DNA from: Planctomycetota bacterium
Lineage (GTDB): Bacteria > Planctomycetota > UBA8108 > SXIK01
Length of the DNA stretch: 64,000 bases
Direction of reading: 5' to 3'
NCBI GenBank assembly: GCA_965223845.1
Contig: CBDCXR010000004.1
Span: 2,464,001-2,528,000, forward strand
In this document: piece by piece, positions 1 to 64,000 of the stretch
How the letters are laid out: each line of letters opens with the position of its first letter
Numbering within the stretch: position 1 is the first letter of the stretch
The notes under the pieces: model-generated
Told to the model about the DNA's origin: nothing
Databases searched by the model: none
The model's input: only the letters and a program-made list of their open reading frames with translations
Translations under genes and position numbers: made by a program

Positions 1-22
1 GTCGGCTTTCGCTGCGGATCGT

Positions 23-2512
23 TCACGAGCGTTCGATCCCGCTGCTGCGCACGGTGTACGCCGGATCGGCGACGCCCGAGCGCCGAACGATCCACGGCGT
101 CCAGACGAGCGCGACGTGATGGATCGCGATGTCCGACTTTCGCGGCCGGACGTTCTTGGTCGCGATGTCGATCTCGTCCGGGTCGTACTCTTCCCGAAGC
201 TCCTCCAGCTCCTCACGCAGCTTTTCCTCGAGTGCCTCGAGTTTTTCTTCGCGAGCCTCCACATCGGCTACCGCCCGCGAGACGTCTCCGCGTTCCTTCG
301 CCGCTCGCCCGGCGCCGCGCGCGGCTGTCGTCGCGCGGCCGATATTCGTTCGACTCGCGACCTTGCGCCCGAACAACGCGCCGAGCACGGTCGCACCGAA
401 GGAGAGCGCGGTCTGATACTTCTGCTGCGAGTACTGGGCCTTCTCGCGATCGAGCCTCTCGCGCGCCTTTCGGATCCGCTCCTTCGCCGTCGCGACCTTC
501 GCAGCGTAGCGGTCGCGCAGTTTTTCGATCGCCGCGTCGCGTTCTTCCCGCAGCATCTCGCGGAGACGCGCACGGAACTGTCCCTCCGACTCGCCGGGAC
601 GCGACGAGGCCTTGGGAAAGCGCGAGCTAAAGAGCGGGACCCACTGCGATCGGTAGGCGAACTCCTTGAGCTCTTTCGTCCACGTTCGGTACTGGCGGAC
701 GTTCGTCGCCGCCGCGGGCGGAGTCTCGAAGTCCGCGGCGGAGGAGATGTCGTCGCGGAGATCGAGCGAACCTGCGATGAGATCCGCGTCATCCCAGATA
801 CCGTCCGAGTCGTCGCCCTCGATCGGGGCGATGAGAGAGAGTCGGCGCCATTCGTCGAGTCCGCGCCGAGCGTCTACGAAGTGGAGGCGGACCGCTCCGG
901 TCAGGGCGGGACGATAAAGAAGTCGCTCCTCCGCGCTCGGAGTTTCGACCGCGGGAAGAAAGAACTCTGGAACTTCCGGGGGAAGTACGGGGCGCGAGCT
1001 CGGAGTCGAGCCCGTCCGCTTCCGCGCGGGCTTCTTTCGCCGTCGACTCGCTCCGGGCGTCGAGGCTCGTGCAGCTTCGGTCAGCGCCGCGGCGCGCCTC
1101 GGGCCCATCAATCTCGTGATCTCGCCGCTTTGGAGCGGACCGCGAAGATAAGAAAGCACCCACCGCGTGTGAAACAGAACGGGTTCGTCATCGTGGACGT
1201 TGTTCATGAGGAACACGCGGCTCTCGAGGCCGGAGAGGAGCGCATCGATTTCGGAGCGATCGAACGATGCGCCCGTCGCGGCGGCGGCTCCTTCGAGTCC
1301 GTCCATGACGCGCTTCTTGTCTCGTTCCGTCTGCAGTCGTCCGAGAAACCACGTTCCCGTGTTCGCGAGCCCCTTGTAATCGAGATCGACGGGATTCTGC
1401 GTCGCGAGCAGCACACCGAGGCCGAACGCGCGCGCCTGCTTTAGGAGAGTGAGCATCGGCGTCTTCGACGGCGGGTTCGCCGTCGGCGGAAAGAAACCGA
1501 ACACTTCATCCATGTAGAGGAGCGCACGCAGCGTCGCTGTGCCGCTCTGCCGGCGCACCCACGCGAGGACCTCATCGAGGATCGCCGTGACGACAAACAT
1601 CCGCTCGGCGTCCGAGAGATGGGCGATCGAGATGATCGAGATCCGCGGGGTACCGTCCGTCGTCCAAAGGAGACGGTCGATGTCGAGGGGCTCGCCCTCC
1701 GTCCACGCGGCGAACGACGGCGACGCGACGAGATTGTTGAGCATCATCGCGAGCCCGAATCGCTCGGTTGCCGGATAGAACGTCTCGAGATCGAAGACTC
1801 CGACGCGTTCGAGAGGCGGCGACTGCACGTCGCGGATGAGGGACGGCAGGTCGACGTCGAGGCCCGCGCGCCAGCGATCGTCGAGAATGCTCGAAAGAAG
1901 AATGTGATCGCGACTCTTCACCGGATCGGCGTCGAGACCGACGAGCGCGAGCAAGCCGGAGACCGCGCTCGCAGTCCGCGCGCGAAAGGCATCGCCATTC
2001 GCGACGAGCTCCGGCGGCGGCGCGGCGAATCCCTTCAGGATTCCGAGTGGGAGGCCCGCCCCACTTCCGGGTGTGTAGATCGCAACGTCGCAGGCATCGC
2101 GGAACCGTCGAATCCGATCCTTGCTCTGTCCCCACGACTCGATCCCGCTCTTCCAACGCGCCGCAATCTTCTTGGCGCGCTCAGCGGTGGCTTCGCCCTT
2201 TCGCCGCGCCTCCGCTTCGTCGATCCAGGACTCGAAATCGGCGGGACGAAGATCCGGAAACGCGAGAGCGAGGTTCCCGAGGTCACCCTTCGGGTCGATC
2301 GCGATCGTCGGAATCCCGTCGATCGCCGCTTCCTCGAGGAGCGCGAGACAGAGTCCGGTTTTTCCGCTTCCCGTCATCCCGACGCAAACGCCGTGCGTCG
2401 TGAGATCTTTCGCGTCGTAGAGGAGGAGGTCCTCGTTCACCGCCGACGCCTCGGCATCGTAGGTCTTCCCGAGGTAGAAGGCCCCCAGACGCTCGAACTC
2501 GTTCACTCGCAC
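23..2512 (-). CDS. HerA/FtsK-like P-loop ATPase (DUF87/DUF853-like) with C-terminal coiled coil
   Basis: Walker A GMTGSGKT, IDPKGD, Walker B LLYMDE, KQARAFG and ATQNP motifs; 829 aa. Confidence 0.8.
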   Translation of the reverse strand: MRVNEFERLGAFYLGKTYDAEASAVNEDLLLYDAKDLTTHGVCVGMTGSGKTGLCLALLEEAAIDGIPTIAIDPKGDLGNLALAFPDLRPADFESWIDEAEARRKGEATAERAKKIAARWKSGIESWGQSKDRIRRFRDACDVAIYTPGSGAGLPLGILKGFAAPPPELVANGDAFRARTASAVSGLLALVGLDADPVKSRDHILLSSILDDRWRAGLDVDLPSLIRDVQSPPLERVGVFDLETFYPATERFGLAMMLNNLVASPSFAAWTEGEPLDIDRLLWTTDGTPRISIISIAHLSDAERMFVVTAILDEVLAWVRRQSGTATLRALLYMDEVFGFFPPTANPPSKTPMLTLLKQARAFGLGVLLATQNPVDLDYKGLANTGTWFLGRLQTERDKKRVMDGLEGAAAATGASFDRSEIDALLSGLESRVFLMNNVHDDEPVLFHTRWVLSYLRGPLQSGEITRLMGPRRAAALTEAARASTPGASRRRKKPARKRTGSTPSSRPVLPPEVPEFFLPAVETPSAEERLLYRPALTGAVRLHFVDARRGLDEWRRLSLIAPIEGDDSDGIWDDADLIAGSLDLRDDISSAADFETPPAAATNVRQYRTWTKELKEFAYRSQWVPLFSSRFPKASSRPGESEGQFRARLREMLREERDAAIEKLRDRYAAKVATAKERIRKARERLDREKAQYSQQKYQTALSFGATVLGALFGRKVASRTNIGRATTAARGAGRAAKERGDVSRAVADVEAREEKLEALEEKLREELEELREEYDPDEIDIATKNVRPRKSDIAIHHVALVWTPWIVRRSGVADPAYTVRSSGIERS

Positions 2513-2554
2513 CCTCGCAGGATCATGCGCGACGGACTAACGGGCCGGGCCGAC

Positions 2555-3313
2555 TCACCCGCGCGGCTTCGTCGCGTGGAATCGAAGACGGACGTAGTCG
2601 GCGAACCAGTCACCGTTCGCATCGCGCAGTCGAGAGTCGAGCGATGCGACCACCTCCGCGATTAGGCCGTCTCGCTCAGAGGGTGGCAAGGCGGAAATGT
2701 ACGGTGAGGCGAAGGTCTCGAGCCAACCGCCGACGTCTCCCGGGAGAGTCGTCGGACGCCGAAAGAGGTCGATCGTCTCGACGGTGAAGCCGCGCGCAGA
2801 GAGAAGTCGCGCGTACTCGTCCGGGTGGGGAAAGTACCACGGGCACTCGGTCGCCACTCCGCGCGTTGCGAGCGCGGCCTCGACCGCGGCGACGATCGCA
2901 GACACGTTCCCTTCGCCGCCGAACTCACCGACGAATCGCCCTCCGCGCCGAAGCGCGCGCCAGACGCGATCGATGACGCGCTCGGGCTCTTTCATCCAGT
3001 GGAGCGCGGCGTTCGAAAACACGGCGTCGAATTCACTCTCGAATTCGAGCGCGTCGCCGCTTCGTCTCTCGACGTCGAGTCCACGCGCGCGAGCGGCCTC
3101 GACCATCTCGGCGCTCGCGTCGACACCGGCGACATCGCAACCGAGCTCAGCGATCTTCGCGGTCAACACTCCGTCGCCGCACCCGAGATCGAGAACGCGC
3201 TCCCCCGGCTGCGGCGCGAGAAGCTCGACGACCGGCCAACCGAGATCGGAGACGAATCGCGCGTTTCTCTCGTAGCGGCTGGCGTCCCAGCCCTGAACGT
3301 TTTCGTCGGCCAT
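2555..3313 (-). CDS. Class I SAM-dependent methyltransferase (Tam-like)
   Basis: VLDLGCGDG motif I, FDAVFSNAALHW, C-terminal ADYVRLRF. Confidence 0.85.
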   Translation of the reverse strand: MADENVQGWDASRYERNARFVSDLGWPVVELLAPQPGERVLDLGCGDGVLTAKIAELGCDVAGVDASAEMVEAARARGLDVERRSGDALEFESEFDAVFSNAALHWMKEPERVIDRVWRALRRGGRFVGEFGGEGNVSAIVAAVEAALATRGVATECPWYFPHPDEYARLLSARGFTVETIDLFRRPTTLPGDVGGWLETFASPYISALPPSERDGLIAEVVASLDSRLRDANGDWFADYVRLRFHATKPRG

Positions 3314-3387
3314 GGGACGAGATCCGATCGGGCGGTCGCGCCCGCGACAACAAAAGAGCCCTCCGCCAGTTCAGCGAAGGGCTCGGA

Positions 3388-3465
3388 TGGTCGGGGTGAG
3401 AGGATTTGAACCTCCGACCTCTACGTCCCGAACGTAGCGCTCTAGCCAAGCTGAGCTACACCCCG
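3388..3465 (-). tRNA. tRNA-Pro(CGG)
   Basis: Reverse complement CGGGGTGTAGCTCAGCTTGGCTAGAGCGCTACGTTCGGGACGTAGAGGTCGGAGGTTCAAATCCTCTCACCCCGACCA folds as a cloverleaf with anticodon CGG and encoded CCA. Confidence 0.97.
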
Positions 3466-3579
3466 AGAGGGCTTCCGCCGTGGCGGGCGGCGAGAGGCGA
3501 TCGGCCAATGGTACTCCCCGGAGTCGCGGAGTCAAGGCGGCGTCCGGAATCCGGCGACGGCGCGTAAACTCCGCCGTAC

Positions 3580-4659
3580 TCAGCGCTTCGGCGGCGCCGG
3601 AGAAGAGCGGGGTGGCGGTCGATTTCCCGCGCCGCGCCCGCGGTTTCGCTCCCGCATGAACGTCTCGGCGCAGCGATCGCCGCAGAAATAGAGAACGTTT
3701 CCACCGATCGCGAAGCGCACGGCCGAGTCGGGACTGTCGACGGTCTTCTTACAGCGCTGACAGGCGACGGGTCCGTCCCCTTCCTTCAGTTCTTCGGCGT
3801 TCGGCGGCAGCTCGAAAAACGCGGACGGGACTTCGCGCGTGACGAGACTCTTCACCTCGGCTTCGAGATCGTAGCGTGGGAGCGCCGTTACGACCGTGAT
3901 CTTCGCCTTGAGTGGCACGCCTTTCGCGCCTTCGATCTTCTCGAGCACTTCGTCCGAGAAGACGCCGAGCCGCCGGAAGAGATGGTAGTAGTTCTTCGCG
4001 CCGGGGATGTCCTCGGCGATCTGCGCGTCGATCACCGTGAGACAATTCTCTTTGACGACCAGGCGCTTACACACGCGGTTCAGAATCGTTTCTCCCGGGC
4101 TCGTCTCGACGGTGACGATTCGCTTTCGGTCGGGACGGAGATGGCAGTTGTCGGCGAACCACCGGTCGCGTTCGCGCCTCGTCATGCGCCGCGCGCGCTT
4201 GATCTCGTTCATCTCCGCGATCCGGCGCTCCTTCTGGAGCTCGTTCAGATCTTCGGTGTGCTCGGTGTAGAACCGGCCGTCGGCCGAGATGCGATAGACG
4301 CGCGGGGCGTTCCCATCCATCCGCAGGAGAATATGCTGCTTGAGGCGCGTCTTGCCGTTCCCCGCGGCTTCGAAATCCGCCATGTAGAGCTTCTCGCCCT
4401 TGAGATCGACGATCATGACCTGACGCGTCTCGCTCACGCGGCGCTCCGCACCCCGCCCGCTCGGCTCCCGGCGGATCTGCTCGATGACGAGCGCGGGCAC
4501 TTTCGGAAGCTCCTCGACCGCGTCGCGACCGGGCGGACGGAGAAGCCCGCCGGTCTGCGCGTGGGCGGCGGCCGTCACGGCGAGTGCGACCGCGATGAAC
4601 GCGAGTCGGGCGATCGCGCATCTCCCGCCGCGCGTAGTTCGGATCGTTCGCTCGATCAT
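3580..4659 (-). CDS. Secreted DUF4412-like protein with C-terminal YHS/TRASH-like Cys motif
   Basis: Signal peptide ending AAAHA-Q; GETILNRVCK and FFELP motifs typical of DUF4412-type proteins; C-terminal CQRC...YFCGDRC; start re-assigned to MIERT. Confidence 0.55.
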   Translation of the reverse strand: MIERTIRTTRGGRCAIARLAFIAVALAVTAAAHAQTGGLLRPPGRDAVEELPKVPALVIEQIRREPSGRGAERRVSETRQVMIVDLKGEKLYMADFEAAGNGKTRLKQHILLRMDGNAPRVYRISADGRFYTEHTEDLNELQKERRIAEMNEIKRARRMTRRERDRWFADNCHLRPDRKRIVTVETSPGETILNRVCKRLVVKENCLTVIDAQIAEDIPGAKNYYHLFRRLGVFSDEVLEKIEGAKGVPLKAKITVVTALPRYDLEAEVKSLVTREVPSAFFELPPNAEELKEGDGPVACQRCKKTVDSPDSAVRFAIGGNVLYFCGDRCAETFMRERNRGRGAGNRPPPRSSPAPPKR

Positions 4660-5165
4660 TTCCCGTACAACCTCTTCACTCGGTGCGAATTCCGCGGGTC
4701 CCGGGTCGAACCCACGTCGGAACCGTTCGACGCCGAGGAGCCGCTCGCCATTCACCGGGGGCGGAGAAGGCGGCTCCTGGGATCCCGTCCTCGGGGATCC
4801 TAACTCCGCGTGGCGTATGGCTCAACCAGCGAGCTCGGGCGAGCCGCGACCGGACGCGTTCCCCCTCGACGCTACGCAACTCGGCCGCCAGGGCCCGGCG
4901 ATACGGGGCTGGCGCGATCCTTGCGCTGCCCGAATAGCCCGAATAGAATCGATCCCGGCTCCACGGTTGGGGCCAGATTTGGGTCTTTCACCGCGTCTTG
5001 CATCACCACGATTCGACTCCATTCTGCAGCCTGGGGCGGAGAGGCCGCGATGAGCGGCTGAGGCAGGCGGCAGAAGGATGGGAGATCTTGCGGCCTCGTC
5101 TAGCGCGATGTCGCCGGTGCACCGCGGACAACGAGCGCTCTCCACGAGCGCGAGGGGAGAAACCG

Positions 5166-6350
5166 ATGGCTTCACTTGCCCGCAGCTCTGTCGCCCGTGC
5201 GTGCGCTCTTCTGTTCGGTTTGGCCGGGGTGGTTCTTCCGCAAGGCGTGGAAGCTCAGGATTCCGCCGATTGCGAGTTCGTGCGGGGGAATCTCGTCAAC
5301 CTCGAGGGGGACGAAGCCGACGTCGTGGTCGATCTCAACGACGCCGTCGATCTCGTCGCCTACCTCCTGATCTCGCGGAGCGTGCCGGTCTCGGGCTGCA
5401 AGGCAGCGGCCGACGTGAACGACGACGGTCTTCTCACGATGGCGGACTACACGTATCTCGTCGAGCACCTCTTCAATGACGGCCCGCCGCCGCCCGCGCC
5501 CTACCCGGAGCCGGGCGTCGACCCGACGGACGAGATCACGATCTCCGACGAGCGCGACGAGCGCTTCAGTCTCGCGATCGGAACGACCGCGGGGGCCGCA
5601 GGGAACACCGGCCTCTCCCTTCCGATTACGATCTCGAACTCCGTGCCGATTACGGGCCTCCAGATCGCGCTCACGTACGATCCGGCGCAGATTCGAATCG
5701 ACGAGATTCAGACGGAGGAAGAGACGCTTCTCTCTTCGGTGAGCGCCGAGTACATCACCGCGGAGTTTCACAACAACGAGGGCGTCGCGTACATCGCAGT
5801 CCTCAAGGACTTCGCGACGCCGTTCTACTTTCACACCGGTGAAGACCGCTTTCTCCCGGCCGGCGACGATCAGCTCGTCGCGACGCTCAAGTGCGCGCTC
5901 GTCTTCACGGCGGTGAAGGGATTCGCACCGATTCAATTCGCCGACGGCATCGGAGTCCCGAGCGGCGAGGTGCCGGCACCGCCGCCCGAGCTCGTCCCCG
6001 AGCTGCACACGTTCGTGTTCGACGGGACAACGCCGATTCGGCCGGTTCTCGGGACGGACGGCGGCATCGAGGTGCGCGAGAGCTTCATCCGCGGCGACGC
6101 GAACTTCGATCGCGTCGTCGATATCGCCGATCCGGTCTACAAGCTCAATTACATCTTCGGTGCCGGCCCCGCCCCGATCTGTCTCGACGCGGCAGACGCA
6201 AACAACGACACGGGAATCGACATCTCGGATCCGATCTGGCTGCTCAATTACCTCTTTAAGGGAGGGCCGCAGCCGCCCGAGCCGTTCCCGCAGCCCGGAG
6301 TCGATCCGTCGGACGACGGGAGCGGCAGCCTCGGCTGCGATATCGAGTAG
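5166..6350 (+). CDS. Secreted protein with dockerin-like / cohesin-like / dockerin-like architecture
   Basis: Signal peptide; FVRGN..DLNDAV..AADVNDDG and FIRGDANFD..DAADANND dockerin-type EF-hand repeats flank a beta-rich segment LPITISNSVPITGLQIALTYDP resembling cohesin. Confidence 0.7.
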   Translation: MASLARSSVARACALLFGLAGVVLPQGVEAQDSADCEFVRGNLVNLEGDEADVVVDLNDAVDLVAYLLISRSVPVSGCKAAADVNDDGLLTMADYTYLVEHLFNDGPPPPAPYPEPGVDPTDEITISDERDERFSLAIGTTAGAAGNTGLSLPITISNSVPITGLQIALTYDPAQIRIDEIQTEEETLLSSVSAEYITAEFHNNEGVAYIAVLKDFATPFYFHTGEDRFLPAGDDQLVATLKCALVFTAVKGFAPIQFADGIGVPSGEVPAPPPELVPELHTFVFDGTTPIRPVLGTDGGIEVRESFIRGDANFDRVVDIADPVYKLNYIFGAGPAPICLDAADANNDTGIDISDPIWLLNYLFKGGPQPPEPFPQPGVDPSDDGSGSLGCDIE

Positions 6351-6488
6351 CGAAGCTCTTCGCCGGGACTCGGTCCCGGCGGTTCGCCGAACCGCACGCC
6401 GCCCCCGCGTGGGCCGTGGCCGACGTGCCATGGATCCGCACGCGGAATCGGTCGCGGCCTCTCGTCCACCGTTTGGCCGCGCCGCGCT

Positions 6489-6902
6489 TCAGTCGGCGGT
6501 GATCGGATCGAGCTCGAAGGTGTAACCGGCGGTTCCCAGAATCCGCTGGACGCCGAGATTGAACCCGATGTTGCCGAGCGAGCGGCTCTCGGTGAGCTCG
6601 CCGTTCTCGACGACGAAGGCGTACGCACCGCCCCACGACGTGACGAAGCCCCGGCGTTCACGCTTCGCGTCGAGGATGAAGCGCGTACCGTCCGGATCGT
6701 CCTCGGTCGATCGTTTCTCGACAAATCCGACGTGCACGCGGTCCTTCTGCGTGCCGTCGACGACGACGTGGTAGAGGCGTTGGTACTCGGTGAAGAACAG
6801 CGGCTCTGCGCGGCCGGTCCGCGGCGACGGATCCTCACTCCACGCGCAACCGCCCGCGACCGACAACAAACCCACGAGTAGAAGACACCTCAATTCGCCC
6901 AT
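6489..6902 (-). CDS. Putative lipoprotein
   Basis: MGELRCLLLVGLLSVAGGC lipobox-like N-terminus; start re-assigned to 6902. Confidence 0.6.
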   Translation of the reverse strand: MGELRCLLLVGLLSVAGGCAWSEDPSPRTGRAEPLFFTEYQRLYHVVVDGTQKDRVHVGFVEKRSTEDDPDGTRFILDAKRERRGFVTSWGGAYAFVVENGELTESRSLGNIGFNLGVQRILGTAGYTFELDPITAD

Positions 6903-7341
6903 TGCGTGATCCTGATCGTTTTCGATTGGTCGTTGGAAGCTAAGATCCCGTCCAAGAAAGCAGGATTCGGCCGCGGAGCGGTTCTCGGACAGATTCCCGC
7001 GCTCGCGCGAAGGCGGGACGGCGCGGACGATCGAAGGGAGGACCCGAGTCGAGGCGCGAGAGCCGCACTCGCCTCTCGTACAGACTATCAGATGGCGGAT
7101 CGGAGAGCACTCCTCCCCTCGGGAACGGCGCATCTCCCAAACATGCCGCGAAGGCGAAGCGCCCCAGGTGGAGACGGCGAACCGCCGACGAGCCGGTAAG
7201 ACACCCCGGCTCAGCTTCGCGGATTCGACCTTCCCGGCACCGCGGTGAAGAACGCGCGATGTCCCTACCGATAAGGGGACTGACGCGGTGGTCTCTCTCG
7301 CCGGCGCGTCGCGTTTCCTCCCTCCCCCAGACGACGGCGAC

Positions 7342-8340
7342 ATGAGTTCGCACCGACGAGTCCGCCTCTCCATTCGCTCGATCGCTAGCGCGCCCGTTCG
7401 ACGCTGGTATGCGTTCGCTCCGGCGCTCGCGTTCGCTGGCGCCCTCGCGCTTTGGGCCCATCAGCTGGTGACGCAGCGCGCGCTGCCCCAGAGCCTCCCG
7501 GCGATCGCGGCGATCACCGCGTTTGCCGTGGTCGTCGGTGGCATCGTGAGCGTCGCGTGCGAATGGCCGAATCGCCTGCTCGTGTCTGCGGACGACTTCG
7601 AGCGAACTCTCGGCTGGGCGGTCGTCGGGGAACGGATCGATCGCGACGGCCACCGTCGGAGTGACGCCGATGCGATCGCTGCGTTCATCGACAACAACGC
7701 GGAACGCTACGAGATCCGCTCGTTCGCAGTGCTCGGCTGGGAAGGCGTCGACGTCGACTGGGTCTCGCGCGCAGGTCGGCAGCTCGCGGGTGAGAACCGA
7801 ACCGTGATCTTCGTCGACGCGAGCGGCGATCTCCAGCTCGGCGACCTCGCGGCACAAGAATCCCACACGAGCGAGGGACTCGTGCGCACGGCGGCGCGAA
7901 TGTTTCCTCGCGGCGAGCCCGACGAAGATCTGATCGCGGAGGCGCGCGAAATCCTCGCCGAACAACTCGTTGCGACGAGGGTCGACGGGATCCGGTGGCT
8001 CCCGCGCGGTGCGGGCACCGATTCCGTCTCCCCGGTCGCCGCGGACCGAATCGTCCGCGAGCTCAAGCGGCTCGCCGAGATCGTCCTCGTCGTTCTTCCG
8101 TCGTACCCGCGCGCATCGGTCGACGCGAGCATCGCCGCCGCCGGCGATGCCGTGCTCCTCGCGCTTCCCACGAATCGAGTTCGCGAGCTCGAGGTCTGGA
8201 CGCTCGAGGCTCGACTCCGATCGCTCGGCGCGAACGTCGCCGGAATCGTTCTCGACCACTCCCGCGAAGCACGCCCCCGCGTCTCCGCGCGCCGAACCGA
8301 AGCGCGCGAAGCCGCCGTCCACGGAGCTTTTCACGCATGA
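7342..8340 (+). CDS. Two-TM protein with degenerate Wzc/CpsD (BY-kinase/MinD-like) cytoplasmic domain
   Basis: Two hydrophobic segments, DDFERTLGWAVVG, RTVIFVDA, DAVLLAL and LRSLGANVAGIVL resemble CpsD/CapB; no intact Walker A. Confidence 0.5.
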   Translation: MSSHRRVRLSIRSIASAPVRRWYAFAPALAFAGALALWAHQLVTQRALPQSLPAIAAITAFAVVVGGIVSVACEWPNRLLVSADDFERTLGWAVVGERIDRDGHRRSDADAIAAFIDNNAERYEIRSFAVLGWEGVDVDWVSRAGRQLAGENRTVIFVDASGDLQLGDLAAQESHTSEGLVRTAARMFPRGEPDEDLIAEAREILAEQLVATRVDGIRWLPRGAGTDSVSPVAADRIVRELKRLAEIVLVVLPSYPRASVDASIAAAGDAVLLALPTNRVRELEVWTLEARLRSLGANVAGIVLDHSREARPRVSARRTEAREAAVHGAFHA

Positions 8341-9665
8341 ACGAACCGACTCCCGTCCTTACCTGGATCCCGGGCCGAACGGCCGAGTCGACGCGAGCAC
8401 CCCGCGTCGCTGCGCGCCCCTTTCCGCTGCGCTCGGAGCAGCCGACGGCCGCGCTCATCGAATCGGTGGCGCGGCGCGGACTCTTCGCCCCGCTCCTCGT
8501 GCGCCCACGCGGGGACGAATTGGAGATCGTGTGCGGATGGAAACGCTACCGTGCGGCCCTCGCGGCGGGCGTCGAGTGGATTCCCGCGCTCGTTCGAGCG
8601 ATGGACGACCTGGAGGCGGCGCGCTGCTACTTCGAAAGCAAGCTCACGCGGCGACCCATCGGCGTGGCCGCCCAAGAGGAGGCAGTGCGCGTGCTCCGGG
8701 AGGCGCGTGCGACCGGGGAATCGAATCGCCGTGCGGCCGCGGAATCGAGTGCTCACGAGTCGGGGCCCTCTCGAGGAGTCTCTCTCGCGGGAGACATCGA
8801 GGTCGACCGCGCGTTTGCGCAGTTCGCCGGGCGTGGATCGGGCCCGGCGTCCGGCCTCGCCGAAACCGGCTCTTCGCCGGCGCTCACCGAACAACGGCGG
8901 CGAGCTCAGAATCTTCTTCGGCGGACGGAGTCCCTCTTCGAAGAGGCGCTTCGCCGGAGAGCCCTCACTCCGGCTCGCGTCGAGAGCATCGTCGACGCTC
9001 TCATCGAGATGCTCGACGAGACTCCGAGCGCGACACCGGGTCTCATCCTCTCGGCGCGAGAAGGGAGTGACCCCACCGCTCTCCACTGCCTCCTCGTCGC
9101 GAGTCTCTGCTCCCTCTTCGGAAGGCGTCGCTACGCCGCGACGGACGAGAGGCTGCGCGATCTCATTCTGGGCGGGCTTCTCCACGACGTCGGGATGGTC
9201 TTCGTCCGGCGGGCGGCAATCGTCGACGATCCCGGCTCCGGCGATCCCGATCGTCAGTTCCTCAAAAGCCACACGCGCATCGGCCACGCTATCGTGTCCG
9301 CGACCCGAGCGTGGAACGACTCGGTTGCCGCGTGCGCGCGAGACCATCACGAGCGCGTCGATGGATCCGGCTATCCCGACGCCCTCCGCGCGGTCGAGAT
9401 CAGCGACGAGGCCCAGATCGTCGGCTTGATCGACAGCTACGCGACACTGATTAGTCCGCGGGCCCATCGCGCGCCGCTCTCGCGGCTGGAGGCGCTCGCT
9501 CGCCTCGAAGCTGCCGCGCGGGACGGGCGGTTCAGCCCGCGGTACGTCCAGGCGCTGAAGGCAGTTGCGGAGCCTGAAGGCCACACCGAGACCCCACCTC
9601 ATCCCGAAAATCTTCCGGAAAAACGGCTTGAGGAACCCGAAGATCTCGTTAAACTCCTCACTTGA
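8337..9665 (+). CDS. ParB N-terminal domain fused to an HD-GYP domain
   Basis: ATGA overlap with upstream gene; GLFAPLLVRP..EIVCGWKRYRAA (ParB box); LLHDVG, DHHERVDGSGYP (HD-GYP). Confidence 0.8.
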   Translation: MNEPTPVLTWIPGRTAESTRAPRVAARPFPLRSEQPTAALIESVARRGLFAPLLVRPRGDELEIVCGWKRYRAALAAGVEWIPALVRAMDDLEAARCYFESKLTRRPIGVAAQEEAVRVLREARATGESNRRAAAESSAHESGPSRGVSLAGDIEVDRAFAQFAGRGSGPASGLAETGSSPALTEQRRRAQNLLRRTESLFEEALRRRALTPARVESIVDALIEMLDETPSATPGLILSAREGSDPTALHCLLVASLCSLFGRRRYAATDERLRDLILGGLLHDVGMVFVRRAAIVDDPGSGDPDRQFLKSHTRIGHAIVSATRAWNDSVAACARDHHERVDGSGYPDALRAVEISDEAQIVGLIDSYATLISPRAHRAPLSRLEALARLEAAARDGRFSPRYVQALKAVAEPEGHTETPPHPENLPEKRLEEPEDLVKLLT

Positions 9666-10432
9666 GAGTTGGAGAGTTCGGGGGAATGTGTTGTTCGCGT
9701 CTCCGCCAGAGCTCTTTTCTCTTGGCATTCCGGGTGGAGCCATCTCTGGTTACCCGTCGCCAGTGAGCACCGAGGAGTTGGTGCCGGCGAGTTCGGGTCG
9801 GGCGGGTGTTCCTTTCCCGCTCTCCCCACCGGGCGTGCTCAGCGAATGGAAGTAGGAGATTGAGTTCTTCTCTCTGGTTCCCGCTAGGGACCCGGGACGA
9901 AGCACTCAACATGTGGTGTCTTGGCGATTCGGTCAGACTCCTCGACGCGGCGAGTTCGACATCGTCGGGTGCAATTCCCGTCGGCGAAGTGTCGAAGCGT
10001 CACTCGCGATCCGGTTGCCGCCGGTTCACGCACTATGCTGCGCGTAGAGAGTCCCGTCCGGCTCGCTAGGTGGTTGGTCTCACACGATTCACACTCTCGA
10101 GACTTCGCGCTCTCGCGCCGGAGATGAGCGTTTGCCCGTGGGAACGCACTTCGAATTGGCGCAGACGTGAACGAATCGCGCCGGTGAACGTGGAGTCACA
10201 GCTGAGGAGGAGAAGCTGTCCGCCGCAGAGTCTCGATCGAGAGGACTTCGTGAGTCTTTCGCGAAGTTCGACCGGCCGGGTTTTCCGCGGCGAGTGCCGG
10301 AGGATCGCGCCCATGGCGCGGCGTCTGGAATCAATCCGCTGAACAAGTTCGTTTTCCGCGCGGGGCGACGCCGTTCGGAACGAACCCAGGCCGCGCCGAC
10401 GCAGCGGAGCGGCTCGAAGGGGGAAGTCGAGA

Positions 10433-11161
10433 ATGTTAGCCAACGTGCCGAGGAGCGTGCTCGAAGAGCTGACGGTCCGAGACCTCGAACAGCTTCTCGA
10501 GTGGAAAAAGAGGAATACGTCCATCGGTGATCTGCTCCGGGAACGAGACCGACTGCGTCTCGAGCTCCGGCGGGTCGAGGACGAGATCGAAGCCCTGGAA
10601 AAGGAAGATCGAGAAACGCGCGAGCGAGAGCAGACCGAGAACGGCGGTCCGGAGACGAGCTTCCTCGCCGGCAAGCGAAAGAAGAACCTGAAGGATTACA
10701 TCGCGCAGGTTCTCCTCGAAGCGGGCGAGGCTCTCTCCCCGTCCGAGATTCAAAAGCGTCTCCCGGGGGCCGGCTACCAGTCGAGCTCGACGAACCCGCG
10801 GTCGTTCTACAACACCGTCTTCCAGGCGCTCCAGCGCTACGACGCGTTCTACAAGGAGGGGAAGAAATACGCGCTCGCCGATCACGCCTCCGAACGCGCG
10901 ACGACGGCGGCGAACATCCTCCCGAAGAACAAGACTCGCTTGAAAGACTACATCGTCGACGTGCTGAGTAAGGCGCCCAGCCCGCTCAAGGTCTCCGAGA
11001 TCTCGAGTCGAGTCGTGATCGAAGGCTACGAAACCGATCTCGCGATGGACGAGCTCACGCAGCGCGTCTCGGCTACGCTCAAGAAGTACCTGAACAAGGA
11101 CTTCGACTGGGACAGCCAGCGTTACCGGCTCGCCGAGCGGACGGTGGGCGTCGCGACCTAG
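10433..11161 (+). CDS. Putative DNA-binding protein: N-terminal coiled coil plus two winged-helix repeats
   Basis: Purine-rich RBS; repeats KKNLKDYIAQVL..LSPSEI..GY and KTRLKDYIVDVL..LKVSEI..GY, each ending in a wing-like KY/RY.LA. Confidence 0.7.
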   Translation: MLANVPRSVLEELTVRDLEQLLEWKKRNTSIGDLLRERDRLRLELRRVEDEIEALEKEDRETREREQTENGGPETSFLAGKRKKNLKDYIAQVLLEAGEALSPSEIQKRLPGAGYQSSSTNPRSFYNTVFQALQRYDAFYKEGKKYALADHASERATTAANILPKNKTRLKDYIVDVLSKAPSPLKVSEISSRVVIEGYETDLAMDELTQRVSATLKKYLNKDFDWDSQRYRLAERTVGVAT

Positions 11162-11452
11162 TCCCCGGACTCGGCACGCGAGCGAGCGAAGCGGCCGGCG
11201 TCCGGTTCCGCCCGGCCGAAAACGGAAGTCCAAGCGAGCACGCCGGCGAAGTGATCGACCGAATTCGCCGCGAATTCGCCCCCCTCCGCACGCCGTCTCG
11301 TCCGCCCGTTCGGGCGAGACCGGCCGGGAAGCACGAAACGCTCGCTCCCGACAGAAGCGCCCGTCAACGCACGATCTCGCGCCTTCGACGCGACGCCGAT
11401 CTCGCGCTCGCACCACTCGATTGGAAGGCCCCGCACGGCGCTCGGATCCCGG

Positions 11453-11481
11453 TTGACAACCCCGAAGACGCGAAGTATATC
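11453..11481 (+). promoter_or_regulatory. Sigma70-like promoter upstream of tRNA-Asp
   Basis: Perfect TTGACA, 17-bp spacer, TATATC (imperfect -10). Confidence 0.45.
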
Positions 11482-11600
11482 ACTATGCTCCCTGCAGATC
11501 GGGAACGACCGAAAAGCAGGAAACCCTCACGCGAACCGCGGCGATTCACGGGTGCGCGTGGCGGCTCAACGCGAGCCGTCAAGCCCGCGCCGCACGCTGG

Positions 11601-11678
<78 letters not shown>

Positions 11679-11688
11679 AGAAACCACA

Positions 11689-11721
11689 AGGACTTACGAC
11701 TTCGAGTCGTGAGTCCTTTTT
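11689..11721 (+). terminator. Intrinsic terminator after tRNA-Asp
   Basis: Stem AGGACTTACGAC / GTCGTGAGTCCT followed by a T run. Confidence 0.75.
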
Positions 11722-11770
11722 CCTTGGTGTAGCAGAATTGTAGCATTTCACTTTCGCGTCCCCCTCTCTC

Positions 11771-12004
11771 TCACGGTTCGCGCCGAGCGTTTCGGCGCAT
11801 CCAGTTGATCAGTTCGGAACGGACGTACTGCGCACGCCGACCGGCGCGAAGAAACGGAAGCGGGTCCTTCTTGCGCCGCCTGAACACCAACAGGCGCTGC
11901 TTCGAGATCGGCTTTCCCGGCGGACCAAGAAGCTCGCGCGCTTCCTTCTCGCCGAGCAAATCGTCGCCACCTGCGGCTATCGACTCTGCTGTCATCGTCG
12001 GCAT
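11771..12004 (-). CDS. Excisionase-like (HTH_17/MerR-type) DNA-binding protein
   Basis: LLGEKEARELLG...LPFLRAGRRAQYVRSELINWM pattern; GGAG RBS. Confidence 0.7.
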   Translation of the reverse strand: MPTMTAESIAAGGDDLLGEKEARELLGPPGKPISKQRLLVFRRRKKDPLPFLRAGRRAQYVRSELINWMRRNARREP

Positions 12005-12013
12005 GCTCCCTCC

Positions 12014-12346
12014 CTACCCGCGCTTCGCGCGCTTCTTCTTGATGGTGGTTTTCTTCCTCGTCGACGCCTTTCTCTTCACCACCTTCTTCTTGTTCTTCTT
12101 CCCGCCCCGGCGCCGCGGGCGCGCGGAGCGCTTGCGGCGATAGTCGCGCTGCTCTCCCCAGGCCAGAAGGTCTCGGCCGCAATACCGAATCCCAGAGCGT
12201 TCCCCGAAACGGTAGAACTTGAGCTCCCCAGATTTTCGCGCTGCCCTTAAGACTTCGCGCGAAACACGGAGCAGGGAGGCAGCCTCCTGCTCCGTGTAAA
12301 TCTCTTCTGCGCGACCGAACGCCCCAGAGTCGGTCGTTCCCCTCAC
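12014..12346 (-). CDS. Excisionase-like HTH_17 protein with Lys/Arg-rich tail
   Basis: IYTEQEAASLLRVS..LRAARKSGELKFYRFG..IRY..DLLAW; start uncertain (GTG 12346 chosen). Confidence 0.65.
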   Translation of the reverse strand: MRGTTDSGAFGRAEEIYTEQEAASLLRVSREVLRAARKSGELKFYRFGERSGIRYCGRDLLAWGEQRDYRRKRSARPRRRGGKKNKKKVVKRKASTRKKTTIKKKRAKRG

Positions 12347-12361
12347 CTGTTCGGCATCATC

Positions 12362-12586
12362 GAAAAGGAAGTCGACCTCCCGCGAAGAGTGGCCTTCCGC
12401 CTCAGAACCACGCGGGAGCTCACCCGCGCCGAGATCCGGAAGATCGCCGAAAGACTGCGCGACGAGCGTGCGGAGCGAACGTTCATCGTCTACTATCTTC
12501 CGGGGATGGACGTCGACGCCGGAGCATGGGCGTCGTCGCACTTCAACCCCGATCTCGAGATCAGGATCTACGGCCGCGAGAAGTGA
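12362..12586 (+). pseudogene. 3' fragment of a hypothetical protein gene
   Basis: Protein-like ELTRAEIRKIAERL..RTFIVYYLPGM..GAWASSHFNPDLEIRIYG with no convincing start; abuts the HTH gene on the other strand. Confidence 0.45.
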
Positions 12587-12606
12587 CGCGGCGATAGGAT
12601 GAACGC

Positions 12607-13425
12607 ATGAAGTTCGAAGTGATTACCGAAGAGAACTTTCGGCAGCTGCCGCGATGGGCGAACGTCGCCTTCGCAGCTCGATGCGCCCGGCGGGTGCTGC
12701 ACGTATTCTTGGATTGGACGGGGGCGAGTGCCGTTCAGAAGGCCGCGGTGAAGAACGCGGTCTCGATTGCGATCGTTTATTCCTCCCGCGGCGACCAGCA
12801 CGACGACGGTCTCATCCATGTCTCCAACTCCGCCGCTCACGCCGCCGTGCGTGCCCGCGCCGACGGCGACGGCGACGTGAGGGCCTCCGCCGCCTCCCTC
12901 GCAGCCGAATCTGCCGCCGCCGCCGCAGCAGCTGCGGCGGCGGCCGGTCATCCCGGTCTCGACTGCGCCATCGCCGCCGCCTCCGCCGCCTCCGCCGCCG
13001 CCGGCGTCGGAGGCGAATTGGCCGAATCCGACTCCGACGCCGCAGATGCCTACGACGCTGTCGCCTCCGCCCAGCGGCACGACTACGAGCTCCTCCGCGA
13101 AACCGCGAAGCGCGAACACTGGACCGACGACACACTTGTATCGCCCGAGTTTTTCGGCGAGCTCTGGCCAGACGGCGAGCCGGACTGGTGGCCGAAGGCG
13201 AAGACCGTCGAGATCAAAATTAGCGCGAACGCGCAGGTGGGTGCGTCGATGGAACTCGCACCGCCACCGCTACGCGTCTACGTCGACCCGGGTGACGCGC
13301 CGCGGGACGCGATCACGGACTTTTACGTAGCGCTTGCCGCGTACTACAAGTCGTTGGGCGGATCCGGACTTCGATTCAAGGAGGACGAAATCGGAACGGT
13401 CATTCCGGCGGAGTCCGAGCTATGA
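12607..13425 (+). CDS. Ala-rich hypothetical protein (FAARCARRV motif)
   Basis: 272 aa ORF with RBS; poly-Ala helical region; distinct C-terminal module YVDPGDA..FYVALAAYYKSLGGSGLRF. Confidence 0.65.
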   Translation: MKFEVITEENFRQLPRWANVAFAARCARRVLHVFLDWTGASAVQKAAVKNAVSIAIVYSSRGDQHDDGLIHVSNSAAHAAVRARADGDGDVRASAASLAAESAAAAAAAAAAAGHPGLDCAIAAASAASAAAGVGGELAESDSDAADAYDAVASAQRHDYELLRETAKREHWTDDTLVSPEFFGELWPDGEPDWWPKAKTVEIKISANAQVGASMELAPPPLRVYVDPGDAPRDAITDFYVALAAYYKSLGGSGLRFKEDEIGTVIPAESEL

Positions 13426-13904
13426 GCGAGTTTAAGGAGCGCGAACTCGTTCAGCGGTCGGAACAGGTGCCCGCGAAAAGGGGTGACCCGCCGAATGTTT
13501 GGGACCAGTTCCTTTCGGGGCTGAAGAGTGTAGCGCAGGCTCCGTTTTTCGCGACGCGTTTCTTCCAAGCGAAAGTAGAGCAGGAGGAGGCGAAAGCCGA
13601 CGGCATGCGCCTCGACAACGCGATCAAGCGGATGGACGCGGCAAGGAGGGACTACGAGCAAGTTGTCGACGCCGAATACACCGAGAAGCGGGAGGAGAGC
13701 CAGGGGGTTCGTCAGGACGCGCTGCCGCCCGCGCGCGTCAAAGAACTGAGGGGCCAGCTCGAGAGTCCCGAGGAACCAGACGACGCCCGCGCCACCCTCA
13801 AGGCGGCGATCGAGAGGATCAAGATGGCCGGCGGTCACGTCGAGTTTGAGCTTCCAGAAGAGACCGACGACGGAGAGCTCGACGGCGAAGACGAAGCCGA
13901 GTAA
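13422..13904 (+). CDS. Hypothetical coiled-coil protein
   Basis: ATGA overlap with upstream gene; followed by a terminator. Confidence 0.65.
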   Translation: MSEFKERELVQRSEQVPAKRGDPPNVWDQFLSGLKSVAQAPFFATRFFQAKVEQEEAKADGMRLDNAIKRMDAARRDYEQVVDAEYTEKREESQGVRQDALPPARVKELRGQLESPEEPDDARATLKAAIERIKMAGGHVEFELPEETDDGELDGEDEAE

Positions 13905-13927
13905 CCACCAACGCCCACAACTGCCCG

Positions 13928-13957
13928 CCCCCGCCGGGTTCGCTCGGCGGGGGTTTT
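13928..13957 (+). terminator. Intrinsic terminator
   Basis: CCCCCGCCGGG-TTCG-CTCGGCGGGGG-TTTT. Confidence 0.75.
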
Positions 13958-13971
13958 GTCTCGAGTGAACG

Positions 13972-15186
13972 ATGGCGAATCCTGAGCATGTCGCGAAGCT
14001 GAAGAAGGGGGTGAAGGCTTGGAATGCGTGGCGGGAGGAGAATCCGGAGGTTCGGCCTGACCTTAGCGGCGCGGACCTCCGCGGCGCGGACCTCCGCGGC
14101 GCGGACCTCCGCGGCGCGGACCTCCGCGGCGCGGTCCTCAACGACGCGAACCTCGGCGGCGCGGACCTCCGCGGCGCGGTCCTCAGCGACGCGGACCTCA
14201 GTGGCGCGATCCTCAGCGGCGCAAACCTCAGCGGCGCGACCCTCCCCAGCGCGGACCTCCGCATCGCGGGCCTCCGCAGCACGAACCTCAGCGACACGAT
14301 CCTCAGCGACGCAAACCTCAGCGACGCAAACCTCGGCGACGCAAACCTCGGCGGTGCAAACCTTAGCGGCGCAATCGTCTGCCGCGCGGACCTCAGCGGC
14401 GCAAACCTCGGCTTCGCTAATCTCTACCGCGCAGACCTCAGCGAATCGAAGCTTGGCCACGCGAAACTTTGGTCGACAATCTTTGCCGAGTGCAATCTCT
14501 CATCGACCACCGGCCTCGATTCGGTCGCTCATTGGGCGCCAAGCACGATCGGCCTCGACACACTCCAGCGCTCCGGCTCGCTTCCGGAAGTGTTCCTGAG
14601 AGGCTGCGGCTACTCGAAGTGGCACGTGGAGATGGCCAAGCTCCACGACTCGAATCTCTCCGCCCACGAGATCTCGGAGATCACGAACTCCATTTTCCTC
14701 GCACGCGTCGAAGGCCCGCTCTACCTCGGCGGCTTTTTCATCTCGTACTCGCGCGACGATGGCGAGCTCGCCGAGAAGCTGCGCGTTTCGCTAATCGAGG
14801 CTGACGCGTCGGTATGGATGGACGTACACGATGCGGTTGGTGGCCCACTCGAGCGTCAGATCGTCGACGCGGTTCGGCTGAACGACATCGTGCTGCTCGT
14901 TCTTTCCGAGCGATCGGTGAACAGCGAGTGGGTCGAAGGAGAGCTCCGCACGGCGAACCGGAAGGCGAAGGAAGAGAAGCGGGACGTGATCCTGCCGATC
15001 GCTCTCGACAAGTCGTGGGAACCGAAGGTCGAAGCGGAGCCGGTGCTCTGGCGGCAGGTTCAGCGGTGCAATGTGCTCGACTTCTCGGAGTGGCAAGATT
15101 CGGCGAAGTTCAGCGAGCAGTTCGAGAAGGTGCTCGCTGGCGCGAAGCGGTATTACGCGCCGAAGGCGAAGGAGACAGCCCCATGA
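13972..15186 (+). CDS. Pentapeptide-repeat plus C-terminal TIR domain protein
   Basis: MANPEHVAKL..GVKAWNAWR N-terminus, A(D/N)LxG repeats, TIR motifs FFISYSRDD, LVLSERSVNSEWVEGEL, ILPIALD. Confidence 0.9.
   Translation: MANPEHVAKLKKGVKAWNAWREENPEVRPDLSGADLRGADLRGADLRGADLRGAVLNDANLGGADLRGAVLSDADLSGAILSGANLSGATLPSADLRIAGLRSTNLSDTILSDANLSDANLGDANLGGANLSGAIVCRADLSGANLGFANLYRADLSESKLGHAKLWSTIFAECNLSSTTGLDSVAHWAPSTIGLDTLQRSGSLPEVFLRGCGYSKWHVEMAKLHDSNLSAHEISEITNSIFLARVEGPLYLGGFFISYSRDDGELAEKLRVSLIEADASVWMDVHDAVGGPLERQIVDAVRLNDIVLLVLSERSVNSEWVEGELRTANRKAKEEKRDVILPIALDKSWEPKVEAEPVLWRQVQRCNVLDFSEWQDSAKFSEQFEKVLAGAKRYYAPKAKETAP
14066..14134 (+). repeat. Perfect 15-bp tandem repeat (GCGGCGCGGACCTCC)x4+ encoding GADLR
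   Basis: Directly visible in sequence. Confidence 0.85.
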
Positions 15187-15686
15187 GCCCGATTCGGCTT
15201 GAATCAGAAGACTCCAATTTCAAAGGAATGACGTTCGAGCAGAGAATCTTCCGCATTCTTCGCTCGTTCCAATCGCTTTGCCCCGAACGCCTTGTTTCGC
15301 TCACGCATCAACCGCGGATCAGACTCGTGACAGGCGAGTTTCGTGTCCCCGATTTCCAACTGATCGTCGAACGCGGCGCAACACGAGACTGGTGGTTGAT
15401 CGAATGTCAAGATCGTAAGAAGAGTTCGAACGCGATTCTGGAGAAGCTCTCGCACATTCGACAATTCGGTCGTCAGGGCGCAGGAGATACGCTCCCGACA
15501 ACGAAATTCTTGTTCGTCCACGGACACGCACTCTCCGACGCCTTCCGACAACAAATGAGGGCTAGTGTCGGAGCGCACTGTATGGATCCGGGCGAGCTCG
15601 AGCTTTGGCTTCGCACTCTCATTGTCGATGTCAAACCGGTGAAACCACCGTCGATAAATTCTTCGAGCCCGATCCCATACCCATGA
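15183..15686 (+). CDS. PD-(D/E)xK restriction-endonuclease-fold protein (Mrr-like)
   Basis: GMTFEQRI (helix E), FRVPDF (PD), LIECQD (ExQ in place of ExK); ATGA overlaps at both ends. Confidence 0.6.
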   Translation: MSPIRLESEDSNFKGMTFEQRIFRILRSFQSLCPERLVSLTHQPRIRLVTGEFRVPDFQLIVERGATRDWWLIECQDRKKSSNAILEKLSHIRQFGRQGAGDTLPTTKFLFVHGHALSDAFRQQMRASVGAHCMDPGELELWLRTLIVDVKPVKPPSINSSSPIPYP

Positions 15687-15991
15687 CCCCCGGCCGAAAG
15701 ATCCTGAACCTCCGGCTCGATGCCGGGATCAAACAGCAGGAGCTCGCGAAGATGGCCGGCGTCTCGCCCGCGGCGATCTCCAAGATCGAGACGTACGAGC
15801 ATGAACGGAACCCGCGTGCGAACGTGCTACACGCGATCGCTCGCGCGCTGTGGGTGACGGCTGACTACCTGCTCGACGAGGAGGCGCCGTACCCTCCGCC
15901 GGTTGGTGAGGATCCGCCGACAGTTGAGCGGCCCCGGGAGATGGTGGAGATGCGGGTGACGCTCGAGGAGCGGGCGGTGACCGCGCGATGA
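15683..15991 (+). CDS. XRE-family HTH regulator (copy 1)
   Basis: GIKQQELAKMAGVSPAAISKIE..NPRANVLHAIARALWVTADYLL. Confidence 0.85.
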   Translation: MTPGRKILNLRLDAGIKQQELAKMAGVSPAAISKIETYEHERNPRANVLHAIARALWVTADYLLDEEAPYPPPVGEDPPTVERPREMVEMRVTLEERAVTAR

Positions 15992-16098
15992 AGACGAAAG
16001 CCAAGCTCACCCTCTGGCTGCTGAAGCACCGGAAGTGGCTGATTCCGGCGGGGATTTTGGTCGCGGCGGGCGTGGCTTGGTGGGTTTGGGGGCGTTGA
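15988..16098 (+). CDS. 36-aa basic/hydrophobic membrane peptide (copy 1), absent from ORF track
   Basis: MKTKAKLTLWLLKHRKWLIPAGILVAAGVAWWVWGR; ATGA-coupled to XRE; paralog at 27905. Confidence 0.7.
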   Translation: MKTKAKLTLWLLKHRKWLIPAGILVAAGVAWWVWGR

Positions 16099-16271
16099 GA
16101 AACCGCAAAGGCCGAAATTCGGGAGAGCGTAGGTTCGCAGACCGATAACGCCAGTACGAGCGGAACTGGCGCGAACGGGCACGGCTACTGGGGTAAGATT
16201 GGAGTGGCCTAATCTCTGTCGAAATCGACCCTCTAACGTCATCACATCTGCAGAAAACTCAGGCGCGTGCC

Positions 16272-17039
16272 GTGACGAAGTACAAACACAAGCAAGTCCA
16301 GCAGATATTTGAAGTCCGGTATGAGCGCGGATATCGCTATCTCGACCGATGCGGCGAGACGATGCTTGCCCTAGAGGAATCGCTCGAGCAGTTGACAGGC
16401 GCACTGTGGATGCCGGCTGAGGCTAAGCCCACCGGGGCGCGGCTTGTTTGTCCCGACCTCGACACGGTGATAGCGTTCGACACAACCCGCCTTGTCGTCG
16501 ATCAGACGCCGGGAGAGCGTCCGCAATTCTCGAACATCGCGGAAGAGGCCTACGCCGTGGTCAAGACCCAACTAGTTCTTCAGACGATCGTCCGGTACGG
16601 AAGTAGAAACGTCTATCGGGTGGCCAGGGACTCCGTGTCAGATGCTCGAACACTCGCCGTCAAATTTTCTGCCAAGCCGTTTCCGAAGATCGCAGATGAA
16701 TGGAAATTGAAGGACACGGACCTAAACTGCACCTTCCACAAAGATGAAGATCGCGGCATGAGGGTTGTCCTGAAGGCCGCCCAGAGCGTCAACGCCCCCG
16801 TGCAGATTCCAAGCGATCAGCTTGAGGCGCATCCACGCACGCTGAGCAAGGGGCAGCGGAAGGCGTTTCTGGATTACATCGACCGCAAGAAGCGTAGGGA
16901 GCAGGACCCCTCCGCATGGGTGGTAGTCGATCTCGATTGCTTTCACATGCGACCGGGGATGCGAATCGAGGAATTTCTTCAGGACGCCGGGGCCTCGCAC
17001 AGCGAGTTCCTGGAGAAGATCGTGAGGCCTAATCAATGA
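16272..17039 (+). CDS. TIGR04255-like protein
   Basis: N-terminal QIFEVRY, central RYGSRNVY and C-terminal VVVDLDCF resemble the family pattern. Confidence 0.5.
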   Translation: MTKYKHKQVQQIFEVRYERGYRYLDRCGETMLALEESLEQLTGALWMPAEAKPTGARLVCPDLDTVIAFDTTRLVVDQTPGERPQFSNIAEEAYAVVKTQLVLQTIVRYGSRNVYRVARDSVSDARTLAVKFSAKPFPKIADEWKLKDTDLNCTFHKDEDRGMRVVLKAAQSVNAPVQIPSDQLEAHPRTLSKGQRKAFLDYIDRKKRREQDPSAWVVVDLDCFHMRPGMRIEEFLQDAGASHSEFLEKIVRPNQ

Positions 17040-17632
17040 ACGACGGAACAGCGAGCGCATTCGAAGTGTCGACGCAGAAGCACGAATCAGGCGAAGACGT
17101 GTCGACCCTCGACACCTCGAAACTAGCCTCGACACCTCTGGTTGACGGCGAGTGGGGATTTGAAACCCAGGCTGTACGGCCGCAAATCTACCGCCGCGGC
17201 GAGGAGGGTTCGCACCGGAGGGGTGCTCCCATGCATCGCACGCACGCCCGCAAACGGCCCGAAAGCGCGGAGGTCGAGCGGGCGATTGCGATCGCCGATT
17301 CGCTCTCGGAGGGCCATGACCCGCAGACCATGACGGTGAACATCGCGGCCATCGCCGCCCATGTCGGTGAATTGTGGCGATTCGCGGATTCGAATCAAGA
17401 AGAGCGATTCGCAGTTGTGGCGTTGGCAGAGAACGCTCTCGACTCTCTAGTTCGGTCGGACTCCGCGATCAACAGGGACCAGATAATCTTCGTCCAACGC
17501 GCGCTGTACACCCTTCGCCACAAGCGGGTGACCGATACCGACGTCGAATCTGTTCGCGCGAGCTTCGTGGCCGCGGGGTTTTCTCCGTTGTCGTTCGCCA
17601 GCGGGGCCGACGACGGGGAACTCGATGACTAA
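17036..17632 (+). CDS. Hypothetical protein (disordered N-half, helical C-half)
   Basis: ATGA overlap upstream, 8-nt overlap downstream. Confidence 0.6.
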   Translation: MNDGTASAFEVSTQKHESGEDVSTLDTSKLASTPLVDGEWGFETQAVRPQIYRRGEEGSHRRGAPMHRTHARKRPESAEVERAIAIADSLSEGHDPQTMTVNIAAIAAHVGELWRFADSNQEERFAVVALAENALDSLVRSDSAINRDQIIFVQRALYTLRHKRVTDTDVESVRASFVAAGFSPLSFASGADDGELDD

Positions 17633-18455
17633 ACGTGATCGCTCCGGCACGGTGTTAGTGGAGACGACACTGCAGATCGAGCGTCAAAAAGCACGTGGCT
17701 CGTCCCGGAGAGTCGAGGCATTCTTGTCTGGCTTTCGCTTCACGGCGACTTCGAGCTACTCCCGGCTGGAGTTCAAGCGAGCGTGGCTGCGCGATCTCGC
17801 CTATCTTCATGTCAAGTGTTCGAAGTGCAGTCGGCTGGAGGACGTAGAAGAAGCGATCCAAGAGAGCTTCGCGAAGCACCCCTCACAACGCCGCCGCCTC
17901 AATCGGTGCTGGCAAGCGCTTAACTCGTTCCAGAAGAGACTTCCCGGGTCGGAGCCCTACAACCAATCCGTTTTCCGGATTCGAATGCACATCGAAGAGG
18001 CGCTCCTAACCGCTTACGACTGGTGGGATGCGAGCGTCACGCATGAATACACGGGAACATCCTGCGTTCGCGCGGAAGAGAGGCCGATGAAAGGCAAAAA
18101 CGGGAGAATCGACTGCGCGATTCCCGATTGTAGCCCGAACAAGATCGCTTGCAGAATTCATGAGTTCTTCGTGCAGGATCAGTCGAAATTTGACGCAGTC
18201 GAGGAATTGGCGACTTCAGGCAAATGCGGCCCGTGCTCCTCAGAGCTTTCCTCCTCATTCGAATGCATGGAAAACGCGCGAAGAGACCCTAAGACTCTCT
18301 GCGATAACCGAGTCTGCGCAAAAATGGGCGACCTGATTATTGCGGTTGATGGAAGTGACATGGAGTGCTTCGCCGCGAACAATGACAACGAGTGGTCCGT
18401 GATCTCCCGAGCCCTAGGAAAAAAGCTCGAAAATCCCGTATCCGCGAAAGAATAG
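17625..18455 (+). CDS. Divergent PIN-like domain protein with Cys-rich insertion
   Basis: [26 protein letters not shown] and FAANNDNEW match the spacing of PIN catalytic motifs. Confidence 0.5.
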
Positions 18456-18471
18456 ACTGCCGCCTGTTGCC

Positions 18472-19794
18472 CGTCGTGTCCAAAAACTCAACCGAGTCGT
18501 AAACCACGTGTCGAACCGAGTTTGCTCCCGGGCCGTTCGCCCGATTAGCATCGGAAGTATGAACACGATTCACCCTTGGCAGCTGCTGCTGATCACCGTG
18601 GTCGGCTGGATCAATCGCCACCAGCAAGGAATCATCGGCTACCTCGTTGAGGAGAACCGAGTCCTCAAGCGGCAACTCGGCGGCAGGCGTGTTCGCCTGA
18701 CCGATGACGAGCGCCGTCGATTGGCGGTAAAGGGCAAGGCCCTCGGACGTCGCCTTTTGGGCGAGGTCGCGACGATCGTTACGCCAGACACGATTCTCGC
18801 CTGGTATCGACATTTTGATCGCTCGGAAATGGGATTACTCCGACCGAAGAAGGCCCGGACGACCAAGAACGAAGGCCGAGCTTTCGGACCTCGTGGTCCG
18901 CATGGCGCGAGAGAATCCGACGTGGGGATACACGAGGATCCAAGGAGCGCTTGCCCACGTCGGTCACGAGCTCTCGCGAGGAACGATCGCCAACATCCTG
19001 AAGGAGAATGGGATCGAGCCCACGTTCGAGCGAACGAAACGAACGCCCGTTTCTGCGAGCTCACTGGGACGTGCTCGCCGCGGCCGACTTCTTCACCGTC
19101 GAGGTCGCTCGACCCACGGGTTTGATCTCGTACTACGTGCTGTTCGTCATGGAGTTGAAGACCCGACGGGTCCACGTAGCGGGCATCTCCCCCACTCCGG
19201 ACTCGCGCTTCATGCTCCAGGTCGGCCGTGGCCTCACGGACGCCTTCGATGGCTTTCTTCTCGGCAAGCAACTTCTGATTCTCGATCGCGACGCGAAGTA
19301 CACCGGGGATTTTCGCGAGATCTTGACCGGTGCTGGGGTGAGCGTCGTACGCTTGCCCGCGCGATCGCCGAACCTGAACGCCTACGCCGAGCGATTCGTC
19401 TTGTCGATCAAGAGCGAGTGCCTCGATCGAATGATCTTCTTCACGGAGGAGTCGCTTCGACGCGCCGTCAGGTCGTTCGTCGATCACTATCACCGAGAAC
19501 GATGTCACCAGGGGCTCGGCAACAATTTGATTGATGGTGATCCCGAACGTGCACATGGCAGACTCCAATGTCGCGAACGGCTCGGTGGTCTGCTCCGGTA
19601 CTACTACCGGCAGGCGGCGTAGATCGCACCGTCTCCTCTTTCCTCTCGCGGTCGAGCCTCTCGCCGGTATTTGCTGCGTGATTTCGACGACCAGTTGGCC
19701 GATTGATCGATTCCGTTGAGATTCGAGATCGTCTACGTCGATAAGCTTCGGTCAGTTCGGGAATTTCACGTCCGATGAGTTTTTGGACAGGACG
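18472..19794 (+). mobile_element. Insertion sequence (rve integrase-core, IS481/IS3-like) with 19-bp terminal inverted repeats
   Basis: Left CGTCGTGTCCAAAAACTCA (18472-18490) matches the reverse complement of right TGAGTTTTTGGACAGGACG (19776-19794) at 18/19. Confidence 0.85.
18559..19622 (+). pseudogene. Integrase-core transposase with two frameshifts
   Basis: Split over three frames: [16 protein letters not shown] / [16 protein letters not shown] / [29 protein letters not shown]. Confidence 0.85.
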
Positions 19795-19851
19795 TCCAAG
19801 CCACAACCTAGCCCGATCGTGTGGCAGCAATCCGCGACAAGGGCATCTGCA

Positions 19852-20895
19852 TCAACAAGACGGATCCTCACACCCGAGCGATGTGTCCGGATCGGGATCG
19901 GCGCCACACACATTCGGTCCGGGAGCCGGGGGAGGGGGAGCTGTCCCGCCGAACAGGAAGCCCAGCACGAAAAGAGGGTCGGATATGTTCGTCAAGGCGT
20001 CGCCGTTGGCGTCACATGCTTCCTCACAACGTGGTGCCGCCGCGTCGCTGAACAGCCGATTCAAATGAAAAACCGCATCTGTGATGTTTAAGTGTCCGTC
20101 ACTGTTGCAATCTCCGCGTCGAAACAGCGGGCCATCGTTGCACGCGATGTCACAGGAGACGGACACGATGCCGCCGCGATACATCGCCTCTCTCACACCA
20201 TCTGCTGCTTCTAAGAACCCGATGACCGTGATCTCATGCTGCCCGGGGAGCGTGTGAGGAAAGCGCGCTTCACTATCTGTTCCATCGACGACCTGCTCCG
20301 GTCCATCATCGTCGAGGAGCACAAGCTGAAACGACGGAGGCGCCGCCGACACCGTCCAACTCGCGCGCAGAACGCACGTGCCGTCGCCCTCACCAGTGCT
20401 CGCACCACAGGCGATGTCCGTGGAATCCGAAAACGGCTGCTCGGGAAGAATCTCGAGAGACCCTACTGCATGTACAGGATCTTCAACACCGGTTTCCTCC
20501 ACACGAAAGTCGTGAGCGCCGACGTCGAGGGAGTCCAAGAAGACCAAGGAGATCGGTGCCGATCTCGGGTTTTCCACCTCCCCCACGTCACTACCGTCGA
20601 CGAGTATTCGCAGTGTCGTTGCGAGCATCGAGCCCGGCTCCCAGATCAGCAGCGCAACATTGCCATGCAAGGTATGGCTGTAATCCGTCTGAACGACGGT
20701 CAGTGATTCGCCGTCAGCTCTCTTGCGGCCAGGTGCGCTCCGCCGCCGAGGGACGAGGCTCGCCCAGCGCTGCTCACCTGCGCTCGAGTGTCGAACCCGA
20801 ACACCCAGATCGTCGTGACGATCGGCCGAAGGCAGAGGGGAGGCAGACGCAAGAAGGACTACCAGGATGAAGCTGAGCGAATGTCGCTGGCTCAT
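19852..20895 (-). CDS. Secreted protein with C-terminal dockerin-like module
   Basis: Signal peptide; FRRGDCNSDG..NITDAV..CDANGD..NISDP..CGADPD..LGC. Confidence 0.7.
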   Translation of the reverse strand: MSQRHSLSFILVVLLASASPLPSADRHDDLGVRVRHSSAGEQRWASLVPRRRSAPGRKRADGESLTVVQTDYSHTLHGNVALLIWEPGSMLATTLRILVDGSDVGEVENPRSAPISLVFLDSLDVGAHDFRVEETGVEDPVHAVGSLEILPEQPFSDSTDIACGASTGEGDGTCVLRASWTVSAAPPSFQLVLLDDDGPEQVVDGTDSEARFPHTLPGQHEITVIGFLEAADGVREAMYRGGIVSVSCDIACNDGPLFRRGDCNSDGHLNITDAVFHLNRLFSDAAAPRCEEACDANGDALTNISDPLFVLGFLFGGTAPPPPAPGPNVCGADPDPDTSLGCEDPSC

Positions 20896-20989
20896 GATGC
20901 CCACCATGTTTAGTGAAACACGACAGCACTCGACGTGAATCCGACAAGGAGAGCGACCTGCTCGCGGCAGGCCGCTCTCCTTGAATAAA

Positions 20990-23900
20990 TCAGAACTGTA
21001 CGTCGACATCTCCGTTGAAGTCGCAGCTGTCGACGTTGAATCCCACGGTTCGGGTTTCACGTTTCGCGTCGATCACTGCGGTCACCGAAACCTGGTAGAA
21101 ACCAGGCAGAAGCTGGATCGGATTCGACACCGTCCCGTACTCCCGGTGGAAATCGAAAGGCGGACACGGCAGAGTCGGAACGACGTCCTCGACGGGCACG
21201 TCTTGCACCACGTCGATACTGTCCAGACCGGCTGCCGTCCTGTTGCGGTTGGCGTTGATCCGCATGAGGTGAACCTTCTCCACCGCTTCAAGCGGAACGC
21301 CGCCTAGTGTCGCGACAACGCGAGCACCCGTCTTGACACCTTCTCCGCAGAGCGAACGCGTGACCGTTGTCGCGTCGCCGGTGACGGGGTCGGAGACGTA
21401 CGTGATCGAGATCTCTCCGAGTCGGGACCTTCCCACCTCCGTCGGCGAGAATGCGATGCGGAAGTCACCAGCGCCCACGATTTGCCCTGTCTGCAATACG
21501 ATCGGCATTGTGGGCAGCGCTACGAGCGAGTACTCGTCGGGATTCACGCTGATCGAGACGTCGGTAATTGTGAGATTACAGGTGCCCGAATTGAGAATCG
21601 GGAAGGGCAACCCACTCACGCAGGGTGCGATCGGCTGAATGACCGTCGCTGGGAACGCTAGGTCGTCAGGAACGCCGATCTCCGGCGCCGGGGTCGTTGC
21701 TGTTACCGTGAGCTCGATCACGGGTGTGTCCGGATCGTTGCTGACTATGCGGATCGTACAGGTGTGAGTCCCCACCTCAGTCGGCGTGTAGCGAATCGTA
21801 ACCGGCACGCAGAAGTCGTGGCTGACGGGGCGGGGGAATGGATTGTTTACGATTTCGAAGTCGTCGCACGGAGGAACGAAGGACACTGACGACACTTCGA
21901 GGTTGCTGAGCCCAAAGTTGCAGATGTGGAACTCTTTTTCCGCTTGTTCGTCCGGGCAAACGACGCCGAAGTCCGTCGAGCCTGTCACGCCGATATCTGG
22001 AGGCGGGGAATCCCCAGCGACGTCGATGTCGATCGTGGGTTGATCTGGGTCGTCCGTAGTGACGCGGAAGGTCGCCACCTGCGGCCCGAACACTGTCGGC
22101 TTGAACTGCAGAGGAATACCGACGTGCGCGTCGGGTCCGAGGATGATCGGGAACGGATCATCACCCGGGATTGTGCCGACAGAGAAGTCTGGGCCACCGG
22201 CGATCCGTACGACATCGATGATCTCGAGATCGCACGTCCCTTGGTTGAGCAGCTCTAGCGTCAGCACGCGATCTGAGTCAGAAGGAACATCGCCGAAATC
22301 ACCGCCAGCTTCGAGCGTCGCGTTGATGTCGGGGACGCCACCCTCGCCCGTCATCTCCAGATCGAGGACGGGCTCATCCCCGTCGTTCGACTCTATCCGC
22401 AGCGTGCCCGCCTTGAGTCCAGGAGAGCTCGCCGCGAACCGCACGGTGACGTCGATGTGACTTCCGGGTCTGACGATAAACGGCTGCGTTGGGTGATCCA
22501 GGACCGAGAAGTCGAGAGCACCGGCCACGACGGACACGCTGTCGACGAGAAGATCGGCACCGCCGATGTTGAAGATCGAGACGCGTGACTCCTCGAAGCT
22601 GTCCTCACAGGTGATGTTGAAATCGAGCGGAGCGTTGACACGAAGGTCGGGCTCATCGTCGAGTGAAAACGGTGCATTGGCGACGAGAGCGTAGTTCTGC
22701 GGCCCGTCGGGAACCGAAGTTCCTCTGACGCGGACGGTCCAGAATCCTTGCGCAGCGGCCGTCACCTGCAAGTTCTCGACCGTGTCGATCGTGTTGGGCC
22801 CCGTTGCCGTAGCATTGTTCGTGACGTTCACGGTTCCCGGGCCCGTGAACGGAAACCAGATGCCGCCGTCGGGATCTTCAGCTTCGACATCGAGATCGTT
22901 GACGATGTCATTCGCGGCGTTCGCAGCGACACCTTCGGGATCGATCCAGTTGAGCGTCAGCCGCAAGTTCCCAAGGTCGCCGGGAACGGCGAGCAGATAC
23001 TCGTCGACGTCGTCTTGGTCGACCGATCCCGTGATGATGCGTACCGCCCCGGCATCGATCGTGTTGACGGCCGCGAGCGCATCGAGAAGACCGTGCCCGA
23101 ACAGATAGTCGGGACCCGGACGGCCAAGATCCTGGGCCGTGTTCACGAGAAGCGCTTTGACGACGTCCGGCGATGGGTCTGCGCCGGCGTACTGGTCGCG
23201 ATAGCGTTCGACGAGAAGCGCCGTCGTTCCCGCCACCGTCGGCGAGGCCATGGATGTACCGCTCTTGGCGTCGTAGAGTCCACCCATGCCGGCCGGATCG
23301 GTAGCAGGCGGGCAAGAAGCGGCGTCGGCGGGATCGCACGTCGACTGCAGGTTGACACCGGTTGCCACCACGTCGGGTTTGATGCGTCCGTCGTCCGCGG
23401 GACCAGCAGAGCTAAACGCTGCTATCGCTGTCGGCGTCACGTCGATGACTGCGCCGACGGTGATGATGTTTTTCGAGTTTCCGTGCGTGCCTAGCGTGTC
23501 GTACTGCTGACCATCGGCGCCGGTTGTTCCGTCGCAGTCGCCGGGAGGATTCGGATTGCAGTCGTTCCGGTCGTTGCCAGCCGCTTTTACAACGATCAAG
23601 CCCGTGTCCTGGACAAGATCATCCCAGTCGGCGGCAACACTGTCGTACTGGCCAAAGAGGTTCTGATTGCCGGTCTGCGACGTCACTCCGCCTTGCGTGT
23701 CCCACCCAATGATCGATCCCCACGAGTGGTTGGCGATCACGATGTCATTGTCGTCGACAGCGTCGTCCTGCTCGGTCGCCGGGTCGTCACCAAAATCGTA
23801 GGAGAAGAGCTGGCCGGCGTTCGGCGCCATGCCCTCGCCGGCGGCGAAGTTGGCACCGCTGCTGATCATGGTTCCCGCGACGTGCGTTGCGTGGCCGCTA

Positions 23901-25030
23901 GCGGCTTGATCGTTCTCGACGACGGTTACACGCGGTGTCAGATCGGCGTGGGTCGCTAGGACGGGACCTCCATCCCACATCCCGATGACTACTCCTGTTC
24001 CGTCGAGATTGAACGGAGGTGCTTGGATGTCATCGACATTGGAGTTCTGTTGCGATACGACGTTGAATTCTCGCGGTGGCGGTGCGATCTCGGCGATCGA
24101 CCGGACAGCGGCGTCGGTCGCGAGTCTGGCGATCTGTGCAGCGTCGACTCGCGCCATAAACCGCTCGTTGAACAGGAGTCGGCTGCGATCGCCCACCTGG
24201 ACGCCGTAGCTGTCGACGACGCGCAGGGCGTGCGCCAGAGACACGTCTTCGTAGAATCGCAGATCGACCGACCAGGTTTGGTCTGCGTTCACGACATGTT
24301 CGCTGACGTTTCCGTAGAAAAGCGCAGCGGTGACTTTGTCTGCGGGCTCCACTAACTCGACGCCGCGGATGAGCGGATGACCATACAGCGCTTGCAACGC
24401 CCTGGAGTTGACCTTTGCCAGGTACGTCGTTCGCGCAATCGATTGATAGAAGCGCACGCCAGAGCGCACGAGACTAGCGCGCTCCCTGCCGCGCAGAGGT
24501 CTCGAGAATTGCACATAGACCTCACTGCGGCCAACCGGAGAGTCTATGGGTGTGGTGAGATTTGGAAGGAGGAATCTTGCACCGACATCCACAAGAAATG
24601 CTCTGTCTTCTGCGGAAGCCTGCGCTTGAACGATCGCTCGCGCGTCCTCGTTGAAGGCGTCCGCTCTGAACGGACTCTGCGCGGGCGAGCAAGCGACGGG
24701 AGCAGGGCCGCCACCAAATAAGGTCTGCGTGAGGTGGACGACGTCGGCGAGATTGATGTTGCCGTCGCCATCGACGTCGCCGTTCTGAACTCCTTCACTC
24801 GTCTCGCTGCAGGGAACCGGCGGCGGTCCTCCAGTGTAGAGATAGCGAAGGATATGAACCACATCGCCGATGTCGATATGCCCGTCGTTGTTCGCGTCCC
24901 CGTTTCGCGGCGGATCGAGATTGGTGGGCGAGGCTAGCGTCTGCGCCGTCAGCGGTGTCGCGAAACACGCAACTCCAACAGCCAGGCTCCAAACGAAACT
25001 CGGAATCGTCCTATCGGCCCGTAGCATCAT
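20990..25030 (-). CDS. Secreted S8 subtilase with N-terminal dockerin-like module and C-terminal Ig-like (choice-of-anchor D/ASH) repeats
   Basis: Catalytic triad WDGG / HATHVAG / GTSMASP, oxyanion AAGN, RIKPD; NGDANNDG repeats; repeated IFNIG..DL..SND units; AAGGAGG RBS before 25030. Confidence 0.9.
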   Translation of the reverse strand: MMLRADRTIPSFVWSLAVGVACFATPLTAQTLASPTNLDPPRNGDANNDGHIDIGDVVHILRYLYTGGPPPVPCSETSEGVQNGDVDGDGNINLADVVHLTQTLFGGGPAPVACSPAQSPFRADAFNEDARAIVQAQASAEDRAFLVDVGARFLLPNLTTPIDSPVGRSEVYVQFSRPLRGRERASLVRSGVRFYQSIARTTYLAKVNSRALQALYGHPLIRGVELVEPADKVTAALFYGNVSEHVVNADQTWSVDLRFYEDVSLAHALRVVDSYGVQVGDRSRLLFNERFMARVDAAQIARLATDAAVRSIAEIAPPPREFNVVSQQNSNVDDIQAPPFNLDGTGVVIGMWDGGPVLATHADLTPRVTVVENDQAASGHATHVAGTMISSGANFAAGEGMAPNAGQLFSYDFGDDPATEQDDAVDDNDIVIANHSWGSIIGWDTQGGVTSQTGNQNLFGQYDSVAADWDDLVQDTGLIVVKAAGNDRNDCNPNPPGDCDGTTGADGQQYDTLGTHGNSKNIITVGAVIDVTPTAIAAFSSAGPADDGRIKPDVVATGVNLQSTCDPADAASCPPATDPAGMGGLYDAKSGTSMASPTVAGTTALLVERYRDQYAGADPSPDVVKALLVNTAQDLGRPGPDYLFGHGLLDALAAVNTIDAGAVRIITGSVDQDDVDEYLLAVPGDLGNLRLTLNWIDPEGVAANAANDIVNDLDVEAEDPDGGIWFPFTGPGTVNVTNNATATGPNTIDTVENLQVTAAAQGFWTVRVRGTSVPDGPQNYALVANAPFSLDDEPDLRVNAPLDFNITCEDSFEESRVSIFNIGGADLLVDSVSVVAGALDFSVLDHPTQPFIVRPGSHIDVTVRFAASSPGLKAGTLRIESNDGDEPVLDLEMTGEGGVPDINATLEAGGDFGDVPSDSDRVLTLELLNQGTCDLEIIDVVRIAGGPDFSVGTIPGDDPFPIILGPDAHVGIPLQFKPTVFGPQVATFRVTTDDPDQPTIDIDVAGDSPPPDIGVTGSTDFGVVCPDEQAEKEFHICNFGLSNLEVSSVSFVPPCDDFEIVNNPFPRPVSHDFCVPVTIRYTPTEVGTHTCTIRIVSNDPDTPVIELTVTATTPAPEIGVPDDLAFPATVIQPIAPCVSGLPFPILNSGTCNLTITDVSISVNPDEYSLVALPTMPIVLQTGQIVGAGDFRIAFSPTEVGRSRLGEISITYVSDPVTGDATTVTRSLCGEGVKTGARVVATLGGVPLEAVEKVHLMRINANRNRTAAGLDSIDVVQDVPVEDVVPTLPCPPFDFHREYGTVSNPIQLLPGFYQVSVTAVIDAKRETRTVGFNVDSCDFNGDVDVQF

Positions 25031-25618
25031 GCGGTCCCTCCTTCGAGTCCATGACTCGACAAACCAAACCATTGCTACAAGGCACGTTCTCCACACAGCA
25101 CTCGCTGTGATAAGCGCGCGCCTTCACCCCATACCGATGACCAAAGAGGCGGCTGCAGAGCGCCACTTGCAACGGCTGCGATCGATCCTCAGTCGCCCGT
25201 TGCGTTTTCCACACGCCGCATTAGAGCACGATACCTGACCGAGTGTGACGCGCAATTACGTCAAATCTTTGATGCGAGCGTCTCGCGACGCGCGGGGCAT
25301 CGAGCGTCGTGGCGATACAAGACTGTTCGTTGCTATCTTTTGCGACGCCGCGCGTGAAAATCCTCGACGGCGGGGGGCTCCTGGGCAGATCGCAGGTGAC
25401 GTCTTGCCACGGGCGTGGAGCGTTACGTCAAGCCGGGTGGATTCAGAGACGGAGAGTCCTACTCCGCTTGCGCGTCGGTCCTGCAGCTGTCTCCAATTGC
25501 GCGTTCCGGCTAGTGCCGGCAACTCGCGACGTCCGCGCAGCCGAGCGCCTCGTCCGTCGGTCTCGGCCCGGGGGTCGCTCGGGTACACTGACGGCACTGT
25601 CCTCCTCGGAGTGCCGCC

Positions 25619-25831
25619 GTGTCCGCGATCGACTGGTCCATCGTCGCCCTCATCGATCTCCTCGTCATCGCGTACGGCTGGTACCTCGCGCGCGGCACAC
25701 GGACGAGCGGCGAATGGTTCCTCGCTCGCCGCGCGCTGCCGTGGTGGGCGGTCGGCGTGTCGATGTTCGCGGCTGACCTCGACATCGCGGATCTCGTTTC
25801 GCTCGCTGGCCTGCCCGGGCGCCGGACGTGA
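25619..25831 (+). pseudogene. 5' fragment of a sodium:solute symporter gene
   Basis: IDWSIV..EWFLARRALPWWAVGVSMFA..LVSLAG is the SSS-family N-terminus, truncated at about 70 aa. Confidence 0.8.
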
Positions 25832-25859
25832 CGGGAGATGGTCAAGAGCGGACGGTTAC

Positions 25860-26030
25860 GATTCTTGGAAGATCAAAGTAAAAGATGAGCCTCATCTCTG
25901 GCGCCAAGTGCGTAAGGCCAACGTGCTCGACTTCTCGAATTGGGAGGCGCGGTTCGCAGAGCAGTTCAAGGAACTCGTCAAGTCCGCGAAGCTGTACTAC
26001 GCACCGAACGCGAAGGAACCGACGTCGTGA
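25860..26030 (+). pseudogene. 3' fragment of a second TIR gene
   Basis: DSWKIKVKDEPHLWRQVRKANVLDFSNW..YYAPNAKE aligns with KSWEPKVEAEPVLWRQVQRCNVLDFSEW..YYAPKAKE of 13972-15186. Confidence 0.85.
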
Positions 26031-26473
26031 CCTGGTCCACCGACCGAAAGATCCTGAACCTCCACCGCGATCTCGGGATCGAACAGCAAGAACTCGCCGA
26101 GCTAGCCGGCATCACGCCGTCGGCGACGTCGGAAATCGAGAGGATGGAGTTTGGCCGGAATCCGCGGGCCGAGGTGCTGCGCGGCGTCGCTCGAGCGCTG
26201 TGGGTGACGGCGGACTACCTGCTTGAAGAGAGCGCGCCCTACCCTCCGACGGTTGGGGAGGATGCTCCGAAGGTCGAGCGGCCGAGGGAGATGGTTGAGA
26301 TGCGGGCGTCGGCCGAGGGGCGGGCGCACTTACGGGCTATGCGGAACCGACCGGTCGAGGCTCTTCGCGTGGCGAGGGCGGTTTTGGCGGCTGGTGAGCG
26401 GGGGCTGGTTGGTGGGGTTCGAGCGTTGGGCGAGAAGGGAACGAACGATGCCAGAGAAGGAAACGGGCCGTAG
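26027..26473 (+). CDS. XRE-family HTH regulator (copy 2)
   Basis: GTGA overlap with the TIR fragment; RKILNL..GIEQQELA..ARALWVTADYLL..APYPP.VGED nearly identical to copy 1. Confidence 0.8.
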   Translation: MTWSTDRKILNLHRDLGIEQQELAELAGITPSATSEIERMEFGRNPRAEVLRGVARALWVTADYLLEESAPYPPTVGEDAPKVERPREMVEMRASAEGRAHLRAMRNRPVEALRVARAVLAAGERGLVGGVRALGEKGTNDAREGNGP

Positions 26474-27896
26474 ACGCGGCGACAGCTTCATGCCGTTCGC
26501 ACTGGGCGTGCTGACGGCTCTTCTCGTTGGAGTGCCGTTCACGATCTTCGGGCTGCACTTCCTGCGAGACAACGTGACGATGCTCGCAGTCGTCGCGGCG
26601 ATTTGCCTCGTGCTGTGCGGTCTCGTGTTCGCGTTCGTCTACGTGTTTCGCGAACGGATCTTCAATTGGTTCGGCGATCGCATGGGGCGCGGGGTCGTCG
26701 ACGTTCACCAGGCCGTGTCGGACGCAGTCGGTGACGTGGTGAACGGTGAATACAAGGCCGCAGCTCGCAAGGTCGACGTCGCGGCCGGCAGGTTTCTCAC
26801 GGCGTTCGCGTGGTTTCGGGCGCGGCAATTCCTTCTCATGGCGACCGTTGGGACGTGCGGAGCGTTTGCCGCTCTGATCGCCGATACTCTCCTCTTTCGG
26901 CAGAATGAACTGGTCGGAAAGCAGAACGGTCTTATCGAGCTCCAGAACAACACGCTCCTCGGACAGACGCGGCTGCTGGATATGCAGACGCAGTTCGCGA
27001 TCCGGCAGACGAGCCTGCTCGACGCACAAAATGTGCTGATCGAGGAACAGAACAAAGCGTTGCAGGATCAGCTGAAACAATTCGAGGAGCAGGACTATCG
27101 GGCGCGTAAAGCCCAGCTGGTTGCGACGCTGTACGACACGGAGGAATCGGGGCCGTTCGGTTTTCCCGGCCCAAAGGCGAGCGTTCGGGCCCGGGCGGAG
27201 GCAGCGAAGGCGCTTGTGGAGATCGAGAGGGGGCGCGACGACAGTGCGGATCTCTCGAATGCCGATCTGTCGGGTGCGAACCTCAGCGGCGCGAACCTCA
27301 GCGGCGCGAACCTCAGCGGCGCGAAACTCAGCGGCGCGAAACTCAGCCGAGCCGACCTCAGCGGCGCGAAACTCAGCGGCGCGGACCTCTTCCGCGCGAA
27401 TATGGAGGCAGCGAACCTCAGCGGCACGGACTTAGACAGAGCGGACCTCAGAGACGCGATCCTCTTCGAAGCGAATCTCAGCGACTCGACCCTCGCCGAA
27501 GCGGACCTCAGCGGCGCGATTCTCGTCCAAGCGGCCCTCGAAGGCGCGAAGTTACACCGCGCAGACCTCAGCCGCGCGAATCTCTCAGGCGCGATTCTCC
27601 GCCACGCGATCCTATCCACGGCGACCCTCAGCGAAGTGGACCTCGATGCGGCGGACCTCAGCGACGCGACTCTCGTCGAAGCGAACCTCAGCGGCGCGAA
27701 CCTGAAATCCGCGAGCCTCATCAGGGCGGACCTCAGTCGAGCGAACCTTCGCGGCGCGAATCTCAGCCCGCTAACACGGTATAGAGAATCAATCTGGGCC
27801 GGCGCCAACATCACGGGAATTAAGGACCCACCCGAGGGCCTCGCGGGGCATGCGCTGTCGCAAGGGGCCATCGCGGGCGCGACGGACGAGGAGTGA
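26448..27896 (+). CDS. Membrane protein (3 TM, coiled coil) with pentapeptide repeats
   Basis: Hydrophobic segments, QN-rich coiled coil, about 35 A(D/N)LS-type pentapeptides; start re-assigned to MPEKE. Confidence 0.85.
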   Translation: MPEKETGRRRGDSFMPFALGVLTALLVGVPFTIFGLHFLRDNVTMLAVVAAICLVLCGLVFAFVYVFRERIFNWFGDRMGRGVVDVHQAVSDAVGDVVNGEYKAAARKVDVAAGRFLTAFAWFRARQFLLMATVGTCGAFAALIADTLLFRQNELVGKQNGLIELQNNTLLGQTRLLDMQTQFAIRQTSLLDAQNVLIEEQNKALQDQLKQFEEQDYRARKAQLVATLYDTEESGPFGFPGPKASVRARAEAAKALVEIERGRDDSADLSNADLSGANLSGANLSGANLSGAKLSGAKLSRADLSGAKLSGADLFRANMEAANLSGTDLDRADLRDAILFEANLSDSTLAEADLSGAILVQAALEGAKLHRADLSRANLSGAILRHAILSTATLSEVDLDAADLSDATLVEANLSGANLKSASLIRADLSRANLRGANLSPLTRYRESIWAGANITGIKDPPEGLAGHALSQGAIAGATDEE

Positions 27897-27904
27897 ACAC
27901 TTCG

Positions 27905-28021
27905 ATGAAGACGAAGACCAAAGCCAAGCTCGCCCTCTGGCTGCTAAAGCACCGGAAGTGGCTAGTTCCGGCGGGGATTGTGATTGCGGCGGGCGTAGTT
28001 TGGTGGGTCTGGGGGCGTTAG
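27905..28021 (+). CDS. 38-aa membrane peptide (copy 2), absent from ORF track
   Basis: MKTKTKAKLALWLLKHRKWLVPAGIVIAAGVVWWVWGR; GAGGAG upstream. Confidence 0.7.
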   Translation: MKTKTKAKLALWLLKHRKWLVPAGIVIAAGVVWWVWGR

Positions 28022-28113
28022 CGTCGGCCAGCCTGAGGATCGACCGGCGGCGGCAGGAAACTCAGAACAGCCGCGATTCGTCGGGACCTGGAAGAACCCG
28101 TGCGGAATCGAGA

Positions 28114-28154
28114 TTGATTCGACTCCCCCACGTCGCCTACCGTGAGTAGGTCGT
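28114..28154 (+). promoter_or_regulatory. Repeated promoter-like element (copy 1)
   Basis: TTGATT-18bp-TACCGT followed by GAGTAGGTCGT. Confidence 0.45.
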
Positions 28155-28613
28155 CACCGGTGGTGCTGGTTGGGCTCCGGGAGGTAGGCAGCTGTGAATT
28201 CTCGCTGTGGCGGCAACGCCTGCGGCGTTGTCGCCGGGGTGCGTACGCGTCGCAGGCTTTACGATCGTCTCAACGCGATTCGCCGAGCTATCGACGGCGG
28301 GCGACTACAGTCGCTCCGCGGCGCGAATGGAGGGCGAGAGCGCTCGAGCGATTCCTCTCCGCATCCGCTCACCGCTACGAGCGTCGAAGAAGCGGTCGAC
28401 AAGGCCTCGACACCGCCGAAGGCGCGATCGCGCTCGTTGACGGATCGATCTCTTTCGATTGGTGGCGGATTCCGAACGCCTTCGGCCAACCGGCCTACAC
28501 GTTCGAGGCTGAGGTTCTGATCGGCTCAGGCGCGCCCCCCTGCGCGTCGCCCTCGTCCGAGGTGAGTAAACCCTTACGGGTGGTCCTTGCGATTAGATTA
28601 GTGGTTATCATTT

Positions 28614-29345
28614 ATGAACGAAAAACTCTCTCGTTACTACCGAAGCGCTATTGGGAAAGGTGTCTGGATCGTCACATTTTGCGGCGTGTTCATCGCCCTA
28701 ACCGCGGAGAGACTTTCCGGCATCATCGGGCGCGACAATATCGCAATTGACCTCCTACGTAGCCTACTTTCGATGGCCGTCGTCGCTACGGTATTTCTTT
28801 TTTTTGAGAAGCAGGTTCGCACGCGATTATGGAAACACGCCTACCCCGAGCTCGATGTCTCCGGGAACTGGACGGGCGAAACGACGTATCAAATCCAGCA
28901 GATTCCCGAAGAGGGAAAGAAACCAGAGGATTACGAGCCCGAGACAGTCGATCACAGAATTGAATTCGACCAAACCTGCCTAACGCTAAAGGTCAAACCG
29001 ACCCTCGTAAAAGACTATCCGGGCGCATGGTACTCCCTTGTGGCCGGCTTCGAGGGAAATGAATTACGCTATGCTTATCAAGTAAACTATGGCAACGCTC
29101 CAAATCGACCGGAAAGCGCGACGGGGTACGAACAGTTACAGCTCATGGGCACGGAAGATGGAAAATCTCCGGCACAACTAACGGGAACTTTTTGTCATTG
29201 TGCGTGGGGACAACGGCCCGTCTATAGCGGCACGGTGACGTTTCGCCGGCAGCCGCCGCGCGAGGACCGAAGAGGAGTCTTTTCGCGCACGTGGACGATC
29301 TGCGTGGGACTGTTTGCCAAGTTTCTGAAGCCACGAGTGGATTAG
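28614..29345 (+). CDS. Cap15-like 2TM beta-strand-rich effector (S-2TMbeta)
   Basis: Two N-terminal TMs, LWK..PELDVSGNWTG, IEFDQT, LRYAYQ, TGYEQL, LTGTF..GTVTFRR. Confidence 0.65.
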   Translation: MNEKLSRYYRSAIGKGVWIVTFCGVFIALTAERLSGIIGRDNIAIDLLRSLLSMAVVATVFLFFEKQVRTRLWKHAYPELDVSGNWTGETTYQIQQIPEEGKKPEDYEPETVDHRIEFDQTCLTLKVKPTLVKDYPGAWYSLVAGFEGNELRYAYQVNYGNAPNRPESATGYEQLQLMGTEDGKSPAQLTGTFCHCAWGQRPVYSGTVTFRRQPPREDRRGVFSRTWTICVGLFAKFLKPRVD

Positions 29346-29349
29346 TTCT

Positions 29350-30132
29350 ATGAATGCACGCAAGCCTCCGTGTCGCTCCGATCTACGCGGCGTTCTGATT
29401 ACCGGCGCCGCTTCGAGCATTGGGCGGCACGTGACGGAAAGGCTCGTAGGGCATGACGACCTTCAGTTCGTTCTCACCAGCAACAAATCGACCGTCACGA
29501 AGGAAATTACGGCCCGGCCCAACGTTGAGGCACGGGGCGGACTCGACTTGACACATCCAGGCTCTCTTGCAGTTCTGCGAGAGTGCTCCGAAAAATGTTT
29601 CGATGGACCGTTCGGCCTTGTGCACAGCGTTGGCGACTTTTGGTGCCATCGAATGATATCGGAGGTTTCCGTTTCAGAGGCTGCCAAGATGATGTCGAGC
29701 CACTATACGACTTTGTATGGAGTCCTCCACACTCTCCTCCCCGTCATGAAGAAACTCGGAGGTGGGCGCGTTCTGGCTTTTAGCTGCACTTCGGTTGGCT
29801 TCAACTATCCCGAGATGGCAGCGTTTACGAGTGCAAAGGCGGCTGTCGAAGCGCTAGTTCGGTGCGTCGCCAATGAATGGGGAGGCTTCGGGATCGCTGC
29901 AAACAGTATCGCCCTGTCCACCGTGGACACGCCTGACGTGCGGAAGACCAAGCCTCTCGCCAACATGGAAAACTACCTTTCTGCTCAAGAGATCGGCGTT
30001 TTGGTCGAGGACATCCTGCTGGCGTCAGGTCCGTATTTAAGCGGCAACGTCGTCAGACCACTCAAGTATTCGAAGACTTTTTATGGTCACGCATACTTTG
30101 CGAGAAACCCACCGTCGACTTGCAATGAATAG
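29350..30132 (+). CDS. Atypical SDR-family oxidoreductase
   Basis: LITGAASSIG Rossmann motif, VHSVG, GGGRVL; FTSAK in place of catalytic YxxxK. Confidence 0.85.
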   Translation: MNARKPPCRSDLRGVLITGAASSIGRHVTERLVGHDDLQFVLTSNKSTVTKEITARPNVEARGGLDLTHPGSLAVLRECSEKCFDGPFGLVHSVGDFWCHRMISEVSVSEAAKMMSSHYTTLYGVLHTLLPVMKKLGGGRVLAFSCTSVGFNYPEMAAFTSAKAAVEALVRCVANEWGGFGIAANSIALSTVDTPDVRKTKPLANMENYLSAQEIGVLVEDILLASGPYLSGNVVRPLKYSKTFYGHAYFARNPPSTCNE

Positions 30133-30242
30133 CCGGTGCTGCTGTCGAGTGGCCAAAGGATTGAAGCGCGGTCGACCTCACAACACCCGGCGGCAATTTC
30201 CTTGAAACGGCTCACCGCTCGTGCAGACCAGAGGAGAAGCCG

Positions 30243-30283
30243 TTGACGCCCCCGACTCGCCTCCTCTACCGTGAGTAGATCGT
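30243..30283 (+). promoter_or_regulatory. Repeated promoter-like element (copy 2)
   Basis: TTGACG-18bp-TACCGT followed by GAGTAGATCGT. Confidence 0.5.
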
Positions 30284-30302
30284 AGGCATCGATCAAAGAC
30301 CG

Positions 30303-30575
30303 ATGAGTGAACGCGTCACCAAAAGATTGGTGAAAGGAGGGTTGCTGGGCTCCTGCGTTGCGCCCGCACTCCTGGTCACCTTCGGGGCGATTTGCGGCTA
30401 CGCCGGCGGGACGAAGATGTTCGGTTCGTGGGGCGGCGGCTCCCCGCCGGGAACGTTCCAGGCGGCGTACAGTGGTGCCCTCTTGGTGACACTCGCCTTT
30501 GGCCTGCCGGTCGCCGGTATCGGCTTGGCAGTCGGAGCTGCCATCGCCTACAGGACTCGCTCGCGCAGTCGATGA
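30303..30575 (+). CDS. Small two-TM membrane protein
   Basis: 90 aa with two hydrophobic segments, downstream of the promoter-like element. Confidence 0.55.
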   Translation: MSERVTKRLVKGGLLGSCVAPALLVTFGAICGYAGGTKMFGSWGGGSPPGTFQAAYSGALLVTLAFGLPVAGIGLAVGAAIAYRTRSRSR

Positions 30576-30713
30576 TTTCTCAGCGATCGGCGCACGTTGA
30601 CGACGGTCGATTCCACCGGCCGAGAGGCACCGTGCCTCCCGCGCCCACAACTGCACGCCTCGCCAAGCCCCCTCGGCTGGGTCTTTTCGCGAAACGAAAC
30701 AACGAGCTCGGAC

Positions 30714-30941
30714 ATGAGTGACTCGAAAGCCCCCTCGGCATTTCAGTTTCCGGGCACGCTCCCGGGCATCGTGTTGCTGGTCTGGGCCGTCTCGTTCTCG
30801 TTGTTCAAATCCGACATTCCATCTACGGTCTTCTGGTTGGTGTTCGTTTCGGTGTCTCTCTTGATCGTCCTCGTTCCGAGTTGGCTAGCGGGGCAACGGG
30901 CTAAGCGGACCTACCTCGAGAAATCGGGGTCGCCCGAATAG
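30714..30941 (+). CDS. Small two-TM membrane protein
   Basis: MSDSK start, two hydrophobic segments. Confidence 0.55.
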   Translation: MSDSKAPSAFQFPGTLPGIVLLVWAVSFSLFKSDIPSTVFWLVFVSVSLLIVLVPSWLAGQRAKRTYLEKSGSPE

Positions 30942-31159
30942 GAAGCGCCTTGGATACCCAGAGCCGCCTAGGCGCGACTCACTTTCAAGGCGGAGTGGGA
31001 ATCGCCGGCTGACTCGTGCGACGTGCGGCGTCGATTCCGGGCGAGTCTCCGGACGATCGGACGATCGCAGACCGAAGTTCGAGAATCGCGTGCGGGGCAG
31101 CATGAATCACATCACGGCGATCCGCGACCGATCCCTCGGGCCGAGCGCATTCGCCTAGA

Positions 31160-31666
31160 TCACACCAGTCCCTCAAGCTGCCCCTCCTCGAGATTCGAAT
31201 AGAACTCGATTTCGTTGCGAGGAGTGGACTGCACGGTTTGGTAGGAAGGGAAGTAACCCGTCGGTCGCAGCTGGAAGCGGGAAAACGTCGCGAGGATCGC
31301 CGATCTTCTCCGGCGAAGGTAGCTCACCAGCAGGGGCTGATCGAAGTCGTTCTGGCTGAGCAACCGGAGCGCGGAAAAGAGCTGAGAGAGCGAAACTCGA
31401 AAGAACGGCGGATCGCAGAGAATCAGGCCGAACTTGCGCCCGGTCCACTCGGGACGGTGGATGTCGAATCTGCGGAACCCTGGAAGACTCGCGAATCGAT
31501 CATCGATGTCGAGAATCGAGACCTCGACGTTCGACTCGACCAGTCGCTTCCCGAGAAGAGGCGCGCAGAGCAAACACGGCGAGGCCCACCCTCCGACGAA
31601 CGCGGCCAGTCGGTCCAGAGTGGCGGCGTCGAAGAAGTATTGCTCGTTCTCGTGGAGTTCGTACAT
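31160..31666 (-). CDS. EEF1AKMT1/N6AMT2-like (DPPF) methyltransferase
   Basis: EQYFFD..T..LA, LLCAP, LDIDDRF, FRRFD, ILCDPPFF. Confidence 0.65.
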   Translation of the reverse strand: MYELHENEQYFFDAATLDRLAAFVGGWASPCLLCAPLLGKRLVESNVEVSILDIDDRFASLPGFRRFDIHRPEWTGRKFGLILCDPPFFRVSLSQLFSALRLLSQNDFDQPLLVSYLRRRRSAILATFSRFQLRPTGYFPSYQTVQSTPRNEIEFYSNLEEGQLEGLV

Positions 31667-31794
31667 TGAGAACTGGCGGCTACGGGTGGAGCCAACCACA
31701 AAACGGGTGGCGGTAGTTCATGATCCTCTGCATCCCGAACAAGGACAAGTGCTGGCGTCGAGTGCTCGACGCTGCCGATTAGAGGTCGAATCCG

Positions 31795-33969
31795 ATGAAC
31801 GAGTATCGCGTGTCCGCGATCGTGCTCTCCGTGTACGCCGCGCTGAGCGCATCCGCTCTGGCCGTCGAGATTGACCTCTCGCGCTTCCGCTCCGATGGCC
31901 CCGTCGCCGTGGAAAGGACTGAGCGCGGCCTCACCGCACGCTGGCCGATGGATCACGGCGAATCGGGTCACTTGACGCTCGACCTCAAGTCGCCCGAATC
32001 ATTGATCGAGTCTCTCGCGATTTCGCCAGACCGCGAGGGAAACTCGACGACCGTACTCTCTCGGATCGCACCCGCGACAACCCTGACGATCGGGCAACGA
32101 AACCTCGAGCGGAACGGGTGGACGATCTTCTTCGACAAGGTTCACACTCGACCGCACGAAACTCATCTCGTGCAGTTGGATCCGCAGCGCGTCCGGGTCG
32201 AAAGCGTCGGTGAGGACCGTGTTCGAATCCGCATCGACAAACTGTCCGCGGCGTCGTTCGAGGGAGAGCTCGTCTTCACTCTCTACCCAGGCAGCCGCTT
32301 GATCCACGTCGAGAGCGTGCTCACCACGAATGAGGACGCCCGCGCCATCGTCTACGACGCCGGTCTGGTCGGATCGTTCACCACGCCGAAGGCCCGCATA
32401 GGTTGGATGGCAACCGGCGGTGAGATTCGCCGCCGGAGCGTCGACCCGGACGCCGTGTCCACTCCGCTCGCCGTTCGCCATCGCGCGATCGTCGCCGAAA
32501 GCGGCGCGGGATCTGTCGCGGTGTTTCCCCCGCCTCACCAGTACTTCTATCCGCTCGACTTTTCCGACAACCTCGAATTCGTCTGGTACGGAGCGAGCCA
32601 TCGCGGAGTCGAGGATCGGTTCGGAATCGGCATCCGCCACCGGTTGGAGGGCGATCGGCGCTTCGTGCCCTGGTTCAACGCGCCTCCCGGAACGAAGCAG
32701 CGACTCGGCGTGTTCTACTTGCTTTCGCGCGGCGACACGGCGGTAGCCCTCGAGGAGGTAAAGCGCTACACCCGCGGCGATCGCTTCAAGCGCCTTCCCG
32801 GCCACGTGACCTTCTCGAGCCACTATCACGTCGAGCACACCACCGACCTCATTCGGCGACAACCGCCGGGATTCGAGCTCACCGAGGACACCGTCGACGA
32901 TGTGAAGATCCCCTCTGATCTCGAGCAACCCGGTTTCGTGAAGGTCTTTCGCGAAATGGGAGTCGACATCGTCCATCTCGCCGAGTTCCACTTCGGCCGA
33001 ACTCCGCGACTTTCGGCATCGGAGCGGTTGCCTCAGCTCGAGCTCATGCATCGCGAGTGCGCGCGTCTCTCCGACGATGGCTTCCTGCTCCTCCCGGGCG
33101 AGGAGCCGAACGTTCACTTCGGCGGGCACTGGATCAGCTTCTTTCCGAAGCCGATATTCTGGATCCTCAATCGCCCAGAAAGAGCGCCGTTCGTCGAGAC
33201 GCATCCCCGCTACGGATCCGTGTACCACGTCGGCAGCGCCGAAGACGTTCTCGCGCTTCTCGAGCGCGAGCGCGGCCTCGCGTGGACGGCGCACCCGCGC
33301 ATCAAGAGCTCGACCGGCTATCCCGATCGCTACCGCACGCGGGACTTCTACCGCTCCGATCGCTTTCTCGGCGCGGCTTGGAAAGCGATGCCCGCAGATC
33401 TTTCGTGGCCGAGGCTCGGAACCCGCGTCCTCGATCTCCAGGACGACATGGCCAACTGGGGAGGGGAGAAGTACATCCTCGGCGAGGTCGACGTGTTCAA
33501 GGTCAACCCGAACCACGAGCAGTACGCCCACATGAATATCAACTACCTGAGGACTTCGAAGGTTCCTCGGTTCGAAGACGGGTGGGCGACGATTCTCGAT
33601 CTCTTGCGCCGGGGCGAATACTTCGTCACGACCGGCGAGATCCTCATTCGCCAGTTCACGATCGACGGCAAGGAAAGCGGAGAACGATTGAGCCGCGATC
33701 GACCCGAGCGATCGAAGGTGTCGATCGATGTCGAGTGGACGTTTCCGCTCGCGTTCGCCGAGATCATCAGCGGCGACGGGGAGCGAACCCACCGTCAGCG
33801 AATCGACCTCACCGACACGCGTCCTTTCGGAGAACGCACGCTCGAGTTCGCCGCCCCGCTTCGCGGACGACGATGGGCGCGCGTCGAGGTATGGGACATC
33901 GCCGCGAACGGGGCGTTCACTATGCCGGTCTGGATCGGTGAGACGACTCCGGCGGACGCGCGGGATTGA
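31795..33969 (+). CDS. Secreted protein with C-terminal PHP-like metallohydrolase domain
   Basis: Signal peptide; SHYHVEH, LAEFH, PGEE..GGH, TAHP motifs; C-terminal WARVE..AFTMPVW. Confidence 0.6.
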   Translation: MNEYRVSAIVLSVYAALSASALAVEIDLSRFRSDGPVAVERTERGLTARWPMDHGESGHLTLDLKSPESLIESLAISPDREGNSTTVLSRIAPATTLTIGQRNLERNGWTIFFDKVHTRPHETHLVQLDPQRVRVESVGEDRVRIRIDKLSAASFEGELVFTLYPGSRLIHVESVLTTNEDARAIVYDAGLVGSFTTPKARIGWMATGGEIRRRSVDPDAVSTPLAVRHRAIVAESGAGSVAVFPPPHQYFYPLDFSDNLEFVWYGASHRGVEDRFGIGIRHRLEGDRRFVPWFNAPPGTKQRLGVFYLLSRGDTAVALEEVKRYTRGDRFKRLPGHVTFSSHYHVEHTTDLIRRQPPGFELTEDTVDDVKIPSDLEQPGFVKVFREMGVDIVHLAEFHFGRTPRLSASERLPQLELMHRECARLSDDGFLLLPGEEPNVHFGGHWISFFPKPIFWILNRPERAPFVETHPRYGSVYHVGSAEDVLALLERERGLAWTAHPRIKSSTGYPDRYRTRDFYRSDRFLGAAWKAMPADLSWPRLGTRVLDLQDDMANWGGEKYILGEVDVFKVNPNHEQYAHMNINYLRTSKVPRFEDGWATILDLLRRGEYFVTTGEILIRQFTIDGKESGERLSRDRPERSKVSIDVEWTFPLAFAEIISGDGERTHRQRIDLTDTRPFGERTLEFAAPLRGRRWARVEVWDIAANGAFTMPVWIGETTPADARD

Positions 33970-33976
33970 CGGGCAC

Positions 33977-34678
33977 TTACCCTCCCGGGTTCAGCGAAAA
34001 CTCTCGCACTAGCCAGGGTTGCCAGAGCGCCGGCTCTGCACCGGTCGAATCGAGATTCGTATAGTCGGCCGCGCGGACCGCGTCCTCGAGGGCTGGAATC
34101 AATCCAAACTCGTTGAGCCGAATGCCGAGCTTCGTCGTGTAATCCTCCTGCAGGTAGTTGCAGGCAAAACAGTGGAAACTACCGTTCGCGACGTATTCTT
34201 CACCCAGTATGTCGAATCCTCGAACCACCGCGCTGTCGTCGCGGCAAACGAGGATGCGTTTCGAGAGGTTGTCCGAAATCCCGAACACGCTCTCTTTATC
34301 CAGGAATTCGTCCACGAACGGGTCGGGTAGCGAGATCTCGAGAAGCTTGACGTTCTCGACGCTGCGCAAGTAACGCTCGTAACAGCTTCTGGCTGACGCG
34401 AGAGTCAGAAACACGTCGCCGAAGCCGAATTCTCCCGCGTCATAGAGCGCGCGAGCCCAACGGAACATTTCGTCCGACCGTGAAGGCGGTAATTCGTTTC
34501 GCCAGTACGTTCGGTATTCGTCAGAGATTTCGTCCCAAGGAACATGGATGCAAGGTAGTAGGTCGCTGAGGCAACCCAGAATCCAGAATGGATCGGGGAG
34601 TAGTTCCGACGACGGTTTGCCGCCACGGACGAGAAAATACCCGCCGAGGAAGTAATCGGGCTGTGCGTCTTCGGTCAC
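33977..34678 (-). CDS. Hypothetical protein
   Basis: 233 aa with GGGAG RBS; aromatic/acidic composition; AT-richer than neighbours. Confidence 0.6.
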   Translation of the reverse strand: MTEDAQPDYFLGGYFLVRGGKPSSELLPDPFWILGCLSDLLPCIHVPWDEISDEYRTYWRNELPPSRSDEMFRWARALYDAGEFGFGDVFLTLASARSCYERYLRSVENVKLLEISLPDPFVDEFLDKESVFGISDNLSKRILVCRDDSAVVRGFDILGEEYVANGSFHCFACNYLQEDYTTKLGIRLNEFGLIPALEDAVRAADYTNLDSTGAEPALWQPWLVREFSLNPGG

Positions 34679-34911
34679 TTCGACTCCCAGGATCGAATCC
34701 TCAACGGAGTTTCTCCGCGGTCGTCGAGTCGGCTCGGTCGCTGCCTCTGGCGATCGGTAAGTCGCCGCTCCTCCATCTTCGCCGAAATTCCTTGAGGGGC
34801 TCGCACCGGATACGGCGCATTGCGAGATAGCCCGTCTGAATCGCCGGCTCGGTTCGGTGCGGATCTCCTGCGATCCAGCGGATTTCGATCATAAGCCAAG
34901 GGAGCCCGACC

Positions 34912-36126
34912 ATGTCACAGCAGAATCTCTTCGTCTCCTCGCTCATCGGGATTCTCGTCCTCGGTGTCGTCGCACTCGGATTCGTAGCGCTCAGCGACCC
35001 ACCACCACCCGATCCCGAAGCCTACGTCGCACGGACCGATCACGACGATCTCCTCGCCCGAAACATCGAGCTGCAGGACCTTTTCGATCGATCCCAGGAA
35101 GAGAACGCCGAGCTCGCTGAGAAGCGAAAGGAGCTCGAGTCTCGCGTGGCCGAGCTCAAGGCCGAGCTGCACGTCGAACACGAGCGCGCCGCCGCCGAGG
35201 CGGAGGCGGAGCTCGCTGCGAACGCGTCGAACGTCCCGATCGCGTTCGGACAGTGGGCCGAGCTCGAGGGCGTCAAGAACGCGAACTGGCCGGAAATGGG
35301 TGAAGCCATCGGGAACATGAACGCACTCATGGTCGAGCTCGTCGCGAGCATGCAGAACGGTGAAGTTCCGAGCGCCGAGCTGCAGGAGAAGATCCGCGAA
35401 GAGAACAACAAGCTCGTTCGCTACGCAGCTCAAGTGATGGGAAAGATCCCGACGCACTCCCCGATCAACGGCGAGTTCAGTCACCCCATCACGGTCGCGA
35501 ATCTCATCGACTCCGTGTTGGAGGGCACGGAGCTCGCACTGAATGAGGATCAGCGAGCCGCAATCGCCAGCTTCGGCGAAGACTACGACCGCGGCTTCGA
35601 TCGTCTCCAGTCGACGTACTCCGACGAGACCACCCGACTCGAAAAGCTCATCGATGAGCTCGAGCTCAAGCGAGACACGAAGCGCAGCATGGAAAGCGTG
35701 CTCACGCCCGATCAGCGCGAGCTTCTCACGCCCGCTGCAATCCGTGATCGTTCGCAAGTCGACCCTCTCTCCCCCGCGGTGATGACCGCGATGATCGCCG
35801 GTGCCAAGAACGTGAAGTCCGTCGACGAGCTTCGCGGTAGACTACCGGAGTACCTGGGCGAGTGGTTCGGGATCAAGAACGTCGCGCCCGAAACGCTCGG
35901 TGCGATCGCCGACTCTTGGATGGAGGAGATGCGGCCGATTCTGACTCCCGTCGAGAGAGCCACCAAGTTTCTCGAGCTCGACCAGACGATCACCGCGGGA
36001 AGAGCGCAGGTGAACGCGATGAAGCAGCTGCTCAGTCTCCAGGACCTAGACGAAAAGGCGCGAAAGGCAATCCTCAATCACATGGGCTGGCGCGTTCCGC
36101 AGGTCGTGGAAGCCTCCCCCGAATGA
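34912..36126 (+). CDS. Membrane-anchored protein: TM, coiled coil and a domain shared with the downstream kinase
   Basis: GGGAG RBS; N-terminal TM; residues from VPIAFG to WRVPQV align with kinase MPIAFG..WRAPRV. Confidence 0.85.
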   Translation: MSQQNLFVSSLIGILVLGVVALGFVALSDPPPPDPEAYVARTDHDDLLARNIELQDLFDRSQEENAELAEKRKELESRVAELKAELHVEHERAAAEAEAELAANASNVPIAFGQWAELEGVKNANWPEMGEAIGNMNALMVELVASMQNGEVPSAELQEKIREENNKLVRYAAQVMGKIPTHSPINGEFSHPITVANLIDSVLEGTELALNEDQRAAIASFGEDYDRGFDRLQSTYSDETTRLEKLIDELELKRDTKRSMESVLTPDQRELLTPAAIRDRSQVDPLSPAVMTAMIAGAKNVKSVDELRGRLPEYLGEWFGIKNVAPETLGAIADSWMEEMRPILTPVERATKFLELDQTITAGRAQVNAMKQLLSLQDLDEKARKAILNHMGWRVPQVVEASPE

Positions 36127-36701
36127 GCGATGTGACGCGCATTTTGAGCGCGATCGAGCAAGGCGACCCGAAGGCTTCGGCAGAGCTTCTTCCGATCGTG
36201 TACGACGAGCTGCGTCGTCTATCCGCTCAGCGCCTCGCCCGAGAAGGATCGCAGACGCTCGAAGCGACCGACCTCGTTCACGAGGCCTACCTTCGACTCG
36301 TCGGCGGAAAGCACACCGGCGAGCAGCCGAGCTGGGATAACCGCGGGCACTTCTTCGCGGCAGCGGCGGAAGCGATGCGGCGCATCCTCATCGACCGAGC
36401 GCGGAAGCGCCAGCGGCTCAAGCGCGGCGGAGGCCGCGAGCAACACTCGCTGAGCGAGAGTGACTTCGCCGTCGAATCGTCCGGAATCGATATCATCGCG
36501 CTCGACGAGGCGCTCTCGCGACTCAGCGAAGAGGACGGCAGGAAAGCGGAATTGGTCAAGCTGCGTTTCTTCGCGGGGCTGACGACCGAAGAAGCCGCGG
36601 CCGTTCTCGACGTTTCGCGAGCGACGGCCGAACGCTACTGGGCGTACTCCCGCGCTTGGCTCTACCACGAGCTCATGAAAGGCGACACGCGCATCGGCTG
36701 A
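36123..36701 (+). CDS. ECF sigma factor, planctomycete kinase-associated type (TIGR02999-like)
   Basis: MSDVTRIL..LLPIVYDELRRL..TLEATDLVHEAYLRL..HFFAAAAEAMRRILID..LVKLRFFAGLT; ATGA overlap. Confidence 0.92.
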   Translation: MSDVTRILSAIEQGDPKASAELLPIVYDELRRLSAQRLAREGSQTLEATDLVHEAYLRLVGGKHTGEQPSWDNRGHFFAAAAEAMRRILIDRARKRQRLKRGGGREQHSLSESDFAVESSGIDIIALDEALSRLSEEDGRKAELVKLRFFAGLTTEEAAAVLDVSRATAERYWAYSRAWLYHELMKGDTRIG

Positions 36702-36764
36702 CGGTTGGACACCCGCGATTCAGCGAGCGCAGTGCGAGACGGAACGATCCCTGAGGTCCCGACC

Positions 36765-39773
<3,009 letters not shown>

Positions 39774-39895
39774 TCTCCGGCTCGGCGATCCCATCGGACC
39801 GGGAGGACTGCCCGACCCTCGTCGCATGGTATCCTCTCTTCGTCGAGGGCAGCCTGATTCGGCAAGACGACGACTCCCACCGAGAGAACGGCCGC

Positions 39896-41113
39896 ATGCG
39901 CACCTTTTTGTCTGATTTCGTCGCGCTCTCCGCGTTGTTGTTTACGAGCTCGCTCACGGCCGGCGATGAAGCAACTCGCCCGCTCGCAGATACCGTGCGC
40001 GGGCCAGTTCGCGTGTTCATTCTCGCCGGCCAATCCAACATGGAAGGAAAGGCGCTCGCGAGCACACTCGAGCCGCTTCTCCGCGATGAAGAAACACGCG
40101 AGCGCTTTCGGCATCTCAAATCGGGCGGCGAGTGGACGGCTAGGAACGACGTCTGGGTCACCTATCTCGATCGTCGCGGTCGGGGCGGGACGCCGCTTCC
40201 CGTTCACGGCCCCCTCAGCATCGGATTCGGTGGCTACAGGGTCGTGCGCGACAAAGACGGAAAGCGCCGTTCGGCACCGACGATCGGGCCCGAGCTCGGG
40301 ATCGGACACGTTCTCGGAGACCATTTCGCCGAGCCGGTCTTGCTGATCAAGATCGCTTGGGGTGGCCGTGCGGTGAAGCACAGCTTTCGTCCCCCGAGCG
40401 CCCCACCGACCGACGACGAAGTCCGCGCGCGCCTCGCTCAGGTCCGCCGCAAAGATCCCGATCGGACGTTCGCTGACTTGAAGAAGTCGTACGGAAGCGA
40501 CTACCGAAAGATGCTCTCCGAAACGCGGCGCGTGCTCGACGAGATCGCCACCTACGTGCCGATGCACGATGCGGACGCCGGCTACGAGATCAGCGGATTG
40601 ATCTGGTTTCAGGGCTGGAACGACGGCGTCGGCAAGGGAAACCCCGACTACGTCGAGCAGCTCGCATGCTTCGTTCGCGATATCCGAAAGGACCTCGATC
40701 GGCCGGAGCTCCCGTTCGTGATCGGCGAGCTCGGAGTCGACGGCCCCGGCGCGACGGGTTGGATCCGGACGTTCCGCGACCAGCAAGCTGCCGTCGCCGC
40801 GCTTCCGGAGTGGAAGGGAACGGTTCGTCTCGCGAAGACCGCACCTTATTGGGACACCGGTCCGTCGTGGATGGCCGGGAAGTGGGATGAGTTTCGGGAG
40901 GCCGCCCGCGCGAACGAGGCCAAACCGGCAGACGACCCGTCGCGTGTCGATCCCCGGCAATTCTTTCGCAAGAACTGGCTCGAAAAGTACGCGAAGGGAC
41001 TCGCCTACACATCCGACCGGCGCTACCACTACAACGGCTCGGGCCGAAGCTATTACGAGATGGGCCAGTCGATGGCGCGCACGATGCTCGAGATCCTCAA
41101 CTCGAAGAACTGA
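39896..41113 (+). CDS. Sialate O-acetylesterase-like (SASA) protein
   Basis: FILAGQSNMEG, GPELG, WFQGWND, YHYNG; signal peptide. Confidence 0.85.
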   Translation: MRTFLSDFVALSALLFTSSLTAGDEATRPLADTVRGPVRVFILAGQSNMEGKALASTLEPLLRDEETRERFRHLKSGGEWTARNDVWVTYLDRRGRGGTPLPVHGPLSIGFGGYRVVRDKDGKRRSAPTIGPELGIGHVLGDHFAEPVLLIKIAWGGRAVKHSFRPPSAPPTDDEVRARLAQVRRKDPDRTFADLKKSYGSDYRKMLSETRRVLDEIATYVPMHDADAGYEISGLIWFQGWNDGVGKGNPDYVEQLACFVRDIRKDLDRPELPFVIGELGVDGPGATGWIRTFRDQQAAVAALPEWKGTVRLAKTAPYWDTGPSWMAGKWDEFREAARANEAKPADDPSRVDPRQFFRKNWLEKYAKGLAYTSDRRYHYNGSGRSYYEMGQSMARTMLEILNSKN

Positions 41114-41180
41114 ATCTCGTGGCGAGTGAGCGCGCCTTACGCTGCCGCTCCCTCGCCGTCGATCGCGTTCTTCTCGAGGC

Positions 41181-45566
<4,386 letters not shown>

Positions 45567-45641
45567 CCCCGTCCGACACCCCTCCCCGGGCTCGGCCCCC
45601 GCCGGCCGCGACTCACGACCACCGCCCCCTCGCCGCACGGA

Positions 45642-47027
45642 TCACGGCGAGTAGTAGTTGTGGCACTGCTTCAGTCGCCGGTAGTTCCGCGACGTCCACA
45701 GCCGCTCCTCGTCCGGACGAGAATTCGGCGCACGGTTGTGCAGGATCCTAAGCCGGTTCCGCTCTAGGACGAGGATCTCCTCGCGCCAGTCGCCGAGAAC
45801 ATCGGCTACGTAGAGGCGATCGGCCTCGGCGGGAATTCGAGCGACGAACTTACCGCTCATCGGTGCGAAGAGGGCCACATGGCCGCTTCGATGACGCTCT
45901 TTGGCACAGGCGAGCTGACGTTTCTCCCCCGTCCAATCGATCGTGTGGATGACCTCGATCCCGCGCGCTGTCCAGCCCTCGGGTGCGACGTCGTCGAGTG
46001 CGTAGTCGAAGACCTTCACTCCGTCTTCGTCGAAGACGAACGGAGTTTGATGCTCGTTGTGGCGAGAACGGCACCAGATAAAGACCGACTTCCCGTCACC
46101 AAATCGTCCGACCGCGGCGTTCTGTGGCTCCTGTCCGCGAAACTGCTCACGCCAGATCGGCCCCTTCAGCCCGATCACTTGCACGTAGTTCGACCCTTCC
46201 TCGAGGAGGACGACCTCGAGTCCCGGAAGATCCGGGCGAACATCCGCGACGAACGCGCTGTCCATGTGTCCGCGAAACTTCGCCGCGCGAGAGATCGTCG
46301 CTCCGTCCGGCCCGAGAATCTCGACGCCGATGACTTCGTCGCGTCCGTCACCGTCAAGATCGGCGAGCCGCGCTCCGTTGTGCGCGCAGCTTTCAAAGTC
46401 ATCGCGCCGCCAGAGTGGCGGCTTCCCGGCGATGAGCGCGTCGTAGGAGTACGCCGCGAGGTATCGACCGGTGCGGTATCCTTTTCGATTCGTCGCCTGC
46501 AGGAGGAGATCGCGGTCCTCTCCCGTGCCACGAAAATCAGCGACGGCGACGAGCTCCTGGCGCTCCGCCCCGCTCGGGACGGGCGGACGCGCCGTCGCCT
46601 CGTCACGACCCGTCGCTCCGTCGACGACGCGAAGCACACCGTCCTTCTTGAGGTAGAGCACCTCGACGCGGCCATCGCCATCGACGTCGCCCGCGGCGAC
46701 GCCCGGTCCGTGGTGTCCGGGTAGACCGCGACTCTCCGATTGACCGCCGACGACCACGTCGGTCGCGTGAGACCAGAGTTTCCGCCCCGAAGTCGTGTAG
46801 GCGGCGACGTGACCGGTGCACGTCACAAGGATCTCGGGGCGATCGTCCCCATCGAGATCGGCGGCGACGATTCCCCCCGCCGAGTCGTCGGAGCTCGCGG
46901 GACCGGGAATGTCGAGCTCGATCTCGCTCTCGCCGATCTCGATCTCGGACTCGGCTCGTACGAACTCAGCGAGGACCAGCGGGAACAACAGGACCATGAC
47001 TCCTCGGACGAGGCATCGAGTCGACAT
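45642..47027 (-). CDS. Secreted FG-GAP-repeat beta-propeller (rhamnogalacturonan lyase family 11 C-terminal-like)
   Basis: Repeated DLDGDGRxE motifs; ADVLGDWREE. Confidence 0.7.
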   Translation of the reverse strand: MSTRCLVRGVMVLLFPLVLAEFVRAESEIEIGESEIELDIPGPASSDDSAGGIVAADLDGDDRPEILVTCTGHVAAYTTSGRKLWSHATDVVVGGQSESRGLPGHHGPGVAAGDVDGDGRVEVLYLKKDGVLRVVDGATGRDEATARPPVPSGAERQELVAVADFRGTGEDRDLLLQATNRKGYRTGRYLAAYSYDALIAGKPPLWRRDDFESCAHNGARLADLDGDGRDEVIGVEILGPDGATISRAAKFRGHMDSAFVADVRPDLPGLEVVLLEEGSNYVQVIGLKGPIWREQFRGQEPQNAAVGRFGDGKSVFIWCRSRHNEHQTPFVFDEDGVKVFDYALDDVAPEGWTARGIEVIHTIDWTGEKRQLACAKERHRSGHVALFAPMSGKFVARIPAEADRLYVADVLGDWREEILVLERNRLRILHNRAPNSRPDEERLWTSRNYRRLKQCHNYYSP

Positions 47028-47034
47028 CGCGAGT

Positions 47035-48564
47035 TCACTCCGTCTCGTTCGGCGCCGGGGGGCCAGATCGACCGTCGTAGAGGGGAAGCGGAAAGATGGG
47101 ATTCGGCACGCGCTCCTTCAAGAAGAGCGACTCGAGCCTCGCCACGATCTCCGGGTGCTCGGTCGCGAGATCCGCGGTCTCCTTCGCGTCCGCGTCGAGA
47201 TCGTAGAGTTCCCACGCGGACGGTTTCGTTCGCCTCAGGTTTCGACGCACGGCCTTCCACTTCCCGTCGCGAACGGCGGCGATCCCGCCGTAACCGTGGA
47301 AGTCCCAGATCATCGGCCGCGCGCGCGACGGAGCCGGTTCGCCGCGAAGTACGGGGCCGAGATCGATTCCGTCGAGAGTCTGACCGGTCGGGAGTTGCGC
47401 GCCCGCGATTCGACAGAGCGTCGGAAACCAATCGGGGAAGTACGACGGAAAGTTCGAGACGCTGCCTTGCTCCACGCGACCGGGCCAGCGAACGATGCAT
47501 GGAATGCGGATCCCACCCTCGTAGCAGCTTCCCTTGTAGCCGCGAAGGCCACCCGTCGACGCGAAGAACGTGCACGCCGCGCCGCCGACGTGAAAACGCG
47601 GCTCTCGACCTCCGTGCGTTGCACCGTTGTCGGACGTAAAGACGACGAGCGTCTCGTCGGTGAGACCGTGGGACTCGAGTCGAGCGAGAACCGTGCCGAC
47701 GTGTTCGTCGAGGTCCGAGATCATCGCGGCGTACGCCGCGCGTGGGCGCGGGTGCGGGAGGTAGGCGTTCTCTCCTCGGTAGACTCCGTTCTCTTCGTCC
47801 CATTCCGAAGGATACCGCTGGACCCACTCCTCGGGCGGTTGCATCGCGACGTGGGGCTCGACGAACGGCAGGTAGAGGAAGAAGGGGCGGTCCTTGTTCG
47901 CATCGAGAAAGCGGAGGGCTTCCTTGAGAATTAGATCCGGTGCATAACTCTCCGCTCGGTAATCTTCGGCGCGCACCTCGCCCTCAGGTTTTCGATCGTG
48001 ACCGGGAATCGGGTACTTGTTGATCCGCACCTCGCGCTCGTCGCTGTCAAGAAACGGAGGGTAATAGCTGTGGGCGTTTCGCTGGCAGTTGTACCCGTAG
48101 TAGCGATCGAATCCCTGACGGATCGGCGAGCCCGATGTGTTCGATGGCCCGAGGCCCCACTTTCCGAAGGCGCCCGTCGCATAGCCCGCGCTCTTCAGTG
48201 ATTCGGCGAGAGTCACGATGCCGGCGGAGATCGGCCACTGTCCCGGAAAGATGCGCCCGTTCCCCGAGTCACGATTCCCGCGGATCTCCGCGCGTCCGAG
48301 GTGCTGCCCGGTGAGGAGGACGCACCGAGCGGGCGCGCACACCGGTGCCCCCGTGTAGTGCTGGGTGAACCGCATTCCTTCCGATGCGAGTCGGTCGAGA
48401 TGCGGTGTTCGAATCTTTTCTTGTCCGTAGCACCCGAGCTCGCCGTAGCCGAGATCGTCGGCGAGGATGAAGACGATGTTCATCGGCGCTCCGGAGAGAC
48501 TGGCGAACGGCGACGCAGCCAATACGATAGCGACGACAAGAATGCGCGAGAGGGGGGCGGACAC
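47035..48564 (-). CDS. Arylsulfatase (formylglycine-dependent)
   Basis: NIVFILADDLG, CAPARCVLLTG, GYATGAFGKW, FTSDNG, YEGGIRIP. Confidence 0.92.
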   Translation of the reverse strand: MSAPLSRILVVAIVLAASPFASLSGAPMNIVFILADDLGYGELGCYGQEKIRTPHLDRLASEGMRFTQHYTGAPVCAPARCVLLTGQHLGRAEIRGNRDSGNGRIFPGQWPISAGIVTLAESLKSAGYATGAFGKWGLGPSNTSGSPIRQGFDRYYGYNCQRNAHSYYPPFLDSDEREVRINKYPIPGHDRKPEGEVRAEDYRAESYAPDLILKEALRFLDANKDRPFFLYLPFVEPHVAMQPPEEWVQRYPSEWDEENGVYRGENAYLPHPRPRAAYAAMISDLDEHVGTVLARLESHGLTDETLVVFTSDNGATHGGREPRFHVGGAACTFFASTGGLRGYKGSCYEGGIRIPCIVRWPGRVEQGSVSNFPSYFPDWFPTLCRIAGAQLPTGQTLDGIDLGPVLRGEPAPSRARPMIWDFHGYGGIAAVRDGKWKAVRRNLRRTKPSAWELYDLDADAKETADLATEHPEIVARLESLFLKERVPNPIFPLPLYDGRSGPPAPNETE

Positions 48565-48724
48565 GGCGGTGGCCTCGTCGGGTCGGCGAGTTTTCGATCA
48601 GCGACAGTCGGCAGCTAGTATCGCCGCGTCCGAGCGACGGAGCAATCGCGGGGATCGCTCGAGATCGCCGATCGAGAGTCTCAGTCGACCGCCGTTTGTC
48701 GCCGTCGAAGACTAGAGGACGATC

Positions 48725-49621
48725 ATGCTCGGTTCAAAGAACGGCCGCCGACGATGTCTCCGTCTCGCGCTGGTCGCCGGGATCGGCGCGGTCAGCTCCG
48801 GGATCGTCATCGCATGGGTTCTCGGCGGTCACCTCGTCGCACCGCATCGTTCGACGGTGGGAGCTCCACCGGATGAGTTCCCGGCCGTCTCGGTGAGCAT
48901 TCCCCTCGATTCCGCAGCGCACGTCGCCGGCTGGCACATGCGGGCGGATCGGTCTCGCGGAGTCGTCGTGCTCCTCCACCCCCTTCGGGGAACGCGGCGA
49001 TCGATGCTCGGGCGGGCTAGATTCCTCTACGAGGCGGGCTATTCGATCGTCATGATCGATCTTCCCGCTCACGGAGAGAGCCCCGGAGAGAATATCACCT
49101 TCGGCCATCGTGAGCGGGACGGAGCGCGCGCGGCCGTAGAGTTCGCGAAGGCTCAGCATTCGGGCGAGCCTGTTGCCGTTCTCGGCGCGTCGCTCGGCGG
49201 CGCCTCTGCACTTCTCGCGTCCCCGCTCGGAGTCGATGCGTTGATCCTCGAGGCGGTCTATCCGCGAATCGAGTCGGCGGTCGAGAACCGGATCGCGATG
49301 CGGCTCGGCTCGTGGCCGGCGGCGGTCGCGGCGCCGCTCCTTCTCGTTCAGCTCGAGCCGCGACTAGGAATCTCGACGTCGGATCTGCGTCCGATCGACG
49401 CCATCTCGACCGTTGACTCTCCGGTACTTCTCATCGGCGGCGAGGCTGATCTCCGCACTCCGGTGTTCGAGACTCGAGAGCTCTTCGCCGCGGCTCGCGA
49501 ACCGAAGGAGCTCTGGCTCCTCGACGACGCGGCGCACGTCGATTTTCATCGAGCGGCCCCGGAGGAATACGAACGCCGCATTCTCGGCTTCCTCCAGTCG
49601 CACCTCATCGATGATGATTGA
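48725..49621 (+). CDS. Alpha/beta hydrolase
   Basis: GASLGG nucleophile elbow, GEAD, AAHVD; N-terminal TM. Confidence 0.85.
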   Translation: MLGSKNGRRRCLRLALVAGIGAVSSGIVIAWVLGGHLVAPHRSTVGAPPDEFPAVSVSIPLDSAAHVAGWHMRADRSRGVVVLLHPLRGTRRSMLGRARFLYEAGYSIVMIDLPAHGESPGENITFGHRERDGARAAVEFAKAQHSGEPVAVLGASLGGASALLASPLGVDALILEAVYPRIESAVENRIAMRLGSWPAAVAAPLLLVQLEPRLGISTSDLRPIDAISTVDSPVLLIGGEADLRTPVFETRELFAAAREPKELWLLDDAAHVDFHRAAPEEYERRILGFLQSHLIDDD

Positions 49622-49720
49622 TACGGCCTGTGCGGCGATGCGCATTCTCCATCCGCACGTCGCCGTTCCGTCGACACTCTCAACCGCGGATGACACTAGT
49701 ATCCAACTCGGAGAACTCGC

Positions 49721-51211
49721 ATGCTGCGCCGACCGATCCTCGCTTCCTTCCCAGTCGGATTGATTCTCGTCGCGCTCGCCGGGTCATTCGCTTCCGCGAC
49801 CGCCCGCGACGCGATCGAGATTGCCGATCGCCGTCAGCTCTTCGTCGACGACCACGTCGTCGACCGACTCGACGGCGAAGTGCGCCTTGAGCTCCACCGA
49901 CCGCAGCCGAGGGAAATCGTTCTTCGTTTCGATCGACCGTGGGAGGGAATCTACAGCGGCTACGAGACAGTCCTCCGGGATCGGGGACGATTCCGTCTCT
50001 ACTACCGCGGAATGCCGGAAGCAAAGCACGATTTCGATACCGAAGTGACCTGCGTCGCCGAGAGCGACGACGGCGTTCACTGGACGCGGCCCGAGCTCGA
50101 GATCTACGAAGTCAAAGGAACGAAGAAGAACAACGTCGTCCTCGCACGGAACCGCGGTTGTCACAACTTCGCACCGTTCGTCGACGCGAATCCGAATACG
50201 CCGCAAGCGGAGCGGTACAAAGCGCTCGGTGGAACCGGGAAGCCGGGTCTCCTCGCGTTTGTGTCCGCGGACGGACTGAGGTGGCGCCAGATCCAGAAAG
50301 ACCCGGTCATCACGAAGGGCGCCTTTGACTCACAGAACAACGCGTTTTGGTCGGAGAGCGAGAAGAAATACGTCTGCTACTTCCGGGTGTTCCGCGAGGG
50401 CAAACGTTGGATCGCCGTGACGACGTCGGACGATTTCATCGCGTGGTCGGACCCGGTCGATCTCGAGCTCGACGGCAAAGAGCGCCAGCACCTCTACACG
50501 AACCAAATCGCACCGTATCCTCGCGCACCACAAATCTATCTCGGCATGCCGACCCGGTACTTCCCCGGGAGACGCGTCGTCACGAAAGCCGAGGCCGCAA
50601 GAATCGGCACGCCGAAAGAGTGGAACTACGTGAGTGACTGCACCGACATCGTCTTTACCGCTTCGCGAGGCGGCATCGATTTCAGTCGCAGTTTCATGGA
50701 AGCGTTCGTCCGCCCCGGGCTCGATCTCAAAAACTGGACGTCCCGCGCGAATTACGCGGTTCGAGGATTCGTTCAGACGAGCGACACGGAGATCTCCGTC
50801 TACGTCAAACACAACGCCGGTTACCCGACGATTCACATCCGGCGGTATTCGCTCCGCGCCGATGGATTCGTCTCCGTTCGCGGTTCGTTCAAAGGCGGGA
50901 CGCTCGTGACGAAGCCGCTCGTGTTCGCCGGCGATCGACTGAGTCTCAATTCGTCGACGTCGGCGGCCGGCGGGATTCGAATCGAACTCCGAGACGCGGA
51001 CGGAACTCCGATCGACGGATACTCGTTCGACGACACCAAGGAAGTCGTCGGAGATCGCATCGACCACTTTGTTGAATGGAAGAACGGACGCGACGTGAGT
51101 GCGCTCGCGGGACGGCCGATCCGGCTCGCGATCGAGCTCCGGGACGCGGATCTCTACTCATTTCGGTTCGAGCGGGTACCGAAGGCAGAGACGGCGGGCG
51201 GTGCTGATTGA
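49721..51211 (+). CDS. Secreted five-bladed beta-propeller glycosidase-like protein
   Basis: QLFVDD, AESDDGVHW, SADGLRW, AFDSQN, LRADGFVS, ADLYSF; signal peptide. Confidence 0.7.
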   Translation: MLRRPILASFPVGLILVALAGSFASATARDAIEIADRRQLFVDDHVVDRLDGEVRLELHRPQPREIVLRFDRPWEGIYSGYETVLRDRGRFRLYYRGMPEAKHDFDTEVTCVAESDDGVHWTRPELEIYEVKGTKKNNVVLARNRGCHNFAPFVDANPNTPQAERYKALGGTGKPGLLAFVSADGLRWRQIQKDPVITKGAFDSQNNAFWSESEKKYVCYFRVFREGKRWIAVTTSDDFIAWSDPVDLELDGKERQHLYTNQIAPYPRAPQIYLGMPTRYFPGRRVVTKAEAARIGTPKEWNYVSDCTDIVFTASRGGIDFSRSFMEAFVRPGLDLKNWTSRANYAVRGFVQTSDTEISVYVKHNAGYPTIHIRRYSLRADGFVSVRGSFKGGTLVTKPLVFAGDRLSLNSSTSAAGGIRIELRDADGTPIDGYSFDDTKEVVGDRIDHFVEWKNGRDVSALAGRPIRLAIELRDADLYSFRFERVPKAETAGGAD

Positions 51212-51268
51212 CGCGGTGCGTCCGGCGAATCAAGAAGCTCAAGGCGCGAGCCGAATTCTCGAATGTCG

Positions 51269-51661
51269 CTACGCCCCCCGATCTTCAAACCTCGATTCTC
51301 GCTGCATCGTCAGCGAAGAGGTCGATGGGCGCGTTCGAAAGAATGCGATCCAGTGAAGCCCGGCCGTCCCCCAAATGAGGACTGCAATCCACCACTGGAC
51401 GGCCGCGTGCGTCCTCTGAGTTTCGAGCGCATCCGTCGCCTGATCGACGATCCGCTGGGCGTGGTCTTCGAGAACCGCGCGAAAACCCTCGTCGTCCGCC
51501 GAGCTCTTACGCAGCTCGGTGAGAGTCCCTGCGTACACACGGTGTGCTTTTTCACCCTCATCGAGTGTGCGTTCTGCCCGCGAGCAACTGTAGGTCGCAA
51601 GCAGAGCAACCCCAGTGATGATCGCCGGAACAACGAGAGTTCTTGGAGATTCCGTCTCCAT
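51269..51661 (-). CDS. Small two-TM hypothetical protein
   Basis: 130 aa with two hydrophobic segments, downstream of DUF1552. Confidence 0.5.
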   Translation of the reverse strand: METESPRTLVVPAIITGVALLATYSCSRAERTLDEGEKAHRVYAGTLTELRKSSADDEGFRAVLEDHAQRIVDQATDALETQRTHAAVQWWIAVLIWGTAGLHWIAFFRTRPSTSSLTMQRESRFEDRGA

Positions 51662-51694
51662 CCGTCGCGAGCATTCCCCGCGCTAGGCCTTCCC

Positions 51695-52999
51695 TCAAAC
51701 CTCCGCAAGCGGCGCCGTCGCGTCGCCGAAAGACTCGCGCGCGACACCCATGTGGCGCATCATGCTGAGATAGAGCCGACATATCTGGCGGTCCGGCTTC
51801 TCGCGGTAGTCGAGCACCTGCCCGCCGCGGATGCGTCCGCCCGCCGACCCGAGCAACACGACGGGAAGCTGCGTCGCGTCGTGGTGCCCCGTGAGCATGC
51901 TCGAGCAAAGCAGGACCATCGAATTATCGAGCGCGGTGCGCTCTCCCTCTTGGATGGAATCGAGTCGCTTCGCGATGTAGGCCATCTGCTCGAGGAAGAA
52001 CTGATTCACCTTCAACCAGTCGTCCGTATCGTTGTGCGAGAGGAGATGGTGGATCATGTAATCGACGCCGAGATGCGGAAAGCGCAGTGTCCCGTGGTCG
52101 TTGTTGAGCTTCAGTGTACACACCCGCGTCGTGTCGGTTTGAAACGCGAGGACGAGGATGTCTGACATGAGCCGCATGTGCTCGACGATGTCCTGCGGAT
52201 AGCCGTCCTTCGGCCGCGGCATGTTCGGTTCCTTGAGCGTCGGCCGCCAGCCCTGGAGCTCACCGCGCTTCCCCGCGCTCTCGACCCGCCGCTCGACCTC
52301 GCGGACGGAGTTCAGGTACTCGTCGAGCTTCCGCTGGTCGAGCCGACTCAGCTTGCGCCGCACGTCTTGCGCGTCGCCGAGAACGGCATCGAGCACGCTC
52401 CGGTCCCCCTGCTCGACGTTGTCCTTGAACAACCGATCGAACGCGAGCGCGGGATACACCTCGAGCGGCGTCGGAGTTGTCGGACTGCTCCACGAGATGT
52501 GGGAGCTGTAGAGCATCGAGTAATTCTTGTGCACGGAAGGATTCGACTTCTCGCAGCCGATCACGAGGCTCGGCAGCTTCGTCTGGTGTCCGATCGCTTG
52601 CGCGACGACCTGATCGACGCTCGTGCCGGACTGGATCCGCCCACCGGAAGCGAGTGGCGCGCCGGAAAGGAGGTTTCCGGTTTGCGAGCTATGGATGTTT
52701 CCCTTGAGCGCTTCGGCATTGTAGAGACCACGGACGAAGACCATGCGGTCCCGATAGTCCGCGAGCGGCTTCAACACCTTGCCGAGCTCGATCTCGGCGC
52801 CCTGCCCCTTCGCCCACCACTCGTGGCGATGGAATCCGCACCCGGCGAAGAGGATGGCCATGCGCGTGGGCGCTTCACTCGCCGGAGCGCTTCCCTTAGG
52901 GGTGTCGCCCCACACCCGCAAGGATTCCATCCACGGTAGGGCCATCGTCACGCCGAGTCCGCGCAGCATCGCCCGCCGCGAAAGTCGATGGGTCGTCAT
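51695..52999 (-). CDS. DUF1552 domain protein
   Basis: LSRRAMLRGLGVTMALPWMESL, SVDQ, ISWS, LDEYLNSVREVE, LAFQTDTTRV, HHLLSH. Confidence 0.9.
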   Translation of the reverse strand: MTTHRLSRRAMLRGLGVTMALPWMESLRVWGDTPKGSAPASEAPTRMAILFAGCGFHRHEWWAKGQGAEIELGKVLKPLADYRDRMVFVRGLYNAEALKGNIHSSQTGNLLSGAPLASGGRIQSGTSVDQVVAQAIGHQTKLPSLVIGCEKSNPSVHKNYSMLYSSHISWSSPTTPTPLEVYPALAFDRLFKDNVEQGDRSVLDAVLGDAQDVRRKLSRLDQRKLDEYLNSVREVERRVESAGKRGELQGWRPTLKEPNMPRPKDGYPQDIVEHMRLMSDILVLAFQTDTTRVCTLKLNNDHGTLRFPHLGVDYMIHHLLSHNDTDDWLKVNQFFLEQMAYIAKRLDSIQEGERTALDNSMVLLCSSMLTGHHDATQLPVVLLGSAGGRIRGGQVLDYREKPDRQICRLYLSMMRHMGVARESFGDATAPLAEV

Positions 53000-53076
53000 C
53001 GTCGATCCTCTCGCTGGATACTCCGGTCCGCCGCCCCGAATCCTCTCACCAGTATCCGTCTCCCTGCCCCTTCGTT

Positions 53077-56000
53077 TCAATTCTCCTCCGTGATCGATCG
53101 TCCACGAATCTCGCGAAACTGTGGGCTCGTCACGATGGTTTCAATGGCGACGGAAACGCGATACGCGTTCGCCGCGAGACGTCGCTCGATCTCTTCGAGG
53201 AGGGGTTCATCGGAGAGCTGGACGGCGCGCCCGAGCGCGTAGCCGAGGAGCTTCCGGCAGAACTGGCGGAGGAAATCAGCTCGTCGCGCACCGAGAAGAT
53301 AGGTCCGCAGTCCCTCGAGTCCTTCGATCTCCACGCCGTCCACCAGCGTCGTCTTCGTGTCGACGCGTTCCGGGCGCTCACGGCCGATCGCGTCGAATTG
53401 CTCGAGGGCGAAGCCGTAAGGGTCGATGCGCGCGTGGCACTTCGCGCACTCGGGCACCGAGCTGTGCTTCTCGATGAGCTCGCGCGCCGTCCGTCCTTCC
53501 GGGACGGCATCGGGCAGCTGGGGCACGTTCGGCGGCGGCCGCGGCAGGCGCTCTCCGAGGAGTGTTTCCGAGACCCAATTTCCGCGGAGAATGGGGCTCG
53601 TACGCGAGGCTCCGGACTGGCTCGCGAGCACGGCGGCCATCGCGAGGATCCCGCCGCGATTCCGTTCGCGCATCCCGCTCACTCTTCGCCACTCGTCGCC
53701 GGTGACGCCATCGACCCCGTAGTGCTTCGCGAGGGTTTCGTTGAGGAACGCGTAGTCCGCTCCGATGAGATCGAGGACGGAACCGTCGTCCCGAAAGAAG
53801 TGTTCGAAGACCTGAATCGACTCTTCGTACATCGCGCCGCGGAGATCCGCGAACTGCGGATAGAGCGCTTCGTTCTTCTCGGCGTTCACGTCGAATCCGC
53901 GGATGTGGAGCCACTGGCACCCGAACTCGATCGCTAATCGTCGCGTGCGCGGATCGGCGAGCATTCTTCGAGTCTCGGCGAGTAGAGTTTCCTCGCTCAG
54001 CAATTCGCCACTCTCGGCGGCGCGGCGGAGAGAAGCGTCTGGCATCGACGCCCAGAGGAAATAGCTCAGCCGGTTTGCGAGCTCGTAGGTAGAGATCGGC
54101 GCTGCGCCGTCGTCCGATTCGGGCGCCTCCATCCGATAGAGGAACTGAGGGGACGTGAGCACTCGTGCGATGACGAGACGCACCGCGTCCTCGTGGAGGA
54201 TGTCGCGAGTGCGCAGATCACGGTAGAGTTCGAGCAAGCCCGCCGCCTCATCTCCCGTGAGCGGACGCCGCCAAGCACGGTCTGCGAACTCGAGAACCGC
54301 GCTCAGATGCTTCGGTTCCGAGCCGATCAATTCCCGGCGAAACCGCTCGGCTCGCGCACGGATTTTCACGCCGAGCGGCTTAAACGCGACGACGAGATCG
54401 GGGCGATCCTGCGTCGCGAATTCCGCGATCTGCTCGAAGGCAACGACGAGCCGGAGCGGTTCTCGATGAATGTAGCGGAGCTCATTCCAAAGCCGATCGA
54501 GCTCGGCTGCTTCCGCCTCGTCGAGCATCAGGCGCTTCAAGTGGTCGTCTTCGCGATGGAAGAGCGTGAGAGTGACGACCTCGTCGACGGGGACGATCCG
54601 CACGTAGCAGAGCGCGAGCGGAAAGAGCGCACGGAATTCGGCGAGCGCGGCATCGACGCGAAGACGGGCTTCGCCGCGGTCCGGCGCGAAAATGGGCGCG
54701 CTTGCGACGGGCTCGGGAGATTCCATCGGCTTCGTCGTCATGAAGAGCTGAGCACTCCCGGCGTTCTTCCGGCCTACGCTTCCCGTCACGACGAGCTCAC
54801 GACCCGCGGCCAGCTCGGCCGGGATCCGTATCGTCTGGACGTCCGGCACGCGCACGACTAAGTCGTTCGCCCTTACGTCGAGGCCGAGCGGGTGTTTGCC
54901 GAAGCGCGGGTCGCTTTCGAGTTCTTCGGCGAAGACGGAGAGATCGTTGGGTACCGCCAGCGATCGGAGCTGAGCGAAGAGAACACCGTCCGGAGAATCG
55001 CGATTCTCCGGAGGCGCGCCGAGCACGAGGAGTTCGACTCCCGCGGCGAGCTCGGTCTTCTTCGCCGGGTCCGCTTCCGCGAGCCAACGAGCGGCGAGAG
55101 ATCCCGCCGGAGGTCCACTCGTCTGCCGCGAGTCCTTCACGACGTCGGCCATCGGCTCCGAGTAGAAGTGCCAGGTGGTCGCGTTGCCATACCCATCCAC
55201 GTGGGGATTTCCGGCGAGCAGATCGCCGGAGACATCCTTTGCGAGATCCCAGACCCGCTCGTCGCCACCGACTTCGGAAATGACGAGCTCGACGGCGGTG
55301 AGATCGCACGCGTGATTTCCCGCTCTCGGACCGACGACCACCGAGACGAGCTGCTCCGGACGGACCGTGATCGTCGTCTCCTTCACCTCCGCCGAGCCGC
55401 GCGTGCCGAACTCCCCTTTCGCCAGGGCGCCGATCTCTCGCCCCGTGTGATGCTGCACGACCCACTCGACACCGTTCCCGCATTCGGGATGTGCGTCGGC
55501 GATGCGGGCACGAACGCGCACGGTTCCCTCGATCGGGCTGAGCCAACCGATCGACGCCGAGTGCGACGGCGACGGGTGCACGACGATCGAACGCGGTCGT
55601 GCGATTCCCGGGATCCGCACCTCCTGATCGGATGCGTTCGCGACGATGGACGGCGTCGCGCCGCTCCCCCATCCGTTGACGAAGTCGTACCCGCCACCGT
55701 TCCGGAGCGTCTCGGTGAAATGTCCGGAAACCCGTACGGGCGGGGCGTCCCCGAGGGCGAGAAAGTCGATCCAAAGACGAAGAAACTCGGCCTCCACCGA
55801 GTGACGGCGTGCAAGCTCGCCGATGTCGTTTCCCGCGCGGAACTTGGCGGCGACGCCGAGGCATTCCTCGGTCGATTCGAAGAACTCTCGCCGGCGGTGT
55901 TCGATTCGCCGATAGACGTCGTCGATCACGCGAATGGAGAGAGCGGGTTTCCCCCCACCTTCGAGCCGAGGGTTTCGCCAAACCACGACATCGGATTCGC

Positions 56001-57186
56001 TCGGCTCGCCGACGACGAGAGTAGAGAGATAGATCGTGGGATCAGTCGCATTGGGCTCTTCCGGGAGCGGAACCCGGAACTCGCGGCTCGACGCTACGGG
56101 ATCCACCGACTCGAGCCAGGCGTTAGACCCTCCCTCCCGTCCGACGTGCCCGACGGGGTTGAACTTCCACAGCGCGTTCTGCCACGCTTCGATCTCCGAT
56201 GCGAGCTTCGCGCCCTCGGCCTCAGCCGCTTCCCGCCAGCGCGCACGAATCCCATCGAGAAGGAACGACGGGGACTCGGATCGAAGCGAGTCCCAAAGAA
56301 TACGCAGATACTTCGCGCTGAGCTTTCGTTCGCGCGCGACTTCTTCGACGGAACGAGACCCGGCGTCGAGCGCATCGCGCTCAGCGAGCGTCGCGGTGAG
56401 ATATCGCCCGAGCGGCAGTCGTCCCCCACGATTGGTATCGAACTGAATTCCCTGGAGATTCACGGCCGACGCGCCGCCGGTGTGCGTAAATGGCGCGTAG
56501 AACTCGCGGATGCGACGAACCGCGGCATCCGTCCAGTCCCGCCGCGTCGCGTAGGGGGAGAACGAGATTCGATCGGGTAAGAGCACTGCGTGCCGCGCAA
56601 CCTCCTTTGCGGCATCCAAGTACTTCGTGACGAGAGACGGCGACATGACGAGGGCATCACCCGTATTGGTAAACCCCTCACCGGCGGCTCCGTCGATCGG
56701 AAATTCGCGGGCGGGATCGAGCGTATCGACGCCGGTCAGATCGCGAATCGTGTAGGTGTACTGTGCGTTGCTCAGCCGGCGCAGCACGACGCGCCCGGGA
56801 TCGCCTGCGTGCGCCTCCGCCTCCGATCGGAGAAGCTCCCGCACCCAGTTCCGGAGCCGCTCGCGCTCCTCGTCCGTGGGCTGCTTCGCCTTCTTCGGCG
56901 GCATCTGACGCGAGTCGAGCATGCGGTCGACCTTCTGCCATACGCGGACGCCCGTTCGCACTTCCGCCGCAGTCGGATACGCCGCAAGATCGATGTCCGC
57001 CTCGGTGCGTTCGGCGGAATGGCAACGAACGCAGTAGCGCTCGAGTAAAGGTCGGACGGCCGCCGCGTACTGCTCGTCGAGCTCGCTCGGCTCGGGAGCG
57101 ACGGGATTCGCCTGGCCGTACGAGACTCCGGCCGCGACGACGGTGATTCCGAAGGCGAGCGCGATCCGTGTCGACCAGCTCCTCAT
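53077..57186 (-). CDS. DUF1592-family protein (planctomycete cytochrome c, DUF1587/1595/1592/1588/1585)
   Basis: YCVRCH, MPP, RRLSNAQY, AWRRP, LANRLSYFLWASMPD, TSPILRG, CAKCH, YALGR. Confidence 0.9.
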   Translation of the reverse strand: MRSWSTRIALAFGITVVAAGVSYGQANPVAPEPSELDEQYAAAVRPLLERYCVRCHSAERTEADIDLAAYPTAAEVRTGVRVWQKVDRMLDSRQMPPKKAKQPTDEERERLRNWVRELLRSEAEAHAGDPGRVVLRRLSNAQYTYTIRDLTGVDTLDPAREFPIDGAAGEGFTNTGDALVMSPSLVTKYLDAAKEVARHAVLLPDRISFSPYATRRDWTDAAVRRIREFYAPFTHTGGASAVNLQGIQFDTNRGGRLPLGRYLTATLAERDALDAGSRSVEEVARERKLSAKYLRILWDSLRSESPSFLLDGIRARWREAAEAEGAKLASEIEAWQNALWKFNPVGHVGREGGSNAWLESVDPVASSREFRVPLPEEPNATDPTIYLSTLVVGEPSESDVVVWRNPRLEGGGKPALSIRVIDDVYRRIEHRRREFFESTEECLGVAAKFRAGNDIGELARRHSVEAEFLRLWIDFLALGDAPPVRVSGHFTETLRNGGGYDFVNGWGSGATPSIVANASDQEVRIPGIARPRSIVVHPSPSHSASIGWLSPIEGTVRVRARIADAHPECGNGVEWVVQHHTGREIGALAKGEFGTRGSAEVKETTITVRPEQLVSVVVGPRAGNHACDLTAVELVISEVGGDERVWDLAKDVSGDLLAGNPHVDGYGNATTWHFYSEPMADVVKDSRQTSGPPAGSLAARWLAEADPAKKTELAAGVELLVLGAPPENRDSPDGVLFAQLRSLAVPNDLSVFAEELESDPRFGKHPLGLDVRANDLVVRVPDVQTIRIPAELAAGRELVVTGSVGRKNAGSAQLFMTTKPMESPEPVASAPIFAPDRGEARLRVDAALAEFRALFPLALCYVRIVPVDEVVTLTLFHREDDHLKRLMLDEAEAAELDRLWNELRYIHREPLRLVVAFEQIAEFATQDRPDLVVAFKPLGVKIRARAERFRRELIGSEPKHLSAVLEFADRAWRRPLTGDEAAGLLELYRDLRTRDILHEDAVRLVIARVLTSPQFLYRMEAPESDDGAAPISTYELANRLSYFLWASMPDASLRRAAESGELLSEETLLAETRRMLADPRTRRLAIEFGCQWLHIRGFDVNAEKNEALYPQFADLRGAMYEESIQVFEHFFRDDGSVLDLIGADYAFLNETLAKHYGVDGVTGDEWRRVSGMRERNRGGILAMAAVLASQSGASRTSPILRGNWVSETLLGERLPRPPPNVPQLPDAVPEGRTARELIEKHSSVPECAKCHARIDPYGFALEQFDAIGRERPERVDTKTTLVDGVEIEGLEGLRTYLLGARRADFLRQFCRKLLGYALGRAVQLSDEPLLEEIERRLAANAYRVSVAIETIVTSPQFREIRGRSITEEN

Positions 57187-57662
57187 CGGCTCGCTCCTCG
57201 CGTTCGTGAACGCAGAACTCTCGTCGCTCAGATGGCACGGTGATTCGAGATCGTCGCCCGGTACGACTCGCCGCCCCATGCCGACAGCCACGTTATCCGA
57301 ATCTCGGATGGTCAACAACTGCGGCCGAGCGTGCACGCAAGATTGGAGAAGGCCTTTCGAGAACCATCTCGCTCTTCCAAACGCTCCGATGACTGCGCTC
57401 GAGCATCGGGCAAAGTTAGGGGGAATGCGTCTTCGAGCCCTCTGATTAAGAAGTAGGATCGCTCGTTCATCTCGAGTACGGTGGAATCGGTTTGGAGAAC
57501 GAACTCCACGGTAGGATCGGGTGGACGGAGGCAGTGCGAGGCGGTTTCGAGGCAGTCGACGTAGGCTTCGACGCGCGAGTTCGCACGTCACACACCAGAG
57601 GCACGCCGCTGCCGCGAACTGGTCGCTCCCGATCTCTAGGGAATCACCTTAGCGGAGGGACC

Positions 57663-58460
57663 ATGAACGACACGAGATACTCGCGTCGGCGCTTCATCTC
57701 GACGGCTGCATGCTCGGCGGGCGTGCTTGCGCCAGGCGTCGCTCGATTGGCGACGCTGAGTGCGAGCGTTTCGGACGCCGAGTTTCCGTCTCCATACGGC
57801 GACGTTGCGATCGCATATCAGCGCGATAGCGAATCCATCGCCACGCTCTTCGAAGCCCGCGCGGCGGTGGAGCCCGGTACCGAGGAAACCGCTCCCCTAC
57901 CGGAGCTTCCTCGATCGGCACGCCTCGTCGACGCACGCGGGATCGCGTCGGGTGATTCCGCGTTCGCCCATCGCGGTGCGCGCGTGACCATTCGAGGCAT
58001 CGCTCCCCGAGCGGGCACTGAGATTGCGCCCGTCGAGATGTTCGCGCACTCCCTCGAGTGGCCGGTACCCGTTCGCTTCTGGTCCGCAGATTCCGCCGCG
58101 ACACTCGCGGGAAGAAGCTCGGGGGCGATGACGATCCCCGTTTCACGGCGAGAGGGCTTCGCACTTTCCTTCGAAATCGGTGCCGAGAACCGGGAGAGCC
58201 AGAGTCTCGAGACGCTCAGCGATCAAAAAGCGCTGGGTCGCCAGGTATTCGCGCGGTTCGCGATCGACGGCGCACGCGGGACTCCGAAGCTGCGGCGCGG
58301 GATCTACGTAGTTCGGTGGAGTGACCGTCGCCTTTCGAAGGCGCGGTGTTGGGATCGATGCGTCCTGGATTTGGAGGAGCAACGGTTGATTCGTTCGAGT
58401 GGGCAGGGCTCGGAGCTGAAGGCTGCGTGCGCTCTCGTCAGTGTCGATTACGCCAGTTAG
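57663..58460 (+). CDS. Hypothetical protein with twin-arginine signal
   Basis: GGAGGGA RBS; SRRRFIS Tat motif followed by a hydrophobic stretch. Confidence 0.65.
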   Translation: MNDTRYSRRRFISTAACSAGVLAPGVARLATLSASVSDAEFPSPYGDVAIAYQRDSESIATLFEARAAVEPGTEETAPLPELPRSARLVDARGIASGDSAFAHRGARVTIRGIAPRAGTEIAPVEMFAHSLEWPVPVRFWSADSAATLAGRSSGAMTIPVSRREGFALSFEIGAENRESQSLETLSDQKALGRQVFARFAIDGARGTPKLRRGIYVVRWSDRRLSKARCWDRCVLDLEEQRLIRSSGQGSELKAACALVSVDYAS

Positions 58461-58480
58461 CGCGAGGGGGTTGAGTAGAG

Positions 58481-60013
58481 ATGAAACAATCAAGGACAGT
58501 CTTCGTCGCCGCTTTCACGATCGTTGCGGTGTTTGCAGTCGACTCCGCCCAGGCGATTCCGATCATTTTCACGGACCGGGCTTCCTGGGACGCCGCGGTG
58601 CTCGCGGGCATCTCCAATGCAGAGATCCGGAAGGAGGATTTCAACGGCCAACCGCTCACTCCGGGGTCGTACGGGGACGTCGGCTACGGCCTGCCCGCCG
58701 GCGCGACGGTCCTCAATCCCGACCTTTCGATGACCCTCAACGATGTCGGAAACGGCGGAAGCCAGACCGGAATCGTGCCCGCGGGTGAGCACGACGGGAC
58801 GCAGGCGCTGAGACTTCGCGTCGTCCCCGACAGCTCGGACATCATCCCGAACGTCCTCCTCGGCGAGGGATGCGAAAGCATCGACTTCAACTTCACCGGA
58901 CCCACCGTGTTCGCGTTTGGCATCGAGTTCGAGACCGCGACGACCCACGACGGCGTGCGGCTTCAGGTGAACGGGGTCAACATTGACGTCGCGAACCACT
59001 ATCCGGAGACGAGCACGAACGACGGCGACGGCTTCCTCGGGATCATCGACATCGACGGCATCGCGTCCATTCGGATGATTCCCGACGACGAAGATCCGGT
59101 GTTCGCGGGCGAGGAGTTCGAGATCGACGAGTTCGAATACGCGATCGAAGGACCCGACCCGAACGACACGACTCCCCCGTCGTGCCGGCTGACCGCGTTC
59201 AACCCCGGCCCCCCGACGAGCATCGAGGTTACGTTCCAAGACGGTGAGAGCGGTCTGTCCGCGATCAACGTCCTAGTCGCCAACAACGCGATCGTCGTCA
59301 TCCCGCCGTTCGCTCCGGGTACAACAGACCCCGTGACCATCGTCGCGACGAAGATCGACCAGGCTCAGTCGGCGCAGGTGATCGTCGAGGCGTTCGATGT
59401 CGACGGAAACCGCGTCGTGTGCGACCCCGTGACCTTCGAGCTCGCCGTCGCGCCGGGCGAGACGGTGGAGTACGTGGTCACGGATATTCCGGAGATCGAA
59501 GGCTGGGTGACGGTCTACAACGAGACGCCCGGTTTCGAGCGGCTCTCCGTCGACGTGAACGGTCTCTCGACCTACACGATCAACAACCTTCAGCCCGGCG
59601 AGATCCGCACGATCAGCGTCTTCCCGCACATGGTCGCCGGTGCGAACACGATGACGTTTATCTCCAACGACGGCGTCGGTGGACTCGCGACGATTCTCAT
59701 AAGCGACGTTCCGCCTCCCTCGCCGTCGGCAAACACGCCACTCTTCGTCCGAGGCGACTCGAACACGGACGGGGTCGTCGACCTCTCCGATTCGATTCAT
59801 CTCCTCGACGCACTCTTCGTAAATCGGAGGCCGTTCGACTGCACCGACGCGAGCGACGCGAACGACGACGGAAACACCGACGTCTCCGACGCCGTGTACG
59901 TGCTCAACTACCTGTTCGTCGGCACCGCGCAGCCTCCGGCTCCCTACCCGGAGTGTGGAGGAGACGCCAGCGCGGACGCTCACGGCTGCGGTAAGAACGA
60001 GGCTTGCTTCTAA
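58481..60013 (+). CDS. Secreted beta-rich protein with C-terminal dockerin-like module
   Basis: Signal peptide AQA-I; FTDRASWDAA / FAFGIEF / FLGII domain; FVRGDSNTDG..DASDANDDG..PPAPYPECG. Confidence 0.8.
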   Translation: MKQSRTVFVAAFTIVAVFAVDSAQAIPIIFTDRASWDAAVLAGISNAEIRKEDFNGQPLTPGSYGDVGYGLPAGATVLNPDLSMTLNDVGNGGSQTGIVPAGEHDGTQALRLRVVPDSSDIIPNVLLGEGCESIDFNFTGPTVFAFGIEFETATTHDGVRLQVNGVNIDVANHYPETSTNDGDGFLGIIDIDGIASIRMIPDDEDPVFAGEEFEIDEFEYAIEGPDPNDTTPPSCRLTAFNPGPPTSIEVTFQDGESGLSAINVLVANNAIVVIPPFAPGTTDPVTIVATKIDQAQSAQVIVEAFDVDGNRVVCDPVTFELAVAPGETVEYVVTDIPEIEGWVTVYNETPGFERLSVDVNGLSTYTINNLQPGEIRTISVFPHMVAGANTMTFISNDGVGGLATILISDVPPPSPSANTPLFVRGDSNTDGVVDLSDSIHLLDALFVNRRPFDCTDASDANDDGNTDVSDAVYVLNYLFVGTAQPPAPYPECGGDASADAHGCGKNEACF

Positions 60014-60116
60014 GCGCAATCGGTACGACGCGCCGGTCGGTCCGCATCACGATGCGATCGCCCGGCGCGTCGGAAACCCGATCGAATCACCAAGGAACCA
60101 CTCTCGAGGAAGCATC

Positions 60117-60698
60117 ATGGCCGATGTTCAAGGCAATCCCACCATCGGCGTCATCGTCGCGTGGGCGCCGAATTTCGCGCCCCGAGGATGGGCGCTCTGT
60201 AACGGACAACTTCTTCAGATCAGCCAGAATCAGGCGCTGTTTTCGATCCTCGGAACGACCTTCGGCGGTGACGGCCGCGAGACGTTCGGGCTGCCGGACC
60301 TACGCGGTCGGGTAGCGTCTCACCCCACTGGTACTCCGTTTCGGCTGGGAACTAGAGTCGGTGCTGAAACGGTTGCCCTGTCCGGCTCCCAGGTACCGCC
60401 CCACTCCCATCCCATCATGAACAATCCGGTCGACGTTCAGGCCACTTCGAACGAAGGCGACGCGCTTCTTCCGGCCGCGGATCTCCGCCTCGCGGCCGCG
60501 AAGACAACGACTCTCATCGACGTCAATCTCTACAGCGATCAGGCTCCCAATACGACGGTCGGCGGTGTCGAAGTGACGGGTAACGGAGGACTCATCGCGC
60601 AGAACTCGGGCGGAGGCCAAGGACACGCGAACATTCAGCCGTACACGGCGCTCCACTACATCATCGCGCTCCAGGGCGTCTATCCCTCGCGCAACTGA
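60117..60698 (+). CDS. Phage tail-collar domain protein (MdpB-like) 1
   Basis: NFAPRGWALCNGQLL..NQALFSILGTTFGGDG..LPDLRGR; C-terminal GVYPSRN. Confidence 0.9.
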   Translation: MADVQGNPTIGVIVAWAPNFAPRGWALCNGQLLQISQNQALFSILGTTFGGDGRETFGLPDLRGRVASHPTGTPFRLGTRVGAETVALSGSQVPPHSHPIMNNPVDVQATSNEGDALLPAADLRLAAAKTTTLIDVNLYSDQAPNTTVGGVEVTGNGGLIAQNSGGGQGHANIQPYTALHYIIALQGVYPSRN

Positions 60699-60725
60699 GC
60701 CCCGGTCGGAACAGGAGAACTACTT

Positions 60726-61292
60726 ATGGACGGCACGATCGGAGAAATCGTTCTCTTCGGCGGAACCTTCGCCCCGAGGAACTGGGCGTTTTGCGAGGGT
60801 CAGCTCCTTCAGATCAGCCAGAATCAGGCGCTCTTTTCGGTCCTCGGGACTGCATTCGGCGGCAATGGCGAAACGAGCTTCGCGCTACCCGATCTGCGCG
60901 GCCGCGTTCCCGTCGGTGTCGGGGCGGGTACGGGCCTCTCGACGTACGCCAATCCAGGAGTCCGCGCCGGCGCGAACAGCATCGCGCTCACAGCCGGGCA
61001 GATCCCGCCTCACGGTCACGCCGACGGCGGCTCGAGTCCGACCGTGAAGCTTCGGGCGCACGCGGCGAATCCGGCGGACGCGGAGATCCCCGATCCCGGA
61101 AACATCATCGGGCAGAATGCCGCCGTGGCCGCATTCTCGACGTCGGACGACCCCACGACGCTCGCAAGCCTCGGCGGTCCGGCGGTCACAGTGGGAAACG
61201 GAGGCGGCGGTCAAGCCCACGAAAACCGCCAGCCCACGCTCGGTGTTCATTACGTGATCTGCCTCGTCGGAATCTTCCCCTCGAGAAACTGA
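60726..61292 (+). CDS. Phage tail-collar domain protein (MdpB-like) 2
   Basis: IGEI.LFGGTFAPRNWAFCEGQ..LPDLRGR; HENRQP; GIFPSRN. Confidence 0.9.
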   Translation: MDGTIGEIVLFGGTFAPRNWAFCEGQLLQISQNQALFSVLGTAFGGNGETSFALPDLRGRVPVGVGAGTGLSTYANPGVRAGANSIALTAGQIPPHGHADGGSSPTVKLRAHAANPADAEIPDPGNIIGQNAAVAAFSTSDDPTTLASLGGPAVTVGNGGGGQAHENRQPTLGVHYVICLVGIFPSRN

Positions 61293-61360
61293 ACTCGCCG
61301 ATCGATGCGGCAAGAAGAGCAGAATACACCGAGAACAGAACCGGCGATTAGGAGATACGA

Positions 61361-61930
61361 ATGCAAGGCACATTAGGGACCGTTCAACTGTTCGCGGGGA
61401 ACTTCGCTCCCCGAAACTGGGCGTTTTGTGACGGTCAGCTCCTCAACGTTTCGAGCTTCACCGCGCTCTTCTCACTCCTCGGCTCGACTTACGGCGGCGA
61501 CGGAAGAACGACCTTTGCTCTCCCCGATCTCCGCGGGCGAGTGGCCGTCGGAGAAGGGCAGAGCCCTGGACTCTCGCGCTACCGATTGGGACAACGCGGC
61601 GGCGCCGAGCAAGCCTCGGTCTCGGTCAACCAGCTCGGCTCACACACCCATCCCGTATCGGTCGGAACCACGCTCCCGGCATTCAACGGGCCGGCGAATC
61701 AGCACGAGCCGGGAACGGGTCGCGTTCTCGCGCAGCCCACGGCTCAGGGCGCGACCGGCCTTACGATGTACCAGGCGACCGAAGCAGCCGACGTCGATCT
61801 TCAGACAGACGGCGCGGGCAGCCTCGCGCTCGGCGATACGGGCGGCGGGCAGACGCACGAGAACCGGCAGGAGGTGCTCGCGCTGCGGTATATCATCTGC
61901 ATCGTGGGGCTGTTTCCGTCGCGGAACTGA
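61361..61930 (+). CDS. Phage tail-collar domain protein (MdpB-like) 3
   Basis: FAGNFAPRNWAFCDGQ..YGGDGRTTFALPDLRGR; GLFPSRN. Confidence 0.9.
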   Translation: MQGTLGTVQLFAGNFAPRNWAFCDGQLLNVSSFTALFSLLGSTYGGDGRTTFALPDLRGRVAVGEGQSPGLSRYRLGQRGGAEQASVSVNQLGSHTHPVSVGTTLPAFNGPANQHEPGTGRVLAQPTAQGATGLTMYQATEAADVDLQTDGAGSLALGDTGGGQTHENRQEVLALRYIICIVGLFPSRN

Positions 61931-61979
61931 CCGGCAAGGCCTAAAACGAATCGAGAGTGATCTTCGGCCAGGCCGCGAG

Positions 61980-62031
61980 CTATGCCCTGATCGAGTGCGA
62001 GAAGCGCTCGGTCAGGGCATAGTTCTTTTTT
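61980..62031 (+). terminator. Intrinsic terminator after the tail-collar triplet
   Basis: CTATGCCCTGATCGAGTGC-GAGAA-GCGCTCGGTCAGGGCATAG followed by TTCTTTTTT. Confidence 0.75.
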
Positions 62032-62104
62032 GAACATCTTTCCGCGAGAACTCGAACGTCGAAGCTCGTAGGCACGGCCGGCCCGACTGCGGTAGAGTCT
62101 CGGC

Positions 62105-62398
62105 ATGACAGAGATCACCCACGAACTATTCACTGAGCATCTGAATCAGATGTTTCGTATCGTCGCTCCCGACCGCCCCCCCCTCGAGCTCGAGCTGACC
62201 GAAATCGAGGTGATCGACCCCGGCGTCGAACTCAAGGGGATGCGCCAGCCGTTCACGCTCATTTTCACCGGATCGCGCGACGACGTCCTTCCCGAAGGAA
62301 CGTACGCGGCCGAGCACGGAGAGCTCAGTGTGAGCCTCTACTTCATTCCGATCACGACCCTGGGTGCGCGGCAGGACTATCAGGTCGTGTTCAACTGA
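62105..62398 (+). CDS. DUF6916-like protein
   Basis: F..HLNQ.F..LELTE..RQPFTLIF.G..LPEGTY..H..FIPI..YQVVFN. Confidence 0.75.
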   Translation: MTEITHELFTEHLNQMFRIVAPDRPPLELELTEIEVIDPGVELKGMRQPFTLIFTGSRDDVLPEGTYAAEHGELSVSLYFIPITTLGARQDYQVVFN

Positions 62399-62508
62399 GC
62401 GGGATCGACGAGCGCCGGCGCCCCGGAGAAACGCGCGCATCCTCCCGACGTGCCGTACAATGGCCCGCTCGGTGGATGGCGTTACGTAACTAAGCGAAGG
62501 GAATCTCC

Positions 62509-64000
62509 ATGTCGACCCGATGGACCGGGGCGGTCCTCCTGGGTGTGCTGTTGTGCATCGCGAGTCCGTCTCTTCACGGCCAAGAGACGCTTTTCGTTCG
62601 CGGAGACGCCAATCGAACGAACTCCGTCGAGATCGGCGACGCGCTCGCGATCCTTCGTCATCTCTTCGTCGCGGATTTCACGGTCGGTTGTGAAGCCGCC
62701 GCCGACGCCGACGACTCGGGCGGGGTCAATATCGCCGACGCGATGTTCCTCCTCGAGTTTCTCTTCCAAGACGGACCGCCGATCCCGGCACCGTCTCCGC
62801 GATGCGGACCCGATCCGACGCCCGACGGTCTCTCGTGTGACGCCTCGCCGTGCGGTGAAATCGAAAACTCGATCCGGATCAGCGAGGTGATGGCTTCGAA
62901 CTCGGACACTCTCGTCGACTCGGACGGAGACAGTTCCGACTGGTTCGAGCTCGCGTTTCTCTCCGACGCGCCGGCGGATTCCATCGACCTCGGCGGGTGG
63001 TACGTGACGGACGACCCAACTCTGAACGAGCTCTGGCAGATCCCCGCCGGGGTCTCGATCGAGCGGGGCGGCTTTCTCGTGATCTTCGCGTCGGGAAAGG
63101 ATCGGGCTGTCGCCGGAGAGGAGCTGCACGCGGACTTTCGGCTCGACGCGGACGGCGACTACGTCGCGCTCGTCGGTCCCGACGGCGTCACCGTCGTCGA
63201 TGAGCTCGCGCCGGCGTACCCAGAACAGCTCGGAGACATCTCCTACGGTCTCGCGCAGTCGACGACGACGCTCGTCGAAGCGGGGAGCGCCGTTCGCTAC
63301 CTCGTGCCAACGGCAGACGACGCGGCGCTCGGGCAGTCCTGGACGGCTCTCGATTTTGCCGACGGCAGCTGGACCGCGGGAAACCTCGGCCTCGGCTTCA
63401 GTGACATCGATCAGGACGGCTTCGACGTCATTTACATGAAGGCGAACATCATCGTCGATCACATCGACGATGCCGACGACGTCCGTCGGAACAGCGGCCT
63501 GCGAAGCTCGCTGACGCGTGTGTCGGCGTCCTTCATCAACTACTTCAACACCGGTGGGCGCGGAAACTTTGCGAGCGACCGCCCGTTTCCGAGTCTCGGC
63601 TTCTCCGACGTGAACGATTTCGTCGTCCTCGTGCGCGGCACGATTCTCATCCCGAGCGCTGGGCCGTGGAGCTTCGGCGTCAACAGCGACGACGGCTTCA
63701 GCCTTCGGATCTGGAACGATTCCCAGTCGTTTGAGATGGCTCACCCGCAGCCTCGCGCGCCCGCGGACACGATCGAAGGCTTCACCTTCGCGGAGGCCGG
63801 TCTCTACGACGTCGACCTGCTCTTCTACGAACGAGGCGGCGGCGCGAGTCTCGAGTTCTTCGCTGCTCAGGGCAACCGATCGAGCTTCACGTCTGACTTC
63901 AAGCTCGTCGGTGACACGGCGAACGGCGGCCTCGCGCTCGCCGGGTTCGCCTCGGACATCGAGGACGACATCGCGAACGAAATGCAGGGAACGAACGCGT
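62509..64000 (+). CDS. Large secreted protein: dockerin-like, lamin-tail and PA14-like domains (runs off window; not in ORF track)
   Basis: MSTRWTGAVLLG signal; FVRGDAN..AADADDSG; IRISEVMASN..DSDGDSSDWFEL..DLGGWYVTDD (LTD); SFGVNSDDGF (PA14). Confidence 0.85.
   Translation, partial: MSTRWTGAVLLGVLLCIASPSLHGQETLFVRGDANRTNSVEIGDALAILRHLFVADFTVGCEAAADADDSGGVNIADAMFLLEFLFQDGPPIPAPSPRCGPDPTPDGLSCDASPCGEIENSIRISEVMASNSDTLVDSDGDSSDWFELAFLSDAPADSIDLGGWYVTDDPTLNELWQIPAGVSIERGGFLVIFASGKDRAVAGEELHADFRLDADGDYVALVGPDGVTVVDELAPAYPEQLGDISYGLAQSTTTLVEAGSAVRYLVPTADDAALGQSWTALDFADGSWTAGNLGLGFSDIDQDGFDVIYMKANIIVDHIDDADDVRRNSGLRSSLTRVSASFINYFNTGGRGNFASDRPFPSLGFSDVNDFVVLVRGTILIPSAGPWSFGVNSDDGFSLRIWNDSQSFEMAHPQPRAPADTIEGFTFAEAGLYDVDLLFYERGGGASLEFFAAQGNRSSFTSDFKLVGDTANGGLALAGFASDIEDDIANEMQGTNA

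Follow-up and report, generated by a model that had tools for sequence, protein, structure and literature searches.

The genes at positions 28614–30132 of the window – the whole 64,000-nucleotide stretch of Planctomycetota DNA that was analyzed – raise the question of whether a membrane protein resembling the Cap15 effectors could work in defense with a partner of the short-chain dehydrogenase/reductase (SDR) fold, as an earlier note on this DNA proposed. Gene 1 (28614–29345, + strand) begins with ATG and encodes a 243-residue membrane protein with two transmembrane (2TM) helices, a beta-barrel and a short C-terminal helix. Gene 2 (29350–30132, + strand), which also begins with ATG, encodes a 260-residue protein of the SDR fold that belongs to a distinct subfamily. 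The ORF coordinates and the printed junction agree with the earlier description of two same-strand genes 4 nt apart: the TAG of gene 1 is followed by four bases (29346–29349, + strand) and then by the ATG of gene 2. Compared to their homologues, both ORFs are complete and uninterrupted. A promoter and terminator scan of 27800–30800 gave nothing above chance. The stretch is present in four DNA sequencing runs, all from one study, and none of the runs found to contain it was an RNA sequencing run.

The gene pair has a GC content of 0.542, compared to 0.631 for the whole window, and is thus AT-richer than its flanks, as had been remarked. Among 1250 sliding segments of the same length it is the lowest in GC, equaled only by the segment at 28601. 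GC at third codon positions is 0.588 in gene 1 and 0.623 in gene 2, compared to 0.714–0.788 in six large neighboring ORFs. That the pair lies within an island, another suggestion of the earlier note, is plausible: there is a tRNA-Asp gene at 11601–11678, GC content is 0.57–0.60 across 15–25 kb of the window, and the surrounding region has several ORFs without a Pfam family and a gene for a pentapeptide-TIR protein.

The hydrophobic segments of gene 1 and a structure model bear out its earlier description as a 2TM, beta-rich protein. The two transmembrane helices (28644–28817, + strand; residues ca. 11–38 and ca. 42–68) are marked by Kyte-Doolittle 19-mers above 1.4 with flanking lysine and arginine residues. 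Four lysine or arginine residues fall within the first 16 residues and four within residues 65–84, a distribution that fits an N-in, C-in topology by the positive-inside rule. The AF2 model built on an alignment of 73 sequences (pLDDT 94.4, pTM 0.86) superseded a poor single-sequence model (pLDDT 50.1). It has helices at residues 3–38, 43–51 and 54–76, strands from 84 to 212, and a further helix at 223–237. The strands form a barrel (28863–29249, + strand; residues 84–212) of ca. 8 strands that is fused directly to the second transmembrane helix and is predicted to be cytoplasmic. The family of gene 1 comprises 125 representatives at E ≤ 1e-3, with the invariant residues W73, W86, Q120, Y155, G171, G191 and G206, the first of which is just ahead of the barrel.

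The S-2TMbeta family, which includes Cap15, OptE and PanE, was reportedly defined by Burroughs et al. in 2015. The term Cap15-like, used for gene 1 in the earlier note, holds in the sense of distant homology and not of Pfam membership – profile alignment, reciprocal HMM matches and language-model neighbors are positive, but the PF18153 and Foldseek searches are negative, and PADLOC thresholds are not reached. Aligned by hhalign with 36 PF18153 proteins, which represent one narrow subclade, the 73-sequence family alignment scored 35.1 (P 1.4e-4, probability 53%) over 131 collinear columns from the end of the second transmembrane helix to the last strand. Controls scored 19.6 (reversed alignment), at most 17.7 (twenty column shuffles) and 17.0 (an unrelated alignment). 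A PF18153 search of 401 genomes of one class had returned a single truncated Cap15, which was used as a seed only. The HMM of the gene 1 family reached at best 20.7 bits against PF18153 proteins, and the Cap15 HMM at best 16.8 bits against members of the gene 1 family; both sets of matches were weak but collinear, and SDR controls gave at most 1.1 bits. In the Atlas language-model search, 25 of the 30 clusters nearest to gene 1 carry PF18153 or PF23471, with scores of 0.94–0.95, and 22 of 30 matches to the barrel alone (residues 72–220) were PF18153 clusters.

On the negative side, neither PF18153 nor PF23471 matched the gene 1 protein at E ≤ 1 or anything in the whole genome at E ≤ 10. None of the 73 family members matched PF18153 at E ≤ 0.1; two of them matched the Cap15_TM model (PF23471), the better at 0.015. 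No PADLOC model matched the protein of gene 1 or that of gene 2. The structural match to Cap15 that the earlier reading would lead one to expect was not obtained: a Foldseek search of the PDB with the gene 1 model gave no row at E ≤ 1e-3, and Cap15 was absent among the best 50 rows, the best of which were generic 8-strand barrels (the C-domain of NHBA, TbpB, lipocalins, nitrobindin and avidin). A sequence search of the PDB with gene 1 gave no match at E ≤ 10, and the family profile found 6oe6 as its sole match (E 0.32). The sequence comparisons together support gene 1 as a probable distant relative of the Cap15/OptE/PanE family, with a signal of moderate strength.

Gene 2 is recognized by standard models, with matches to PF13561 (2.1e-20; 73.8 bits against a cut-off of 27) and PF00106 (9.5e-18; 64.8 bits against a cut-off of 26.6). 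Its best relatives in the PDB, at 1e-20 to 1e-22, are a hydroxyacyl-CoA dehydrogenase and FabG-type reductases. It falls in a well-separated subfamily of ca. 79 clusters at 136 bits or more, below which scores drop to 62 bits. Catalytic positions were assigned by alignment to PDB 2et6, with 3i4f also aligned, and residues were counted over 104 sequences of the subfamily. The active-site stretch from C146 to K163 (29785–29838, + strand) is remodeled, and around K163 the protein reads AAFTSAKAAVE. The earlier observation of FTSAK in place of the catalytic YxxxK extends to the family as a whole – the tyrosine is replaced by phenylalanine (F159) in 104 of 104 sequences. The catalytic serine is a cysteine (C146) in 99 of 104, and at the position of the tetrad asparagine (120) there is leucine in 49, threonine in 11 and other residues in the rest, with no asparagine. 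K163, present in all 104, is the sole tetrad residue left, so that the Asn-Ser-Tyr-Lys of classical SDRs has become (Leu/Thr)-Cys-Phe-Lys.

The glycine-rich cofactor loop (T18–G25; 29401–29424, + strand) is also altered. It reads ITGAASSIG with the preceding residue, and the noted departure of TGAASSIG from the classical TGxxxGxG is again general, with TGxxSxxG as the family pattern and the classical middle glycine missing in all 104 sequences. G19, S22 and G25 are kept in 97, 99 and 95 of the 104, and position 23 is Asp in 44, Glu in 33, Ala in 9 and His in 6. An acidic residue thus occupies the place of the middle glycine in 77 of 104 sequences, which could disfavor pyrophosphate binding. 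Like classical, FabG-like SDRs, gene 2 has a Rossmann domain with the outer loop glycines, Lys163, Asp66 (98 of 104) and Thr194 (102 of 104); another cofactor-type residue, R45, is kept in 87. Further conserved residues are H92, H100, H118, Y249 and R252 in addition to C146, and the subfamily has the motifs HSVGxFWxH and, at the C-terminus, YSxxFYxxxYFxRN.

Because these changes are family-wide, a recent inactivating mutation in gene 2 was rejected as an explanation. With three of four redox residues lost and cofactor-type residues kept, gene 2 is not an ordinary dehydrogenase, and its sequence suggests that it may still bind an NAD(P)-type cofactor. PDB 3i4f, a structure deposited under the name 3-oxoacyl-ACP reductase, likewise has phenylalanine at the position of the catalytic tyrosine (SAFAAAK), but its similarity is no more than that of SDRs in general (1.3e-20), and it lies outside the subfamily. 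NmrA and HSCARG are SDR-fold sensors of NAD(P)(H) that retain dinucleotide binding and lack the catalytic tyrosine. Gene 2 shares with them the idea of an SDR fold serving as a sensor or regulator, a role that is hypothetical for gene 2.

The two genes recur together in other genomes. In a census of loci that were all seeded from the SDR side, 25 of 32 genome loci and 33 of 56 metagenome loci had a same-strand barrel gene adjoining the SDR gene. When these loci were collapsed to 78 clusters, 53 were paired, 14 were linked to ABC-transporter-like genes, 3 were neither, and 8 were not assessable. The ABC-linked SDR genes form a separate clade (support 0.985). In the clade to which gene 2 belongs, a barrel gene therefore adjoins the SDR gene in 53 of the 56 non-redundant loci that could be assessed, and these represent at least 11 phyla. 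The label of orphan given to the effector in the earlier note is therefore misleading – it has a conserved partner, the SDR. Next to the pair, no further gene family is conserved. A scan of metagenomes with the gene 1 alignment as seed confirmed no locus.

The estimated intergenic gap is between −26 and +53 nt in 24 of the 25 foreign genome loci, and in 15 of these the genes overlap. In one clade the gene order is swapped (14 of 15 tips) and the adjacency is kept, which argues for selection on linkage. The trees of gene 1 and gene 2 are correlated (Mantel r 0.61; none of 2000 permutations was as high) and have five sister pairs in common. In the trees, the sister of the window's pair comes from a Cyanobium MAG. 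Chance adjacency of barrel and SDR genes was rejected. A complex prediction for the barrel (residues 68–243) and the SDR protein, made without controls, scored 0.00 and is evidence neither way.

The pair was found in 0 of 60 relatives. A family search in 400 other genomes of the order of one carrier found it in 0 of 400, the seed genome being the only carrier, and carriers come from at least 11 phyla as judged by record titles. The pair has been acquired horizontally and is sporadically spread, with a foreign composition. It was not found in the plasmids, phages and viral contigs that were searched.

The neighbors of the pair are mixed. Genes within three genes of it include a type I restriction endonuclease (locus L019), a type I methyltransferase (L021), a mad3-like ATPase (L017), and the candidate defense genes PDC-S28 (L004), PDC-S20 (L002) and PDC-S01 (L028). 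A strong PADLOC match lies within three genes in at least 6 of 25 genome loci, a count that comes from mapping 20 of 114 neighbors singly, without a background control. The neighbor tallies further include AbiEii and type I specificity subunits. Most of the 114 neighbors are housekeeping genes, for example those for Met-tRNA synthetase, aldehyde dehydrogenase, P-type ATPases and MatE.

In the characterized 2TM-beta relatives, the oligomerized protein permeabilizes the inner membrane, and by analogy gene 1 may act as an effector in the same way. Cap15 of CBASS, like gene 1, has two N-terminal transmembrane helices followed by a cytoplasmic beta-barrel of ca. 130 residues, and the profile alignment between them is collinear as described above. 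Beyond falling short of the Pfam and PADLOC thresholds and of a Foldseek match, the gene 1 family differs from Cap15 in having its own invariant residues and, in the closest relatives, an added C-terminal helix. It also adjoins an SDR-fold gene, whereas Cap15 adjoins a CD-NTase. The structure of YaCap15 is PDB 7N34, as cited in 10.64898/2026.08.10.743972. According to that source and PMC12657218, 2TM-beta effectors pair with three unrelated small-molecule synthases, and the barrel is a small-molecule receptor in all three characterized relatives.

The closest likeness in layout is to two other two-gene systems. Panoptes (OptS-OptE) is, as described in PMC12657218, a stand-alone operon in which a small enzyme-like protein is encoded together with a 2TM-beta-barrel effector. 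Its partner is mCpol, a minimal CRISPR polymerase, whereas here the partner is a Rossmann-fold SDR from which no cyclic dinucleotide would be expected. Panoptes often adjoins CBASS, but no CBASS was seen beside the loci of the pair or in the window's genome. PanDA (PanS-PanE) follows the same two-gene logic with a minimal diadenylate cyclase and a 2TM-beta protein, and shows the repeated recruitment of such effectors by unrelated ligand-producing partners, as described in 10.64898/2026.08.10.743972. The pair differs from PanDA in the fold of the partner and probably in the class of ligand, and PanE is recognized as S-2TMbeta by standard models where the gene 1 protein is not.

The earlier note saw no nucleotidyltransferase here, and none was found either beside the pair, whose only conserved neighbor is the SDR-fold gene, or by a search of the whole genome, which is 91.7% complete, for PF18144 (SMODS) at E ≤ 0.01. 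In the literature that was searched, no pairing of Cap15 with a short-chain dehydrogenase or SDR was found in print, and no short-chain dehydrogenase linked to both a defense island and phage.

The pair has the appearance of a hitherto undescribed module for cell suicide or phage defense. The reading preferred here, tentatively, is that it is one horizontally acquired operon in which a Cap15-like effector and an SDR-fold partner make up a ligand-gated defense module. The pair would be inherited and transferred as a single unit. Gene 1 would provide a two-pass membrane anchor and a cytoplasmic barrel acting as the receptor of a small ligand, and the SDR of gene 2 would fill the place taken elsewhere by a CD-NTase, an mCpol or a minimal DAC. 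The SDR-like protein may bind NAD(P)(H), or may make or hold a derivative of it, and the state of the ligand or of the SDR-ligand complex would set whether the barrel protein is inert or membrane-disrupting. Phage or another stress would disturb the ligand and lead to abortive infection or growth arrest. The control could be ligand-ON, as with Cap15, or ligand-OFF, as with Panoptes. Both the defense role and the gating by an NAD(P)-type molecule are inferred. The more specific proposal, that the pair represents a fourth class of immune module built on a 2TM-beta barrel, in which a redox-dead SDR replaces the cyclase and NAD(P)(H) or a derivative gates the effector, is conceivable and distinctly speculative.

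The alternative that survives best, though an unlikely one, is a physiological pair with no part in immunity, in which a membrane-anchored, lipocalin-like barrel and an SDR-fold enzyme or binder act on a small molecule, for example a lipid, quinone, cofactor or imported compound. The function of such a pair would be an accessory one in metabolism or stress, and its mobility incidental. The best Foldseek rows include ligand-binding 8-strand barrels (lipocalins, nitrobindin, avidin), as this alternative would have it, but the profile and language-model signals favor barrels of the Cap15 family over lipocalins. The SDR genes of the sister clade, 14 of the 70 clusters that could be assessed, share their operons with genes resembling those for binding proteins and permeases and with an ABC ATPase gene, an arrangement that suggests small-molecule handling and not immunity for the wider SDR subfamily; the pair itself has no conserved metabolic neighbor. 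Housekeeping genes are the majority around the pair, there is no PADLOC match to it, and no phage or plasmid copy was found. Set against this are its very sparse distribution among relatives (0 of 60 and 0 of 400) and the restriction or candidate defense genes adjoining at least 6 of 25 loci. The residues H92, H100, H118, C146, Y249 and R252 could form a new active site, as a metabolic enzyme would need, but three of the four SDR redox residues are lost.

A toxin-antitoxin-like pair with no diffusible signal is improbable. Here the SDR-fold protein would bind the barrel and keep it inactive, and loss or titration of the SDR would free the membrane toxin, with the shut-off of host synthesis or a changed cofactor occupancy as the trigger. 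The tight translational coupling of the genes in either order, the co-evolution of the proteins (the Mantel r of 0.61 given above), the stand-alone two-gene unit with no third partner, and the degenerate catalytic residues of the enzyme-like partner are all consistent with such an arrangement. The strong conservation of the cofactor residues and of the His/Cys/Tyr/Arg cluster suggests that the SDR is more than a scaffold. The small-molecule receptor role of the barrel in the three characterized relatives, as given in PMC12657218 and 10.64898/2026.08.10.743972, also argues against it.

The remaining possibility, a decayed CBASS, Pycsar or Panoptes operon from which the cyclase was lost and which has an unrelated SDR beside it by chance, would account for a Cap15-like gene in a genome with no cyclase at the pair or elsewhere. 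It is highly improbable and was rejected, contradicted as it already is by the recurrence data – in the clade, 53 of 56 assessable non-redundant loci from many phyla have the two families side by side, their trees are congruent, neither a cyclase nor any third family recurs next to the pair, and the ORFs are intact. The proposal of the earlier note survives this check and that of recurrence of the pair elsewhere.

Whatever their function, two uncharacterized families are defined by these genes: a divergent Cap15-like family of 125 representative clusters and an SDR clade in which the Tyr-to-Phe change is invariant. Counted from SDR-seeded loci, the two families are near-obligately linked, in at least 11 phyla, and both are missed by current defense-finding models (PADLOC 2.0, Pfam). 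The known drivers of 2TM-beta effectors are three unrelated cyclases. A conserved dehydrogenase-superfamily partner would bring a different ligand chemistry to these effectors, for which the pair would be a compact two-gene test system. If the ligand-gated reading is true, membrane-disrupting abortive infection would be tied directly to the state of the pyridine-nucleotide pool, a pool that is contested by phages and by other defense systems.

The pair lies on the forward strand with four bases between the genes: a Cap15-like gene of 243 aa encoding two transmembrane (TM) segments and a beta-barrel (the barrel gene, 28614–29345), and an SDR-fold gene of 260 aa (29350–30132; PF13561, 2.1e-20). 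The GC content of the pair is 0.542, compared with 0.631 for the window and the lowest among 1250 sliding windows of equal size. GC3 is 0.59 and 0.62 in the two genes and 0.71–0.79 in six large ORFs nearby. This spacing and composition agree with the earlier note, which had described a close-set, AT-rich gene pair. The public gene call for the window's SDR, P0004, is 147 aa, or 57% of the ORF; it probably starts too late, at an internal Met, because the homologues of the SDR span 94–98% of the 260-aa ORF.

All loci used to assess recurrence were seeded from the SDR side. A pattern scan derived from the SDR alignment, with one genome per species, returned 36 loci, 32 of which were true members of the subfamily; 25 of these have a homologue of the barrel gene directly next to the SDR and in the same orientation (18 upstream, 7 downstream). 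A scan of metagenomes returned 62 loci, with 56 true members, 33 of them paired. At 95% identity, the 88 loci formed 78 clusters: 53 are paired, 14 have an ABC ATPase directly upstream instead, 3 have neither despite room on both sides, and 8 are cut by contig ends. In the SDR tree, the ABC-linked genes fall together in a separate clade (support 0.985), and therefore pairing is found in 53 of the 56 assessable clusters of the window's clade. Recurrence of the two genes together, which the earlier note had proposed looking for, is thus widespread.

Of the three exceptions in this clade, one has an IS-type transposase ORF directly upstream of the SDR, at the expected place of the barrel gene (locus L074:549-1346), and another has a different multi-TM protein upstream (L050/L051). 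In an Akkermansiaceae MAG (L032:5888-6408), the SDR is split in two fragments next to an intact barrel gene. There are signs, at L074 and L032, that some copies of the pair are decaying. In 24 of the 25 genome loci, the estimated intergenic gap falls between −26 and +53 nt, with the genes overlapping in 15, and the inverted gene order has essentially a single origin (14 of 15 tips). Pairwise distances of the two proteins were correlated (Mantel r 0.61, n = 24 with two truncated loci dropped; none of 2000 permutations as high). Five sister pairs are common to both trees, including that of the window and a Cyanobium MAG. No third conserved family was found beside the pair.

The SDR subfamily is sharply bounded – about 79 clusters score at least 136 bits, and the next scores are at 62 bits. 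Residues were tallied in 104 distinct subfamily sequences, with catalytic positions set by alignment to the PDB structure 2et6. Phe159 occupies the catalytic Tyr position and Lys163 is retained in all 104, Cys146 replaces the catalytic Ser in 99, and the Asn position of the tetrad holds Leu, Thr, Ile or Val. The cofactor loop is TGxxSxxG; the classical middle Gly is absent from every sequence, with D or E there in 77. The altered motifs noticed earlier in the window's SDR are therefore shared by its whole subfamily. Residues of the dinucleotide-binding type are retained (G19, G25, D66, T194, and Arg45 in 87 of 104), and the subfamily has conserved residues of its own: H92, H100, H118, C146, Y249 and R252. 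Conservation across 104 sequences therefore rules out a decayed SDR copy; judging from these residues, the gene is an old, constrained, non-classical SDR. Its product appears capable of binding NAD(P)(H), though not of classical redox chemistry. Phe at the catalytic Tyr position is also found outside the subfamily, in PDB 3i4f.

Pfam, NCBIfam and PADLOC gave no match for the barrel gene. A word-indexed search brought up just two relatives, and an exhaustive HMMER search (E ≤ 1e-3) yielded 125 representative clusters. The AlphaFold model from the 73-sequence family alignment is confident (pLDDT 94.4): a pair of long helices at the N-terminus leads into strands spanning residues 84 to 212, and the chain closes with a short helix. 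From hydrophobicity and charge, both termini are predicted to be cytoplasmic. The Cap15 model PF18153 matched nothing in the window's protein, in the 73 family members (E ≤ 0.1), in the whole source genome (E ≤ 10), or in five genomes carrying the SDR subfamily (the pair in four, the ABC-operon type in one). In a language-model search, however, Cap15 clusters were 25 of the 30 nearest to the whole protein and 22 of the 30 nearest to the barrel alone. With hhalign, the family alignment matched a profile of 36 full-length PF18153 proteins, gathered from one seed and representing one subclade, with a score of 35.1 (P 1.4e-4); the 131 aligned columns are collinear and run from the juxtamembrane LWK/LWR motif through the last strand. 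Controls scored 19.6 (reversed), at most 17.7 (twenty column shuffles) and 17.0 (unrelated alignment). Reciprocal HMM searches were collinear at 16.8 to 20.7 bits, with SDR controls at or below 1.1 bits. The proposed likeness to Cap15 thus stands as remote kinship, though not as a PF18153 match. These comparisons give moderate, but not strong, support for placing the protein in the S-2TMbeta superfamily (Cap15/OptE/PanE), as a divergent member that the present Pfam model does not cover.

P0188, a protein of 2143 aa, has 14 separate stretches matching residues 76–131 of the barrel protein (E 1.5e-11); it could be a repeat protein composed of the barrel's first hairpins, or a compositional artefact. 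The sole PF18153 match in 401 genomes of one class (L038:1010-1842) is a truncated Cap15, a 118-aa ORF without TM helices. It overlaps the last part of a 168-aa ORF, perhaps a piece of its cyclase gene, and the locus looks like a decayed CBASS.

Carriers of the pair belong to at least 11 phyla, as judged by record titles. The distribution is very sparse – the gene was in none of 60 relatives of the source genome and none of 400 further genomes from the order of one carrier, and searches of plasmids, phages and viral contigs yielded no copy. By Pfam, 114 neighbouring ORFs include housekeeping as well as restriction or integrase genes, and by PADLOC, type I R-M parts, AbiEii and candidate systems. 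Twenty neighbours were mapped one by one. Six loci (L002, L004, L017, L019, L021, L028) have a strong defence or candidate-defence match at most three genes away; counted without a background control, these neighbours are suggestive of a link to defence.

In the window, six proteins at and near the pair had no PADLOC match, and several ORFs of the region have no family assignment. Directly upstream, an XRE-type HTH ORF (25940–26473, +; RstR-like, 3.5e-7) overlaps a 557-aa protein (26223–27896, +) that combines TM segments and a coiled stretch with a long PF00805 pentapeptide-repeat domain (5.4e-50); both starts are predicted. Downstream are a PF10237 'probable N6-adenine methyltransferase' family protein (31160–31699, −; 3e-14) and a 724-aa CehA/McbA-like metallohydrolase (31795–33969; 2e-13, under the family cut-off). 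None of these four was found to recur beside the pair at other loci. A 404-aa pentapeptide-repeat/TIR protein (13972–15186, +; PF00805 1.2e-46, C-terminal TIR_2 4.8e-21) lies 14 kb upstream, directly past a tRNA-Asp gene (11601–11678), at the border of a lower-GC stretch. TIR domains in bacterial immunity are NAD-consuming or signal-making.

The ABC-linked sister clade shares the Tyr-to-Phe change, and the barrel gene is never present. It was found in genomes (L016:2011-10690, L022, L023, L025, L029, L033) and metagenomes (L047, L064, L072, L077, L081, L082, L085, L088, L091). Upstream of its SDR are genes for a binding-protein-like product (445 aa), a 536-aa multi-TM protein without a Pfam match and the ABC ATPase; after it come translationally coupled proteins without Pfam matches, either multi-TM (252–404 aa) or large (1074–1313 aa). 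The arrangement appears to be an operon type not described before. Such operons, together with lipocalin-like fold matches, lend some weight to a non-immune small-molecule role for the pair, which seems unlikely overall. A toxin–antitoxin arrangement acting by direct protein–protein contact is improbable, and a CBASS remnant can be set aside almost entirely.

According to PMC12657218 and 10.64898/2026.08.10.743972, the characterised relatives of the barrel protein are ligand-gated membrane disruptors encoded beside a ligand-making enzyme: a CD-NTase for Cap15 of CBASS, mCpol for OptE of Panoptes (PMC12657218) and a minimal DAC for PanE of PanDA (10.64898/2026.08.10.743972). Where those have their enzyme, the conserved neighbour here is an SDR-fold protein. 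By analogy, the pair is tentatively read, at somewhat less than an even chance, as a conflict module: the SDR-like protein would supply, modify or report a pyridine-nucleotide-type ligand, and that ligand would control the barrel protein, a putative membrane-disrupting effector by kinship to its ligand-gated relatives.
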